Shown here piece by piece: positions 1-64,000 of a DNA stretch of 64,000 nt. Position numbers and translations under genes: made by a program. Under the pieces are notes generated by a model. It saw only the letters and a program-made list of their open reading frames with translations, searched no databases and was not told where the DNA came from. The stretch lies in NCBI GenBank assembly GCA_965216665.1, contig OZ244194.1:3611129-3675128 (forward strand), read 5' to 3'. Each line of letters begins with the position of its first letter. The first letter of the stretch is position 1. Source of the DNA: Arenicellales bacterium. Lineage in GTDB: Bacteria; Pseudomonadota; Gammaproteobacteria; Arenicellales; JAANXG01.

Positions 1-159
1 CGCGAACACGGTCGTCTCCGGACAACTGGGCGAGTGGATTTCCCTGGGCGGAGCGACGCAGACGCAACAACACCGCCAACGGGGAATTCTGTCCGGGTCG
101 CGGACCAATACCGGCCGCCAAACCGGCATTCAAGTCAAGGTCGAGGTCGTAGACTGAGT
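1..159 (+). CDS. 3' end of an upstream gene (partial, product unknown)
   Basis: Open frame runs from the window edge to TGA at ~157-159 (…GIQVKVEVVD*); GC3-rich; no start is visible in the window. Confidence 0.25.
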
Positions 160-178
160 TCGGGGATCGGTTAAGACT

Positions 179-547
179 CTAATCATCGCTTGGTGGTGCA
201 AGCCTTACACAAGCGACGATCAACCTCGACACGTACGCGGATACATCGCGCGACTCTAAGCGATCCCCAGCTTTTATAACGGCTGCGATTCTGGCCTTTA
301 GGTTTTCTTTATGGGTTCGTGTGGGATACTCGTCTATACCCGTTAGCTGGTGAATATCAGGGGAGACGTTCGGGTCCGGGTTGAACCCCAGCTGACTTTC
401 ATCCACCTGCTCCAAGAGTTGAAGAGCTCTCTCTAAATCGGCCAAAAGACGGGTATTTGTCATTTGTCGTACTAAGCCCTTAGTGAGTGGAGAATCGTTG
501 AAATGAAAGAAAGCGCTAGTTTTATCCAAAACCACTAACCGAAGCAA
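179..547 (-). CDS. hypothetical protein (orphan, low-GC)
   Basis: 122-aa ORF in a stretch markedly lower in GC than its surroundings (~170-560). No recognisable motif. Confidence 0.4.
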   Translation of the reverse strand: MLRLVVLDKTSAFFHFNDSPLTKGLVRQMTNTRLLADLERALQLLEQVDESQLGFNPDPNVSPDIHQLTGIDEYPTRTHKENLKARIAAVIKAGDRLESRDVSAYVSRLIVACVRLAPPSDD

Positions 548-1006
548 TCCTGGGCGAGGAAAATCGCTCTGGGCCGTACTCGAACTTGCATAGGTGCGAC
601 ATCGTGCCCTCAGAATACAGCTGAAAAATGTAGACTCGGTTTCTGGCTGTCTGCGTCACGGTGACTTCGATCTGCTACGTCGAATTTTCCAACCAGACGC
701 AGCGCCCGCCCGAGACTTGCTGCAAGGCCTGATCGCCGTTGATCTCTCCGGTCGCACTTGTTGGAGGAATAGTATCGATCGCCTCTCCGGTTGGACGGCG
801 CGCCCGGGATTGTTCTTGCCCCGTAGTGCGCCACAAACGCCATACCCGCGCTCGCGGGGGATTTTTCACAGACATCGCGTATCTCGGTATGTCACGATCA
901 CGCGCTGTTCGTGTTCCGCGCGCGGCTGCCGGTGGGACTCGGTTATCCCGGGCAGTTGCTCAAAGGGCCGCGCGATGTGGCGCGCTATGCCCCGAGGGAG
1001 GAGACC

Positions 1007-4000
1007 ATGTGCGAATCCACGTTGTGGAGACCCTGTTGCCGGTCGGTGACCGTCGCCGCGCTGGTGTTCGCGTTTCAGCTCCCCATCGCCTACGCCCAGG
1101 ACGCGCCTGCTGCAGTAGCGGTGGACCGCAAGATTCTCGCCGACAACGGCGTTGAAGGCGACCAGTTTGGCGCCGCGGTCGCGGTGGACGGTGGCGTGAT
1201 GGTGATCGCGGCCCCCAACGCCGGGAGCGGTGAAGGGGGGACATCAGGCCTGGTCTACGTCTATCTGCGCGACGCGGACACGGGTGAGTGGCGCGAGCAC
1301 CAGCAGTTGGTCCCGTCGCAAGGGCACTTCGAGGACAACTTCCTCGACATGACGCTGGTCGTACGCGGCACCACCATCGTGGTGGGCGCACCGTATGCCG
1401 ATATCGATCGGTTCCAGGAAGGCGCGGTGTACGTGTTCGAGTCCGACGCGGACGGAAACTGGGCGCAAACCGCGAGACTCGTCAACGCCGGCGTCGGTTC
1501 CAACGGCCACTTCGGCACCAGTGTGGCGCTGGACGGCGACCTGCTGGCCGTGGGGTCGCCGCAGGAAAGTCTGGATCGTCACGGGCGTGTGGATGTCTTC
1601 GAGCGCCACCGGGGCGGTGAGAATCAATGGGGTCACGTCGCCACGTTGCACGGCTACGCCAACTTCGTCAGTGCCGTCGACGATGCCGGCTACGCGCGGA
1701 ACTTCGGCAGCGCGGTATTGTTGCAGGGCGATCAGCTGATCGTCGGTTCGTCGCGCACGTCGGTGAGTTTCACCAACATGAATGACGGCGCCGCGTATGT
1801 GTTCCGGCGCAGCGCCGAGGACCCGGATCAGTGGGACTATATGAGCCGTATCATCGCGCCGGGCGCCGATCAATGCGTCAACGGATTGAAGCTGTCGGAG
1901 TTTTCTCTCGGCAGTACCGCCGAGGAGCGCATCGAGGCACAGCGCTGCGCCTCGGAGGATATCAATACCCGTCACGACGGTTTTGGCGAGGTCGTGGCGT
2001 TACACCAGGACCTGCTTGCCGTTGGGGCACCCACCGCCGAACAGGCGGACTCCGATGATCTGGTCGGCGCAGTGTATCTTTTCGGGCGCGACAGCGAGGA
2101 CCCGTACCAGTGGAATTTCGTGCGTAAACTGCAGGAGAGCGACATCTCGTGGGGCGCAAACTTCGGCAGCGCGCTGGCTTTGTCGGACGACACCCTGCTA
2201 GTCGGCGCGTTTTACGAGACGGTAAGCGACGCGCGTCATCAAGGCGCGGCCTACGTGTTCCACCGCAACACCGGCGGCCCGGACGCTTGGGGGAAAACCG
2301 AAAAACTCACCGGCACCGATGGTTTGGACGGCACGAACTTCGGGGAGTCGGTGGCGCTTTCCGAAAACCTCAACCTGGTCGGCGCGCACGGTTACTTGGG
2401 CAGGCGCGGCGCGGTGTATCTGCACGAGTCGGAGGTACCGGCTGGGCCGGATGATCCTTGTTCACCGTCATTCACGAGCACCAGCGATCTCGCGGAAACG
2501 GGCGTCGTCACGCACGCCTCCGGCGTGCAGCTCGGCGCCACACAGGTGGGTGCCGCCGGCGCTGCGGCGGTCTGGGTACACGAGGTGCCCCCACCCGCTG
2601 AACCGTTGTTCGAGAACGCCCAAGTGCTGAGCGCCTTTTATAATGTCGGCGCCGAATGCGAAACCGTCGCGCCCTTGGATGCACCGTTCGTCGTCGCCCT
2701 GCCGGTGCCCGACGATGCCGACCCCGCCACACTCGGGGTTGCGGTGCTGGCGCCGGAAGGCACGTTGGTGGATGGGCCGGAGGCCGGACGTTTCTGGCTG
2801 CCGGTGACCGGCAGCCACGATGCCGAGGCGCGCCTGTATATGATTGTGTTGGGCGCGCTGCCGGAGACCGGCTACACCCTGGTCTTGATTGCGCAACCCG
2901 ATCTGCAACCCGTTGAGGCGGCGCACTCCGGCGTGGCGACCGAAAGTGTCGATGACACGATTTTTGTCGTGCAGTGTTTCGGATTCTCAAGCGGTTGCGA
3001 TGCGGCGGAAGAGGAACATGTCGCGGCGAAGCTCAAGGATGCCTACCGTCGATTCGACGGGCAGGGGTTTCCGCCGCCGGCGCTGGACGACGAGACGATC
3101 ATTTTCATTCCGACGTCGGGTTTCCAGGCGATCACGACGCGGCCGGCGTTCAAACAGATCTACATTCGTGCCAAGACCGATCCAGTCTGTATCCTTGAAG
3201 GATCCGTGTTGGGATTCTACGACCCGTACATTGGCGGCGGCACCCTAACGCTGTGTATCGATCCGGCGGTGGGACTCCCCCCGGACGATGAATTGGCAAG
3301 AACCGTTTCCCATGAATTGTTTCATGCGGTTCAGTTTGCGTACGACCAGGTTCGCGGCAAGCCGTATAGCGACTGGGTGGTCGAGGGTATGGCGGAGGTG
3401 GCGGTCGAATCCGAGGACGCGGTGTTTCGAACGACCGACCGTGACCTGCGCAGTGTCAGTGAACGCTTGACGCACAAGCGCATCGAAAACGGGAGCAGCT
3501 CGGTACTGCCCTACGAAGCGCAGGATTTCTGGGTGCACCTGTTGCGCTCCACCAACGCCTCCGGCATCAAACGCAATTTCAATCTGGGCGTGCTGGATAC
3601 GTTTTTGCAGGAAGGCGCGACCACCGATTCGGTGGCGCGGTCTCTGGCGGATCCCACCGATCTCGCGTTCGACGATCTGGGCCGCGAATACTGGGCGTGG
3701 GTGAAGAATCAGGCAGTGGAGAAGACCGACGTGACGCTGGACGGCGTGCTGCAAGACCCCTGTCGCCTCGAAGGCGGGCTGGTCACCACGCCGGTCCAAT
3801 TTACCTATCCCGAAGACGACCAGGGTTACGGTTCGCTGTTGGGACTGCAGTCCGAGCTCGTCAAGATTACCTTTTCCGATCCGGAGAATCCGGAGGCACC
3901 GTTCGATGGTGTCCGCGTTTACGCCGAGGGGAAAGACATTAAATATAAGGTGTACCTGGCCCAGGACGTGGATACCGATCCGCTGCTCCTGGAGCAGGCG

Positions 4001-4156
4001 TGCACGGAAATCCCGGACGGCGACGAACTGGGGCGGAGCTTCGAATCCTTGCCGCCGAACGCGACCGTGTACGTGCTCGTGTCGCAGACATCCCACGACG
4101 AGGAGCGCGTGCCGCCCTTTTACCGGGTCGCAGTGGATCGCGAAGCCGCGCCGTGA
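1007..4156 (+). CDS. secreted FG-GAP repeat (integrin-alpha-like beta-propeller) protein with C-terminal HExxH zincin-like domain
   Basis: ATG at 1007 preceded by GGGAGGAG. N-terminal signal peptide (VAALVFAFQLPIAYAQDA). Repeated FG-GAP-like units (FGAAVAVDGGVMVIAAPNAGSGEG…VYVY; FGTSVALDGDLLAVGSP; FGSALALSDDTLLVGA). C-terminal HELFHAVQF (HExxH) with a downstream E. Confidence 0.8.
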   Translation: MCESTLWRPCCRSVTVAALVFAFQLPIAYAQDAPAAVAVDRKILADNGVEGDQFGAAVAVDGGVMVIAAPNAGSGEGGTSGLVYVYLRDADTGEWREHQQLVPSQGHFEDNFLDMTLVVRGTTIVVGAPYADIDRFQEGAVYVFESDADGNWAQTARLVNAGVGSNGHFGTSVALDGDLLAVGSPQESLDRHGRVDVFERHRGGENQWGHVATLHGYANFVSAVDDAGYARNFGSAVLLQGDQLIVGSSRTSVSFTNMNDGAAYVFRRSAEDPDQWDYMSRIIAPGADQCVNGLKLSEFSLGSTAEERIEAQRCASEDINTRHDGFGEVVALHQDLLAVGAPTAEQADSDDLVGAVYLFGRDSEDPYQWNFVRKLQESDISWGANFGSALALSDDTLLVGAFYETVSDARHQGAAYVFHRNTGGPDAWGKTEKLTGTDGLDGTNFGESVALSENLNLVGAHGYLGRRGAVYLHESEVPAGPDDPCSPSFTSTSDLAETGVVTHASGVQLGATQVGAAGAAAVWVHEVPPPAEPLFENAQVLSAFYNVGAECETVAPLDAPFVVALPVPDDADPATLGVAVLAPEGTLVDGPEAGRFWLPVTGSHDAEARLYMIVLGALPETGYTLVLIAQPDLQPVEAAHSGVATESVDDTIFVVQCFGFSSGCDAAEEEHVAAKLKDAYRRFDGQGFPPPALDDETIIFIPTSGFQAITTRPAFKQIYIRAKTDPVCILEGSVLGFYDPYIGGGTLTLCIDPAVGLPPDDELARTVSHELFHAVQFAYDQVRGKPYSDWVVEGMAEVAVESEDAVFRTTDRDLRSVSERLTHKRIENGSSSVLPYEAQDFWVHLLRSTNASGIKRNFNLGVLDTFLQEGATTDSVARSLADPTDLAFDDLGREYWAWVKNQAVEKTDVTLDGVLQDPCRLEGGLVTTPVQFTYPEDDQGYGSLLGLQSELVKITFSDPENPEAPFDGVRVYAEGKDIKYKVYLAQDVDTDPLLLEQACTEIPDGDELGRSFESLPPNATVYVLVSQTSHDEERVPPFYRVAVDREAAP

Positions 4157-4545
4157 ACCCGGCGATCCCGGGGGCTCGGCCTGGCGGGCGCTGCCAACCG
4201 GGATTCGCCCTGGCGCGGAATGCGTGTCGGGCGCCTTCCGTTCATCGAAGAACCCGCCCGCGGAATGGACCGCCCTACTCGCCGATCGCCGTGTAGCGTC
4301 CCGACTCTCGTGTCCCGTGTAATGACCCGGTTCGTCAAGAGACGCCTGCTTGCCATTTTCCGCCACGAGTTTCATCATGCCCAGTGTTCCCGGTATACGT
4401 GAGATCCGCGGCAGGCGGCATCACCTGTTATCCAGTGATTCACCACTTGTCAGACGGATAAGGAGAGATAGATTTAACGAAAACCGTTTTCGTCGAGACT
4501 GACCGTTAATCAGTAAGCGATTCTCCATTGACAGGAGGCTTAAGC

Positions 4546-5043
4546 ATGGCGAAGAGAAAACCGACGCGTAAGAAAGGTAAACTGATCAGGTCTGACCCCT
4601 TGGAAATCCGTGTTCCGTTGACGGGGCCGGTAGAACGAGCCGCCATTGCGCCTGAACACTTCGATTGCTGTCTGCCGTCACCGCCGCACCCGCTCATTAC
4701 TTTCCTCGAAGACAACCTTCGAGGAAACAACCTCGAAATAAAGATCCATGCCCTCGATCCCTGCGGCATCACTGAGGTTTGGGTATACGTATACGATTTG
4801 GTCGCTGTGACGCTCGAGGATGGGAGCACCTTCCAGCGCCCGGAAGCGATTCTCCTTCCGGACGGCGGGTGGATTGGGGAACAAAAAATCTACAATCCGG
4901 CGACTAAAGAAGTTCCGCCCCGCACCGTGTTTCGCATACCCGTCGACCATCTCTGGGGCCGGACGTTCGGGATCATGGTGGTCGTCAAGACCGTTTGTGG
5001 TCGCGAGGCGTCGGTGCGCAGGGGCAATCGTGCCCTGGTCTAA
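4546..5043 (+). CDS. hypothetical protein (basic N-terminus, MAKRKPTRKKGK)
   Basis: ATG at 4546 with AGGAGG 8 nt upstream. Preceded by a low-GC leader (4380-4545). GC of the gene is lower than the genome background. Confidence 0.55.
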   Translation: MAKRKPTRKKGKLIRSDPLEIRVPLTGPVERAAIAPEHFDCCLPSPPHPLITFLEDNLRGNNLEIKIHALDPCGITEVWVYVYDLVAVTLEDGSTFQRPEAILLPDGGWIGEQKIYNPATKEVPPRTVFRIPVDHLWGRTFGIMVVVKTVCGREASVRRGNRALV

Positions 5044-5364
5044 CCGGCCCTGATCCCGCGGGTTCGGTAACGGGCTGACCGAGCCGCTCGCCGAATCAGT
5101 CGCGGCGAGGGTCGAGGTCGCGACTTCCCGGTATGCCGCGGGTAGGCAACCGGCGGGCCGGCTGCGCGGTCGCGACGCAGATAACCTATTGACTATTAGG
5201 AATTTACCGGATTAGCGCTGCTCTCAATGGCGGCGCCGGTGGGGCGAGCCCATGGGGACATGATCGGAATTCCCCCATGAACCTTCGCGTCTCCCGCCAC
5301 GACCCATAGCCATGGGAAAGACACAATATTGAACAAGTTTGCCCGACCACTGGGGAGGAGACTC

Positions 5365-6573
5365 ATGGCCAGAAAATCCATCACCAAGATCAACCTGGGA
5401 TACGGCGTTTCGATCCTCGCCCTTGTCGGCCTGCCGTGCGGGTTCTGCGGACCTGCCCAGGCCGCGCCGGCGTCGGTGCCGACGGGCAAACCCGCCGTAC
5501 TTGACCAGGCCCAACGTAAAAATATCGCTCTGCAAACGCGTACCCATCGGCGCGTCGCTGCCAAGGAGGCCCGTTGGCGAAGCACGCGAGCCGGTGGAGC
5601 GCGGTCGCACACCGGTTCCCCGAGCGAACGGGTCCAGGCCGCCGGCGGCGTGGCCCTCGGAAGCGCGCGCCCGCGTGTCCACCGCGTAGAAACCCCGAGT
5701 AGGGGGACACCCGGCAAAGCCACGCACGGGCAGGCTGTTGGTCACACTCGGCAGGAGCGACCCCGGATGGCGCACAACACGGTCAAGATCCTCAACAGCG
5801 CACGATCGTCATCCGCCACGCTGCGCGGCACCGCTCGGCGCGAGTCGGTGCATGAGCGGATGCGCCGCGGCAGGCCCGCGGGTGGCAAGCCCGGCTATTT
5901 CAAGTACAAGCTGGAAAGGGCCACGGTGAAGTCGTGGTCGACCAGCGGTGCGGCGGACTCTCGTCCTGCGACCCGATATACCGGTTCTTGGTACACCCGA
6001 TTCGTCACCCACACGATCAAAGCGGCCGACGAACCCGCGCTGTTCGAGATCGGTCTGGGAGGGGCGGATACCCCGGCCGCGTCCCAGATGCGGGGCGGTA
6101 AGAAAAAGTCGCAAACGAAAGGAGAGGGTGGCCGCCATACGCCGTTTTTCGGCAACTACCGCCCCCAGTTCTATTTGCGCACGGGCCGCGTCGCCCCGGA
6201 TAACGAGGGCGAGGCGGGTACATACCACGCCAAATTTTTTCTCCGCCCCCACTACCAACTGGAACGGGTCAATCACAACGGCGTTCTGACAAGTGGATCC
6301 CGGTCTACGCGTAACGCGATGGTCACCAAGCCCAGGATTCTGATTCTCGACGAGCCGGCCCCGGCGCGAGACGCTGGCTTCGGCCACTCGGTCAGGAGAC
6401 CGCACAATTTCGCTGTTCACGGGACAGACAATGCCGCCACCGATGGGTACGTGTCGAGCGTGGACATGTTGCCGGGCACGATCAGTGATGGGGGCTCGGG
6501 CGGTACTGACGATCCGGGCGGTACGGGTCACGCACCCTGCCCCAACCCCCTGGATCATGCGCCTGGCTGTTAG
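5365..6573 (+). CDS. hypothetical secreted protein, Arg/Gly/Thr-rich, low complexity
   Basis: ATG at 5365 after GGGGAGGAG. Signal peptide (ILALVGLPCGFCGPAQA). Strong GC3 bias in this frame, not in the antisense ORFs. No recognisable domain. Confidence 0.5.
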   Translation: MARKSITKINLGYGVSILALVGLPCGFCGPAQAAPASVPTGKPAVLDQAQRKNIALQTRTHRRVAAKEARWRSTRAGGARSHTGSPSERVQAAGGVALGSARPRVHRVETPSRGTPGKATHGQAVGHTRQERPRMAHNTVKILNSARSSSATLRGTARRESVHERMRRGRPAGGKPGYFKYKLERATVKSWSTSGAADSRPATRYTGSWYTRFVTHTIKAADEPALFEIGLGGADTPAASQMRGGKKKSQTKGEGGRHTPFFGNYRPQFYLRTGRVAPDNEGEAGTYHAKFFLRPHYQLERVNHNGVLTSGSRSTRNAMVTKPRILILDEPAPARDAGFGHSVRRPHNFAVHGTDNAATDGYVSSVDMLPGTISDGGSGGTDDPGGTGHAPCPNPLDHAPGC

Positions 6574-6694
6574 CGGCTAGGGAACGGGCGCGCGGACGTT
6601 CCCGACCGCACGGCGCGCCGCTGCGCCCGGTTTGCGGGCGGCGATGGAGTTGCTCTAAGCTTGACGGTCGTCGCCCTCGTCCGGTTGAGCCACC

Positions 6695-7759
6695 ATGAGC
6701 GATGCCAAGCGCAGTCTTTACGTCGATGAACAACGCCGTAACACGTTGAAAGCGTTGGGTTTCGGTGCCGCGGCCATCGCCGCGCACGGTGTATTCCCCG
6801 CCGCCGCACGGGGCGACACCGCCGCCCTCATTATGAAAACCATCCCCCATACCGGAGAGGAGGTGCCGGCCATCGGCCTGGGCACCCACATGGCATTCGA
6901 CGTCAAACCCGGCAAACCGCGCGACCATTTGAAGGAAGTGATCAGGGTGTTCTACGAAGGCGGGGGGCGGCTCATCGACACGTCTCCACTTTATGGACTT
7001 GCCGAGGTCACGATCGGCGACCACGCCGAGGCGCTCGGCATTAATTCCGAGCTGTTCATCGCCGACAAGATCTGGGCCACCGGAGAATGGCTCGGTGATG
7101 ACAGTCACGCGCAACGCCAGCTCCAACGCTCGATGGAACGGTTATGGCGCGATCAGTTCGACCTGATGCAGTGCCACAGCCTGGTGAATGCACGCACCGT
7201 CATTCGCGTGATGGAGAACTGGAGGAAAGATGGTCTGATTCGCTACTTGGGCGTCACCCACCATCAGCCTGCCTACTTTCCGCTGATTGCACCGTGGGTG
7301 GAGAAAGGTGTTCTCGATTTTGTACAGGTGCGGTATTCCTTGGCCACGCGCGACGCCGAGAAACGTATCTTGCCCGCTGCGCTGGACACCGGTACCGCGG
7401 TCATCGCCAATATGCCGTTCGAGAAAGCACGGTTGTTCAAAATCACCAAAGGAGTACCGCTACCGGATTTCGCCGCCGAGATCGGGTGCGAGACCTGGGC
7501 ACAGTTCTTTCTCAAATGGATCGTTTCACACCCGGCGCTCACGTGTGCGATTCCCGCAACCACGAACCCGAAACATCAGGCCGACAACATCGCTGCGCTG
7601 AAAGGTCCATTACCCGACGCAGAGATGCGCGACCGCATGCTCGCGCACATGCAGACCATCCCCGAGTTCGAGCAGGTGACCGGGATGCCGGTGTATCCGG
7701 GAAAAACATTCGATGGCGTGGTGAGGCGCGGCGGGCCGCCTCCGCCAAAGAAGCCTTAG
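6695..7759 (+). CDS. aldo/keto reductase family oxidoreductase with Tat signal
   Basis: Twin-arginine motif (QRRNTLKALGFGAAAIAA). AKR signatures (GLGTHMAF…, LIDTSPLYG…, IRYLGVTHH). Confidence 0.85.
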   Translation: MSDAKRSLYVDEQRRNTLKALGFGAAAIAAHGVFPAAARGDTAALIMKTIPHTGEEVPAIGLGTHMAFDVKPGKPRDHLKEVIRVFYEGGGRLIDTSPLYGLAEVTIGDHAEALGINSELFIADKIWATGEWLGDDSHAQRQLQRSMERLWRDQFDLMQCHSLVNARTVIRVMENWRKDGLIRYLGVTHHQPAYFPLIAPWVEKGVLDFVQVRYSLATRDAEKRILPAALDTGTAVIANMPFEKARLFKITKGVPLPDFAAEIGCETWAQFFLKWIVSHPALTCAIPATTNPKHQADNIAALKGPLPDAEMRDRMLAHMQTIPEFEQVTGMPVYPGKTFDGVVRRGGPPPPKKP

Positions 7760-7897
7760 CGCGACGTGTTTCGTTTTCTGCCGCGCGACATTCGGTACCG
7801 GAGAGGGCGCGTATCTTTTCAGCGCAACAAGGGCTGGTGACTCGGCGGTATAGGTACTTTCAAATTCGTGCGATTATTTTTGAACAGGAGTGGGTAA

Positions 7898-8275
7898 ATG
7901 AGCAGCGAAACCACAAACACGAGCGATCGTCACATGATCGAGAAAACCGTGCAATACTACATCGATGGCGCGCGGTCCGGAAAAGGGGACGATATGAAAC
8001 CGGCATTCTATGCCGATGCAACGATATTCGGTTATATCGGTGATGATCTCTTCGCCGGGCCAATTCAAAAGTTGTTTGACTGGAACGACCAAAATGGTGC
8101 GGCGACTGAACTCGAGGCACGGATCGCAAATGTTGATATCGAGGGAAGTATTGCCACAGTTCGCCTTGAACTGGATAACTGGACCGGACACAAATTTACG
8201 GATTTTTTTACCCTGCTCAAAGTCGATGGCGCGTGGAAGATCATGAACAAGGTCTTCCATTTGCACGCAGGATAG
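7898..8275 (+). CDS. NTF2-like / SnoaL-like (putative lumazine-binding) small protein
   Basis: 125 aa. YYIDGARSGKGDDMKPAFYADATIFGY…VDGAWKI pattern typical of NTF2-fold DUF proteins. Confidence 0.55.
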   Translation: MSSETTNTSDRHMIEKTVQYYIDGARSGKGDDMKPAFYADATIFGYIGDDLFAGPIQKLFDWNDQNGAATELEARIANVDIEGSIATVRLELDNWTGHKFTDFFTLLKVDGAWKIMNKVFHLHAG

Positions 8276-8434
8276 GCGTCTGGCACGCAGGTGCATTGTA
8301 CGATCACCACCGTAAAGCCGTATTGTATTACGTTTGCGATCGTCTAGCGCCTAATGATCTCACTGCCCGTGGGCGGCGGTGCCGCCAGCGGCCGAGGTGC
8401 GTTTTTTGAACTCAACAACCTCACGGAGGACAAC

Positions 8435-8677
8435 ATGCCACTGAAGAAGCCACTCATTCGCCTCGCTACACTCCTATTGATACTGTGTCTAAACCCTGCC
8501 GTGTCGGCGGAAGAGAAAGTGAACGTAGTCGGTATGACGGGTGATAAGGACGCCGTCTGGATCGCGACCAGCAACAACAAGCTCATCTATTGCTGGTGGC
8601 CGCAAGATCCCTCACGGCTCGACCGCCGTGCGCAGTGTCGTGTGCTGGATAAATTGGGTGTCGATCGGTTGCAGTAA
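8435..8677 (+). CDS. small secreted protein (80 aa, two Cys)
   Basis: ATG at 8435 after GGAGGA. Signal peptide LIRLATLLLILCLNPAVSA. Low-GC neighbourhood. Confidence 0.45.
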   Translation: MPLKKPLIRLATLLLILCLNPAVSAEEKVNVVGMTGDKDAVWIATSNNKLIYCWWPQDPSRLDRRAQCRVLDKLGVDRLQ

Positions 8678-9040
8678 CAGCGACCGCCGACCTTGTACAA
8701 AGGCACGCTCGTGGCTGACCGGTGGCGCTTATGTGTTTCCGGGTTCAAAGTTATTGGCGATGTCATCTCACTCACCGCTCGTGTTGGCGGACGTCTCGAT
8801 GGTACAAGTGGCGACCAAAGACGGTTCGATCGGCGGGGAGAGCACCATGGAGGCCTGCGTTCGATTCCTCGAACGTATACGGCTCTAAACGCAGCAATGC
8901 TCGTGGATTGGTACCATGAGCACGTGCCAGCCGATCCCGCGCTATCTAACGAAATCGGATCGTTGCCGCAACCATTGGGTCGAAACAAGAAGAACTCTAT
9001 ACTTGTCCATAAGTCATCAAATAACAATCGGAGGTGGCTG

Positions 9041-9601
9041 ATGAGGGTGCGTACATACCTGGGCGTAAGCGTATTGGCCCTCGCCGTTACTTTGTTGTCG
9101 TCGATCGTCACGGAACGCGCCATCGCGGCTTCGGCCGAGGAGATCGACATCAAAGTCGATGCGGCGCTCGCGCGGTTCAAGAAAGAAGTATCTGGAGCGA
9201 GCGAGTTCCTGCAGAGGGCGCTGGGTGTCCTGGTATTTCCGAGCGTCATCAAGGCCGGTCTCGGTATCGGCGGCGAGTACGGCGAGGGGGCGCTGCGGAT
9301 CGGTGGCAGCAGCGTGGAGTATTACAGTACCGCCGCCGCCTCCATCGGTTTCCAGATCGGCGCCCAATCCAAAACAGTCGTGCTGGTGTTCTTGGAGCAG
9401 CCGGCGCTTGAAAACTTCCGCAGCAGCAGCGGTTGGAAAGCCGGTGTCGACGGATCGATCGCGGTGGTGAAATGGGGCGTGGGTGAGGATATCAACACCA
9501 TCGATATCGAAGACCCGATCGTCGGCTTCGTATTCAGCAACAAGGGATTGATGTACAACCTGACTCTGGAAGGTTCGAAGTTCACCAAGCTCGATCGCTG
9601 A
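9041..9601 (+). CDS. SYLF (DUF500/Ysc84-like) lipid-binding domain protein
   Basis: ATG 9041 after GGAGGTGG. Signal peptide. Motifs GLGIGGEYGEGALRI…IGFQIGAQSKTVVLVFLEQPALENFRSSSGWKAGVDGSIAV match the SYLF domain consensus. Confidence 0.75.
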   Translation: MRVRTYLGVSVLALAVTLLSSIVTERAIAASAEEIDIKVDAALARFKKEVSGASEFLQRALGVLVFPSVIKAGLGIGGEYGEGALRIGGSSVEYYSTAAASIGFQIGAQSKTVVLVFLEQPALENFRSSSGWKAGVDGSIAVVKWGVGEDINTIDIEDPIVGFVFSNKGLMYNLTLEGSKFTKLDR

Positions 9602-9690
9602 TTTTCACGAGACCTGGATTTGGGACGTCTCCACGGCTCAGCGCCGCTGCGGTCAACGGTTTAAAGACTTACCCGATACGGCGCGGCGCT

Positions 9691-9717
9691 GATCCCCCGC
9701 CTGTGCGGCGGGGGATC
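9691..9717. terminator. GC-rich hairpin between convergent genes (candidate bidirectional terminator)
   Basis: gatcccccgcc-tgtgc-ggcgggggatc, an 11-bp perfect stem. Lies between the SYLF gene (+) and ggt (-). Confidence 0.4.
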
Positions 9718-9786
9718 GATTTACGAAGGTTTAGAACGGGCATCGTCGTTCGCCGTTCCTTAAGACCGCGGCGCAGGGACCGGCCT

Positions 9787-11661
9787 TTAGCGGGGCACCT
9801 CGCTCCGCTGCAGGGTCACGATGCCACCCACCCGGCGCCGGTCCGCGGCGCCGTATTGACGCCGCCCGCGCCGATCGATGACGACCGCCTGCACCGAGCC
9901 GATATCCGCAGGAAAACGCAGCGTGTGGCCGAGGCCTTCCAGCGCCGTCATGACCGCCTCTGAGAACCCGATCTCGCGCCCCACGGTGCCATTGGCGCTG
10001 GTCTGCGCGACCCGCGGCGCGTCCACCGCTTCCTGGACGTCGAAACGGTGATCGATCAGGTTCATCGCCACCTGGGCCACGGAGTTGATGATGGTCGACC
10101 CGCCCGGGGAACCGAACGCGGCGCGGGGTTTCTTGCCGTCGAACACGATGACCGGAGACATGCTGGATCGCGGCCGTTTGTTCGGGGCAACGTCGTTGGC
10201 GCCGGGGTTGAAGTTGCTCGGGTCGGGATTCGCCGCCGGCACGAAATTGAAATCCGTGAGCTCGTTATTGAGCAGGAACCCGAAACCGGGCACCATCAAG
10301 CCCGTCCCCCAGGCCGATTCGATGGTATTGGTATAGCTGACGATGTTACCGTCGCGGTCGACCACACTGAAGTGGGTCGTGTTCAGACCCTTGTCCGGCC
10401 CGGCCGCCAGCGCGGCGATTTTCATCTTCTGGCCCGTGAAGGCGACATCGAAGGGACGTGGATCGTCGGCCAGGACTATCCCCTGGCGCACGTCGGGGTC
10501 GATCAATGCGCTGCGCAGCGCGATGTAGCCGTCGCTCAATAGACCGTTGACCGGCACGTCAACAAAATCGGCGTCACCCATCCAGACTGCGCGGTCCGCA
10601 AACGCCAGGCGCATCGCCTCGATATAAGTGTTCAGCGTGCGCGTCGTCCCGAAGCCGAATCCGGCGGCGGGATTTCCGATGGGAAAACGCTCTATCAATT
10701 TGAGTGCGTGGACGATCGTGAGTGGACCCGAGGACGGCGGGCCCATACCTTTGATGGTGAAGCCCCGATACTCGCCGACCAGAGGTTCACGCACCACGGC
10801 TTCGTAGTTGGCGAGATCGTCGAGCGTCATGCGGCCGACACCGTCGGCCCCGGCGGCAGAACGCGTCGCCAGCTGGGTCGCCACGATGGCGGCCGCCAGC
10901 GGCCCGGTGTAAAACGCATCCGCGCCTTGGGCCGCGAGGAGTTTCAACGTCGCCGCGAGGTCCGGCTGCACCAGCAGTTCCCCCTCGGCGATCGGCGTCC
11001 CGCCCGGGATGAAGATCTGACGCGCTTCGTCGTAGGCGGGATCCCCCAATTCGTTCTGCAGTCGCGAACTCAGCACGCTGTCGGCCAACCGCGGTCCGAC
11101 CCGGAAACCCTCCTCGGCGAGCCTGATGGCGGGCGCCAGCACCTCGGCTAGGGATTGGGAGCCCCACTCGGTCAGTGCCAGTTCGATGCCTCGCATCATC
11201 CCCGGTACACCCACCGACAGCCCGCTGGTGGAGGCCACGGAAAAGCCGCCCGTGCTGAATGGGACGAACATGTCCGGGGTCGCCGCCGCCGGGGCCTTCT
11301 CGCGGGAATCCACGGTCACCGTCAACTTCCGCTTGGCGAGATAAATCACCATGAACCCGCCACCGCCGATACCGGCCGATTGCGGCTCGACGACGTTGAG
11401 CGCGAACGCGACGGCAGCGGCGGCATCGATGGCGTTACCCCCGTTGCGCAGTATCTCGGCGCCGGCGCGAGCCGCGTTGGGCTCGCTGGTGGTAACCACG
11501 CCGCCGCGTACGCCTGGGACCCCGAGCGAGGGGTTGCGATCGGCGTGGGCGGTCGCGGTGGTGAGCAATACACCGACCAGCGCACCGCCGACGATATGTC
11601 TGATCCGCGTCCATGACGGCACGGCCGAGCGTTTCTGTGGGGTGGGTAAGAATTCCAGCAT
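9787..11661 (-). CDS. ggt: gamma-glutamyltransferase
   Basis: Signal peptide. Classic GGT motifs (TTHFSVVDRDGNIVSYTNTIESAWGTGLMVPGFGFLLNNELTDF; GSPGGSTII). Confidence 0.9.
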   Translation of the reverse strand: MLEFLPTPQKRSAVPSWTRIRHIVGGALVGVLLTTATAHADRNPSLGVPGVRGGVVTTSEPNAARAGAEILRNGGNAIDAAAAVAFALNVVEPQSAGIGGGGFMVIYLAKRKLTVTVDSREKAPAAATPDMFVPFSTGGFSVASTSGLSVGVPGMMRGIELALTEWGSQSLAEVLAPAIRLAEEGFRVGPRLADSVLSSRLQNELGDPAYDEARQIFIPGGTPIAEGELLVQPDLAATLKLLAAQGADAFYTGPLAAAIVATQLATRSAAGADGVGRMTLDDLANYEAVVREPLVGEYRGFTIKGMGPPSSGPLTIVHALKLIERFPIGNPAAGFGFGTTRTLNTYIEAMRLAFADRAVWMGDADFVDVPVNGLLSDGYIALRSALIDPDVRQGIVLADDPRPFDVAFTGQKMKIAALAAGPDKGLNTTHFSVVDRDGNIVSYTNTIESAWGTGLMVPGFGFLLNNELTDFNFVPAANPDPSNFNPGANDVAPNKRPRSSMSPVIVFDGKKPRAAFGSPGGSTIINSVAQVAMNLIDHRFDVQEAVDAPRVAQTSANGTVGREIGFSEAVMTALEGLGHTLRFPADIGSVQAVVIDRRGRRQYGAADRRRVGGIVTLQRSEVPR

Positions 11662-12088
11662 GACTCTCCTCCTGTGATGGATCCGGTTCCAGAACTGGCC
11701 GGATCCTGGACCTCAAGTGGCCCCCCTTGTGGCGAATCCCATATTCCTCCGTCCATGGGCACAGTTCAACCGGGTACCGCGTGAGCGGTCGTTTGGGACG
11801 ACATACCGTTGGATCGGAGCGACGGCGGGTCTGGCCGGCCGCGGAACGATTCATCACATCTCCTGGGGCGGCGCGCGTACACCGCCTCCGCGCGCGGGTT
11901 CACGGCGGGCGAGGCGGGTCGCCACCGAAGCACGCCAGGAGAACCCCATTCCCGGGCGGGGTTTCGTATACGGTCGCTCATACGGGTAGTGCGACTGAAT
12001 CAAGCCGCCCGATTGTTGATCAAGGGACAGGCACGGGGTCGTGGCCTCGACATCGACGACTGCCTCGGTGGTCGTTCCGACTCCGTGG

Positions 12089-13651
12089 TCAGCCGCCCTC
12101 GTCGACGCCGAATTTGATGCCTTGCGCCAGGGGCAGCGCATCGCCCCAGTTGATGGTGTTGGTTTGGCGCCGCATGTAGACCTGCCAGGCATCGGACCCC
12201 GCCTCGCGGCCGCCACCGGTGTCCTTTTCACCGCCGAATGCGCCGCCGATCTCGGCACCCGACGTACCGACGTTGACGTTGGCGATTCCGCAATCGCTGC
12301 CGGCGTGGGACAGATATTTCTCCGTGTGGCGCAGGTCGTTACTAAAGAGCGCAGAGGACAGGCCCTGCGGGACGTCGTTCTGCATCGCCACGGCCTCGCC
12401 GAAGTCCTTGAACTTCATGACGTAGAGCAGCGGCCCGAAGGTTTCGCGCTGCACGATCTCCCAATGGTTTTCCACCTGTGCGATCGTCGGTTCGACGAAG
12501 TAACCCGGCCCCTCGACGCCGTGGCCACCGGTCAGAATCCTGCCGCCGGCCTGGCGCACCGCTGCCACCGCGGCCAGGAACGCCTGTTTCGCCGCTTCGT
12601 CTACCACCGGCCCCAGCAACACGGAAGGTTGCAGCGGGTCGCCCAAGGTCACTTGCCGGTAACCGTCGACCAGGCGACGCAGCACTTCGTGGTAGAGGCT
12701 GTCGTGCACGAACAGGCGCCGCGTGGTGGTACAGCGCTGGCCGGCGGTGCCGATGCTACCGAACAGGACGGCGGGGACCGCGAGCCCCAGATCGGCGCTC
12801 GCGTCGACGATCACGGCGTTGTTGCCGCTCAGTTCCAGAAGGCTTTTACCGAGACGCCGGGCGACGCGCTCACCCACCCGCCGGCCGACTTCGGTGGAAC
12901 CGGTAAACGAAACCAGCGCGACGCGCCGGTCGTCGACCAGGCGCTGGGCGAGTGTGGGTTCGCCCTCGACAAAGAGCGAGAACACCGGCGGACAACCGGC
13001 GGAGGCGAACACCTCATTGCAAATGTTCTGCACCGCCAACGCGCACAACGGCGTCTTGGGTGAGGGCCGCCACACCACGGTGTTGCCGGCCACCGCGGCA
13101 ATGAAGGCGTTCCACGACCACACCGCCACCGGAAAATTGAACGCGGTGATCACGCCCACCACGCCCAGCGGGTGCCACTGCTCATACAGCCGATGCCGTT
13201 GCCGTTCCGAGTGCATGGTCTTGCCGTACAGCATGCGCGACTGGCCGACCGCGAAATCCGCGATGTCGATCATCTCCTGCACTTCGCCGTCCCCCTCCGC
13301 CTTAATCTTGCCCATTTCCAGCGCCACCAGACTGCCGAGTGCGTCCTTCTTGGCGCGCAGCGCGTCGGCCACCGCGCGCACCACTTCGCCCCGTTTCGGC
13401 GCCGGTACGTCGCGCCAGGCGGAAAACGTCTCGTGCGCCCGGGAGACGATGGTTTCGTAATCTTTTGCGGTCGCGCCGGCGACCGACGCCAGCACCGAAG
13501 CCGTGGTCGGATCGATGGACTCGAGCGCGGCGCGGTCACCGGTCGGCGCCCAATCACGGCCGGCGCACGCGCCGGGATTGAGCGCGTCCAATCCCAGCGC
13601 GCGGAGTACCGCCGCGGCGCGTCCGTCACGGTCTGAAAGAGTGTGGGCCAA
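12089..13651 (-). CDS. aldehyde dehydrogenase, ALDH7/antiquitin-like (piperideine-6-carboxylate / aminoadipate-semialdehyde dehydrogenase type)
   Basis: TTG start with GGGAGA RBS. ALDH motifs (FTGSTEVGRRV, ELSGNNAVIV, GTAGQRCT) and an ALDH7-like EMGKIKAEGDGEVQEMIDIADFAVGQSR block. Confidence 0.85.
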   Translation of the reverse strand: MAHTLSDRDGRAAAVLRALGLDALNPGACAGRDWAPTGDRAALESIDPTTASVLASVAGATAKDYETIVSRAHETFSAWRDVPAPKRGEVVRAVADALRAKKDALGSLVALEMGKIKAEGDGEVQEMIDIADFAVGQSRMLYGKTMHSERQRHRLYEQWHPLGVVGVITAFNFPVAVWSWNAFIAAVAGNTVVWRPSPKTPLCALAVQNICNEVFASAGCPPVFSLFVEGEPTLAQRLVDDRRVALVSFTGSTEVGRRVGERVARRLGKSLLELSGNNAVIVDASADLGLAVPAVLFGSIGTAGQRCTTTRRLFVHDSLYHEVLRRLVDGYRQVTLGDPLQPSVLLGPVVDEAAKQAFLAAVAAVRQAGGRILTGGHGVEGPGYFVEPTIAQVENHWEIVQRETFGPLLYVMKFKDFGEAVAMQNDVPQGLSSALFSNDLRHTEKYLSHAGSDCGIANVNVGTSGAEIGGAFGGEKDTGGGREAGSDAWQVYMRRQTNTINWGDALPLAQGIKFGVDEGG

Positions 13652-13854
13652 TTGTCATTCTCCCGGATTGGATGATCCGCCGCCCCACTGCCCACGCGGT
13701 ACGCCGATCTCGCGGGCGCGAGGGGGTCTCGCAAGGTGCTCAAGGGCGGTCGATGTCAACACTGATTGGTATCATACTCAACAAACCCAAAACGCGTCCT
13801 CCAACCGAGGCATTCCGTTAACCCCAACAGGGAACTACCGCGAGAATTTCCATC

Positions 13855-14508
13855 ATGAAGAGCACGTCGGGTGCAATTCGCACGGCAACCCGTAAAATCC
13901 ATCCGGAGTCACGCGCAGGCCGATGCTCGGGACAAAAAGAAAAGGGCGCGCTCTTGCCCGGTGAGCGGAAACGCCGCATTCTTTCGCACCCGCGAGCGGG
14001 TCCTATCAAAAGGCTGTTCGTCATCGCAGTCTCGACCTATGGGCTGGTGAGTTGTGCTTCGGGCTTCACCTCGCACGAACGGGTGGAAAGCGACAGACCG
14101 TCGCCCACGGAGAGTGAGATAGTGCGATGGTCGCATCTGGTCGGTACCTGGTTCGGGTCACAACCGGAAGCCGACGGCGGGCGCTACGATTGGATCGTCG
14201 TGCGAGACCCCTACGGACGATTCAAACTGACTCACCGAAACTACGACGAGGAAGGCAACTTCAAGGAGAACGTAGAGGTCGGGGAATGGGGTGTCTCCGG
14301 GCCGGTCTTTTTTGTCATTGCGAAGGGATGGATAAGGGAAGGGAAGTTTGTGCCGATAGAGCATGTGGGGCCCGGATATAGAGATGCCTACCAGATAATA
14401 TCGATCACGGAGGACAAGTTCGAATACCGGTACTACGGCGATGGCAGGCGTTTTGTCGTAAAACGCGTGCCGGCCGGATATACATTTGAAAAGCGGCACG
14501 GAATTTGA
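13855..14508 (+). CDS. hypothetical protein, possible lipoprotein (start uncertain)
   Basis: ORF with a low-GC leader upstream. Internal hydrophobic stretch ending in LVSC suggests a lipobox if the true start is internal. Confidence 0.4.
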   Translation: MKSTSGAIRTATRKIHPESRAGRCSGQKEKGALLPGERKRRILSHPRAGPIKRLFVIAVSTYGLVSCASGFTSHERVESDRPSPTESEIVRWSHLVGTWFGSQPEADGGRYDWIVVRDPYGRFKLTHRNYDEEGNFKENVEVGEWGVSGPVFFVIAKGWIREGKFVPIEHVGPGYRDAYQIISITEDKFEYRYYGDGRRFVVKRVPAGYTFEKRHGI

Positions 14509-14682
14509 CGGCGAAGGAACCATGAACCCGGGGCAGGTGCGTACCCGCGCCGGGACTCAGATCATCGGCCGGTCGCGGCCGGGTCGAATCCCGTGTATGG
14601 TCTGCGCGGTATCAGCGGCGCGGCGACGACGTCCGGCGCGCGCGCTGGAGAACAGATGGTCTACCGACACAGGAGCGGAGGT

Positions 14683-15504
14683 ATGAATACAGGTAAGCGC
14701 CGCTGGCGTAGGCTGCAAATCGGCGCTTCCGGTGCCATGCTGGCACTCGCCGTCGCGAACGCGGCAATTGCCGGGACGTTGCCGGGCGACTACCGCCAGG
14801 TTGTGGATCTGACCCACAACTACGACGAACACACCGTCTACTGGCCGACCGCGAGCGGGTTCGAGCTGCACGCGGATTTCCACGGCTATACGGAAAAGGG
14901 CTACTACTACGAAGCCAACAGCTTCAGCCCCGCGGAGCACGGCGGTACGCATCTGGATTCGCCGATTCATTTCGCTGCGGGCCAGTGGACCGTGGAGCAG
15001 ATCTCGCTGGGCAATCTGATGGGGCCCGCCGCGGTGATCGACGTCACCAAGCAAAGTGCCGGCAACCCGGATTACCAGGTCACGATCGCGGACATCCAGA
15101 ACTGGGAGCAGGTCCACGGTACGCTCCCCGACGGCGCCATGGTCCTGTTGCACACTGGGTTCGCCCGCTACTGGCCCGACCGGGAGCGCTATATGGGCAC
15201 CGCCGAACGCGGGGCCCAGGCGGTGCCGAAACTGCATTTCCCGGGGTTGCATCCGGATACCGCAACATGGCTGGCGCGCGAACGAAAGATCGCGGCGATC
15301 GGGCTCGATTCGCCCAGTATCGATTACGGACAGTCGCAGCTTTTCGAGGCGCACCAGAATCTGTTCAATGCGAACATTCCGGCGCTCGAAAACGTCGCGA
15401 ACTTGGACGCCCTGCCCGCAGCCGGCGCCTACGTGATCGCGCTGCCGATGAAGATCAAGGGGGGGTCCGGAGCGCCGCTGCGCATCATCGCGCTGCTTCC
15501 ATGA
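14683..15504 (+). CDS. cyclase family protein (kynurenine formamidase / arylformamidase-like)
   Basis: ATG 14683 after GGAGCGGAGG. Tat-like N-terminus (KRRWRRLQIGASGAMLALA). HxGTHxDxPxH motif (HGGTHLDSPIHF) typical of PF04199. Confidence 0.75.
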   Translation: MNTGKRRWRRLQIGASGAMLALAVANAAIAGTLPGDYRQVVDLTHNYDEHTVYWPTASGFELHADFHGYTEKGYYYEANSFSPAEHGGTHLDSPIHFAAGQWTVEQISLGNLMGPAAVIDVTKQSAGNPDYQVTIADIQNWEQVHGTLPDGAMVLLHTGFARYWPDRERYMGTAERGAQAVPKLHFPGLHPDTATWLARERKIAAIGLDSPSIDYGQSQLFEAHQNLFNANIPALENVANLDALPAAGAYVIALPMKIKGGSGAPLRIIALLP

Positions 15505-15627
15505 GGTTCGCAGGTACGCCGCCCGGAGATCCTCGACCACCGGCGCCCGTGGGCGGGCAGGCCACGGCGGGCAAACCGAAGCGGTCGCCAACCCCGAGAG
15601 ACTCAACAATGAGGAGTCGGGCCAAGC

Positions 15628-15912
15628 ATGGGACCACCACCGAACCCATCGGGACGTACACACAGTAATTGGCGGCCCGCGAGGCTCCACTTCTGGCTTG
15701 CCTTGAGCGGCGTCTCGATTATCGTGTCGACGGGCGCGGTGTATTTGTCCCTGGTAAAAACATCGCCGCTGCCGTTTGCGGAAATGGACTTCGACGGAAA
15801 CGGGTGGGTGACCTTCGGCGAGCTGTACCGTGCCCATTTCGCGCTGCCGGGGACGGAACCGTGCAGCGATTCTACGACGGACCGCACACAGCGTAAGCTT
15901 CCGTGCGACTGA
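15628..15912 (+). CDS. small membrane protein with a single EF-hand loop
   Basis: TM segment then canonical DxDxNGxxxxxE loop (DFDGNGWVTFGE). Start codon uncertain. Confidence 0.35.
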   Translation: MGPPPNPSGRTHSNWRPARLHFWLALSGVSIIVSTGAVYLSLVKTSPLPFAEMDFDGNGWVTFGELYRAHFALPGTEPCSDSTTDRTQRKLPCD

Positions 15913-15971
15913 CCGGACTGTCTGCGGGCGGCGCCAACCATCGTCGGCCACGCCGTCGGGTCCGGTTGTGT

Positions 15972-18641
15972 CTACTCCGTGATCCCGGCGTCGATGCCGT
16001 TTTTCGCCTGGCCGTCCAATAAGGGGATACACGCGGTGCGGCCGGTCGCTGGAAACGGATCGCTGTCTTTGCCGCGTTTGTCGCCTTGCCGCCGGGGACT
16101 CAAGCGGAAGCCGGGCGGCGGCGTGAACTCCACGCCATATCGGCCCGCCGCTAAGTGGCCAAACGCATAGAGGCCGACCGCGTCGGTTGCTGTCGTGCCT
16201 TTCACGAACCCGTCGCAATCCAGGAGTACGACGCCCACATCCGGGAATCCGGGTTCGCTCGCGTCCTGGATGCCGTCGCCATCGAGGTCCCGCCACACAC
16301 GGTCGCCGATCCGGCCGGTGCCGGCGTCCGCCATCAGTCCTGCATCGATACCGAGTTTACTTTGCCCCGGTTTGACCGCAATGCAGGACGTGATTCCGGT
16401 GGCCGCGTCGGGATTGCTGTCGCGGCCGCGTTTCGTACCCTGCAAGGGCGGGCTGAAACGAAAACCGGCTGGCGCCACGAACGCGATCTGGTAACGACCC
16501 GCGGCGAGTCCGTCGAAGCGGAAGCGTCCTTTCGAATTACTGGTGGTGGCCACGAGATCGTTGCCGGCGCAATCGCGAAGTACGACAACGACCTTCGCCA
16601 TGCCGTTTTCGTGCGCGTCCTGCAGCCCGTCGCCGTTTGCATCGTCCCAGACGAAATCCCCCAACGCGCCGCTACCGTCTTGAATCGTGACGATCGATTG
16701 CCCATCGATAATCGCGGCGTTCGCCGGGTCGGAAAGGTTCACCAGAAACCGCTCCGGGGATTCGGGGTTCAAGTCGTCGAGAATCGTCACCGGTATGACT
16801 TTGCTCGTCTCGCCGCCAGCGAAGATCAAGGTTCCGCTGGTAGGTAAAAAATCTTCTCCCGCGACCGCGGAATCCGACTGGGTCGCGTAGCCGACGGACG
16901 TAGTGTGGTTGCGCGCCGGCTGCAGCACTACTCGCACCCGGGCCGTCTCCGCCTCTTCGTTGATCGTCAGGTCCTCGGCAGCAAAGCCGCTCTCGTCGAC
17001 GATAATGGAGACGGTGGCCGGATTGCTGTCGAGCAACCCGTCGTTGGCCTTGACGGTAAAGCTGTCGGTACCGACGAAACCGGCACGGGGGACGTACGTC
17101 ACCTCGGGCCCGCGTGCGTCCAAGTCGCGCACCAGGTGGAGCGCTTCGGCATAGAACGTGCTGACGTGATAGTTGACCTTCCAGATCGAGCCTTTCTGGA
17201 AGCGCGTCGGAGAAAGATCGCCGATACCCAGTTCCCAAAACCAACCGCTGTACACGGGGTCGATCTGATGGTTTCGGATGAGCTGCATTGTGGCGTCGAA
17301 CTCGTCCCACAGGTCGTCGCGATGATAGGCGCCGTAATGCAGCAACGCCCGGGCCATCTCCGCCTGCGGCCACCAGGTCACGACCTCGGCGTCCAGCGGT
17401 TGGAACGGTGCGCCGTCGTAGGCGACGAAGCGCCGCGCCAGCGATCCGGACACCGCGTCCCAGGCGTGCTCGAGCACGAAGTTGATCAACCGGTTGCCGC
17501 GCTCGATCCACGACGCGTCGCCGAAGCCGCGCGCCACGGCGTGGCTCAGAAGCACGGCGATTTCCACGGCGTGGCCGGTATTGACAAACGCGCCGTCACG
17601 GGAGCTGGGTGCCGTCACCGGCGACCAGTCGGCTTGGTAGAAATGCGGTATATAGCCCCGCGCCGGACTGGAACCGGGCTCATCCTGGTACATCGTGTGC
17701 GCCATGAAATCGCCGACGCGGGAGATCTGATCGGCCAACGGCGCGCGCTCGGCTGCGGTGCTGACATCATAGAGCACGAGCAGCGCCTCGAAGACGTGCA
17801 GCATATAGTTGGAGTTGCGTCGCTCGCCGGTGAGCTCGTCGGTCAGGGTTCGATCTTTGTCAACGCCGAAAGCGCGTGGCGACCCGGGTGGATCTCCGGG
17901 TCGGGGATCGCCGAAATGAACGTTCAGGGTGTTCCATGCGCTGCGGGCGCCGGCGAGATGGTCGGCGTCACCGGTCACCCGGTAGGCGTGCGCCAGGGCG
18001 AGTAGCGCATGCGCGTGGCCATACACGCTCTTGGTGGTGTCTTGCGGCGGTGCCGTGCCGTCCGCCTCCAGCCGATAAAACATCCCTCCGTATAGCGGGT
18101 CGGGGGCGTGCTGAAGCAGGTAATCCGCGGCTTTCTGCACCGCCTCACGAAATCGGTCTCGATCGGGCGCCGCCGCCGCATGATATCCCGCCGCGTTCAT
18201 CACAATGCCCCGACTTTGCGAGATCAGCGTCATCGAGTCGTTGACAGGCGGTACCGGCTCGAAGCGGCGGTTGAGATACGCGCGAAACAATCCGTCCCAG
18301 CCGGTCTGATACGTCCCCAGGCCTGTGGACGGCGGATTGCCGGTGCCGCCGTTCCACAGATCCGCGTCCGCAATCAGTTGCGCGGCGAACCACGATGCAT
18401 CCACGTGCTCCCCGACCGCGTCGGACACGTGCATCAGGCGGCCTTGCACGGGCGAGGTGGTAACGAGCCAGGTTAGGGGGTCGTTGTCCGGATCACTGCC
18501 CGTCAGGGTGATGCGCGTGGGTGTGTCGCGTACGGTGTGGACCGTCTGATCGTGGGCGATCGGCGGGCCGTTGGCCTGCGCTGCGGCCGCGACGAGCGTC
18601 GCACCCGTAACTACCGCCCATCTCACCCACCCCGCGCGCAT
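15972..18641 (-). CDS. large secreted multidomain protein: six-hairpin (AGE/GH-like) domain + Calx-beta domain + two SdrD-B/CnaB-like repeats
   Basis: ATG at 18641 after GAGGGGGA. Signal peptide. (alpha/alpha)6-like region (GHAHALLALAHAYRVTGDADHLAGA…). Calx-beta-like block (ETARVRVVL…DFLPTSGTLIFAGGETSKVIPVTILDD). Two repeats, GDFVWDDANGDGLQD… and GDRVWRDLDGDGIQD…. Confidence 0.75.
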   Translation of the reverse strand: MRAGWVRWAVVTGATLVAAAAQANGPPIAHDQTVHTVRDTPTRITLTGSDPDNDPLTWLVTTSPVQGRLMHVSDAVGEHVDASWFAAQLIADADLWNGGTGNPPSTGLGTYQTGWDGLFRAYLNRRFEPVPPVNDSMTLISQSRGIVMNAAGYHAAAAPDRDRFREAVQKAADYLLQHAPDPLYGGMFYRLEADGTAPPQDTTKSVYGHAHALLALAHAYRVTGDADHLAGARSAWNTLNVHFGDPRPGDPPGSPRAFGVDKDRTLTDELTGERRNSNYMLHVFEALLVLYDVSTAAERAPLADQISRVGDFMAHTMYQDEPGSSPARGYIPHFYQADWSPVTAPSSRDGAFVNTGHAVEIAVLLSHAVARGFGDASWIERGNRLINFVLEHAWDAVSGSLARRFVAYDGAPFQPLDAEVVTWWPQAEMARALLHYGAYHRDDLWDEFDATMQLIRNHQIDPVYSGWFWELGIGDLSPTRFQKGSIWKVNYHVSTFYAEALHLVRDLDARGPEVTYVPRAGFVGTDSFTVKANDGLLDSNPATVSIIVDESGFAAEDLTINEEAETARVRVVLQPARNHTTSVGYATQSDSAVAGEDFLPTSGTLIFAGGETSKVIPVTILDDLNPESPERFLVNLSDPANAAIIDGQSIVTIQDGSGALGDFVWDDANGDGLQDAHENGMAKVVVVLRDCAGNDLVATTSNSKGRFRFDGLAAGRYQIAFVAPAGFRFSPPLQGTKRGRDSNPDAATGITSCIAVKPGQSKLGIDAGLMADAGTGRIGDRVWRDLDGDGIQDASEPGFPDVGVVLLDCDGFVKGTTATDAVGLYAFGHLAAGRYGVEFTPPPGFRLSPRRQGDKRGKDSDPFPATGRTACIPLLDGQAKNGIDAGITE

Positions 18642-18737
18642 GTCCCCCTCGCTCGATGCCAACCCGCTGTCGATTGTACCGGTTTTTGTCCCCCGGCATC
18701 ACTAGACCGGTGCGATGTTCCGGGACCGACTTCGCCC

Positions 18738-19184
18738 TCAGTTGAGTACGCCGGGCCAGTTCCTGTCGGCCGCCGCGATGTGTCCGGGAATATCCTCGCG
18801 CCAGCGCTCGCGGACACTCAGGCTGTAATTGAGATAGAGCTTGCCGTCGTGGACGGTCCATGCCTCGGGTACGGTGCTGGCAGTCGCACCTTTGGCAACG
18901 GCATAGGCGCAGTAGCCTCCATACTGGGGTGCGTATTTTTCCGGGTCCGACTCGAACAGGGCCAGGTGCTCCGCGCTCGCGAACTTGAACGTGGCGCCGT
19001 TCCACTCGAACTGATATGGATCGCGGCCCTTCATCGGTTTGCCGGCGGTGAAATAGGCGACGGGGTCGTAGCCCCGCAGGGCGCCGTCGCCGGTGGCGAA
19101 GACCGGCGGCTCACCGGCGTGTGCCACGGTCAGGCCGAGTGCGAGAGCGGTGAGGCCGGAAAAGAGTTTTTTGTGCGTAACCAC
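18738..19184 (-). CDS. YHS-domain protein (secreted)
   Basis: YHS-like core (DPVAYFTAGKPMKG…FEWNGATFKFASAEHLALFESDPEKYAPQYGGYCAY). Signal peptide. Start codon ambiguous (GTG ~19184 or upstream ATG 19316). Confidence 0.55.
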   Translation of the reverse strand: MVTHKKLFSGLTALALGLTVAHAGEPPVFATGDGALRGYDPVAYFTAGKPMKGRDPYQFEWNGATFKFASAEHLALFESDPEKYAPQYGGYCAYAVAKGATASTVPEAWTVHDGKLYLNYSLSVRERWREDIPGHIAAADRNWPGVLN

Positions 19185-19458
19185 TCTCCTGTTGGTGCAG
19201 TACGGACGAGGAAAGTTCCTTTCTCGAGCGCGGAAGCGAACGCTACCGACCGGGACGTTGCGCGCTGTGCATCGCCCCTCCTGACACTTCGTCAAAACCG
19301 AATTAAAAAGGTTCATAAATCGACTTATCAGAATGGTGGTTCGCCCCTATCATCTTCCGCCGAACGTGGTCGCCCGGTCCGCCCCGGACGTTACCGGAAC
19401 GCGGTGCCGACCGGCCGCACAACTGAATGTGTGACTGATGATGAGGCGGAAATACAGA

Positions 19459-19751
19459 TGTATGGCGTGAAACGTTTACCGGGGTCACCCGGGATCTTGG
19501 GTGCAGGCGCGGCGTGGTCGCGTCGGCGGGGGATTAAGGCAAACGCGACGGTGCGCAGTGAAGGGCGTCAGCGCATCCTGCCGCGGCTGTGCACGCCGCG
19601 TGTGCCGCTCACCGACAATCAGTACGAGGATTACCGGAGTTTGCTGTCCGAGGCGCGGGCATTGACCGTATTGGGCCAACATCAGGACGCGCGCCGCGTC
19701 ATGCGCCTGGCTGCGCACATCTTGCGCACCAGTGCCCCCGGCCTGGAGTAA
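19459..19751 (+). CDS. small hypothetical protein
   Basis: 97-aa ORF with a GAGG-ATG start and high GC3. No recognisable motif. Confidence 0.25.
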
Positions 19752-19831
19752 CGCTGCGATGACGGCGTTTTCGAACGGCGGAAGACGACGCGAACTTTTT
19801 CACAAACCTTTTCTTAAAGGAGAAACCGGAC

Positions 19832-20479
19832 ATGATTGATTCGAAACGACTGCTCGATCAACTCGTCGGCAGCGGAGTCGCCGGCGGTTTCGCCGGCGGG
19901 CTGGCCGGCGGCGTGCTCGCTAAAACGCTGTCGCGTAAGAAGGTGCGCAAAGTCGCCGGTTCGGCATTACAACTCGGCGGCCTCGCGCTCGTCGGCGGGC
20001 TCGCCTACAAGGCGTGGCAGAAGTATCAACAGGGACCGGAGGAGCATTTACCGGCCGGCACGCCGATCCCCCCGGAAGGGAGTGCTTTTCTGCCGGCAAA
20101 CCGCGACTCTACGGCCGCTCACGCGCTAAACCTGTTGTTGGCGCGCGCCATCATTTCGGCGGCCAAGGCAGACGGGCAGATTGACGCGTTGGAGAATCAG
20201 CAGATCCTGGCACAGATCAACAGCCTGGAGATGCCCGCCGAAGACAAGGCGTTCTTGTTCGAAGAATATACCCGCCCGCTCGATGTGCGCGCCCTGGCGG
20301 CGGACGTCGCATCTCCGGAACACGCGGCCGAAGTGTATGCGGCCGCGGTGCTGACCGTCGCTCCTCCCTCTCCGGCGGAGCGCCACTACCTGGATACTTT
20401 GGCTCTCGAGCTCAGTTTGGCCCCCGGCCTGGCGCGCGAGATCGAAAACACGATCACGGCGGACCGCGCCGCGGCATAG
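19832..20479 (+). CDS. TerB-like / DUF533 family inner-membrane protein
   Basis: AAGGAGA RBS. Gly-rich TM N-terminus. C-terminal TerB-like helical domain (ADGQIDALENQQILAQINSLEMPAEDKAFL). Confidence 0.65.
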   Translation: MIDSKRLLDQLVGSGVAGGFAGGLAGGVLAKTLSRKKVRKVAGSALQLGGLALVGGLAYKAWQKYQQGPEEHLPAGTPIPPEGSAFLPANRDSTAAHALNLLLARAIISAAKADGQIDALENQQILAQINSLEMPAEDKAFLFEEYTRPLDVRALAADVASPEHAAEVYAAAVLTVAPPSPAERHYLDTLALELSLAPGLAREIENTITADRAAA

Positions 20480-20614
20480 CGGGCGCGCCGTTTCGCGACA
20501 ACGGTTGCCGCAGGCCGCGCGGCGGTCATGCTGCACTCCCCGACGGCGCGACATGGCGGTGCGGACCGGGGGGGTCGAGCCGTGCCCCGGGCTGCCTTCG
20601 AAACCCACCGATCG

Positions 20615-21595
20615 ATGACCCTCGCCCTCGTCGCAGTATTGTGCGGTCTGGTGTTGCTCGTCTGGAGTGCCGAGCGGTTCGTGGACGGAGCGGCCGCCGT
20701 GTCCCGCTACTGGGGCATGCCGCCGCTCTTGATCGGGATGATCGTGGTCGGCTTCGGAACCTCGGCACCCGAAATGGCGATTTCGGCGCGCGCCGCGGCC
20801 CAGGGTCACACCGGGATCGCGCTCGGCAACGCGTACGGATCGAACATCGCGAACATCGCCCTGATTCTCGGCTTGACGGCGCTGGTGCGACCCATTGCGG
20901 TGCACTCGCGGGTGCTGCGCAAAGAACTACCGGTGTTGAGCGCGGTGACCCTGCTCGCCGGATACCAGCTCATGGACGACCGGCTCACCCGCCTCGACGC
21001 GTTGGTGCTGCTCGCCGTATTCGCCGGCCTTCTGGGCTGGACGATTCACGAGGGACGGCGCGCGCACAGCGACGCGTTGGCGGCCGAGATGGAACGGGAG
21101 CTCGCACATTCCGGCAGGTCACCGGGGCGGGCCTGGTTCTGGCTATTGGCCGGCCTGGTGATACTGGTTTTGAGTGCGCGGATTTTGGTTTGGGGTGCGG
21201 TGGAAACGGCCCGCGCATTTGCGGTGAGCGACCTCATCATCGGACTGACGATCCTGGCGATCGGGACCTCTCTGCCCGAGCTGGCATCGGCATTGGCGGC
21301 CACCCGCAAGGGTGAGCACGACATCGCGCTCGGTAACGTGCTCGGCTCCAACCTCTTCAATACGCTGGTCGTCGTGGGTATCGCCGCCGCTATCCAACCC
21401 GCTGCCGTCCCGCCGGAAGTATTGTCCAGGGACTGGGTGGCGATGGGCGGCCTGACCCTATTTTTGTTCATTCTGGCCTATGGGTTTCGCGGTCCGGGGC
21501 GGGTGAACCGGTTCGAAGGCGGTGTGCTGCTGGCCAGCTTCATCGGCTACGGCACCTACCTGGCGGTCGGTGTGCTCGATACTCATGTGGCTTGA
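20615..21595 (+). CDS. yrbG: CaCA family Na+/Ca2+ (K+-dependent) exchanger
   Basis: Two alpha-repeats (GTSAPEMAISARAA…GSNIANIALILG and GTSLPELASALAATRKG…GSNLFNTLVVVG). Confidence 0.85.
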   Translation: MTLALVAVLCGLVLLVWSAERFVDGAAAVSRYWGMPPLLIGMIVVGFGTSAPEMAISARAAAQGHTGIALGNAYGSNIANIALILGLTALVRPIAVHSRVLRKELPVLSAVTLLAGYQLMDDRLTRLDALVLLAVFAGLLGWTIHEGRRAHSDALAAEMERELAHSGRSPGRAWFWLLAGLVILVLSARILVWGAVETARAFAVSDLIIGLTILAIGTSLPELASALAATRKGEHDIALGNVLGSNLFNTLVVVGIAAAIQPAAVPPEVLSRDWVAMGGLTLFLFILAYGFRGPGRVNRFEGGVLLASFIGYGTYLAVGVLDTHVA

Positions 21596-21732
21596 AAGGA
21601 CGGCGCCGGTCCCGGTGGCGGAAGTGCACCATACTTCGGAGTATTCGAGCAATCCGACGAAACTTCCGCATTTTTTTTCCCGTGATGGCCGCGCATAGTG
21701 GGCTCAATACAAACCGAACGGAGACACACAAC

Positions 21733-22083
21733 ATGCGACTGATTGTTCATACACCGGGTATCGACTTGAGCGCGTCGCGGCAAGTGCGGTTGGTGCGGCG
21801 GGTTAAGTCCATGCTCGGACATTTCGCGACCCGCGCCAGGTCCGTGTCCGTGCACGTCACGGACGAATCGCTCGCGCACGGTAAGCGACTGATGCATTGT
21901 CAAGTGACGGTTGCGCTGCCGCGCCTGCGGGTCGTGGCACGACATCGCGCTTCCAATGTTCTGGCCGCTGTCTTCTGTGCGGTTGCCAAGGCGACTCGGA
22001 GTTTGGATCGGTATTTACGCAAGCGCAGTAGAGAGAGATTAACAGGGGTCAGGTTTCCCGCCTCAGTCAAGGCGGCGGCATAA
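21733..22083 (+). CDS. divergent HPF/RaiA-like ribosome-associated protein paralog
   Basis: ATG 21733 after GGAGACA. Fold pattern and length resemble short HPF/YfiA. Clearly homologous to the ORF at 28875-29225. Confidence 0.45.
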   Translation: MRLIVHTPGIDLSASRQVRLVRRVKSMLGHFATRARSVSVHVTDESLAHGKRLMHCQVTVALPRLRVVARHRASNVLAAVFCAVAKATRSLDRYLRKRSRERLTGVRFPASVKAAA

Positions 22084-22094
22084 CGTCCGGCCGT

Positions 22095-22111
22095 AGCCGC
22101 TCAACGCGGCT
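22095..22111. terminator. short hairpin at convergent gene ends
   Basis: agccgc-tcaac-gcggct. Between the HPF-like gene (+) and phaG (-). No U-tract. Confidence 0.2.
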
Positions 22112-22475
22112 CGCGGTCGGGCGAAATGCCGGGCTGCTCGTCCGCAGCGGCCTCGAGTACCGCATCAGGGGGCAGTCTGGCTATCGAGCTCAGGCGCAAG
22201 TGCAAGGCGGCTTTGGCCATCAGGTGCGCGCTGATCGGCGCGGTGATGAAAAGAAATAGGGTGACCAGCACCTCGTGCAGACTCAAGCCTGCGCCGCGCG
22301 TGCTGAAGAAAATCGACGAGGCGATCAACAGGCTGCCCACCCCTAGGGTGGTGGCCTTGGTGGGACTGTGCAGACGTGTGAAGAAGTCTGGCAGACGCAG
22401 CAGGCCGAGCGAACCGATGAGGGTGAACACCGCACCGACGATGATGAGCACGGAGAGGAGTAACTCGAGCATCAC
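22101..22475 (-). CDS. phaG: monovalent cation/H+ antiporter subunit G
   Basis: MnhG/MrpG-like 3-TM protein. Last gene of the operon. Confidence 0.8.
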   Translation of the reverse strand: MMLELLLSVLIIVGAVFTLIGSLGLLRLPDFFTRLHSPTKATTLGVGSLLIASSIFFSTRGAGLSLHEVLVTLFLFITAPISAHLMAKAALHLRLSSIARLPPDAVLEAAADEQPGISPDREPR

Positions 22476-22479
22476 GGCC

Positions 22480-22749
22480 TCACTCGATGATATCGCCGCG
22501 TAGCAGATACTTGCTGAGCGCCGCCGTACCGACGAAACCGATCAACGCAATCAGCAGCGCGGTCTCAAAATACAGATCGCTCGCGAAATAGATTCCCAGC
22601 AGCACGAGTAGAGCCACCGCGTCGATATACAGCGTGTCGAGGGCCAGGATCCGGTCCGGTTTGGTGGGCCCGGTCACCAGACGCCAAAAGGCCATGAGCA
22701 GCGCGATGCTGACCAGACCAAAGGCTAAAAACAGGGTCACCTTCAACAT
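22480..22749 (-). CDS. phaF: monovalent cation/H+ antiporter subunit F
   Basis: 89 aa, MrpF-like. Confidence 0.8.
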   Translation of the reverse strand: MLKVTLFLAFGLVSIALLMAFWRLVTGPTKPDRILALDTLYIDAVALLVLLGIYFASDLYFETALLIALIGFVGTAALSKYLLRGDIIE

Positions 22750-23234
22750 GATTCGAGTACCTCTTTCAGGGGGTTTTCGTAGCGTTCGCGGATGGTCGCG
22801 ATCAGCGCCTCCGGATCGCCCGTATCCAGACTGTGAATAATCAAGGTTCGACGGTCGGCGCTCAGAAAAGCCGACACCGTGCCGGGAGTCAGCGAGATCG
22901 TGCTGGTGAGCATGCTGACGGCGACCTCGGTACGCAGCCTCAACGGCATCTCCACGAAGGCGGGTCGTACTCGTCCAGGGTCTTGGACCACGAGACGTGC
23001 CACCGCAATGTTAGCGACTACGACATCGCTCAGGACCACGCCGATGAAGCGCAGCAGCGCGCGCGGATTTCGCACCTTGACTTCGTCAGGCCAGAACCGC
23101 GCGGTGTACAGGGGCACGCACCAAGCGAGTACGCTGCCGAGGAGAAGCTGCCCGACGGAGAGGTCGTTGGCCAGCAGCAGCCAGATCAGCAGCAGTATGA
23201 CCGACAGAAGGGGGTGCGGCAGGATGCGTTTCAT
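22743..23234 (-). CDS. phaE: monovalent cation/H+ antiporter subunit E
   Basis: MrpE-like. Overlaps its neighbours (translational coupling). Confidence 0.8.
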   Translation of the reverse strand: MKRILPHPLLSVILLLIWLLLANDLSVGQLLLGSVLAWCVPLYTARFWPDEVKVRNPRALLRFIGVVLSDVVVANIAVARLVVQDPGRVRPAFVEMPLRLRTEVAVSMLTSTISLTPGTVSAFLSADRRTLIIHSLDTGDPEALIATIRERYENPLKEVLESC

Positions 23235-24742
23235 AGAGGTGACCCGCTGTTGAGCCCTTGCAGGACGGCCTCGACGTAGCCCGTCGGTAACACGAGCTGT
23301 TCGGCGGTAGCGTGGCTGAATTGGTGTACCGTTCCGGCGAATACCACCAGCGCGACGCCGAGGCCGACCAACGCAAGCATCGGTAATACGTCGCCGGCGC
23401 GCAGACGCACGGGTGCGCTCGCCCCCCGCTCAAACTGGAAAAACAGGCGGCTGCCCGAGCGCGCCAGTGAAACGACGACGAACAGACTGGTGACGAGTAC
23501 CACCGGGAGCACCCCTGCGACCCAAGGAGTAACAAAACTCGACTTGAGGACGAGAAACTTGCCGACGAAACCGGACAGGGGCGGCAGGCCGGCAACCGCT
23601 ATGGCCGCTAGCAGGAACAGAGCCCCGAGAAAAGCACTCTGCGGCGGCCCCGGCTGAAAGCGATCGGCGTGCGCGCCGCGGGTGCGCGCCAGCAAATCCG
23701 TGAGGAGGAACAGCGCCGCGGCAGCGAAGGTCGAATGGATCAGATAGAACAGCCCGGCGGCCACCGCTTCCGCGTTGCCCATGCCGAAAGTGGTCAACAG
23801 GGTTCCGGCCGAGGCCACCACCAGGTGCGCGGTTAACTGGGCAAGGCGGGTACTCGCGAGCGCGCCCAGGGTTCCGAGCACGATGGTAACGAGGCCCAGC
23901 GGCACCAGCCAGGGCTCGGCCAGGCCCGCCAAGGACCCGCCCGTGGCACCGAAGATCAAACTGTAGATGCGCAGGATGGCGTAGACGCCGACCTTGGTCA
24001 TGATGGCAAACAACGCGGCCACCGGAGCACTGGCGCTGCTGTAGGCGCCGGGCAGCCACAACTGCAGCGGTGCGAGGGCGGCCTTCAAACCGAACACCAC
24101 GAGCAGCAACAGCGCGGCCGCTCGTACGATGCCGAGGTCGGCCTGCGAAAGTGACGCGACGCGTACCGCGAGATCGGCCATGTTCAGAGTGCCGAGCACA
24201 CCATACAGGACCCCCACGGCAAACAAGAATAGAGTCGAGCCGACCAGATTCAGGACCACGTAGTGCAGTCCGGCCCGTGAACGCGCGCGCCCGCCGCCGT
24301 GCAACAAGAGTCCGTAGGACGCGATCAGGAGTACTTCGAAAAACACGAACAGATTGAACAGGTCGCCGGTTAAAAACGCGCCGTTGAGACCGAGGAGCTG
24401 AAAATGGAACAGGGTGTGAAACTGGCGTCCGGCGCGATCGCTTCCCCGCACCGCGTAGAGCACGACGCACAGCGCGAGAACCGCGGTGACCAGGACCAGC
24501 GTGCCGGCGAGCCGATCGGCCACCAGGACGATACCGAACGGTGCACGCCAGTCGCCGAGCTCGTACACCAACCATTTCCCGTCAGCGACCTGCATATGTA
24601 ATAACAACGCCGTGATTACCAACCCCAGTGTGGCGATTACGCTGGTTGCACGTCGCAGTCGTGTCGCCGATCCCGGCAGCAGTACGAGTATCGCGCCGGT
24701 CACGAGCGGAAGTAGAAGGGGGGCGATGACGATGTGATTCAC
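23231..24742 (-). CDS. phaD: monovalent cation/H+ antiporter subunit D (NuoN/ND-like)
   Basis: Complex-I antiporter-like subunit motifs. 4-bp overlaps. Confidence 0.85.
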   Translation of the reverse strand: MNHIVIAPLLLPLVTGAILVLLPGSATRLRRATSVIATLGLVITALLLHMQVADGKWLVYELGDWRAPFGIVLVADRLAGTLVLVTAVLALCVVLYAVRGSDRAGRQFHTLFHFQLLGLNGAFLTGDLFNLFVFFEVLLIASYGLLLHGGGRARSRAGLHYVVLNLVGSTLFLFAVGVLYGVLGTLNMADLAVRVASLSQADLGIVRAAALLLLVVFGLKAALAPLQLWLPGAYSSASAPVAALFAIMTKVGVYAILRIYSLIFGATGGSLAGLAEPWLVPLGLVTIVLGTLGALASTRLAQLTAHLVVASAGTLLTTFGMGNAEAVAAGLFYLIHSTFAAAALFLLTDLLARTRGAHADRFQPGPPQSAFLGALFLLAAIAVAGLPPLSGFVGKFLVLKSSFVTPWVAGVLPVVLVTSLFVVVSLARSGSRLFFQFERGASAPVRLRAGDVLPMLALVGLGVALVVFAGTVHQFSHATAEQLVLPTGYVEAVLQGLNSGSPL

Positions 24743-25071
24743 GGCGCTGAGTCCCGGCCGTCGACGTGGTCGTTGCCCAACTCCGCGCGAGCGCGCAAAG
24801 ACAGTATGACGAGAAACGCGGTCATCCCGAAGCTGATGACGATTGCGGTCAGCACCAGAGCCTGGGGCAGCGGGTCGGCGTAGTGATCCCGACCGGCCTC
24901 GATCACGGGTGCGGCGCCGATGGTCAGCCGGCCCATGACGAACAGGAACAGGTTTACCGCATAGGACATGAGCGTCAAACCGAGCACCACGGCGAAAGTG
25001 CGACCGCGGAGAATGAGGTACACGCCGCTGGCGGTCAGCACACCGATCGCCCCCGAGACCAGGACCTCCAT
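24739..25071 (-). CDS. phaC: monovalent cation/H+ antiporter subunit C (NuoK-like)
   Basis: 110 aa, 3 TM, MrpC-like. Confidence 0.85.
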   Translation of the reverse strand: MEVLVSGAIGVLTASGVYLILRGRTFAVVLGLTLMSYAVNLFLFVMGRLTIGAAPVIEAGRDHYADPLPQALVLTAIVISFGMTAFLVILSLRARAELGNDHVDGRDSAP

Positions 25072-27884
25072 CAGGACTTACCCACCGATTCGTCGGACGC
25101 TGCGACGGGACGGCTCGCGTCGTGCAATCGCGCCAACCGGACCAGAATCGCTAGCGTGACGCCGACGACCACCAGGTATACACCGAGGTCGAAAAGCATC
25201 GCCGAGGCAATCTCGAACTCACCCACCCAGGGCCAGTGAAGATGCGTGAAGGCGGAAGTCAGAAACGGATAGCCGAATACCCAGCTCGCCAAACCGGTTA
25301 CGACCGCAAGCAACAGCCCAATCCCGACCTGGGGGTGCAGCCGGGTGCGCAGCCGAGTCCGTGTCCAGGCGATCCCGTTGGCGAGATATTGCATGATCAA
25401 CGCCACCGCGGTGATTAGCCCGGCGATGAAACCCCCGCCGGGGAGGTTGTGCCCGCGAAGCAAGATAAATACGGCGACGAGCAGGGCCAGCGGTAGCAGC
25501 AGGCGCGAGAACGCCGCCATCATCATCGGATGCGTGTCCCAATTCCACGGGCGCCCGAGTTCGTCCCGCTTCGGCGCCGGCAATCTGACGCCTTCCAACA
25601 AGGTGTGGATACCGATGGCGGCAATGGCGAGCACCGTGATCTCTCCCAGAGTATCGAAACCGCGAAAGTCCACCAGGATCACGTTTACGACATTGGTTCC
25701 GCCGCCGCCCGGGACGCTGTTTTCCAGAAAGTACGGCGAAATCGAGCGATACGGACGTGTCAGCACCGCCCACGTCAGCGCGCTCGCCCCGCTGCCCGCC
25801 AGGACAGCGATCGTCAAGTCGCGAAAAAGGCGGCGCCGCGGTGTTTCCGCGACGCTGTAATCGGGCAGGAAATACAGGGCGAGCAGAAGCAGCACGACGG
25901 TGACGACCTCGACGGTGAGCTGGGTCAACGCCAGGTCCGGGGCGGAAAATTTGACGAAAGTCAGCGCCACGATCAAGCCGACGACACTCAACATCATCAG
26001 TGCGATGAAGCGCCGCCGGTGCACGAACGCCGTACCCACGGCACCGACCACCAGGCACACCGATACCGCCAACGTCACCGGATCGAGCGGAGTGAGGTCC
26101 TGGTCGCCGGTGAGCGGGGCGCCTCCCCAAAGCCCGGCGGCGACGGCAAGGCAGGCGGTCGTCAGGACCGTGAAGACCATGCGCTGCAGTGCCGCGCAGT
26201 TAAGCCACGGGTCCAACTTTGCCGCCAGTGCAAACAACCCTGCCTCGGCCTTTCGATAGACGAGTGCCGCGTCCACCCGGCCGACAGTGCGGTCGTGCCA
26301 GTCGAACAGGAAGTGCCGGAAATAGTAGATGATCAGACCGCCGATCATCGCGACGATACTCATGCCCAAAGCCGGCGTGAAACCGTGCCAGACCGCCAGG
26401 CTGTACTCCGGCAGTTCTCCCTGCAAAGTTGCGCCGGCCGCCACCGCTAGTAACGGACCGTACGTGAGAGATGGTGCAATGCCCACCGCGACACAGAGCA
26501 GAACCAGGATCTCCACCGGCACTTTCATCCACCGCGGTGGCTCGTGCGGCGTGCGTGGCAGGTCTATGGGATCGCCGTTGAAGAACACGTCGTGGATAAA
26601 ACGCAGCGAATATGCGACGGCAAACACCCCGGCCAGGGTGGCCGCCAGCGGTAGCACCCAGGTGGCGCCGCCCTCACTGGTGAGATACACGGTCTTCGCA
26701 AAGAACATTTCCTTGGACAGGAAGCCGTTCAGCAACGGCACGCCGGCCATGGCGGCCGCCGCCACGATGGCCAACACGGCGGTGTAAGGCATGTTCTTCC
26801 ACAGCCCGTTCAGACGACGCATGTCGCGAGTGCCGGCCTCATGGTCGATAATGCCCGCGGCCATGAACAACGAGGCTTTGAATGTGGCATGGTTCATGAT
26901 GTGGAACACGGCGGCCACGGCGGCGAGCGGCGTGCCGATGCCGAACAACAGGGTGATCAAACCGAGATGACTGATCGTAGAGTAAGCCAACAGCCCCTTT
27001 AAATCGTGCTTGAATAGTGCCGTGTATGCGCCCAGCAACAGCGTGGCGATTCCGGCCAGGCTGACGATCCAGGTCCACTCGGACGAACCCGAGAGCGCGG
27101 GAAACAACCGCGCGAGGAGGAACACGCCCGCTTTGACCATGGTGGCCGAATGCAGATACGCACTGACCGGTGTCGGCGCGGCCATGGCGTGCGGGAGCCA
27201 GAAATGAAACGGAAACTGGGCGGACTTGGTGAATATGCCGAGAAGAATGAGTACCAGCATGGGCACGTAGAGCGGATGCGCGTGGATGCGTTCGGCGGAC
27301 TGCAGGATCACGGACAGTTCGTAGCTGCCGGTGATTTCGCCGAGCACCAGGACACCGCCGAACAGCGCCAGTCCACCACCCCCGGTGACCGCAAGCGCCA
27401 TGCGTGAGCCCTGACGGGCATCATCACGGTGATGCCAATAGCTGATCAAGAGAAAAGAACTGATGCTCGTCAATTCCCAAAAGACGAGCAACTGGATGAG
27501 ATGTTCCGACGCGACGACGCCCAACATGGCTCCCATGAACAACAGCAGGTACGCGTAGAAACGACGCATGGAGTCCTGCTCCGACAGGTAATAGCGCGCG
27601 TAGAGAATGACGAGCAGCCCGACGACCAGAATCAACAGCATAAACAGAAGCGCGAGGCCGTCGATCCGAAACATGAGCTTCAAATCCGCGCCGGGTATCC
27701 ACGGGTGCTCCCAGAACAGCGTCGCGCCATCCATGACGGCGCCTATGAGCGGTCCGAGCATTAGCACCGCGGCCAAAGTGATGGCGCCTGCCGCGTACGC
27801 GTAAGCGAGCCTGCCACGCAGCGAGATCGAGGCCACCAGTAAGGCCCCCCCGATCGGCAACAGCACGATCAACGGCAATGTCAT
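25071..27884 (-). CDS. phaAB: monovalent cation/H+ antiporter fused subunits A+B
   Basis: 937 aa. MrpA N-terminus (WELTSISSFLLISYW…) fused to a MrpB-like C-terminal extension, as in pha-type operons. Confidence 0.85.
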   Translation of the reverse strand: MTLPLIVLLPIGGALLVASISLRGRLAYAYAAGAITLAAVLMLGPLIGAVMDGATLFWEHPWIPGADLKLMFRIDGLALLFMLLILVVGLLVILYARYYLSEQDSMRRFYAYLLLFMGAMLGVVASEHLIQLLVFWELTSISSFLLISYWHHRDDARQGSRMALAVTGGGGLALFGGVLVLGEITGSYELSVILQSAERIHAHPLYVPMLVLILLGIFTKSAQFPFHFWLPHAMAAPTPVSAYLHSATMVKAGVFLLARLFPALSGSSEWTWIVSLAGIATLLLGAYTALFKHDLKGLLAYSTISHLGLITLLFGIGTPLAAVAAVFHIMNHATFKASLFMAAGIIDHEAGTRDMRRLNGLWKNMPYTAVLAIVAAAAMAGVPLLNGFLSKEMFFAKTVYLTSEGGATWVLPLAATLAGVFAVAYSLRFIHDVFFNGDPIDLPRTPHEPPRWMKVPVEILVLLCVAVGIAPSLTYGPLLAVAAGATLQGELPEYSLAVWHGFTPALGMSIVAMIGGLIIYYFRHFLFDWHDRTVGRVDAALVYRKAEAGLFALAAKLDPWLNCAALQRMVFTVLTTACLAVAAGLWGGAPLTGDQDLTPLDPVTLAVSVCLVVGAVGTAFVHRRRFIALMMLSVVGLIVALTFVKFSAPDLALTQLTVEVVTVVLLLLALYFLPDYSVAETPRRRLFRDLTIAVLAGSGASALTWAVLTRPYRSISPYFLENSVPGGGGTNVVNVILVDFRGFDTLGEITVLAIAAIGIHTLLEGVRLPAPKRDELGRPWNWDTHPMMMAAFSRLLLPLALLVAVFILLRGHNLPGGGFIAGLITAVALIMQYLANGIAWTRTRLRTRLHPQVGIGLLLAVVTGLASWVFGYPFLTSAFTHLHWPWVGEFEIASAMLFDLGVYLVVVGVTLAILVRLARLHDASRPVAASDESVGKS

Positions 27885-28266
27885 GCGTTATACCCCCGGC
27901 CTAGCCAGCGTTGACATAGCGCAGCGAGGCCGCGCCGCGTACTGCCGGCGACATACGAAACGCCGTACAACATGGATCTTTGTCTCGGGAAGTCGAACCC
28001 GTTCGGTGTTTGCCAGCGAGGATGCGACCATATTGGATTTTTCGCGTTTTATCCACCCGGAACCGTGGTCGGGCAGGTCGGACCACCGACTGGAAACCGT
28101 CCGTCGTGGTGGCACACGGAAACCCCTTCGCATGCGGGGGAATCCGGTGTCATGTCGGTCTGAAACGTTCGTAAAAATCGAAATATCATGCCGAAAAATT
28201 CAGTTTTTAATTGTCTATATTCTGCCTTACCGTATGCGCACTGAAATCAAACGAGGATCTTGATCT

Positions 28267-28692
28267 ATGAAACGTACGACTCAGTTAGTGACCTTCGCTG
28301 CGATGACGACGCTGATTGCCGGAGCGGCAACAGCCGGCAAGACGGGTGCGCAGAGCGCCGAGTTACAGACCGAACACCGCGAGACCGCACCTTTCATGAA
28401 GCACTCGTGGGAGCGTGGGCACATTCTCGGTCTCGTCGAGGAGAGAGAAGCATCGGGTCACGGCGACGCCCAACCCGTCCATGAACAACCCTGGGAGCGT
28501 GGACAGCTGTTGAATCTCCTCAAGGAAAAAGGTGGCGGACACCCGGACGCCGCGCTCGCACCGCCGGTGGTGATCTATTTCGATAAGACCGCGTCGGAGC
28601 CCGGCCTGCCGGCGGAGCTCGGGAATACCCAGGCGAGTCGCAGCATTATGCTGAAGTACCTGGAGCAGGCGCGCCGGAATGCCGCATCGTGA
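28267..28692 (+). CDS. hypothetical periplasmic protein with internal duplicated motif
   Basis: Signal peptide. Duplicated units SWERGHILGLVEE / PWERGQLLNLLKE. Confidence 0.5.
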   Translation: MKRTTQLVTFAAMTTLIAGAATAGKTGAQSAELQTEHRETAPFMKHSWERGHILGLVEEREASGHGDAQPVHEQPWERGQLLNLLKEKGGGHPDAALAPPVVIYFDKTASEPGLPAELGNTQASRSIMLKYLEQARRNAAS

Positions 28693-28874
28693 TGGCACCC
28701 TAATCCCCTCCCCTTGTTGATGTGCGCCGTGCCGGATTGGCACGGCGTTCTTTTTTTGAAATATGGCCAAGCGAACCTTTCGTTTTTTTCGAACTGTCAA
28801 GCACGGCATTTTCGAATTTACCCATGTGGGTTTGCGCCGCTAAATTAACCGTATTCGAAACAGCCGGAGACCGA

Positions 28875-29225
28875 ATGATGGTGATCGCGATTCAATCCCG
28901 TGGCGTGTTGCTGACCGGGGCACTACGGGGCCATGTTCGCAAACGTCTCAGTTTTTCCCTGGGCCGCTGCGGCTCCCGTATCCAGCGTGTGGACGTAAAA
29001 TTGTCGGACATCAACGGTCCGCGCGGCGGCATCGACAAGCGCTGCCTGATCAAGGTGCAGGTACTCGGCAAGCGCCACATTGTCGTGGAGGACATCCAGT
29101 CCGATCTGTATACCGCGATCGACCGCGCTGCGGGCCGCGCGGGCCGCACTCTCGCCAGGCGCCTGTCCATGCAATTCCTCGACCGTCAACGGAGTCACAA
29201 TCCCCGGCCGATACCCGTGCGCTGA
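28875..29225 (+). CDS. HPF/RaiA family ribosome-associated inhibitor (short form)
   Basis: ATG 28875 after GGAGAC. DLYTAIDRAAGRAGRTLARRL matches the C-terminal helix of YfiA/HPF (DMYAAID…LxRQL). Confidence 0.6.
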   Translation: MMVIAIQSRGVLLTGALRGHVRKRLSFSLGRCGSRIQRVDVKLSDINGPRGGIDKRCLIKVQVLGKRHIVVEDIQSDLYTAIDRAAGRAGRTLARRLSMQFLDRQRSHNPRPIPVR

Positions 29226-29474
29226 ACTTTGCCGCCGGTCACTCTCTTGGCGCGGCGTACCGCTCGGCCGGAACGAGTGGATTGACGCTTGTATCGGGTA
29301 CCCATCGGGTCGGTGCCAGACATGCGCGTCCACGCGCATGCGTGGGCGGGGTGCCGGAACGCGAACGACGGTGCGCCGGACGCAGCGGAAAACAGCGACA
29401 ATGCGGCGTTAAGGTGTTATACCATGCGCCGGTAGAAGGGGCTTCGCGAGCCCGCGACCGGACACACGCGTTCC

Positions 29475-30374
29475 ATGCCACAGCTCAACCCCAAACACTT
29501 GCGCTATTTTTGGATGGTCGCTTCGCACGGCACGATTGCCCAGGCGTCGGAACTGCTGCACCTCACGCCGCAGACCATCAGCGGTCAGCTGCGAGAGCTC
29601 GAGGAACAGATCGGGTCCAAGCTGTTCAGAAAAGTGGGGCGTAACTTGGTACTGACCGACACGGGGCGGTTGGTGTTCTCCTACGCCGACGAGATGTTCC
29701 GTCTCGGCAACGAGCTGCAGGACGTGCTGGCCGGGCGTGCGCCGGGCTCGGCGCTGACGTTGAATGTCGGCGTCGCCATGGTCGTGCCGAAACTCGTCGC
29801 CTATCGGGTGTTGGAGCCCGTCTTGAGCATGGAGGACCCGGTGCGCATGGTCTGCCATGAGGCGCCGCTCGTGGATCTGCTGGGGGATCTGTCTGTGCAC
29901 AAGCTGGATCTGGTACTCGCCGACAGTCCCATCAATCCGGCGCTCAACATACGGGCGTTCAACCATATACTCGGGGAATCGGGTATCAGCTTTTTCGCTG
30001 CGCCCTCCAAGGCCCGTCGCTACGCCGCCCGGTTCCCGGGCTCGCTCGACGGGGCGCCTTTCCTGATGCCGTCGGCGGGTAGCGCGCTACGCCGCGCCCT
30101 GGAGTTGTGGTTCGAGGGCAACGAGATCAGGCCCACGGTCGTCGCCGAGTTCGAAGATCGCGCGCTGATGAAAGCGTTCGGCGAGGCGGATGCCGGCGTG
30201 TTCACGTCACCGACTGCGATCGAAGACGACGTGCTGGACAAGTACGGCGTACGCGTGATCGGGCGCACGACCGACGTCACCGAGCGGTTTTACGCGATCT
30301 CCGCCGAACGGCGTATCAAGCACCCTGCGGTATCGGTAATTACCGAGTCGGCACGCAACGAGCTTTTCCAATAA
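29475..30374 (+). CDS. nhaR: LysR-family transcriptional regulator, NhaR-like
   Basis: N-terminal HTH HLRYFWMVASHGTIAQASELLHLTPQTISGQLRELEE closely resembles NhaR. Lies next to the cation/H+ antiporter operon. Confidence 0.8.
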   Translation: MPQLNPKHLRYFWMVASHGTIAQASELLHLTPQTISGQLRELEEQIGSKLFRKVGRNLVLTDTGRLVFSYADEMFRLGNELQDVLAGRAPGSALTLNVGVAMVVPKLVAYRVLEPVLSMEDPVRMVCHEAPLVDLLGDLSVHKLDLVLADSPINPALNIRAFNHILGESGISFFAAPSKARRYAARFPGSLDGAPFLMPSAGSALRRALELWFEGNEIRPTVVAEFEDRALMKAFGEADAGVFTSPTAIEDDVLDKYGVRVIGRTTDVTERFYAISAERRIKHPAVSVITESARNELFQ

Positions 30375-30479
30375 GTCCTGGCGTTCACACGCCCATCACA
30401 GGGACATGACGCCGCCTTCACGGCGCGTCCTCTAATCTGCGCGCCTCACATTTATTCGACAGCAAGGAGATTTTAGAAA

Positions 30480-30974
30480 ATGATCAAACGCAAATTGTTT
30501 ATGACGAGCGTCGTCACCATGCTTCTCGCCGGGCCGGTCGGCTATGCGGCTCACGCCGAGACGAAAACGCAGTCCGACATCGTCGATACCGCCGTCGCTG
30601 CGGGGTCCTTCAATACCCTGGTGACCGCTGTGAAGGCGGCAGGTCTGGTGGAGACCTTGAAGGGTGACGGACCATTCACGGTGTTCGCGCCCACCGATGC
30701 GGCGTTCGCCAAGATTCCCCCGGAAGACCTGGATGCACTGTTGAAAGACAAGGAGGCGTTGAACCAGGTGCTGACTTATCACGTGGTGCCTGGCAGGTTG
30801 ATGGCGTCCGACGTGGCGAAAATGACGTCTGCGACCACCGTCCAGGGGCAGCCGGTGAACTTCGATGCGCAGTCGGGGGTCATGATCGACAACGCCAAGA
30901 TCGTGAAGGCGGACATCGAAACCAGTAACGGTGTCATCCACGTCATCGACACGGTGATCATGCCGAAATCGTAG
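30480..30974 (+). CDS. fasciclin (FAS1) domain protein, secreted
   Basis: Signal peptide. FAS1 motifs ([15 protein letters not shown]…[13 protein letters not shown]…VLTYHVVPG). Confidence 0.85.
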
Positions 30975-31005
30975 TATCCCGCCACGCGCGTTGAGTTTCG
31001 AACCA

Positions 31006-31040
31006 AGCGGTCGACCCTTCTCCGGGTCGACCGCTTATTG
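31006..31040 (+). terminator. rho-independent terminator
   Basis: agcggtcgaccc-ttctcc-gggtcgaccgct followed by tattgcgtt. 12-bp stem just after the fasciclin gene. Confidence 0.6.
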
Positions 31041-31139
31041 CGTTAATAAGGGAGGTACTGAGTGCAGAGGTCGGCCGTGTTGCACAGTGCCCCGCCACAG
31101 CGAACCCGGTTGCATCGGCAATCGCCAGCGGCGTTCGTC

Positions 31140-32891
31140 CTAAGGGGCTCGTTTGGGTCCGGTATCGGGCGCTGAAGGTTTCGTCGCGTCCAGCATTTTC
31201 ACCAAGTTCGAGGCACCGAGTACTGCGGCCGCCCCCTCCAGGCTCGACCCTTGGGTACCGACCTGCACGGTGGGGACTTTGATGATTTCCGGGTTCGTCG
31301 CGGCCACGGCCAGGACTTCCTTTAACAACTGCAACTGCATGACCCGGTCTTTACCCAGCACGCCGGCTTGTGCCTCCTGCCCCTGGGCGATCTCGATCAA
31401 CTTCAGCTTTTCGCCCTCTCCCTCGAGCTGTAGTTGCTGTTTGCGGTGCTCGGCCGCCGCTTTGGCGATTTCGGCGCGCACCAGCGTGGACTGCTGGTCC
31501 GCCGTGGCCCGCTCGCGCTCCACGGTAATGCGCTGCTGTTGTGCCTTCTGTTCCTCGGCGTAGGTGGCCTGTAACTGGGTGGCGAGCTGTTTTCTCAAGC
31601 GCGCCACCAGCATTTCCGGCGGGATCGCCGGTTCTCCCATGCGCACCTCCTGAATCGTAACGCCCGCTTTCCGTCCCTCCGAGATGATGGCCTTCTCTAC
31701 AAGCGCCGTAATCGTGTCGCGGTTTTCGATGAAGTCGAGCACCCGGCGATCGGGGTGTCCCCCGATGGTGCGCAGGATGTCGCGGATGGCGGGCGTGATG
31801 ATGTTGTCTTCGACCTTCTGCAGGTCGCCGACCGACGCCACGACCTTCGGCGCGTCGTCGGGATGTACCTGCACGACTACGCGCATGTCGACGGGAATCG
31901 TCCAGCCCTCCACGCGCACATTGATGGCGCGGTCCGCGGCGTCGTCGGGTACCAGTTCGTCGGTATGTTGGACTTCCTGCTTGATGGAGCCGTCGTCTTC
32001 GACAACCAGGTTGATCTTGCGCGTGGCGTATCCCCCCTTGTAGGTCCACGTCTGCACGCGAGTGGGGATGATGGTGGCGACATAGGCGCGCGCGTTCAGA
32101 TAGTAGCGCCCCGAGGGCAGCGGTTTCTCCCATACGCCGACGCATCCCTCAGTCACCAGCGGCATGGACAGCTCCTTGCCCCCTTCGCCCTTGAAACGCA
32201 CGATGGGATCCGGGCAGTCTGTCATGGTTTGCACATTGGAACGAATCACCGCGACGTGACCCGTCGGTACGTCCAGCGCCTTCATGCGTTTGATATTGAA
32301 CAGGTACTGGTTGAGGCGGTAGCGGCCCGGGCGGAGCACGGTCAGTTGCGGACCCTTTTGTCCGCCGCCCTGGGAGAGAAAATACGACGCGTCCAGCATC
32401 TTTGTGAACTCACTTTCCGGCCAGCGATCGGCGAGAAACTGACCATCGCGCAACGGTTTCCCGTCTTTGGCGATGAGAAGGCCGTACGCGCCCTCCGGAA
32501 TGTCGATCACCGGTTTCTCCTCGACACGATACAATACGTTGACGAGCGGAATGAAATGAAACCCCGGCGGGAGCGTCTTCGCTTGCGGGCCTTTCTGCCC
32601 GGGCATAGCGACGATTTGGCCGGGCTGCATTCCGGTGCCGGTATACACGCGGTGCATGTGACCGACGCTGTCGGCGCCGATGATGACGAAGGAACGGGAA
32701 ATGAAGCCGACGATCCCCAGCAAGATCGCGGCGAAGCCGATATAGCGGTTGAGTTTGATGTTTTTTTCCGGGTTGGCGGAGACCTTGACGAGGTAGGTGT
32801 GTTTGCGGGCCAACCAGACACCGAGCAGTAGCAGTAATACCGATGCGATAGCGACGAACATGTTGACGTTTTCCGTAAGTTCTTGGTTCAT
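31140..32891 (-). CDS. SPFH/band-7 (flotillin/YqiK-like) membrane protein
   Basis: ATG at 32891. N-terminal TM segments. C-terminal SPFH domain followed by a long coiled-coil and an Ala/Gln-rich tail. Confidence 0.75.
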   Translation of the reverse strand: MNQELTENVNMFVAIASVLLLLLGVWLARKHTYLVKVSANPEKNIKLNRYIGFAAILLGIVGFISRSFVIIGADSVGHMHRVYTGTGMQPGQIVAMPGQKGPQAKTLPPGFHFIPLVNVLYRVEEKPVIDIPEGAYGLLIAKDGKPLRDGQFLADRWPESEFTKMLDASYFLSQGGGQKGPQLTVLRPGRYRLNQYLFNIKRMKALDVPTGHVAVIRSNVQTMTDCPDPIVRFKGEGGKELSMPLVTEGCVGVWEKPLPSGRYYLNARAYVATIIPTRVQTWTYKGGYATRKINLVVEDDGSIKQEVQHTDELVPDDAADRAINVRVEGWTIPVDMRVVVQVHPDDAPKVVASVGDLQKVEDNIITPAIRDILRTIGGHPDRRVLDFIENRDTITALVEKAIISEGRKAGVTIQEVRMGEPAIPPEMLVARLRKQLATQLQATYAEEQKAQQQRITVERERATADQQSTLVRAEIAKAAAEHRKQQLQLEGEGEKLKLIEIAQGQEAQAGVLGKDRVMQLQLLKEVLAVAATNPEIIKVPTVQVGTQGSSLEGAAAVLGASNLVKMLDATKPSAPDTGPKRAP

Positions 32892-33257
32892 CAAGTATAG
32901 ATAGCCTGGCCGACATTTCCTGATGTGCCCGGGCGTCCACGATGAGGACGGCGGGCGAGACCGTCGGGTGTCTGTGGGTGCGGGCGGGATCGGCGCCAAA
33001 GCGCTGCGATGCCGGTGCGCGGCGCGAGTAGGTAAGCGCCGCCCCCCCGGACGGGGTGCGGTCTGTCGCGCCGAATCCGGGGTTCATCGGCACTGTCCGC
33101 GTCGACAGTGGTCCTAGATATAATGTCGGCACCGCCCTGCCAGTTTCGCTGTGGCGCCGAACCCACCGCACCGACGTTTGTCGACGCCGGCGCGCACGGT
33201 TTACGCGCCATTGAAGGCCGGGGTTTGTCTCAAGACTGCAATGGAGTAACCATAAAG

Positions 33258-34454
33258 ATGTCGATGACTTGTCGCCGTACTGCGGGCGTTTCGCTCGCGT
33301 TGTCGGCCGCCCTGCTGGCCGGCGCCTGCGAACTGGGGCAGCCTGGGAGGTCGGACGCCGCGGCGGAGGCCCCGCCGCCGCCCCCGGTCGATGTGGCGGC
33401 GCCGCTGGTGATGGAAGTCGTGGAGTGGGACGAATTCACCGGGCGATTCGAAGCCAGCCAATACGTCGAACTGCGCGCCCGCGTGTCTGGCTATCTGGAC
33501 GAGATCCATTTCGAAGATGGGCAGATCGTCGACCGCGGGGAGTTGTTGTTCACCATCGATCCGCGTCCCTTCGAGGCGCAGCTGTCCCGCGCTGAAGCCG
33601 AGGCGCGGCGGATCGAGACCCAGTTGGCCAACATCGTGCGGGAAGTGCGGCGCGGCGAGCGGCTGCTGAAGTCCGATGCCATCTCGCAGGAGACGGTGGA
33701 GGAACGTCGCGCCGAGATGACCGCCGCCCAAGCGCAGCTCGAGGCGGCGCGGGCCAGCATCCGCAGTGCGGAGCTCGATCTGGAATTTACGCGCATCCGC
33801 TCACCGATCGAAGGCCGGATCTCGGATCGAAAAGTGGACGTGGGCAACCTCGTCTCCGGCGGTACCTCCGATTCTACGATGCTGGCCACGATTGTGGCCA
33901 TGGACCCGATTTATTTCGTCTTCGATGCGTCGGAGGCGGATTTCCTCAAGTATGTGCGCTTGGGCCGCGAGGGTAAGCGACCGTCGTCGCGCAGCGTCGC
34001 CAACCCGGTGGAAGTTCGGCTCATGGACGAAAGCGGATGGCCGCACAAGGGAAGTATGGACTTCGTCGACAACGCACTCGACCCGAATACCGGCACCATG
34101 CGCGCGCGCGCGGCGTTGGAGAATCCGGATGGTTTTCTGACCCCCGGCGTATTCGGCCGTGTGCGGCTACCGGGCTCCGGTCGTTACGAGGCGGTATTGA
34201 TTCCCGATTCGGCGATTCTCTACGACCAGTCCGATACCATCGTGTACAAGGTCGACGAAGCAGGAACGGTGTCCGTCCAGCGCGTCCAGTTAGGGCCGAT
34301 GTCACACGGCCTGCGTATCGTGCGTGAGGGACTGGGCGCGGAAGATCGCGTCATCGTCAACGGCGTGCAACGTGCACGGCCGGGCGGCAAGGTGGCGCCG
34401 AATGCCGTGACCATCGAAGCGCACACCGCTGACGTCGCCGCCGGCGAGTCGTAA
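33258..34454 (+). CDS. RND efflux periplasmic adaptor (membrane fusion protein), lipoprotein
   Basis: Lipobox LLAGAC. HlyD/MFP motifs (IDPRPFEAQL…, IRSPIEGRISDRKVDVGNLV). Confidence 0.85.
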   Translation: MSMTCRRTAGVSLALSAALLAGACELGQPGRSDAAAEAPPPPPVDVAAPLVMEVVEWDEFTGRFEASQYVELRARVSGYLDEIHFEDGQIVDRGELLFTIDPRPFEAQLSRAEAEARRIETQLANIVREVRRGERLLKSDAISQETVEERRAEMTAAQAQLEAARASIRSAELDLEFTRIRSPIEGRISDRKVDVGNLVSGGTSDSTMLATIVAMDPIYFVFDASEADFLKYVRLGREGKRPSSRSVANPVEVRLMDESGWPHKGSMDFVDNALDPNTGTMRARAALENPDGFLTPGVFGRVRLPGSGRYEAVLIPDSAILYDQSDTIVYKVDEAGTVSVQRVQLGPMSHGLRIVREGLGAEDRVIVNGVQRARPGGKVAPNAVTIEAHTADVAAGES

Positions 34455-34467
34455 CGGCGCGTCGTTC

Positions 34468-37400
34468 ATGCGTCTCACTCACTTTTTCATCGAGCGACCG
34501 ATTTTCGCGAGCGTCGTTTCGATACTCATCACCCTGGTCGGCGTCGTCAGCTATCTCGACCTGCCGGTGTCCCAATACCCGCAGGTCGCGCCGCCGACCA
34601 TCCAAGTCAGCGCCAGTTATCCGGGCGCCTCGGCGGAAGTGGTGGCGGATACCGTGGCCACGCCGCTCGAACAGGAAATCAACGGTGTAGAGGGCATGCT
34701 ATACATGCTCTCGCAAGCCACCAGCGACGGGCGCCTGGTACTGACCATTACTTTCAACCTGGGTACCGACCTGGACAAGGCGCAAGTACTGGTGCAGAAC
34801 CGGGTCGCCATCGCCGAGCCGCGCCTGCCCGAGACGGTGCGGCGTCTCGGCGTGTCGACACGGAAAAACTCACCGGATCTGATGATGGTGATCCACATCA
34901 GCTCACCGGACGGCTCACGCGACAATCTGTATCTGTCCAACTACGCCAAGACCCAGATGATCGATCAACTGGCGCGCGTTCCGGGGGTGGGGGAGGCACG
35001 CATTTTCGCCGAGCGCGAGTTCTCGATGCGGGTGTGGCTGGACCCGGAACGGGCGGCGGCCCGGGGCCTGACCGCGGGCGAGGTAGTGACGGCGTTGCGC
35101 CAGAACAATCTGCAGGTGGCCTCGGGCGTGCTCAACCAGCCGCCGGTCCCGGACCCGGGGGCCTTCGAGCTCAACGTGCAGACCCTGGGGCGATTGGTGC
35201 ATCCGGAGCAGTTTGAAAATATCGTGGTCAAGACAGGCGAGGACGGGCGCCTCACCCGGGTGCGGGACATCGCACGCGTCGAGCTGGGCGCGCAAAGCTA
35301 CACGACCAACGGTTATCTGGACACGAACACGGCGCTGCCCATCCTGATCTTCCAGCGTCCCGGCTCCAATGCGCTGGAAACCGCCGATCAGGTGATCGGC
35401 ACGGTCGAGCAGATGGCGGCGGCGTTTCCGCGCGGCGTCGCGTACAGCATTATCTACAATCCCACCGAATACATTGCCGAGTCCATCGACGAGGTCTACG
35501 TCACGATCTTCGAGGCGGTGTTTTTGGTGATCGTGGTGATCGTCGTGTTCCTGCAGACCTGGCGTGCCGCCCTCATTCCGATCATCGCCATTCCCATTTC
35601 GCTGGTCGGCACCTTCGCCGTCATGGCCGCGTTCGGGTTCTCGCTCAACAACCTGTCCCTGTTCGGTCTAGTATTGGCGATCGGCATTGTCGTAGACGAC
35701 GCGATCGTCGTGGTCGAGAACGTGGAGCGCCACATACGCCAGGGTGCGACGCCGCGGGAGGCGGCGCACCGCACCATGGACGAAGTGGGCGGCGCGCTGA
35801 TCGCCATCTCTCTGGTGCTGGTCGCGGTATTCATTCCCACCGCCTTCATCACTGGCATTTCCGGTCAGTTCTACCGCCAGTTCGCGATCACCATTGCCGC
35901 CGCAACCCTGATCTCGGCGGTGGTGTCTCTGACCCTGTCGCCGGCCATGGCGGCGCTCATTCTCCGCGGGCACGACGCCGAAGGCGCGGGTCAGCGGGGG
36001 CCGATGGCGGTCCTCGCCTGGCCGTTTCGCAAGTTCGCCAACGGTTTCAACCGGGCGTTTGACGCTTTGTCCAGCGGTTACGGTCGCCTCACCGGACGCC
36101 TGTTGCGCATTTCCGCCGTGGTCCTGCTCGTCTATGCGGGACTACTGTTTTTGACTTGGAACCAGTTCGCCCGCGTGCCCACCGGATTCATCCCCGACCA
36201 GGACCAGGGTTACCTCATTACCGTCGTGCAACTGCCGCCCGGTTCGTCGCTGGCGCGTACCGACGCTGTCGTGAGACGGGCCACGGAAATCATCCTCAGT
36301 CATCCGGCCACACTGCATACCGCCGGGTTCGCGGGATTCGACGGCGCAACGTTTACCAACGCGCCCAATGCGGGGGCGATTTTCTTCACCCTTAAACCGT
36401 TCGCGGAACGCGCGGACGACGGCTACGACTATCAACGCGTACTGAACGAGGTGCAGGCCAGCCTGTTCCAGATCAAAGAGGCAGTGGTGTTCATCGTCGC
36501 ACCCCCGCCGGTGCGTGGTATCGGCACTGGCGGCGGTTTCAAGCTCTATGTGGAGGACCGCCGCAACCGCGGGCTCGGCGCCCTGGAGGCGGCTACCGGA
36601 GAAATGGTGGCCAGCGCGAACGCAACTCCCGGGTTGACGCGCGTTTTCACACTGTTCAATACCGGGACGCCGCAGATCTATGCCGAGATTGATCGCGTGA
36701 AAGCGGAACAACTGGGCGTGCGGCCGGAGCGGTTGTTCGAAGCGCTGGAAGTGTACCTGGGTTCGTCGTTCGTCAACGATTTCAATTTTCTCGGCCGCAG
36801 TTTCCGCGTCACCGCGCAAGCCGACGGTCAATACCGGGAGGATTTGTCCGACGTCGCCGACCTGCGCGCGCGTTCGGATTCGGGCGACATGGTGCCGCTG
36901 GGGTCGGTGGCCACGTTTCGTTACATCACCGGTCCACAGCGCGTGTCGCGCTACAACTTGTACCCGGCAGCGGAGGTACAGGGAGCGACGGCGCCCGGTT
37001 TCTCCACCGGGGAAGCCATCGCGGCGATCGAGAGTCTGGCTGCTAAACGCCTGCCCCAGGGGTTCTCGTTCGAGTGGACCGAACTCGCGCTACAGGAAAA
37101 ACTTGCCGGCGACACGGCCATGTTCGCGTTCGCGTTAGCGGTGGTGTTCGTATTCCTGCTATTGGCCGCGCTGTATGAGAGCGTGGTGTTACCGCTTGCG
37201 GTGATACTCATTGTTCCCATGTGTCTTCTGGCGGCGATTACCGGGGTTTGGCTCCGGGGCATGGACAACAACATCCTGACCCAGATCGGGCTGATCGTAC
37301 TGGTCGGGCTGGCGGCGAAGAACGCCATCCTGATTGTCGAATTCGCAAAACAGGGCGAAGATGAAGGTCTGGAGCGCCTGCAGGCGACCGCTGCCGCTGC

Positions 37401-37644
37401 CCGCACCCGGCTGCGACCCATCCTGATGACTTCCTTCGCGTTTATTCTCGGCGTCGTGCCGCTCGTCATCGCCGAAGGCGCTGGTGCCGAGATGCGCCAA
37501 GCGCTCGGTACAGCGGTGTTTTTCGGGATGCTTGGGGTGACCTTCTTTGGACTGGTGTTCACGCCCGTGTTTTACGTCGTCTGCCGTTGGCTGGGAGATC
37601 TGTTCAAGCGGAAATCCGCGCCGGCGCGCGCCGAACACCAGTAG
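34468..37644 (+). CDS. RND efflux transporter permease (AcrB/MexB family)
   Basis: 1058 aa, 12-TM AcrB architecture, conserved motifs throughout. No outer-membrane factor gene follows. Confidence 0.9.
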   Translation: MRLTHFFIERPIFASVVSILITLVGVVSYLDLPVSQYPQVAPPTIQVSASYPGASAEVVADTVATPLEQEINGVEGMLYMLSQATSDGRLVLTITFNLGTDLDKAQVLVQNRVAIAEPRLPETVRRLGVSTRKNSPDLMMVIHISSPDGSRDNLYLSNYAKTQMIDQLARVPGVGEARIFAEREFSMRVWLDPERAAARGLTAGEVVTALRQNNLQVASGVLNQPPVPDPGAFELNVQTLGRLVHPEQFENIVVKTGEDGRLTRVRDIARVELGAQSYTTNGYLDTNTALPILIFQRPGSNALETADQVIGTVEQMAAAFPRGVAYSIIYNPTEYIAESIDEVYVTIFEAVFLVIVVIVVFLQTWRAALIPIIAIPISLVGTFAVMAAFGFSLNNLSLFGLVLAIGIVVDDAIVVVENVERHIRQGATPREAAHRTMDEVGGALIAISLVLVAVFIPTAFITGISGQFYRQFAITIAAATLISAVVSLTLSPAMAALILRGHDAEGAGQRGPMAVLAWPFRKFANGFNRAFDALSSGYGRLTGRLLRISAVVLLVYAGLLFLTWNQFARVPTGFIPDQDQGYLITVVQLPPGSSLARTDAVVRRATEIILSHPATLHTAGFAGFDGATFTNAPNAGAIFFTLKPFAERADDGYDYQRVLNEVQASLFQIKEAVVFIVAPPPVRGIGTGGGFKLYVEDRRNRGLGALEAATGEMVASANATPGLTRVFTLFNTGTPQIYAEIDRVKAEQLGVRPERLFEALEVYLGSSFVNDFNFLGRSFRVTAQADGQYREDLSDVADLRARSDSGDMVPLGSVATFRYITGPQRVSRYNLYPAAEVQGATAPGFSTGEAIAAIESLAAKRLPQGFSFEWTELALQEKLAGDTAMFAFALAVVFVFLLLAALYESVVLPLAVILIVPMCLLAAITGVWLRGMDNNILTQIGLIVLVGLAAKNAILIVEFAKQGEDEGLERLQATAAAARTRLRPILMTSFAFILGVVPLVIAEGAGAEMRQALGTAVFFGMLGVTFFGLVFTPVFYVVCRWLGDLFKRKSAPARAEHQ

Positions 37645-37692
37645 CTTTTTGCCGTCCCCGGCGCAGCACGGCGTGCAGCCGGGCAGTAGATC

Positions 37693-38730
37693 TCACATGA
37701 ACAGTTCCGTGAGGTCGATTGATGAACGCTTTCCAAGGTGGCGAGCATTGGCGTCCAGCCACCGTTCGGCGCGCTGCCGGCCCTGATCGCGCAGCATCTC
37801 GAGAAACGTACGGTGAATATTCATTCTGCTTTCATGGGGTAGCTGTACCATCAAGTCGTCTCCTTCGATCATGTGAAAACGCAGCCTGCGCAAGCGGCGC
37901 TCAAGGCGCCCGATCAACACACGCGCGCCGGCGAGATGCTGCTTGACATAGGCCACCGCCCGCATTTCACGCAGGAATGCGGAGTTGAAGCTCAATTCGG
38001 CAACACGGTGCGCAATCTCCTCCTGAGTGTTGGGCAGCTCGGGCCGCTGTAGCGGGTTCAACAAGACGATGATGATGTCGGCGGAGCGACATTTATAGAA
38101 CAATGGAGAAATCGCTGGATTGGCGACGAAGCCGCCGTCCCAGTAAGCGCGATCATCGATGATGATCGCTTGGTTTACCGACGGCAAACACGCCGAGGCA
38201 AGCAAGGCGTCCGTCGTTATCTCGCGATTGGAGAACAAGCGCAACTTGCCGGTGCGGACTTCGGTGGCAGCGATGAACAGTTTGACCTGGTCGCACTGTT
38301 GGATGCGCGCGAAGTCGAAACTCTCTTCGACGATATCGCGAAGCGGGTTGATGTCGAACGGGTTCCACTGGTACGGTGACAACGCGCGGGTGAGTCTCAG
38401 AAACGCTTTCCAGGTGGGAGAGAGCTCACCGCCCTCAATACTGTCCCCATCCGTGCCGAGCAGATTGACCGCCGCCCCTTCCAGCGGCATCTGGTCGGCC
38501 ACCCGATGCCAAAAGGTGTCCAGAGTTTCCCTCGCTGCCTCCGGTCCGCCGGATGCCAGACCGTGAGCGACGCAGACAGCATTCATTGCACCGGCGCTGG
38601 CGGCGCTGATGCCCTCGAGTTCGATGCCCCGCTCTTCCAACAGCCGCTCCAAGACACCCCAACAGAAGGCGCCGTGGGAGCCGCCACCCTGGAGGGCTAA
38701 GTTGACTTTCTTTCGCGGCCACCGGCGCAT
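37693..38730 (-). CDS. patatin-like phospholipase
   Basis: Gly-rich oxyanion loop LALQGGGSHGAF. Nucleophile elbow around GISAASAGA. DGG catalytic Asp motif (YWDGGFVANP). Confidence 0.7.
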   Translation of the reverse strand: MRRWPRKKVNLALQGGGSHGAFCWGVLERLLEERGIELEGISAASAGAMNAVCVAHGLASGGPEAARETLDTFWHRVADQMPLEGAAVNLLGTDGDSIEGGELSPTWKAFLRLTRALSPYQWNPFDINPLRDIVEESFDFARIQQCDQVKLFIAATEVRTGKLRLFSNREITTDALLASACLPSVNQAIIIDDRAYWDGGFVANPAISPLFYKCRSADIIIVLLNPLQRPELPNTQEEIAHRVAELSFNSAFLREMRAVAYVKQHLAGARVLIGRLERRLRRLRFHMIEGDDLMVQLPHESRMNIHRTFLEMLRDQGRQRAERWLDANARHLGKRSSIDLTELFM

Positions 38731-38758
38731 ACTGGATCCGCAATGGTCGACGCCGAGC

Positions 38759-39106
38759 TCAAGCGGGTCTCCGTGTCGCTGCGGCGAGACTGTGTGTTAC
38801 GACCTTGCCCATTTCGTGGACATAAAACTGACCCAGTTCGCGTATCAGTTGGGCCCCGCTCATCAATTTCCAAGCCAGCTCCTGGGCCGTCTCGCTTTGT
38901 TGCTCGACGTACTGCTTGACGCTGGCGAGGTCCGTCAACGCCAGCGCATCCCGCCACGATCTCAATACGGCAAGAGCGTACTCGCGCGCGCCGTCTACCT
39001 GCACGTTGCGCAGGTGTTCGGTGAGGGCCAGCGCCAGGCCGCTGATCGCGCGCGCCGAAGCCAGCAACTCGTCGGTGCGTTTCGCACGGTGGGTTTGATC
39101 GTTCAT
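38759..39106 (-). CDS. phasin-like small helical protein (tentative)
   Basis: 115-aa all-helical protein. Weak resemblance to the phasin_2 family. A CTGC-N3-GCAG palindrome lies just upstream. Confidence 0.35.
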   Translation of the reverse strand: MNDQTHRAKRTDELLASARAISGLALALTEHLRNVQVDGAREYALAVLRSWRDALALTDLASVKQYVEQQSETAQELAWKLMSGAQLIRELGQFYVHEMGKVVTHSLAAATRRPA

Positions 39107-39124
39107 GACGTCTATCCTATAAAT

Positions 39125-39139
39125 TGCTGCAATGCAGCA
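39125..39139. promoter_or_regulatory. perfect palindrome TGCTGCA-A-TGCAGCA (CTGC-N3-GCAG, PhaR-type operator-like)
   Basis: Seen directly ~20 bp upstream of the start of the phasin-like gene, in a low-GC intergenic region. Confidence 0.35.
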
Positions 39140-39592
39140 TACCTAAATTCAGCGCCACAGTACAATAGCCTACGTTTATCAAGGCATTTCAACAAGTTGC
39201 GGGCATCACCAAGGGGCTCGCGGGCTCCCCGGCCACGAGCGTCTGGGCTCGATTTACCAACCCAGGTGTATAGCTTTCTGCGACGACATCGTTGTCGGCG
39301 CCGCTACCCGGCGTCGCGGTGCGTTATGTCGTTTTCAGCACGGCCGGCGCGTTGTCTGGTGGACACCGTTAACGGTGAACACCGCATTCGCCCGTGGTCG
39401 CATTCCGGCGGAGATGGATGAGCCTCGCTCCGCGATCCGGGTGTAGGGGACCATGCGGTACGGCCACAGGTCATGTAAGCGTGTCGAATCGACGGGTTTT
39501 ACTGGACTTTCGGTTGACCGAACATCCAAATAGACATTGCTACCTAGAGAGGAGGCGTGCGCACGCCTTAAGACCACAAAGGAGATCGTGTT

Positions 39593-39970
39593 ATGGCTGC
39601 GAAGAAAACCTCGAGGAAGAAAACGGCGCGCAAGAAACGAACCGCAAAAGCCACACGAAGCACGAAGAAAAGCGCGCCCGGGAAGAAAACTCGATCCGTC
39701 AGGAAACGAGCCACAACGAAGCAAAGCGGTGCGAAGAAAACCTCGCGGGCACGAAAGAGTGCCTCGGTAATTTCAGCCCTGAAATACAAAGGTCGAACCG
39801 TCGAGGTCGTTAAGGGGCGGGTCACTCCGGCGCTGGAGGTCGACGGTCGCGCAGTGCCGGTGAAGCGCGATGCCGACACCGGATTTTACTCGACTCCCGG
39901 CGCGCCGTATTTGCGATTCGCCACGCTCGAGGAGGCCGGTAAGGGGGTCGTCGACAGCGAATCAGACTAA
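39593..39970 (+). CDS. histone H1-like basic protein (KKT/AKK-repeat N-terminus + small C-terminal domain)
   Basis: ATG after AAGGAGA. N-terminal 75 aa are >40% K/R/T/A with repeated KKTxRKK motifs (AlgP/BpH1-like). Confidence 0.6.
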   Translation: MAAKKTSRKKTARKKRTAKATRSTKKSAPGKKTRSVRKRATTKQSGAKKTSRARKSASVISALKYKGRTVEVVKGRVTPALEVDGRAVPVKRDADTGFYSTPGAPYLRFATLEEAGKGVVDSESD

Positions 39971-40035
39971 AGGTCCGACCGGTCTGTGACGGGAGGAGCT
40001 ACCACCAAACGTTCACTATTTAGGGAGATCTCAAC

Positions 40036-41394
40036 GTGCACGTTCGAAAAAATGCCGCGGCTTTGACCAGCGAAGAGTGGGATCGATTCTTAAACGCCGT
40101 TATCACGCTCAAGCACACGTTTCCGGCCGGTTCCACGGTGAGCGTTTACGATCAATTCGTGGCCATTCATCTGGGGGTAACCCAGCTCACCGGTGCTCAG
40201 AACGTCGACGGTGGACACGCCGGGCCGGCCTTTTTGCCTTGGCATCGCGAGTACCTGAAACGATTCGAACAAGCGCTCCAATCCGTCGACCCGCGCGTGA
40301 GCATTCCCTATTGGAACTGGGGTCTGGGCGGAGATGCGGAAACGATTCCGTTGTTCGCCGACAATCGTATGGGGCCCATGGGCTCGGGCGGCGCCAGCGG
40401 GTTCGACGTGATGAGCGGTTACTTCGCCGCGGCCCCCAATTCGTTTAACCCGATGGGCTGGACCATTCGCCCGGAGCTGCGCGTATTCGGCTCGGCGTTG
40501 CAACGCAATACGGTGCTTGATACGTCGACCGCTTTTGATCCGAGCCTGGGTGCCGGCTGGCCTTCGGCGACCGCGGTCGGCAATCTGCTGGCTTTGAGCT
40601 CCTACAACACCTTTCGCCCGGAGCTCGAATGGCCTCCGCACGGTGTCGTGCATGTCCGGATGGGACGCGACATGTCGCAGATGACCTCACCGAACGACCC
40701 GATCTTCTTTCTCCACCACGCGCAGGTGGACCGCATCTGGGCCCTGTGGCAGGCGGATCACCCGGGCAGCACGAATTACAATCCCCTCAATACCGGCGGC
40801 CCGGGCCACCGCCTGAACGACCCCATGTGGCCCTGGGACGGCGGGGCGTCGCAGACTCTCGCCGGGGTCGGAAACCTGGTTCCGCAGTATCCGCAAACCG
40901 ACGTGGTCACACCGGCCGCCGTGCTCGACCATCGGGCGCTGGGGTATTGCTACGCGGGCGAACCGGACTGCCCATGCCCGACAGGGGCACCCGCGCCGGT
41001 GCCGACGCCCGGCAACGGCATCCACGGCGAGGTGCGGCCGGATCTGTTGATTCCCGATAACCAGCCGGCGGGCGTCGTGAGCGCCATCAACATTACCGGC
41101 AGCGGATCGCTTACCGATATCGCCGTCACCGTAGACATCACCCACACCTGGCGCGGAGATTTGGAGCTCACGCTGATCGCCCCGGGCAACTTCAGTGCGT
41201 TACTCAAAGGGGCGACCGGTGAGGCGGGCAGCAATCTGCAGCGAACCTTCCGCCCCACGGATACGCCGGCGCTCGCAAGCCTCGTCCAGGGCGGTGTCAG
41301 CGTCGGCGGCCAATGGTCGCTGCACGTCGTCGATCGCGCACAGCGCGACGTCGGACGACTCGTGGCCTGGAGTCTGGACCTGCAGGTTGCGTAG
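40036..41394 (+). CDS. tyrosinase (type-3 copper) fused to a C-terminal proprotein-convertase P-domain
   Basis: GTG start after GGGAGA. CuA (H…WHREYL…) and CuB (HGVVHVRMG…FFLHHAQVDRIW) His clusters. C-terminal ~120 aa resemble a P-domain/galactose-binding-like fold (ITHTWRGDLELTLIAPG…GQWSLHVVD). Confidence 0.85.
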   Translation: MHVRKNAAALTSEEWDRFLNAVITLKHTFPAGSTVSVYDQFVAIHLGVTQLTGAQNVDGGHAGPAFLPWHREYLKRFEQALQSVDPRVSIPYWNWGLGGDAETIPLFADNRMGPMGSGGASGFDVMSGYFAAAPNSFNPMGWTIRPELRVFGSALQRNTVLDTSTAFDPSLGAGWPSATAVGNLLALSSYNTFRPELEWPPHGVVHVRMGRDMSQMTSPNDPIFFLHHAQVDRIWALWQADHPGSTNYNPLNTGGPGHRLNDPMWPWDGGASQTLAGVGNLVPQYPQTDVVTPAAVLDHRALGYCYAGEPDCPCPTGAPAPVPTPGNGIHGEVRPDLLIPDNQPAGVVSAINITGSGSLTDIAVTVDITHTWRGDLELTLIAPGNFSALLKGATGEAGSNLQRTFRPTDTPALASLVQGGVSVGGQWSLHVVDRAQRDVGRLVAWSLDLQVA

Positions 41395-41453
41395 GCGATA
41401 ACGAGGCCACCAGTGGGAAGACGGGGTCCTGGCTGCGCCGGGATCGGCGTTGA

Positions 41454-42953
41454 CTAGACGGACTGGATGGCGCGCATCAGATCGACTAGACCGCTGCCCT
41501 GGAAATAGCGTTCCCGTCCCAGATCCGTGGCGGTCGACAGGAAGATCTCCTTGACCCGCTCGGGTTGGTTCCTGAATTCCCGCCGTATCGACAGAAAAGC
41601 GGCGATGCAGCCCGACACGTGAGGCGCCGCCATACTCGTACCGCTGTCTTCCATATACAGGCAGTCGTGCGAATTCCCTCTTCTGGCCTCCGCTGCGCAG
41701 GAAATGACCCGCTCTCCGGGCGCGACGATGTCCGGCTTCAGGCGGCCGTCTCCGGTGGGTCCTTTTGCGGAAAAGTAGGAAACCCCGTATACGTGTGGCA
41801 TGTACCTGTGGGTAGACCCCACGGTAATCGCGAGATTGGCATTTCCCGGGTCGCGAATGGTTCCCGTCAAGCCGGTGTCGATGGCACCTTTGAACTTCGT
41901 TTGTACTTTTCCGTAACCGGCATTGCCGGCGGCGACCACGACGACCGTTCCGGAGCGCACCAGTCTGTCGACCTCTACGCAGAGGGGGCTCTGTCCGCAG
42001 CCGAACCACTCCGGGTCGAAGGGGTGTCCGAGACTGATGTTCACCCCGTGTATATGCGGCAGGCGCCCGTCTCCGTTGACGCGGCGGATGTAACCGAGCG
42101 CCGCGATGATGTTGCTGGTATGCAGGCATCCGTCCTTGTCCGCCACCTTCAAGCTCACAATCTTGCACTCCGGCGCGATTCCGCGAATGGAGTCCAGTTC
42201 GATTTCCTCGTAATTGATCGAGTCCTTTTCGTCGCGGCAGCGCACCACGGCACGGACGGGTTCAGCACCCTCGCCGGCGACATTTTCCCCGGCGATGATT
42301 CCCGCAACGTGCGTGCCGTGACCGTTGTCGTCCGTCAGTTTGTCGACGGACTCGATAGACACCGGTTGCGCGCCGGAAAAGTCCCAATGCGTCAGGGGTG
42401 GGGGCAGTTTCAGGTTTTCATGCCTCTGGAAATGGGGGTGCGTGCCGTCGATGCCGGAATCGATGACCGCCCAGACGATCGCGCGGCCTCCGGCGGCGAA
42501 AGCCGCCCGCGCCGCATCGGCTTTGACCGTCGTTACGGTCTCGTTCAGCAGTAGCTCGACCTCGAAGTCCGGCCAGATCTTATAGATCGGACGATACACT
42601 CGCGTCTTGTATTCCGCGCGCGACTCCGGCGGCTGGTCCGCATCTTCAACGCGACGTGACTCATTTTGATGCGCCAGCTCTCGAATCTGTGCAGAGGTCA
42701 GGCTGGCGAACACATACTGATCGGTATCATCAGATAAAAGTTTATTGACCGCATCCTCTCCGGCGAGTTGGACGATCATCTCCTCGACGTGCTGTTTCGT
42801 CTCTCGCCGGCCGCTGCGGTGGAGTAAATTCAGCTCCACGATGATGCGGTGGACCGCGTCGCCCTCCTTGTCTTCGTTCAGTTTCTTGAGCAGCGGTACC
42901 GCAACGACCGTATTGTCGAGATTTGCGACTAACTCACTTTTTTCGTCCGCCAT
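41454..42953 (-). CDS. S8 subtilisin-like serine peptidase, no signal peptide (cytoplasmic)
   Basis: ATG 42953 after GGGAGG. Catalytic triad motifs VIDSGIDGTHP (D), HGTHVAGIIAG (H), GTSMAAPHVSG (S). ~150-aa N-terminal extension. Lower GC than the genome. Confidence 0.8.
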   Translation of the reverse strand: MADEKSELVANLDNTVVAVPLLKKLNEDKEGDAVHRIIVELNLLHRSGRRETKQHVEEMIVQLAGEDAVNKLLSDDTDQYVFASLTSAQIRELAHQNESRRVEDADQPPESRAEYKTRVYRPIYKIWPDFEVELLLNETVTTVKADAARAAFAAGGRAIVWAVIDSGIDGTHPHFQRHENLKLPPPLTHWDFSGAQPVSIESVDKLTDDNGHGTHVAGIIAGENVAGEGAEPVRAVVRCRDEKDSINYEEIELDSIRGIAPECKIVSLKVADKDGCLHTSNIIAALGYIRRVNGDGRLPHIHGVNISLGHPFDPEWFGCGQSPLCVEVDRLVRSGTVVVVAAGNAGYGKVQTKFKGAIDTGLTGTIRDPGNANLAITVGSTHRYMPHVYGVSYFSAKGPTGDGRLKPDIVAPGERVISCAAEARRGNSHDCLYMEDSGTSMAAPHVSGCIAAFLSIRREFRNQPERVKEIFLSTATDLGRERYFQGSGLVDLMRAIQSV

Positions 42954-43042
42954 TGAGTGCTTGCCTCCCAGCCGGCGATGGATGGATTGCTGTGCCGGCG
43001 GTGGGTTGTCCCCGATGGTGACATCAAACACGCCGGAAATTC

Positions 43043-43058
43043 TGTGAAATCCGTCACA
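43043..43058. promoter_or_regulatory. CRP/FNR-type palindrome TGTGA-N6-TCACA
   Basis: tgtgaaatccgtcaca, a perfect half-sites match. Lies in the divergent intergenic region between the S8 peptidase and the TIR gene. Confidence 0.3.
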
Positions 43059-43126
43059 GACCGGGTCTCAGCGCGTCTTTCTCGAGACCGGTATGGGTTC
43101 GCACACGCGTTCGGCGCGGAGAAATC

Positions 43127-43142
43127 TGTGCGAAATGTCACG
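43127..43142. promoter_or_regulatory. second CRP-like site TGTGC-N6-TCACG
   Basis: tgtgcgaaatgtcacg. Imperfect copy 84 bp from the first, with a shared flanking gaaat-ctgtg context. Confidence 0.25.
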
Positions 43143-43330
43143 GAAAATTCGCCTCGGGCGGCGTAGAAATACTCCTGGGATGGCACCTGAACCCGAGGGT
43201 CGGATCCCCGGGGCCACGACAAACTGCTCGCGCCCCGACGGGGCGGTCAGGAGCGGTCGTGTACGGGACGACCAAAAATGCGCAAGCGGGGGCGTTGACG
43301 AGGATGGAAGGTCGAGCAGAGGGGAAAACG

Positions 43331-44638
43331 ATGACTGACCAATTGAGTATATTTATCAGCCACAAGCACGAGGATGAGCTCGCCGCCAGCGGCATCAAAG
43401 ACATTCTGAAGAACTTCGACGATGAAAACAGCGAGAAGCTGAAGTTCTTTCTATCCGAAGAAATCCCCGGGGGCGCGAACTGGTATCAATGGATCAAGTC
43501 GCGGCTCGTCGAATCCAATCTGCTGTTGCTGCTTTTCACCGACGTGACCAAGTCCTGGGACTGGTGCCTGTACGAGGCGGGCCTGTTCGACAGGCTCGAC
43601 GACAATCATCACCGAAGAGTGATCTGTCTACACAGCTCGACCGCAACGCCGCCAGACCCGCTGCAGCACCTGCAGGCATTTCCAGCCCTGCCGGGAAAGC
43701 TACGTACGTTCGTCGAGCAGTTGTTCGTAAAGACGGACCTGACCCAATTGGAGGAGCCCATCGCGCCGTGGTTGGCCAAGGCTCCCGAGCAGGTCGAGGG
43801 TGCGGCTCAAGAAATTGCCTCGCTCATCGATCGCAAACCCGTGCAAACGAATTATTTCAGTAGGTACGTGTTCATCCACGTCAAGGAGCCGGAAAAGATT
43901 CAGCGTGGAGAAATACCGGGCGACGCACCGATCATATCCAATGGGAAGACGCTCGAACTTTTCGACCGCGCGCCGACGGAAGGGTTGACCTGGGACAAGC
44001 TCGAGGCGAACGCACGCGCGAGCGAGGATGACCGGTGGGTGGACGAGCTCGCCGAGGCCGTGTATGTCGCCAGTAAGGGTAACCTGCCGAAGGCTGCCCA
44101 CGGTTTGTTCTATTCACAACGTGGTGAGAAGGTGTACCGGCCGAGCCTTTACCGGGTCGACGAACTGGCCGATGGCTCGATGATTTTCAAGGTGCTTTTC
44201 GAAGAGGACATCTCGTGGCGGCTCGACGACGTACCGAAGTATCATGCGGCGCTACTCACTTCGCTGGTGATGGCGACCCGTTTCAAGTACGAGCTTTTAG
44301 AGAAGTATCGGGGTGAACTCGAAGGCTTGGCGGGAGAAGAAGCCGACTCGGCATTCGGTAGCATCCGGAAGACGATTCGCAATATCGAGAGCGAGGCGGC
44401 GGCACGCGGATTGATGGACCAGAAGTCGCTCGTCAAGGTGTTCAAGAAACACGATCAAGAGAAGATCAGGGGCATGTACAAGCAATGGGACGTAGTCCGT
44501 TCCGCGGTGCTCACGGCTTTGGACGACCACGACGCGGCGGCGCTGGAAGGCCAGCTCGAAGCGCTGAGCAGCATGAACCACGAATACCTGACGCTGGCAT
44601 CTGAGCGGTATCACCACATCATGGCTACGCCGCTTTAG
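43331..44638 (+). CDS. TIR-domain protein with ~300-aa uncharacterised C-terminal domain
   Basis: ATG 43331 after GAGGGG. N-terminal ~140 aa match the bacterial TIR_2 pattern (IFISHKHEDE…NWYQWI…LLLLLFTDVTKSWDWCLYEAGLF) including the conserved W-C-x-x-E putative catalytic Glu. The rest is helical with no known motifs. GC clearly below the genome average. Confidence 0.75.
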   Translation: MTDQLSIFISHKHEDELAASGIKDILKNFDDENSEKLKFFLSEEIPGGANWYQWIKSRLVESNLLLLLFTDVTKSWDWCLYEAGLFDRLDDNHHRRVICLHSSTATPPDPLQHLQAFPALPGKLRTFVEQLFVKTDLTQLEEPIAPWLAKAPEQVEGAAQEIASLIDRKPVQTNYFSRYVFIHVKEPEKIQRGEIPGDAPIISNGKTLELFDRAPTEGLTWDKLEANARASEDDRWVDELAEAVYVASKGNLPKAAHGLFYSQRGEKVYRPSLYRVDELADGSMIFKVLFEEDISWRLDDVPKYHAALLTSLVMATRFKYELLEKYRGELEGLAGEEADSAFGSIRKTIRNIESEAAARGLMDQKSLVKVFKKHDQEKIRGMYKQWDVVRSAVLTALDDHDAAALEGQLEALSSMNHEYLTLASERYHHIMATPL

Positions 44639-44943
44639 TACGGCCTCCGGTCCTGCTGCCACTCAGAGGTTCGCGGCGGTTTGGCAAGATCTGGCGAGAG
44701 TCAGTAGGCGTTGTCCGGCTTTATCAAGATCGTATCCGATCCAGGCGATGACATACGCGACCGGGTAATCGCCATCAATGCCTTTGCCACCGTTAACTCA
44801 CACTCGCGGGACTGGGAAGTCGTACGCTTAGGAGTCGCGCAAACGGTCAAAGTGATGGTTGCAATAGGGAAGTAGGCTGCAGCAGTGGCGAGCATCCAGA
44901 TGAGCGATTTTCCTCATGAACATCGTCTTTCGTTTGACCTTCC

Positions 44944-46312
44944 TGCAAGATAACGTAACGTATTTTTCGCTTTTGTGAAGCGGTGGTCTCGGTCTGGTTT
45001 AATTGGAATTGCGAAGACCAATGAACCAAGACCATAGGAGAGACCACCATGAGTAAAGATACCAAAAAGCCGCTGGGGAAGGTGATTGGAATTGACGAAG
45101 GGCGGATTGAGCGGCATGTGAGCGAGCTGGTGCGAGGCAGCGTGGAGAAGACGCTGAACGAGCTGCTGGACGCGGAGGCGGACCAGTTATGCAATGCGCC
45201 GAAGTACAGTCGTTCCCCGGAGCGGATGGATACGCGCGCCGGGCATTACACACGGAAGCTACACACCGGGGCTGGAGAGGTGGAGCTGAAGGTGCCGAAG
45301 CTGCGGAAAGCGACGTTCGAGACGGCGATCATTGAGCGTTATCGGCGCCGTGAGGCGAGTGTGGAGGAATCGCTGATCGAGATGTATTTGGCGGGGGTGT
45401 CGGTCCGGCGTGTGGAGACGATCACCGAGGCGCTGTGGGGCACACGGGTCAGTGCCTCGACGGTGAGCCGCCTGAACAAGCGGATCTACAGCCATATTGA
45501 GCGTTGGCGGAATCGGCCGATTACGGATGAGTTTGCCTACGTGTACCTGGATGGCGTGGTGCTGAAGCGCAGCTGGGGCGGTGAGGTGCGCAATTTATCG
45601 GTGTTGGTGGCGATCGGGGTGGCGCAGGACGGTTACCGGCAGATACTGGGCGTGGCCGAAGGGGCGAAGGAAGACAAGGCCGGCTGGTCGGGATTTCTTG
45701 AGCACCTGAGGACCCGGGGCTTGAAAGGTGTGCAGTTGGTGGTCTCGGATGCCTGTATGGGCCTGGTCGAGAGTGTCAGCGAACACTTTCCCGAGGCGCG
45801 CTGGCAGCGTTGTGTGGTGCATTTCTACCGCAACGTATTCAGTCATGTGCCGCGTGGCAAAGTCCGAGCGGTGGCGCGGATGTTGAAGGCGATCCATGCG
45901 TCGGAAGACCTGGCCGCGGCTCAAGATAAGGCCCAGGCAGTGGTGACCAAACTCAAGGAGCTGCGCCTGACCAAAGCGGCGGAGCTGGTCGCAAAACATA
46001 TCGACGAAACACTGATTTTCTACCGCTTTCCCGCACCGCACTGGCGGCGGATCCGGACGAACAACCCTTTGGAGCGGATCATCCGCGAGATTCGCCGGCG
46101 TACACGCGTGGTCGGGGCCTTTCCTGACGGCGAATCGGCGCTGATGCTGGTTTCCGCCAGGCTACGGCATATTGCCACCACCAAATGGGGAACAAGACGT
46201 TATCTGAAGATGGAGTTATTGAACGAGCCGCTCGAAGCTGACGTGGCCATTGCATGAACTGGATCGAGACCATCGCTCAAAAAAAGCGAAATAATCGTTG
46301 CACTACCTCCTG
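44944..46312 (+). mobile_element. IS256-family insertion sequence (~1.37 kb) with imperfect terminal inverted repeats
   Basis: Left end …cgtatttttcgcttttgtgaagcggtggtctcggtctgg… matches the reverse complement of the right end …ccagatcgagaccatcgctcaaaaaaagcgaaataatcg… at ~30/41 positions. Encloses a mutator-type transposase. Boundaries approximate (±15 bp). Confidence 0.75.
45049..46257 (+). CDS. IS256-family (mutator-type) transposase
   Basis: 402 aa. Conserved IS256 transposase blocks (YVYLDGVVLK…, LVVSDACMGLVESV…, CVVHFYRNV…). AGGAG RBS. Confidence 0.9.
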   Translation: MSKDTKKPLGKVIGIDEGRIERHVSELVRGSVEKTLNELLDAEADQLCNAPKYSRSPERMDTRAGHYTRKLHTGAGEVELKVPKLRKATFETAIIERYRRREASVEESLIEMYLAGVSVRRVETITEALWGTRVSASTVSRLNKRIYSHIERWRNRPITDEFAYVYLDGVVLKRSWGGEVRNLSVLVAIGVAQDGYRQILGVAEGAKEDKAGWSGFLEHLRTRGLKGVQLVVSDACMGLVESVSEHFPEARWQRCVVHFYRNVFSHVPRGKVRAVARMLKAIHASEDLAAAQDKAQAVVTKLKELRLTKAAELVAKHIDETLIFYRFPAPHWRRIRTNNPLERIIREIRRRTRVVGAFPDGESALMLVSARLRHIATTKWGTRRYLKMELLNEPLEADVAIA

Positions 46313-46683
46313 CAATCGTGCCCGTTAGGGCAACCCACGAACCAGATCGCGAAAGCGGGCCTCTGCCGCTTTTATTCCGCCCTATCGTACGCATGGTGAT
46401 TGATTTTGATTGGTTAAAGTTCCTTTACCCACGCTTACGAAGTGTTAGTTTTTGTTAGATTGATGGTGGGTGCAGCCGATAACCGTTATAAGATTGAAAT
46501 ACCGGACGTATATCAAGAAACCGGTCGGTTTGGTTGCTTGAAGTCCGTCCTAAAAAACGCTAGCTTGTTCCAGTAGCTATGGAATTGGTGTGGAAATAAA
46601 AACCATCGGGGAGGGTGGTAACGTTGATACACCCGTTCGTATATTGGGGGCGTGGCTCGGGAACAGGGCCATTTCGGCTGTCG

Positions 46684-48870
46684 ATGTATCGCGGTCACGT
46701 AACCGCCGTCTTCCTTCTCACGACTCTATGCCACCTTGCCTCGAAGCCGGTACATGCAGCCGGGACCGATCTGTTCTCCTTGTCGCTCGAACAGCTCTCC
46801 CAGATCACCGTACGCTCGGTCGATTTCTTTGAAACCTCTTTGGCTCGTTCGCCGAGCAATATTCAAGTCATCACCCACGAAGATATCGACAGTCTGCCCG
46901 CCCTGACATTGAACGATATTGTGCAGATGTATGTCCCGGGAGCGCATCTATCCAGCCACAATTCGCAAGGCCATCATTTTGCAGTCCGGGGTATTGCTCG
47001 CGGCGGTAGCGCCAAGACTCTGGTGATGTGGGACGGGCACAGCCTCAACCAGCGCAACAACTTCGGCAACATGTCCGTCTATTCGTCCCATCTTTTGGGG
47101 GATCTTGAACAAATCGAGTTCGTGCTGGGTCCGGGTTCGCTCGTCCACGGGACCGGCGCGCTGAACGGCTATGTGAATTTCGTACCCAAATCGGGGTTCG
47201 ACCATCCAGGCTTTCATACGCGAGTCGATCTGGGACTGGACGATGATCTCGTGAAACTGCAGTTGGGGTACGGCAAACGCTATGGATACAACAAACATTT
47301 TTATCTGTATGGTGGTTATGTGCAGGCCGACGGATTTCCATTTGGCGATGACTTCGGCGGTGCGACGGCGAGTCTGCAACCGGTACGCCGGGCGTTTGCC
47401 GCGAATCCGCGTGACGAGGTCTTCGAGTATCGGCCAAGCTATAAACTGTCGGGAAACTGGACCCACGATCGCTTGAACGTGAAAGTATTGTTTGAGTACC
47501 AGGAGGTCGACACCAACTCGCCGATCGCCGAGTTCGAACCGTTCGATCAAAAAACACTGTTGTCGATCCAACCGCGCTACACGCACGCATTGAACCATAC
47601 GGACTTTCTCGAAATCGCGCCGAGCCTCACCTGGTTCGACAAAGCGTTGGTCCGCAGAGCGCGCTCGCCGGGCGTGCAGGACGATGAGGGGGGCGGTTCG
47701 GAACGGGCCGGCGAACTCAAGGCGATTTATCAGACCGAGCGTTTCTCCGGGCAAAAGATTGCTGTAGGTGTCGTGTATACCGCGCGCGACTCGACCAGCC
47801 TGCGGAACGTTTTCTCATCGGATCCCAACCGTAATATCACTTTCACCGACGGTGACTGGTATGAATACGCGGTGTTTGCGGAGGATCGCATCGAGCTGAG
47901 TGACCGCACCGACCTCACGCTGGGTTTGCGCCGGGACTGGGCGAATTTCGACGAGTTCACTTCGGAGATCGATCGTTTTCCGAACATCACTTTCGAGCCC
48001 GACGATGTGTCGCATACCAGTCCCCGAGTCGCACTGACCCACGACTTGTACGAAAATCATACGGTGCGTCTCTCCTATCAGGAGGGGTTCCGTTACCCGG
48101 ATATCTCGCAGTACCCGCGGGCGGCGGCGGTGAACAATGTGCTCGAGGCATTCGGTCGCGACCCGTTGCCGAGCCTCGAACCGGAATCGGTGGAAAGCTT
48201 TGAGATCGGTCTCAACAGCCGTTTTCCCGCCTCGCGGGTCAACGCGCGACTGACCCTTTATTACAACCGGTACGAGGATTTGATCGGTTTTCGCAACATC
48301 CGCGTCGATCCGCCATTGGTTCCTCCGGAAGTGTCGGCGGCCATACCCCGTCAGGTATCGGGTTTGGACATCAATAGCGAAGACAGTTTCGCCTCCGTGG
48401 GCGGCGAATTGAGCATACTGTGGGATCCCACACCGAATTGGCGCACCACCTTGGGATACGCCTACTCGGTTCCGAGCGGTTTGTCCGAAGAGACCAACCT
48501 GAATCTCGCAATCGCCAACACATCGCGTTCGGAATGGAGTGTCTACCCGAAGCATCAGGTCAAAGCCGGTTTCGAATACCGGATCGGAAAATGGCTACTG
48601 GCGCTGTCGGCGCTCTACGAGAGCGAGGTGGACACCGACGAGACGCTCGGCGGCGAGCCGGTTTTCGACGACGACTTCACACGGGTGAACGCCATGCTGC
48701 AGTACCGGATTCGCGACAATCTCACCGCGTTCGCGATCGGTAAGAACGTCTTTGATGACGATACGCCGCCGCTGAACACCACACCCAGTCGACCGTGGAC
48801 CGGCACATTGGGCACCGACGAGCGACTATTCTATGTGGGTCTACGCTGGCAGCCCGGGGCAGCGCGCTAG
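46684..48870 (+). CDS. TonB-dependent outer-membrane receptor
   Basis: Signal peptide. Plug-domain motifs (IQVITHEDIDSLPALTLNDIVQM…, IEFVLGPGSLVHGTGALNGYVNFVPK). Long beta-barrel region. Confidence 0.75.
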   Translation: MYRGHVTAVFLLTTLCHLASKPVHAAGTDLFSLSLEQLSQITVRSVDFFETSLARSPSNIQVITHEDIDSLPALTLNDIVQMYVPGAHLSSHNSQGHHFAVRGIARGGSAKTLVMWDGHSLNQRNNFGNMSVYSSHLLGDLEQIEFVLGPGSLVHGTGALNGYVNFVPKSGFDHPGFHTRVDLGLDDDLVKLQLGYGKRYGYNKHFYLYGGYVQADGFPFGDDFGGATASLQPVRRAFAANPRDEVFEYRPSYKLSGNWTHDRLNVKVLFEYQEVDTNSPIAEFEPFDQKTLLSIQPRYTHALNHTDFLEIAPSLTWFDKALVRRARSPGVQDDEGGGSERAGELKAIYQTERFSGQKIAVGVVYTARDSTSLRNVFSSDPNRNITFTDGDWYEYAVFAEDRIELSDRTDLTLGLRRDWANFDEFTSEIDRFPNITFEPDDVSHTSPRVALTHDLYENHTVRLSYQEGFRYPDISQYPRAAAVNNVLEAFGRDPLPSLEPESVESFEIGLNSRFPASRVNARLTLYYNRYEDLIGFRNIRVDPPLVPPEVSAAIPRQVSGLDINSEDSFASVGGELSILWDPTPNWRTTLGYAYSVPSGLSEETNLNLAIANTSRSEWSVYPKHQVKAGFEYRIGKWLLALSALYESEVDTDETLGGEPVFDDDFTRVNAMLQYRIRDNLTAFAIGKNVFDDDTPPLNTTPSRPWTGTLGTDERLFYVGLRWQPGAAR

Positions 48871-48930
48871 ATCACACGTGGTTTCTAAGTCGCGACGTAC
48901 GGTCCGCCCGCGTCCCGCCTGTGCCGTTTG

Positions 48931-49644
48931 CTACTGATCGTCAATCGTACCCGTGAACGTGTAACCCGCACCACGCACCGTTTTGATCAGCGCTGGGTTG
49001 TGCGGGTCTGACTCGATCTTCGAGCGCAGTTGAAAGATCAGCACGTCGACGTTGCGCGCGAGCGGATTCCAGGCCTTGCTGCCGAAATGACGCGCGATAT
49101 CGTTGCGGGTGACGGTCTCACCGGCATGCGCCACAAGGAGTTTCAAGAGATCGAACTCTTTGCTGGTCAGCTCAACCGCACGGCGGTCCGGGGACGACAG
49201 CTCGCGCGCCCGCAAGTTCAGAGTCCAACCGTGAAAACTCACGACTGATCCGAGTTTAGCGCGGTCCTGCTGGCGGGCGCGGCGGCGTAACACGCTGCGC
49301 ACCCGCGCAAGCAGTTCGCGCAGGTGAAATGGTTTCGGGATGTAGTCATCGGCGCCACTTTCGAGACCCATCACCCGATCCACGACTTCGGTCTTGGCGG
49401 TCAGCATTACGATTCCGCAGTCGGTTTTGCCGCGCAGCCTGGGAATCATCGACATGCCATCGTCGTCCGGCAGACGCACATCGAGTAAGATCACATCGGG
49501 TTTGAAGCGACCGAGCCGCCGCCAGGTTTCATCGGCGTCGTTGGCGGTTTGTACGACAAACCCCTCATTGGTGAGGTACTCCGACACCAGTTTGCGAATC
49601 TCGGGGTCGTCATCGACAACCAAGACGTTGGCGGATTCGTCCAT
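48931..49644 (-). CDS. OmpR-family two-component response regulator
   Basis: REC domain (LVVDDDPEI…DVILLDVRLPDDDG) plus winged-helix C-terminus (…LIKTVRGAGYTF). Confidence 0.85.
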   Translation of the reverse strand: MDESANVLVVDDDPEIRKLVSEYLTNEGFVVQTANDADETWRRLGRFKPDVILLDVRLPDDDGMSMIPRLRGKTDCGIVMLTAKTEVVDRVMGLESGADDYIPKPFHLRELLARVRSVLRRRARQQDRAKLGSVVSFHGWTLNLRARELSSPDRRAVELTSKEFDLLKLLVAHAGETVTRNDIARHFGSKAWNPLARNVDVLIFQLRSKIESDPHNPALIKTVRGAGYTFTGTIDDQ

Positions 49645-49733
49645 GGCTATACCCTCTTACCGCGACGCAGGCGCGGCATGGTTTTTTCTGCTTTCATTGT
49701 TCCCCCCGCATTGATGCAGATTCTTGCAAATTA

Positions 49734-51650
49734 TCAGTGGCTATTCGTGAACGTTACGCCGAGGTGCTTCTCGATGGCGGCATACACGTCGGCAACCCGG
49801 AACGGTTTGCGGACAACGTCGTCGCAACCGGCCTCGAAGATCCCGTTTTGGTATTCCCCGGCGATATTGGCGGTCAACGCGATGATTGCGACGTCGTTGC
49901 CTGTTGTGCTGCCGCGGATTTCGCGCGTCGCGGCGTAACCGTCCAGTACCGGCATTTTCATATCCATCCAGATCAGGTGGGGGCGCCAGTCGTGGAAAGC
50001 GGCGACGCCTTCACGGCCGTTGTTCGCGGTACGCACGGGAAACCCGGCCGTTTCGAGGACTTCCTTCAACAACACGCGGTTCTGGGGATTGTCGTCCACA
50101 ATCAGCATCCGATAGTGGGGTTGATCCGGCGCCAGCATGCGATGACGCGCCGGGCTGCCGGAATCGGTTTCGATGTGCCGCGCCATCTCCCGCAGTGGTA
50201 CCTCGAAGCGAAACGTCGTACCGACACCGGGGCGACTCTCAACGCTGATCTTTCCCCCCAGCAGCGCCACGTATTGGCGTACGATCGCCAGGCCCAGTCC
50301 ACTCCCCTGGCCCGAGACGCGTCCGGACGCAGTTTGCGAGAACGCTTCGAAGACGGTTGGCAGCTCGTCCTCGCCGATTCCGACACCGGTGTCTTTCACC
50401 AGGAACACGATCCGGTGTAAGCCGGTCGCATTCGCCGGCCCCTCGTCCAGCGCCGCCACCGCCACGTGGCCCGTCTTGGTGAACTTCATCGCGTTGTCGA
50501 CCAGGTTGTTTAGGACTTGGCGAATCTTGCGCAGATCGCCCTGGAACCGCTTGTCCGCATCGATCCGATTGTCGAGCCTCAGTTCAATCCCCCGCCGTTT
50601 GGCCCGCTCGGCGAATGTGCCGGCGAGCGATTCGAAAAGTTCGCCCACGGCGGTCTCGGCGAATTCCAAGGAGACACGGCCGGCCTCGATCTTGGATAAC
50701 TCCAGTACGTCGTCGATGAGTTCCAGCAGATGGTCGCTGCTGCGGCCGATCAAACGGAGTTTTTCTTTGTGACCCTCGGTGAGCGCGGGATCCATCTCCA
50801 ACAGTTCCGAGAAACCCATAATCGATGTCAGGGGCGTGCGCAGCTCGTGGCTCATGTTGGCGAGGAATGCCGATTTCGCCTCGTTCGCGCTTTCCGCGTG
50901 GCGACGCGCCACCTCCAGCTCCCGGGTGCGCTCGGAGACGGTTTTCTCCAGATTCGTCTTGGCGTTCACGAGCTCGCTGCTTTGCTCCTCGATGAGCCGG
51001 ATCATTTCGTTGAATTGGCGTACCAGGTCTCCGACCTCCTGCGGTGCGTCGGTCGCCGCTGCACGCAGGGAGTAATCATGAGCGAGTGAGATCTGTTTGC
51101 TGGTATCCGCCAACGCGATGATGGGGTCGGCGATACGTTGGTTGAGTTTAGTCGCGAGAAAATAGGCGGCGATCAACGATCCAAGAAGGATCATCAGCAG
51201 TGTTGGTGAAATGCGAGCGATCTCCGCCCACAAGTTCAACCGCTCGGAACGGATAACGATGTGCCCGATTGGACTGTCGTCGAGCAAAATCAAACTGCTG
51301 ACCGCTAGATCTGAGACCGGGATGGGGCTGTCCGCCTTCGCGGCACCGCGCAGCGTGCCGGCGCGACTTCCGCAACCGGGATCGCCGTCCTTGCCGCGTA
51401 CGAATTCGGCGAATAGCGCACCGGAGATCTTGTAGATGCAGGCTGTAGTGATGTCCGGCTTCGAGCGCAGCGCGTACAGATTCTTGTTGGCGAGTTCAGG
51501 ATCGTCGAATGCGATTGCGCCCGTCGAGCGGTCCGCCACCACCAGGGCCAGCGACTCAAGCGAGTCGATGGTGCGCTCGCGGTAAGCCAGCACCTCATTG
51601 GCGATGAGTGCAACACCGGCGAGCAGCAATGCGACCCACACGGTGGTCAT
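49734..51650 (-). CDS. hybrid sensor histidine kinase/response regulator
   Basis: TM + periplasmic sensor region + HAMP. HisKA H-box FLANMSHELRTPLTSI. HATPase (GVGIGEDELPTVFEAF…GSGLGLAIV). C-terminal REC domain. Confidence 0.85.
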   Translation of the reverse strand: MTTVWVALLLAGVALIANEVLAYRERTIDSLESLALVVADRSTGAIAFDDPELANKNLYALRSKPDITTACIYKISGALFAEFVRGKDGDPGCGSRAGTLRGAAKADSPIPVSDLAVSSLILLDDSPIGHIVIRSERLNLWAEIARISPTLLMILLGSLIAAYFLATKLNQRIADPIIALADTSKQISLAHDYSLRAAATDAPQEVGDLVRQFNEMIRLIEEQSSELVNAKTNLEKTVSERTRELEVARRHAESANEAKSAFLANMSHELRTPLTSIMGFSELLEMDPALTEGHKEKLRLIGRSSDHLLELIDDVLELSKIEAGRVSLEFAETAVGELFESLAGTFAERAKRRGIELRLDNRIDADKRFQGDLRKIRQVLNNLVDNAMKFTKTGHVAVAALDEGPANATGLHRIVFLVKDTGVGIGEDELPTVFEAFSQTASGRVSGQGSGLGLAIVRQYVALLGGKISVESRPGVGTTFRFEVPLREMARHIETDSGSPARHRMLAPDQPHYRMLIVDDNPQNRVLLKEVLETAGFPVRTANNGREGVAAFHDWRPHLIWMDMKMPVLDGYAATREIRGSTTGNDVAIIALTANIAGEYQNGIFEAGCDDVVRKPFRVADVYAAIEKHLGVTFTNSH

Positions 51651-51720
51651 CGTCACCTTGATGAGCTCATTGCGGATCGAGCCACGTCGGCGCACGGCCG
51701 CAGCGGCGGATGGAATTGAG

Positions 51721-52257
51721 CTACCGTTCGTCGACAACGTCACCCGCCTCCAACATGTTGGCACTGATTTTCAAACCGGCCCTCTCTGCCATGCGCAAAT
51801 TGACCTCAAACGTAATGCGCGGTCCCTCCGACACCAACCCGATCATGCCGCCCTCGCGCGCAAAGCGTGCCCCAGTACTGACCGTCAGCACCGGCCTGCC
51901 TTGCATCTGTGCCAAGAGTTTTTCGGTTCGATCGTCCGTGACACGGTCCAGAAACAGCACGTGGCAGATGTCCGGATCCCCGCCTTCAGTCAAGTAACGA
52001 ATTTCCACACCGCGTGATTTCGCGGTGAGCTGGTTCAAGCCGTCGAACGCGGTAGGCGGTGATCCGACGCCGGCGAGGCAGATTGTGTATGGCGTGGTGC
52101 CGTCAGCAAACGTCGCGGCGGGCCAAGTGACGAATTTCAGGAAGTTATACAGATAGGCCGATTGAATTTCCGCGCGTGTGAACGAGCCTGCGGCCGGCGA
52201 CTCCGGCACGTGCGCCAGCGGCCCTGCTAGGACCAAAACAAACAAAGCACCGTGCAT
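51721..52257 (-). CDS. YfiR-like (DUF4154) periplasmic protein
   Basis: Signal peptide. YLYNFLKFVTWP motif characteristic of DUF4154. Sits immediately upstream of the sensor kinase. Confidence 0.6.
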   Translation of the reverse strand: MHGALFVLVLAGPLAHVPESPAAGSFTRAEIQSAYLYNFLKFVTWPAATFADGTTPYTICLAGVGSPPTAFDGLNQLTAKSRGVEIRYLTEGGDPDICHVLFLDRVTDDRTEKLLAQMQGRPVLTVSTGARFAREGGMIGLVSEGPRITFEVNLRMAERAGLKISANMLEAGDVVDER

Positions 52258-52869
52258 GAGGCAGCGTCCGACCAAGCGCACACCACGCTGCAGCGTGCTG
52301 CGCGCCGAACCCCGGCGCGACGCAGGTTCGTCACTGTCGATCGCGTTGGTTCTTAAGTGTGCGCGCCGTCGTCGTCTCGAAATCGGTATGTGGATCGATA
52401 CCGGCGTATCTTGCAATTCTGGCCCTCGTTTCCTAGTCCGTCCCTGTCTGGCTGCCTGGCACGCCGCAGGCATAAAGTTCATCGATGAGACTGCGAGTAT
52501 AAGAGACTTCCTTGGCTATGCCGCCAGCGCTGTATTGGTTTTTGTCATGTTTTATTAGTTTTTGTTAGGTCGCCTCGAACTGCTTTGGGGGTTTTTGCTA
52601 TTTTGAACTAGCCGGACGACGAATTGTAGAAATTATTTGACACTCAGTCAGACCATCGCCCCGGCAAGGAGCGTTTGAAGTCCGAGGGTATTTGGGGTGT
52701 CGGGACAACGCGACGTTTACCGGATGTGCGTCGTCCTTGGAGTGCAGAAGGACGGGGTGGGGCTCCGCAGTTGGAGCAGCACAACAGGGACGTTTTTGAC
52801 ACCGGGGATGTCGTCTAAGGGGGATATCGAAATTCAAGGGTCGTGATAGCGCGACCCTGGGGGGAAACA

Positions 52870-54873
52870 ATGAAAAGCAGCGCGTTCTTTTTCAGCTTTA
52901 CACTCACGATTTCCGCATCGTCACACGCCGCCACCATCGCGGTATTGGACAGTGGCGTATTACCGTTTCCGGAAGCCGTTCCATTCATCGAGGCCGGCGG
53001 TATTGATGTAGATACGGGGGGGATGCCGATAGATGATGATCCGGACCTTCATGGTACGCAAGTGTCTTTCGTAGCTGTAGCCGTTTCGGATTTCACGGCA
53101 AGAATACTTCCGGTGAAGGTACGAAAAATCATAAACCAACCTAAGGCCATCGATTTCGCGTCAACAGACCCTCGCGTCAAAATACTTAATCTTAGTTGGA
53201 TTGACGCGGTGTTTCACGTTCCTACGGTGGATGCTCTGGTGAGAGCGGTGAACCGTGGGAAGTTGGTTGTGATGGCCGCGGGAAATTCCAGCCGGCCAGA
53301 CCCGGACTTTCCAGCCGGTGTCGTCCACTTGCTCAAGGGCCGCGGGTTGGCAGTTGGAGCAATAGGTGGGGATGGGAATCTGCGACCTTACAGCGCACGA
53401 GCTGGGAGGTTAAAAGATCATTATGTTGTTGCTCCCGACGGATTTACGGGGTTGGGTGGTCAGCTATTGACCGGTACATCGTTTGCCGCCCCTGTCGTGT
53501 CTGGTTTGGCAGCACTCTTGCTAGAGCAGTCACCATTCTTAAGTGCGCGCGATCTCGCATCGATTATAAAGCGCACCACCATTGACCTCGGTGCGCCGGG
53601 TGTGGATGCGATTTACGGGCACGGGCTGGTTACGCTGGCGGCGCTGAGTGCACCGGTCGGTGCGACCCGCCTCGCCAGCGGCGATTCGGTCGATGGCGGT
53701 GCCGTCACTCTGTCTGCGCAGACGCTGCGTGGCAGCCCCGCATTTGCATATGCGCTGCTCGATCGCAGTAATCTGCTCGGCGAGACCATGATTCTGGACG
53801 AGTACAAGCGCGCCTTCGTCATGGATCTCGCCACGACTATTGACGTTGCCGAAAACCGCACCGCACTCAACGATCTGATCAACAGCCGATTTTTCGAATC
53901 GGTGGATCTCGCGTTGGGTCACTCGAAGCTGACCCTGCGCTACGCGCCTACCGCCACACCTACCGAGTTGTTTGCGTATCCGGACGAAGACTATGGAACT
54001 TCTTTCGAGGATCTCAGTCTGTCGTTGTTCGGCGTTATCGACGCGATCAGTTTTCGCCTCGACACCAACGCGCGGTCGGGCGCGGGATTCGGAAGCGCCG
54101 GTTTGCATGAAACCGCGCTTCTCTTCTCCGACCGAGTGTTCGACGCACCGTACTTGAGCTTCGCGAAGAACTCGACGAGCATGAGTGTGGGTTACGGTCT
54201 GAACGACAAGTTCACGCTACGGTTCGGTACCGATCTGACCGATGAGTCGGACGCTCACGGTCTTAAGAGTCTGTCCGACATCCTGCGTGCGGAATACCAG
54301 GCGACCGACCGCCTGAATTTGGGTGTGCAGGCTGGCCGTACTGTCGAGCAGGGCTCGCTGTACGGCGGGACCACCGGCGGGGTGTTTGCCGTCGACACCG
54401 CGGAGACCAATTTCGTCGGGCTGTCCGCGCGTTACCGGTTGAGTTCGAACTTCGAACTGGCGTTCCGGTACTCCGAAGGGTCTACGGCGGTCGATGAATC
54501 GGCCAACAGCCTCCTCAGGAACCTTGATGATCTGCGCAGCCGTACCTACGGGATGGCGCTATTGGGCCGTGATCTGTTCACTAAGCGTGATCGTTTTGGC
54601 GTCGCCGTTTACAGTCCGTTGCGCGTAAAGACGGGTTCGGCGTCACTGAGCGTACCGCGAGCGCGCGATATTCCGGGCAACGTTTTGCGGGGCGAAGAAC
54701 GCGTGAATCTCACGCCAGCCGCCACCGAAACGGACGTCGAACTCTTCTACCGCGTTCCACTGGGCAGGCGATTCACGTTGGATACGCAGTTTTTGTATCA
54801 GCACAATCCGTATCACACGCACACCGTGGATGACCGAGTGGCAGTATTTTCGACTTTCCGTACCCGTTTCTGA
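52870..54873 (+). CDS. subtilase-family autotransporter (type Va): S8 peptidase passenger + beta-barrel translocator
   Basis: Signal peptide. S8 motifs IAVLDSGV (D), HGTQV (H), GTSFAAPVVSG (S). C-terminal ~270 aa beta-rich domain ending FRTRF (aromatic C-terminus). Confidence 0.8.
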   Translation: MKSSAFFFSFTLTISASSHAATIAVLDSGVLPFPEAVPFIEAGGIDVDTGGMPIDDDPDLHGTQVSFVAVAVSDFTARILPVKVRKIINQPKAIDFASTDPRVKILNLSWIDAVFHVPTVDALVRAVNRGKLVVMAAGNSSRPDPDFPAGVVHLLKGRGLAVGAIGGDGNLRPYSARAGRLKDHYVVAPDGFTGLGGQLLTGTSFAAPVVSGLAALLLEQSPFLSARDLASIIKRTTIDLGAPGVDAIYGHGLVTLAALSAPVGATRLASGDSVDGGAVTLSAQTLRGSPAFAYALLDRSNLLGETMILDEYKRAFVMDLATTIDVAENRTALNDLINSRFFESVDLALGHSKLTLRYAPTATPTELFAYPDEDYGTSFEDLSLSLFGVIDAISFRLDTNARSGAGFGSAGLHETALLFSDRVFDAPYLSFAKNSTSMSVGYGLNDKFTLRFGTDLTDESDAHGLKSLSDILRAEYQATDRLNLGVQAGRTVEQGSLYGGTTGGVFAVDTAETNFVGLSARYRLSSNFELAFRYSEGSTAVDESANSLLRNLDDLRSRTYGMALLGRDLFTKRDRFGVAVYSPLRVKTGSASLSVPRARDIPGNVLRGEERVNLTPAATETDVELFYRVPLGRRFTLDTQFLYQHNPYHTHTVDDRVAVFSTFRTRF

Positions 54874-54943
54874 GGGGGTTTCAGGAAGCTCGAAATTATT
54901 CATACATGGTAAGACGCATACCAACAAAAAGGGGAGTAACACT

Positions 54944-55396
54944 ATGAACTACAAGTCTTGCATCGCCGTGCTAGCGGTATCCTTGACCTCATGTGCCACG
55001 AGCCCGGAGAAGATCAGCGCCACCTATGTCTCACCCCTGACCTACAAGGATCATGATTGCGATCAAATCGCCATGGAAATGGAGCATGTCTCCCGCCGTA
55101 CCGGTGAACTATACCGGAACCTAAAAAAGGAGGCCGACGCCGACTCGTGGCAAATGGGTGTGGGATTGGTCTTGTTCTGGCCGACGCTGTTTTTCCTGGA
55201 AGGCGGTGACGGGCCCGAAGCGACCGAGTATGCGCACCTCAAGGGACAGTACGATGCGCTGCACAGCAACGCCGTGCAGAGGAAATGCTTGATGGCCGCC
55301 CTGCCGCCCTCCCCCGACGAGGTCGTCAAGGCGGAACAGGCCAAGGCCAAGCAGGCTGAAGCCGAAACGGAAAACATCGCTGAGCCGCTTCACTAA
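54944..55396 (+). CDS. hypothetical lipoprotein
   Basis: ATG after GGGGAG. Lipobox LTSCAT. No known domain. Confidence 0.5.
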   Translation: MNYKSCIAVLAVSLTSCATSPEKISATYVSPLTYKDHDCDQIAMEMEHVSRRTGELYRNLKKEADADSWQMGVGLVLFWPTLFFLEGGDGPEATEYAHLKGQYDALHSNAVQRKCLMAALPPSPDEVVKAEQAKAKQAEAETENIAEPLH

Positions 55397-55791
55397 ACCA
55401 GGGTCTGCTGTAGGCTTACTATTGACGCCGATCCATCGATGGGGATCAGATTATGAATATGGCCAAATTATCGGTCGGAATTGGTCTGGCGGGCTCGTTC
55501 GCCAACGGTGTTCTTGCCGCGTGCCCTTTCGACCATGAGCGTGTCGGCAACCGGTACCGCGCAGGCATCGAATCCCTATGGGCGTTTCGGAAGCCCGTAT
55601 TTTCCTGACAGCATCAATAATCCGTTTGGGGCGGGCAATCCTTACTCCGCTGATCCGATCTATATCGTTCCATCACGGTGAGGGGCAGGAGTGGGGATGC
55701 ACGACCCGACGCCCATAGGACTGATCGCAGCAACCGCGTGCAACCCGCGCGATCGATCGAAGCGCGAACGCGTCCGGTGCGCCGACCCCGG

Positions 55792-56730
55792 TCAAACGGC
55801 GGACCGCCGTACGGCGAATGCCGCGGCGCCGGCGGCCACCGCGAACCACAGCGTCGTCAGCCGTGAGAGGACAATGGCAGTGACCGTGTCGGGCGCCGCC
55901 ATTCCGAGCAAGGTCAACAGCGCACCCATCACCGCTTCGGTCGGGCCCAGACCGCCGGGCAACAACGAAAACGAACCGATGGTGACGCTGAGCGCGTAAA
56001 TACCCACGCCAACCCACAGCGATACATCGGCGCCGAGCGCGGTCACGATGACGTAGAATCCCACGCCCGGCAGGGTGAAGCCCGCGAGCCCCGTGAGCAC
56101 GGCGATCTGGGGGCGTGGCGGGACGAGTAACGCGGCGATGGCGGTGCGGAAGCCGCCGAGTCGATCCACGCGCCTGCGAAGTGGTGAGCGAGTGGCCGCA
56201 CGTACGAGAACATCGAACACCCGGTTCACACGTATCAACAACAGCGGAAGTAAGAGAGCGACTGAGCCGATGATCATTGCAGCCGCCGGTTCGACGTACG
56301 GAAAGGCCAGCACCGACAGGCAGGCCATCGTCAGCACATCGTAGATGCGTTCCAGGAACAGCACGGCGAGGCTGTCGGTGTACGGTATGCCGTCTTTCTT
56401 GAGAAACCAAGAGCGAACGGCTTCTCCGGCGCGCGCGGGTGTGGCGAGAAACGCGAGGCCGTACAGATACACCGCGGCCATCCGCCGAGTCGGGGGTGCG
56501 GGTTGTAACGCAGCGAGCAACCAGCGCCAGCGCAGGAAGCGGAACGCATGGTTGATACCTGTCAGTGCGATGAGCAGGACGTAGAGCTCGCCGTCTAGGC
56601 GGCCGAGCGCGGCGAGAACGTCCGGCAACCCCGCCCAAAAAACGGCGATGGTATAGGCCGCCACGGACGCGATAACGATGCCGGCGGCGAGACGAACGCG
56701 GGTGGCGGAATCGGGCGTTGCGGTGGACAT
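55792..56730 (-). CDS. flippase-like / lysylphosphatidylglycerol-synthase-TM-region (UPF0104) family membrane protein
   Basis: ~8 TM helices. Pattern typical of the LPG_synthase_TM family (…GINHAFRFLRWRWLL…LPGGLGPTEA…). Confidence 0.55.
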   Translation of the reverse strand: MSTATPDSATRVRLAAGIVIASVAAYTIAVFWAGLPDVLAALGRLDGELYVLLIALTGINHAFRFLRWRWLLAALQPAPPTRRMAAVYLYGLAFLATPARAGEAVRSWFLKKDGIPYTDSLAVLFLERIYDVLTMACLSVLAFPYVEPAAAMIIGSVALLLPLLLIRVNRVFDVLVRAATRSPLRRRVDRLGGFRTAIAALLVPPRPQIAVLTGLAGFTLPGVGFYVIVTALGADVSLWVGVGIYALSVTIGSFSLLPGGLGPTEAVMGALLTLLGMAAPDTVTAIVLSRLTTLWFAVAAGAAAFAVRRSAV

Positions 56731-56767
56731 GGTGACGAGGGGGTGTCGAGAGGACGGGCGTAGCACC

Positions 56768-58198
56768 CTACGCCAGAAGGTTGCGCACGAAGATGGCGAT
56801 GCGAAACAGACTCTTGGTCATCCAGTCGTAGGCCGGTGATTCGTACCAGCGCCGGTAGACATCAAGCTGGGTATCCAGCATCTGGCGCGTATACAAACGC
56901 CCGCCGCGCACCACAGCTTCGATATCGTGTAACGCCGACAAGTTCACGGTCGGATCGCGAGTATAGACCACGAAGTCGGCCGGCGCGCCGGCGACCAGCG
57001 TCCCGAGTGCCGGCACTTCCAAGAAAGCGCTGGATCCGCGTGTGGCGATTTCGAGGACCTGCGCACGAGATAAACCGGCGTCCTCCAACAGCGCGAGCTC
57101 TTCCAGCAAACCGGCGCCGGGAATTACGAACTCGGTGGGTGTATCGGTACCGCTGTGAAGGCGCACCCCCGCGGCGGCCAAATCTCGAATCAGTCGCTCC
57201 GCAGCGGGATACAGACGGCGGAACGCGTCGACCTGTTCGGGCGTCAGCACCGTCTGGGCGGTCAGCCCGTCCTCGGCGTGCCAATACACGTCGCGGTAAC
57301 ACGCAGGCAGCAGGCGTGCCGTCGCCGACGTGCGCAGGCTGCCGGCGTCGGCGAGCTGAAACTTGCGCTTCAAGGTAATCAATGTCGGTGTCACCGCGGC
57401 GCCGCGCTCGCGTAGTGAATTGACGAACCGCTTGAGGTCGGCGTCGCGCATGGTCGCGAGCCTCAACATACGAAATGGGCGCATGGGCGGACGGTCGGCA
57501 TGGACGACGTCGAAACCCAGCAGGTGTTGGAGGTCATCGAGCGGCGCTTCGTCGAGCGGGATGCGCCACGGAACGTGGCCGATCAAGGGTAGACCGGCAG
57601 TTCGTGCGGCAGCCGCCAGCGCGTCCAGGGTCTCCGCGTCGACGTCGTCGTAGACCTTGGCGCAATCGTAGCCGTGACGGACCAGATCGGTGACCACCGC
57701 GCGCGCTTCCTCGGCGCTGGTGGCGGAGAGGGTGACTGGCCACCATTGCTTCTTGCCGTCGATCTTCGGGCCGCAGGAAAAAACCCGGGGCGCTGGAAAT
57801 TCGGCAACCGTCCCCGAGCGCTCGCGCAACCCCCATGATTCGCCGGTATTCCGCACTGCTGTCACACCATGGTACAGATACAGGAACGCGAACAGTGCAT
57901 CGTGTCCGGGCAGCGGCAAAACCGGATCATGCACGTGCATGTCGGTCAGTCCGGGCAGCACATATCGCACCCCCACCCCCGGGGTAGGCGCCGCCGCGGT
58001 CCGGATTTCTTGGATGCGATCGCCGCGCACCATGACGCGTTCCGCATGGCGCCTGCCTGCGCCGGGATCGATCAGCACGACGTTTTGCAGCACCAGCCCC
58101 GGTTCCGGTATCGGCATCGCCGGTGGCGCGCGCAGTACGGAATACGACACGCCGCTGGCAATCAACCCGGCAGCGGCGACGACTGCCAACGTTTTCAT
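56768..58198 (-). CDS. amidohydrolase-family metal-dependent hydrolase
   Basis: Signal peptide. Metal-binding HxH region (LPGLTDMHVHD). Length and pattern fit Amidohydro_1/3. Confidence 0.65.
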   Translation of the reverse strand: MKTLAVVAAAGLIASGVSYSVLRAPPAMPIPEPGLVLQNVVLIDPGAGRRHAERVMVRGDRIQEIRTAAAPTPGVGVRYVLPGLTDMHVHDPVLPLPGHDALFAFLYLYHGVTAVRNTGESWGLRERSGTVAEFPAPRVFSCGPKIDGKKQWWPVTLSATSAEEARAVVTDLVRHGYDCAKVYDDVDAETLDALAAAARTAGLPLIGHVPWRIPLDEAPLDDLQHLLGFDVVHADRPPMRPFRMLRLATMRDADLKRFVNSLRERGAAVTPTLITLKRKFQLADAGSLRTSATARLLPACYRDVYWHAEDGLTAQTVLTPEQVDAFRRLYPAAERLIRDLAAAGVRLHSGTDTPTEFVIPGAGLLEELALLEDAGLSRAQVLEIATRGSSAFLEVPALGTLVAGAPADFVVYTRDPTVNLSALHDIEAVVRGGRLYTRQMLDTQLDVYRRWYESPAYDWMTKSLFRIAIFVRNLLA

Positions 58199-58205
58199 AC
58201 GTGTT

Positions 58206-59651
58206 TCAAGCGGACGCCAGCAGGGTGCGGGTCAGTGCGGCGAGGTCGGAGATGTGTGCGGTGTCGCGAAAGACACCGGGTGCTGCCTTGGCGCCGAGTG
58301 CGGTGGCAAACCCGCGTGAACAGTGCAGGCCCTGCCGGCCGGTGAGGTAGCGGGCTGTCAACGGTCCGTGGGTGTCGGAGGTGATTTCCCGCGCCGGCGG
58401 TTGGTCTTGCCAGACGACAATGACGTCCGGGAGCAGGTGTGTCTTCTCGCCGGGGAAGACGTCGCGGGTATAGAGAATGTCCTTCACCAGCGGTGCGCCC
58501 GTCGCCGCGTGCCGGAACGAGCGCAGGACTTCCTCTGCGACGGCGCAGTAGGCCTCAATCTCGCCGGTGCCGGGAGCGAGTACGCCCCGCGTCTCCCGGC
58601 CTTGGACGTTGAGACGGATAAAACTCTCGCCGCCACAGGGTAACGCGAACCCGGGCGTCGTGTTCCAATCCAGCCCAGCGCTGAACTGTCGGCCGACGAC
58701 CCAGTCGCGGACGCGACTCGGTGTGTGTCGACCGACGCGCCCCTGCCAGGCGGAGGGCACCCGCTCGCGCAAAAGCTTCATGACATTGCGCTGATTGTGT
58801 CGCGGCACCGGTGCGCCGGTGGTGCGCGAGAGATACGTGCGGTTGATGGTATCCATGAGTACGGGCATGAAGTGCAATTGTGAGCAACTGGGCTGCATGC
58901 CTTCCAGGGAAAACACGATGACCGTGGTGTTGGACAAATCCGCGGCACCGAAGATGGCGGCGAGCTCCCGATCGATGTCGACGAAGATCTCGAGTAGCGC
59001 GCCTTCTGTAAGACGTTCCCCGTCCTCGGCCATGAGGTAGTGACCGGCTCGGTGGCTTTCGACAAAACTGGTGATGAACAAGCGCCATTCGTGGTGCCGC
59101 ATCAACCAGCGAATGATTTCCCCGGTCTGGCGTACGCCTGACGTTATCCGCGCCTTCATCCTGCGACGCTCGGCTGTGCTCCAGTCGGCGGGAATATCTT
59201 CACCCATAGGGTGGCGACCGAAGCGCCGAATGATCTGGTCGAGCAGCTCCGGTCGGTTGGTACGCAGATCGGTGAACGACTGCGCGGTCCAGTTGTGCAC
59301 TTCGAAGCCGAGCGGCAGGCGGCTCTCGAATGCTATTTGTACGTCGAACGCGATGACCGGTTTACCGGCGCGTGCAATCTCGTACCAGAACGGTTCGTGG
59401 AACCGATAGTCCTCGCCCACCGGCGCCAACTTCATGGCATCGGCGTCCCACTGCAGCGGAAAGTACTGCCCGTGGTCTCCGGGGCGGCGTCCGGTCAAGA
59501 ATGAGGGCCACACCGATGCACCGAGCTCACCACCGTCCGATTCGAGGCGCTTGAATTCTCCGTCGGTGAACAAGCGCCGCAGGGTGGGCAGGAAATCGAG
59601 ATGCCGCTCGATGAAGTCGATGTCCGCTGAATCGACATCGATCATGAGCAT
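58206..59651 (-). CDS. alkaline-phosphatase-superfamily (type I phosphodiesterase/nucleotide pyrophosphatase-like) protein
   Basis: Weak AlkP-core-like motifs. No TM. Start ambiguous (59651, 59645 or 59717). Confidence 0.45.
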   Translation of the reverse strand: MLMIDVDSADIDFIERHLDFLPTLRRLFTDGEFKRLESDGGELGASVWPSFLTGRRPGDHGQYFPLQWDADAMKLAPVGEDYRFHEPFWYEIARAGKPVIAFDVQIAFESRLPLGFEVHNWTAQSFTDLRTNRPELLDQIIRRFGRHPMGEDIPADWSTAERRRMKARITSGVRQTGEIIRWLMRHHEWRLFITSFVESHRAGHYLMAEDGERLTEGALLEIFVDIDRELAAIFGAADLSNTTVIVFSLEGMQPSCSQLHFMPVLMDTINRTYLSRTTGAPVPRHNQRNVMKLLRERVPSAWQGRVGRHTPSRVRDWVVGRQFSAGLDWNTTPGFALPCGGESFIRLNVQGRETRGVLAPGTGEIEAYCAVAEEVLRSFRHAATGAPLVKDILYTRDVFPGEKTHLLPDVIVVWQDQPPAREITSDTHGPLTARYLTGRQGLHCSRGFATALGAKAAPGVFRDTAHISDLAALTRTLLASA

Positions 59652-60029
59652 ACGGTGTGTATCGGTGTGCACGTTACCCCCTGGAGGCGCCGCCCCGGTG
59701 CGAACGGTGCGCGCCACGACGCGTCGGCGGGCATTCTACCCCCCGCCAGCACGCAGTGTACATCATCGCATCGGGGACAGATTTATTTTTCCCCCACCGA
59801 CCGACCCGATTTCTTCTGTAGCATCGCTGAGATGGGGACCGACTTATTTTTCCGGCCCCCTCGGCAGCCTGACCAATATGTGTCAGCGTTTTGTGGGATC
59901 TCGCTGCTGGACTTGAAGGCGGGTCGCGGTAACCACGATCACAAATAGGTTTGTTCCCGATTTGAGGAACGTCTTGGCGGGAGAAAAATAAAGTTGTTCC
60001 CAATTGGAAATGTGCGCGGATCGGGGTAT

Positions 60030-61625
60030 CTAGTTCACGGTCAACCAGGGATCGCAACGCGCGGGTCGGGCGGTGTCGTCCGACTCCCACTGCCGACCGA
60101 GCTGTGCGGCGGAAAGGGCGGTGGCGGACACTCGGTAGACCACCACCGGCGCCCGGCGCGCCCGCAACCACGCTAAGGTCTTGGCCGGCAGCAGGGATTC
60201 CATTTGTAGTGATTCGATGAGCCGCACGCCCTTACCCGGATCGGGGTTCGCGCGCCAAACCTGCGTCCAGCCCGCTTCGGCCGGGTCCGGCAACATCAAC
60301 GCGCCTGCGCGACCGAGCGCTTTCTTTACCGCGTGCGGTCCGTTCATAAAATACAGCGCGCCTTGCGGAGGCGGGTCGCTGCGTACCCGGCGCGTGAGCG
60401 CGGGGCGATCGAGAAAGAAAAATGTGCTTACCCGCCGCGTCGCAAGATCCGTGTAAACAGGGGCGTCGTGTTCGCTGACCCAGTGCGCCAGCGCGCGGGC
60501 GCCGTAGGCGCGGTCGAAACCGCGCAGCGCGGTGACGAAGAGCCCGGTCGAGATGAGAGCGAGTCCGATGACCGCGACCGCCGGCCGAAACGAGCGGCTG
60601 CCGTACAACGCGCCGAGTCCGATTCCGGCGAGCACTGCGGCGCCGTAGGTGGAGACCAGGTAATACCGGGACAACACCTTGAATCCCAGGCCATATCCGA
60701 TGAACAGAAAATGAATCAGCGCAAGCAGAACGAACAAGATCAACGCCGCCTTCTGTGGCGGTGAGACGCTGCGACGCAGAGCCAGCCACGAACCACCGAC
60801 GACTGCGCAGATATATAAGACTGCAGTTCCTGCGTTCACCAGAGCGCCGAAAGGCGCGCTGAAGCCACGCGACATGGCCTCAGTCGTCATCAGTGTGCCG
60901 GCGGCCGGCGTGCAGTCGCCGTGCGCCAGGTCGGTGTGTAACCGGTACAGGGGATCGCCGGTGAACCCCGCATAGGCCAGAATCTCGCTGCCGGCGACGA
61001 CCAAAAACCCCGCGCCCAGCAATATGTAGTGGCGGCGGGCAAACCGATAACCAAACACAAACAGTAACCCGTACAGCAATAACACGCTCGCGGACGTTTC
61101 GCGCGTCAGCCACGCGAGCCCGGCGGCGACGCCGGCGCCGAATAGCAGCCAGTGCGGCGTGGACTGCCGACCAGCGTGATAAAACAACCATACGGAGCCG
61201 GCGGCGAAAAAGAGTTCGGTCAATTCCGGGTTGGCGAGCGATGCACCATTGGCGAAGCCGGGAGTGACAGCCACCAGCGCGGCGGTGATCACCCCGGTAG
61301 CGCGATCGATGCCGCCCCTGACTGCCACATAGGTGATCAGCACCAGAGTGAAGAAATAGATCATCGTGGGCAGCACCAGGCTGATGTCGTTGGTGCCCCA
61401 CAGCGAAAAACTGGCCGCGATCGGCAACACATGGGGAAGCCGCAGCGCCCAGTGGTTGGTGCCCACATGCGGACCTTGAGATACCCACTCCCCGGCGGCG
61501 ATGGAGTACGGTAACGCGTCGACCCCGTGATAACCGCTCCAGCCGAGCCAGACCGAGAACGCCGCCAGTGCAAGTAGTGCGAGGCTGTCGATGAACGTGC
61601 CGGGAGCGCGTGCGACGTGACTCAT
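60030..61625 (-). CDS. GT39/GT83 (ArnT/PMT-like) membrane glycosyltransferase
   Basis: Multi-TM N-terminal half with loop motifs typical of dolichyl/undecaprenyl-phosphate-sugar dependent transferases. ~530 aa. Confidence 0.6.
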   Translation of the reverse strand: MSHVARAPGTFIDSLALLALAAFSVWLGWSGYHGVDALPYSIAAGEWVSQGPHVGTNHWALRLPHVLPIAASFSLWGTNDISLVLPTMIYFFTLVLITYVAVRGGIDRATGVITAALVAVTPGFANGASLANPELTELFFAAGSVWLFYHAGRQSTPHWLLFGAGVAAGLAWLTRETSASVLLLYGLLFVFGYRFARRHYILLGAGFLVVAGSEILAYAGFTGDPLYRLHTDLAHGDCTPAAGTLMTTEAMSRGFSAPFGALVNAGTAVLYICAVVGGSWLALRRSVSPPQKAALILFVLLALIHFLFIGYGLGFKVLSRYYLVSTYGAAVLAGIGLGALYGSRSFRPAVAVIGLALISTGLFVTALRGFDRAYGARALAHWVSEHDAPVYTDLATRRVSTFFFLDRPALTRRVRSDPPPQGALYFMNGPHAVKKALGRAGALMLPDPAEAGWTQVWRANPDPGKGVRLIESLQMESLLPAKTLAWLRARRAPVVVYRVSATALSAAQLGRQWESDDTARPARCDPWLTVN

Positions 61626-61883
61626 GGTTGGGTCTTCAGCTCTGTGATAGCGAGTAATCCTCCGCGCATACGCAATGTCGAACCATTAGGGCTGTGCCGG
61701 GTGTGCGCGGATGTCGATGCTTCCGGCCGGTGAAATTATAGCGTCTCGTGATCGTAACATTATGTTTTTAAGTAGAATTCTCATACAGGGCACGGAAAAT
61801 GTCACGCTGTGCGCCACACAGCGGCGCCTTGACCACTACGCATCGGGGCGCCGCGGCGCTGCGCATAGGGCGGATCCACGAAC

Positions 61884-62645
61884 TCAGTCCTTCATCTGAT
61901 AGCCGGTCTTGAATATCCACCAGACTAAGACGATGCAGATCGTGAGAAACACCGTGATCATGACCAGACTGGTGGTCACGGTAACGTCAGCAATCTCGTA
62001 GAAACTCCAGCGGAAGCCGCTGATCAGATACAGTACGGGGTTGAAGAGCGATACTGTCTGCCAAAGCGGCGGCAGCATGTTCACGGAATAGAAACTGCCG
62101 CCCAGAAATACGAGCGGTGTCACGATCAGCAGCGGAATCAGTTGCAGCTTCTCGAAGTTTTCCGCCCAGATTCCAATGATGAAGCCGAACAGGCTGAAGG
62201 TGACCGCAGTCAAAACCAGAAACAATATCATCCATATCGGGTGAGCGATGTTGAGCGGGACGAACAGACTCGCAGTGGCGAGGATAATCGACGCCAGGAT
62301 AATCGATTTGGTGGCGGCTGCGCCCACGTACCCCAGTATGATCTCGAAATACGACACCGGCGCGGACAAGAGCTCATAGATAGTGCCGGTGAACTTGGGA
62401 AAGAAGATGCCGAACGACGCATTGGAGATGCTTTGCGTCAACAGCGACAGCATGATCAACCCCGGTACGATAAACGAACCGTAACTGACGCCGTCGATTT
62501 CGGTGATGCGTGAACCGATCGCCGATCCGAACACCACAAAATACAATGATGTCGAGATGACCGGCGAGACTATGCTCTGCAGCAGGGTGCGCCGGGTGCG
62601 CGCCATCTCGAAACGGTAGATGGCCTTGATGGCGTGGATGTTCAT
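61884..62645 (-). CDS. ABC-2 type transporter permease
   Basis: 6-TM ABC-2 family pattern. 4-bp overlap (ATGA) with the upstream ATPase gene. Confidence 0.85.
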
Positions 62646-63571
62646 CGCGTTTCATTCACCAGGCTCACGAAGATGTCTTCGAGCGAACTCTGTTCGGTTT
62701 TCAAGTCTTTGAATTGGATGCCGGCCGCCGCCAAATCTTCGAGAAAATGGGTGACCGTTTCGCAGTCCTCATTGCTGTCGAAGGTATACGTCATGCGACC
62801 GCCGTTTGCCGCGAGCGAGACATTGTGGCGCGCGGCGAGCGCCTCCGGGACTGCGGCGAGATTTTGCCGCAGGTCGAGCACCAGTTCTTTCTTGCCGAGC
62901 TTACGCATGAGTTCGGCTTTTTCTTCCACCAGAATAATGCGTCCGTGATTGATGATCGCGATCCGGTCGGCGATAGCTTCGGCTTCCTCGATGTAGTGCG
63001 TGGTCAAAATGATCGTGACACCGGACGCGCGCAAGGCGTTTACCAACCGCCACATGTCGCGGCGCAGCTCCACGTCGACGCCCGCCGTGGGCTCATCAAG
63101 GAACAGGATGCGGGGCTCGTGGGACAATGCCTTCGCGATCATGACCCGCCGTTTCATGCCGCCGGACAGCTCCTTGATACGCGCGTTCCGTTTGTCCCAC
63201 AGGGACAGGTCGATCAGAATTCTTTCGATATGACCGGGATCCGGGTGTTTGCCGAACAACCCGCGGCTGAAAGCCACTGTCGCGAGCACGGTTTCGAACG
63301 TTTCAGTTGCCAGTTCCTGCGGCACCAGGCCGATCAAAGAGCGGGTTTTCCGGTATTCGCTGATGATGTCGTAGCCGTCCACGGTGACGCTGCCGGCGGT
63401 CGGATTGATGATCCCGCACACGATGCTGATGAGGGTCGTTTTTCCGGCGCCGTTCGGACCCAGAAGCGCGAGAATCTCACCGCGGTGGATGGCGAGATCG
63501 ACATTCTCCAGAGCGGTGAAGCCACCGGCGTAGGTCTTGGTCAAGTTGGAAATGTTTATCAAGGCAGACAT
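62642..63571 (-). CDS. ABC transporter ATP-binding protein
   Basis: Walker [13 protein letters not shown] signature LSGGMKRR. Walker [12 protein letters not shown] at 63571. Confidence 0.85.
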
Positions 63572-64000
63572 GCGGTGCTGGCCCGTGTCGGTGTCAACGA
63601 AACCCGGAAGTATGACGCAGATCGCCGTGCCGGGCGAGGCGGAGCCTGGAGTCGTCGTCCGTGTGCCGCTGCCGGAACCGGTGTGCGGTGCGAAACGCCG
63701 GCCACTCCCTTCGCCAAGGGCGACCCACGACGAACCGCTCCGAAATTGGAATGACATCACCCTGGTGATACGGTACCCGACATGCAGGCCATGACGGGAC
63801 CACGGAGGAGCCCATCGCGTTTGTAAACCCGTGCGCCGGTCGAGGAACGTTCGCGCGCGGTGAGAGCGCGGGATATTGCGCCGCGTTTCACGGCCGTTGC
63901 CGCTGGGGTCGGCGGTATTTTATGCTGCGCATTCACGCCTGCCAGCGACGGGACCCCGGCTATGGACAACAGCACCGCGCGAAGACTTACCGCACGTATT

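Follow-up and report, generated by a model that had tools for sequence, protein, structure and literature searches.

The S8 subtilase gene and the TIR-domain gene that lie side by side in the window (the whole 64,000-nucleotide stretch of an Arenicellales bacterium contig analysed here) are probably independent of each other: an immune-type TIR effector and an orphaned protease that came to lie together in a single instance, at a variable site flanked by an IS element. The ground for independence is that the relatives of each gene are never found together in the other genomes examined. The two-gene unit of TIR protein and subtilase proposed in the first-pass annotation finds no support in the neighbourhoods of both families, and the partners of S8 elsewhere are different ones.

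Layout of the locus

The S8 gene is on the reverse strand and the TIR gene on the forward strand (Table 1), and the open reading frames bear out the divergent arrangement around a shared 377-bp intergenic region. The S8 frame is open over 41454-43031 (-) and the TIR frame over 43259-44638 (+); the ATG codons at 42953 and 43331 give proteins of 499 and 435 residues, respectively. Both starts agree with homologues (for S8, with their aligned N-termini), and each is preceded by a GGAGG-like Shine-Dalgarno sequence. A scan of 42954-43330 revealed neither a sigma-70-like promoter nor a terminator-like site, and the repeats in this region are short and weak.

The IS256 element starts 310 bp beyond the end of the TIR gene, close to the ~300 bp first estimated, and its family assignment stands: it contains a Mutator-type DDE transposase (45049-46257; Pfam Transposase_mut, 2.5e-115) and imperfect terminal inverted repeats (44948-44999 and 46257-46308, 73% complementary) in about 1.3 kb. 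The element is outside any functional unit with the S8 or TIR gene and flags a rearrangement-prone spot. The neighbours identified by Pfam in the window are the S8 gene, a tyrosinase, IS256 and a TonB-dependent receptor. Regarding base composition, both genes had been described as low in GC. Compared with 30 long ORFs of the window (mean GC 0.621, sd 0.033; mean GC3 0.734, sd 0.069), this is weakly borne out, with the TIR gene about 1.5 sd low (GC 0.570; GC3 0.741) and the S8 gene less than 1 sd low (GC 0.599; GC3 0.730). GC3 deviates in neither gene, and composition is a weak sign of the horizontal acquisition that had been read from it.

Table 1. Positions of the features of the S8-TIR locus in the window
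Feature	Position	Strand	Residues or size	Basis
S8 subtilase, cytoplasmic	41454-42953	-	499 aa	ORF and Pfam Peptidase_S8
S8 catalytic domain	41496-42488	-	156-486	
S8 N-terminal extension	42489-42953	-	1-155	
S8 triad codons	42459-42461; 42318-42320; 41634-41636	-	D165; H212; S440	
Intergenic region separating the divergent S8 and TIR starts	42954-43330		377 bp	GC 0.618
TIR-family protein, stand-alone type	43331-44638	+	435 aa	ORF, homologues, AlphaFold2 model
TIR domain	43331-43726	+	1-132	
Glu at the catalytic position, within WDWCLYEAG	43574-43576	+	E82	
Middle mixed α/β domain, possibly PAS-like	43766-44206	+	146-292	Secondary structure, pLDDT
C-terminal helical bundle (four-helix)	44237-44626	+	303-432	
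IS256-family insertion sequence	44948-46308	+	1,361 bp	Transposase and inverted repeats

The S8 subtilase

The catalytic domain of the protease is recognised by Pfam (Peptidase_S8, 9e-42) from residue 156 to 486, leaving an N-terminal extension of ~155 residues, much as first described (~150). The catalytic residues Asp, His and Ser follow each other in this order (D165/H212/S440); they and the oxyanion asparagine N344 are all found in the window protein and are invariant in 20 family members, which places it in peptidase family S8 with the intact triad that had been reported. The N-terminus, MADEKSELVANLDNTVV, shows no hydrophobic signal-like stretch when read by eye, in agreement with the cytoplasmic location assigned to it. 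The family is very large, tightly conserved and cytoplasmic, many of its members bearing the source label ‘serine protease AprX’. A neighbour-joining tree separates the window protein, grouped with P0122, P0123 and P0126-P0130, from the canonical family. Alignments of both the S8 and the TIR protein of the window revealed no insertion or deletion with respect to stand-alone relatives.

The PADLOC ‘subtilase’ model PDLC03014, which may derive from gasdermin-associated proteases, matches the protein at 3.6e-49. It was dropped as a lead to a known system: only its catalytic half is aligned (profile positions 164-388) and generic S8 family members score equally well, so the match is not diagnostic.

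The TIR protein and its family

The TIR protein matches Pfam TIR_2 over residues 7-116 (8.5e-8, 33.2 bits; gathering score 28). The motif SWDWCLYEAGLF occupies residues 75-86, where 33 homologues share D77, W78, C79 and E82 without exception. E82 aligns with the glutamate of DWTNYEL in the NADase AbTir (7uwg_A), which we take to be the catalytic E208, and with that of DWCWDEL in Cat1. Both the TIR fold and the glutamate at the position conserved in TIR-domain NAD+ hydrolases, which the first reading had recognised in a W-C-x-x-E motif, are confirmed. From its sequence, the protein is a candidate NADase that would cleave NAD+.

The ~300 residues following the TIR domain had been described as helical and of no recognisable family. 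Searches of Pfam, NCBIfam and PADLOC indeed gave no family for residues 136-435, but the helical description holds only for part of the region in the AlphaFold2 model (mean pLDDT 86.7), in which residues 146-292 are mixed α/β and residues 303-432 form a helical bundle. Foldseek returned weak LOV/PAS matches for the middle domain (TMt about 0.55, E 0.06-0.3) and Pfam none; as modelled, this domain is possibly PAS-like, and the structure search assigned the C-terminal module to no known sensor domain.

The TIR protein has 153 homologues that are conserved from end to end, and for its non-TIR module the matches number 1,005 clusters at 50% identity. The TIR domain directly precedes this module in 10/10 long members tested, so the idea of a swappable sensor carried behind other N-terminal domains was rejected. 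The family is spread patchily across at least 10 phyla, has no conserved synteny and often has extra TIR genes nearby, a combination typical of mobile defence genes; in several loci, metabolic genes surround it. It was absent from the plasmids and phages searched, neither family was found on viral contigs, and the S8 family had no phage matches.

Separate occurrence of the two families

When profiles of the two families were used, none of 87 TIR-family loci (1.09 Mb) contained an S8 of the window family, only two generic S8 matches (34-60 bits) being found among them, and none of about 91 S8-family loci contained the non-TIR C-terminal module of the TIR family. With the window S8 as a tblastn query, S8-like sequence appeared in no more than 2 of 83 TIR-family loci, where it lies 5-6 kb away from the TIR gene, and no family recurs beside the TIR gene in these 83 loci. 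Thus, about 180 loci sampled from both sides gave no second case of S8 and TIR together, and the lack of co-occurrence elsewhere, which the first reading had named as refuting the pair, was seen in every sample.

The nearest relatives also have other neighbours, both for S8 (58-77% identity) and for TIR (61-62%). The flanks of the TIR relative P0004 (62%) carry TIR-WD40, TPR, TPR-S-patatin and MAP3K_TRAF_bd-TPR-S genes, those of P0003 (61%) a 106-aa ORF and an FrhB-like gene, and the more distant P0029 (46%) has metabolic genes around it. The sample of close relatives is small, with three TIR contexts that reach an identity of 60% and seven other contexts of the S8 subclade, so that a pairing restricted to this lineage would be missed.

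A broader association of S8 genes with TIR domains was also rejected: TIR HMMs detected 8 TIR ORFs in 648 kb near S8-family genes and 13 in 986 kb of comparison flanks, which shows no enrichment, the flanks being an imperfect background as they are the TIR-family loci themselves. Within the S8 subclade, two of the seven other contexts have a TIR_2 protein within 1-3.3 kb; these proteins are of families different from the window TIR and are not adjacent to S8, and their number (2 in about 78 kb) compares with about 1 expected (rough Poisson P about 0.26). Islands rich in TPR-S and MAP3K_TRAF_bd genes host members of both the S8 and the TIR family. Together with the TIR_2 proteins of these two contexts, the shared islands leave room for a looser functional link at the level of the island.

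Partners of the S8 family

The canonical members of the S8 family have a gene for a ~440-aa hydrolase-like protein 0-19 bp downstream in 56/84 loci, an arrangement also present in annotated Rhizobium and Burkholderia replicons. Metabolic and translation genes surround this cassette, e.g., prfA/prmC, thiamine and ABC transporter genes. A relation of the partner to the CHAT-linked DUF7379 hydrolase was rejected, only the GHSxG elbow being common to both. In the subclade of the window protein, S8 has a trypsin and/or NucA gene next to it in 5/7 other contexts (P0123, P0126, P0128, P0129 and P0131), and the subclade is further linked to TPR-S and CHAT genes in islands. The effector gene beside S8 in other contexts is co-directional and tightly spaced (19-213 bp). 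The hydrolase-like and the trypsin-NucA proteins are candidates for protease-licensed effectors of the S8 family. A tblastn search of the 64-kb window detected no remnant of trypsin-NucA (two queries), of the hydrolase partner or of another TIR.

Relation to known systems

As first proposed, the pair corresponds to no described defence system: the PADLOC and NCBIfam searches gave matches at the domain level only, and the HMM searches returned Peptidase_S8 and TIR_2 domains without a system. The closest relationship of the protease is to the ‘System 3’ of Kaur, Burroughs, Iyer & Aravind, which includes S8 domains and for which a proteolytic cascade deploying a nuclease has been proposed (Kaur et al. 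2020, eLife 9:e52696). By the tree and by its 5/7 other contexts, the window S8 falls in the subclade that adjoins Trypsin_2 and Endonuclease_NS. It differs in that the trypsin/NucA core was not found in the window by tblastn, leaving only the accessory protease, and the system is itself a computational prediction.

A shared logic, a protease gene beside a latent death effector that is activated by cleavage, is found in the zymogen modules of Evans et al., where S8-type enzymes are among the protease classes listed and licensing of adjacent effectors by proteolysis is experimentally established for other effector types; TIR is not in the list of protease-linked effectors (Evans et al. 2025, bioRxiv 10.1101/2025.11.14.688446). 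Those pairs are recurrent and phylogenetically congruent, whereas the window pair had no second instance in about 180 loci and lacks such a recurrent, co-evolving adjacency. In IetAS (Gao et al. 2020), a two-gene system of ATPase and S8, the protease is the common element. However, IetS proteins have about 750-850 residues vs 499 in the window S8, the PADLOC IetS models match it only partially (best 3.6e-14, residues 298-470), the NCBIfam equivalog NF042956 gives 36.6 bits against a cutoff of 900, and no IetA-like ATPase is adjacent or nearby in the window.

Regarding the TIR NADase effectors (AbTir, SpbK, ThsB of Thoeris, Cat1, TIR-STING and TIR-SAVED), the C-terminal module of the window protein corresponds to no known sensor domain, and linkage of the gene to ThsA, a CD-NTase, CRISPR or any other partner was not seen. 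ThsB models are marginal (17-22 bits): Pfam ThsB_TIR gives 17.3 bits (cutoff 21.2), and the best PADLOC ThsB match (2.8e-5, 21.9 bits) covers the TIR core only. The adjacent ThsA of Thoeris (SIR2, Macro or TM with SLOG) is not among the large ORFs of the window. Nor does the protein fit a CBASS effector: Pfam and PADLOC found no CD-NTase, SAVED or STING in it or its neighbours, and in Foldseek residues 136-435 showed the fold of neither SAVED nor STING.

Alternative explanations

The possibility that the two proteins form a rare, lineage-specific module is quite improbable. S8 would here cut the TIR protein within its autoinhibitory C-terminal module or a linker and so release the active NADase, and the pair would have arisen by an exchange of effectors, TIR taking the place of the trypsin-NucA protein that accompanies the S8 subclade. 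Adjacency and the shared upstream region would allow co-regulation, the catalytic residues of both enzymes are intact, the subclade normally lies beside a death effector in a predicted proteolytic cascade, proteolytic licensing is a real mechanism for adjacent effectors of other types, and unrelated TIR_2 proteins occur close to two other subclade members. Against this stand the lack of a second case from either side, the occurrence of the TIR family everywhere else without an adjacent protease, and the window TIR itself, which has no extra linker or insertion compared with its stand-alone homologues. Moreover, effectors elsewhere point in the same direction as S8, unlike the divergent TIR gene, TIR is missing from the effectors of Evans et al., and the two nearby TIR_2 proteins are non-adjacent, of other families and near background.

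A non-immune role for both genes is unlikely: S8 would be an AprX-type protease with general intracellular tasks, and the TIR protein would serve NAD metabolism or signalling as a housekeeping protein under the control of its PAS-like module. The AprX label, the metabolic and translation genes around the canonical S8 cassette, the metabolic genes around several TIR loci, the absence of both families from phages and viral contigs and of TIR from plasmids, and the host-like GC3 of both genes are consistent with such a role. The patchy, non-syntenic distribution of the TIR family with its frequent neighbouring TIR genes argues against it, as do the islands that tie the S8 subclade to trypsin-NucA, TPR-S and CHAT genes; a housekeeping role hardly fits a protease-nuclease fusion. 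Finally, the TIR protein resembles the TIR-APAZ protein of SPARTA, which acts with a short Argonaute, in its length (about 435 aa), in its N-terminal TIR domain and in the top matches of the full model against the PDB (Foldseek E 2e-5, 340-385 aligned columns). This identity is effectively refuted: the APAZ fold is no longer recovered once the TIR domain is removed, no APAZ domain was found, and a short Argonaute is neither adjacent nor elsewhere in the window, nor recurrent in the 83 TIR loci.

Proposed function and implications

If the two genes are independent, as we favour, the TIR gene would encode an effector complete in one polypeptide, from a widespread family whose members always stand alone, with an N-terminal TIR domain carrying the catalytic glutamate followed by a family-specific PAS-like α/β domain and a four-helix bundle. 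The C-terminal module may hold the TIR domain inactive and sense a trigger; oligomerisation would then bring TIR domains together, allowing E82 to cleave NAD+, and the resulting NAD+ depletion or an ADP-ribose-derived signal would lead to growth arrest. The S8 protein, cytoplasmic and catalytically intact by sequence, belongs to the trypsin-NucA-linked subclade, which matches the predicted ‘System 3’ and may take part in a proteolytic cascade; given that the trypsin-NucA partner is absent from the window, it appears to be an orphaned component, perhaps idle or perhaps acting on an unlinked substrate. Any defence function of either protein is likewise a prediction.

A defence pair of subtilase and TIR protein would have added a new type of system, and its lack of support in the comparative evidence removes a tempting false lead. 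Two immune-type domains that are adjacent beside an IS element are no evidence of a system. Should the protease-gated TIR prove true, TIR would join the proteolytically activated death effectors of bacteria. The S8 protein ties a very large family of cytoplasmic subtilases to two different neighbouring partners, one hydrolase-like (~440 aa) and the other of the trypsin-NucA type. The TIR protein, in turn, represents a sizeable unannotated stand-alone family, of about 1,000 clusters at 50% identity, with a private C-terminal module, and judging from its sequences this family can reasonably be put forward as a candidate immune effector that targets NAD+ and needs one gene only.

Architecture of the divergent S8 and TIR genes

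The two genes diverge from a 377-bp intergenic region, and both start codons are backed by homologue N-termini and by Shine–Dalgarno-like sequences. The TIR protein matches Pfam TIR_2 at 33.2 bits, above the gathering score of 28, and is matched by no NCBIfam model. Its motif SWDWCLYEAGLF spans residues 75–86, in which D77, W78, C79 and E82 are unchanged across 33 homologues. A profile search against solved structures aligned E82 with the Glu of DWCWDEL in Cat1 and with that of DWTNYEL in the AbTir NADase, which we take to be the catalytic E208. In the S8 subtilase, Asp165, His212, Ser440 and the oxyanion Asn344 are all present and invariant throughout the family. By the Pfam boundaries, an N-terminal extension of ~155 aa precedes the catalytic domain and, as judged by eye, the N-terminus MADEKSELVANLDNTVV shows no signal-peptide-like hydrophobic stretch.

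The first-pass annotation, which had described a TIR ORF with a catalytic-position Glu, a divergent S8 with an intact triad, an extension of ~150 aa and no signal peptide, and an IS256 copy ~300 bp downstream of the TIR gene (measured here as 310 bp past its stop codon), is confirmed except for the size of the GC deviation. Both genes are below the mean GC of the long ORFs of the window (0.599 for S8 and 0.570 for TIR, versus 0.621, sd 0.033), the weak point being that their GC3 values (0.730 and 0.741) are close to the mean of 0.734 (sd 0.069).

Immediately around the pair lie the genes of a tyrosinase–P-domain fusion and of a TonB-dependent receptor, as well as the IS256 element. The tyrosinase gene is convergent with the S8 gene across a 59-bp gap; P-domains of this type usually follow S8 catalytic domains. 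Between it and a phasin-like gene lies the gene of a Lys/Ala/Thr-rich protein that has no Pfam match. The second S8, unrelated to the first, has a signal-peptide-like N-terminus and adjoins a YfiR/HmsC-like DUF4154 gene and a histidine kinase/response regulator pair.

Features of the window, homologous loci (L) and genes beside S8 subclade members (P)
Feature	Position	Strand	Description
S8 subtilase, 499 aa	41454-42953	-	Pfam S8 domain 9e-42, residues 156-486
TIR protein, 435 aa	43331-44638	+	Pfam TIR_2, residues 7-116
IS256-family element	44948-46308		Transposase_mut 2.5e-115; imperfect terminal inverted repeats
Patatin gene	37693-38730		Stand-alone
125-aa protein	39593-39970	+	N-terminal half extremely Lys/Ala/Thr-rich, histone-H1-like composition
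Tyrosinase	40036-41394	+	C-terminal proprotein-convertase P-domain
Second S8, 676 aa	52843-54873	+	Pfam 5e-17
P0004 island	L171:352-11566		Closest TIR-family homologue on a long contig
Conflict island	L085:1-15470		Rhodopirellula sp. MGV, PPHI01000009.1; dense, around an S8 subclade member
TIR-like ORF	L094:1071-5097		299 bp upstream of a canonical S8, same strand
S8 + ~440-aa cassettes	L088-L167 (e.g. L129:7001-9889), L176:5611-8625, L177:5812-8982		
P0129 partner, 646 aa	106 bp upstream of S8		Trypsin_2 + Endonuclease_NS
P0128 partner, 628 aa	19 bp upstream of S8		Trypsin_2 + Endonuclease_NS
P0126 partner, 1,320 aa	213 bp downstream of S8		TPR-S + Trypsin_2 + Endonuclease_NS
P0123 partner	39 bp upstream of S8		Trypsin_2; MAP3K_TRAF_bd/TPR-S/Trypsin_2 gene alongside
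P0131 partner	upstream of S8		Endonuclease_NS fragments

The TIR and S8 genes do not recur together in the sampled loci

Homology searches detected 153 relatives of the TIR protein, with conservation along the entire sequence, and when one genome was scanned for each species, 80 loci in at least 10 phyla were returned. Family profiles found no family-level S8 gene at 87 TIR-side loci (1.09 Mb), and the window S8 used as a tblastn query found S8-like sequence at two of 83, each 5–6 kb from the TIR gene. Conversely, the C-terminal non-TIR module of the TIR family was absent from all ~91 S8-side loci. The annotation had proposed a TIR plus subtilase two-gene unit; since the adjacency recurs in no sample, such a module is unsupported. 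Clustering of all neighbouring ORFs gave no recurrent family beside the TIR genes, and the closest relatives on usable contigs lack an S8 neighbour: P0004 (62% identity) is flanked by TIR-WD40, TPR, TPR-S-patatin and MAP3K_TRAF_bd-TPR-S genes, P0003 (61%) by a 106-aa ORF and an FrhB-like gene, and P0029 (46%) by metabolic genes. Patatin-like neighbours occur at three further TIR-family loci.

A looser association was not demonstrable as TIR enrichment near S8 genes, with eight TIR ORFs per 648 kb (TIR HMMs) versus 13 per 986 kb in TIR-family flanks. Two contexts of the subclade to which the window S8 belongs hold a TIR_2 protein 1–3.3 kb from S8, resembling the window protein in its TIR fold only; this makes two per ~78 kb versus ~1 expected (rough Poisson P ~0.26). 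Both families tend to sit in islands with TPR-S/MAP3K_TRAF_bd proteins. L094 is the sole S8-side locus with a TIR ORF as immediate neighbour, and that ORF lacks the C-terminal module.

Partners of the S8 family

With every one of 8,000 scored candidates significant, the S8 family is very large; its typical canonical members are ~55% identical over their full length and number thousands across many phyla. At 56 of 84 canonical loci (80 from metagenomes and four others), essentially all those with sufficient downstream sequence, a ~440-aa gene follows S8 on the same strand after 0–19 bp; over all the cassettes listed in the table, the gap is 0–30 bp. Its product has a GHSxG elbow and weak Pfam α/β-hydrolase matches, and is not covered by PADLOC; relatedness to the CHAT-linked DUF7379 hydrolase was not detectable. 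On Rhizobium johnstonii 3841 pRL11 and the Burkholderia sp. SFA1 megaplasmid, the two genes bear the annotations “S8 family peptidase” and “hypothetical protein”. This uncharacterised and very widespread cassette could be a protease-licensed effector pair.

In the tree, the window S8 clusters with P0122, P0123 and P0126–P0130, apart from the canonical family; P0131 (68% identity), outside the tree, was placed with them by similarity. The ~440-aa partner is missing from the loci of this subclade, and a trypsin and/or NucA gene lies near S8 in five of the seven non-window contexts. These contexts match “System 3”, a predicted conflict system (Kaur et al. 2020, eLife 9:e52696). As no homologue of trypsin, NucA or the hydrolase was found in the window, its S8 appears, from gene content, to be an accessory protein of this predicted system that has been orphaned. 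In the L085 island, S8 and the 1,320-aa TPR-S-trypsin-NucA protein are accompanied by one TIR_2 and one TPR protein, a 242-aa protein with weak similarity to SLOG, and a DUF7379/PGAP1 hydrolase whose gene overlaps that of a CHAT protease. The subclade member P0125 (810 aa, 65% identity) carries a fused SGNH/GDSL lipase domain (PF13472), a further hint that the subclade pairs with hydrolytic effectors.

Proposed roles of the two proteins

The pair corresponds to no known system, as the annotation had held: PADLOC gave domain-level matches only, partial for IetS on the S8 and marginal for Thoeris ThsB on the TIR protein, and the NCBIfam IteS equivalog scores the S8 at 36.6 bits versus a cutoff of 900. 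The PADLOC “subtilase” model (3.6e-49) matches through its own catalytic half only, and generic family members match it equally. Among the large ORFs elsewhere in the 64-kb window there is no STAND NTPase, SIR2/ThsA, Argonaute, CD-NTase or IetA-like gene, and a SPARTA-like TIR protein is very improbable.

We propose that the TIR protein works as an effector by itself; its C-terminal module would keep the TIR domain inactive and sense a trigger. Oligomerisation would then build the TIR active sites, at which E82 would cleave NAD+, resulting in NAD+ depletion or an ADP-ribose-derived signal. This scheme is modelled on how TIR NADases generally behave; what is established here is the fold, together with the catalytic residue. 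In related genomes, the S8, a cytoplasmic protease, is encoded alongside a protease–nuclease fusion, and it most likely takes part in licensing that nuclease by proteolysis, as experimentally shown for other protease–effector pairs (Evans et al. 2025, bioRxiv 10.1101/2025.11.14.688446). In the window, the trypsin-NucA substrate would be missing. The IS256 copy adjoining the pair and the lack of conserved synteny suggest that a rearrangement in a variable region placed the two genes side by side.

A genuine, lineage-specific protease-gated TIR, which would have replaced NucA as the effector, has an attractive logic, and close relatives were sampled in only three TIR and seven S8 contexts. Nevertheless, there is no second instance, the window genes are divergent whereas other S8 genes run in the same direction as their effector genes and close to them, and no adaptation distinguishes the TIR protein from homologues that stand alone; we consider this reading unlikely. 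That neither gene is immune-related is slightly less so, but still improbable. The S8–TIR pairing is probably incidental, and each gene is an uncharacterised new example of its kind, one a TIR-domain effector and the other an S8 belonging to the predicted trypsin-NucA conflict system. Both the TIR family, with its stand-alone genes, and the two cassettes of S8 with a partner are legitimate candidates for a role in immunity or conflict.
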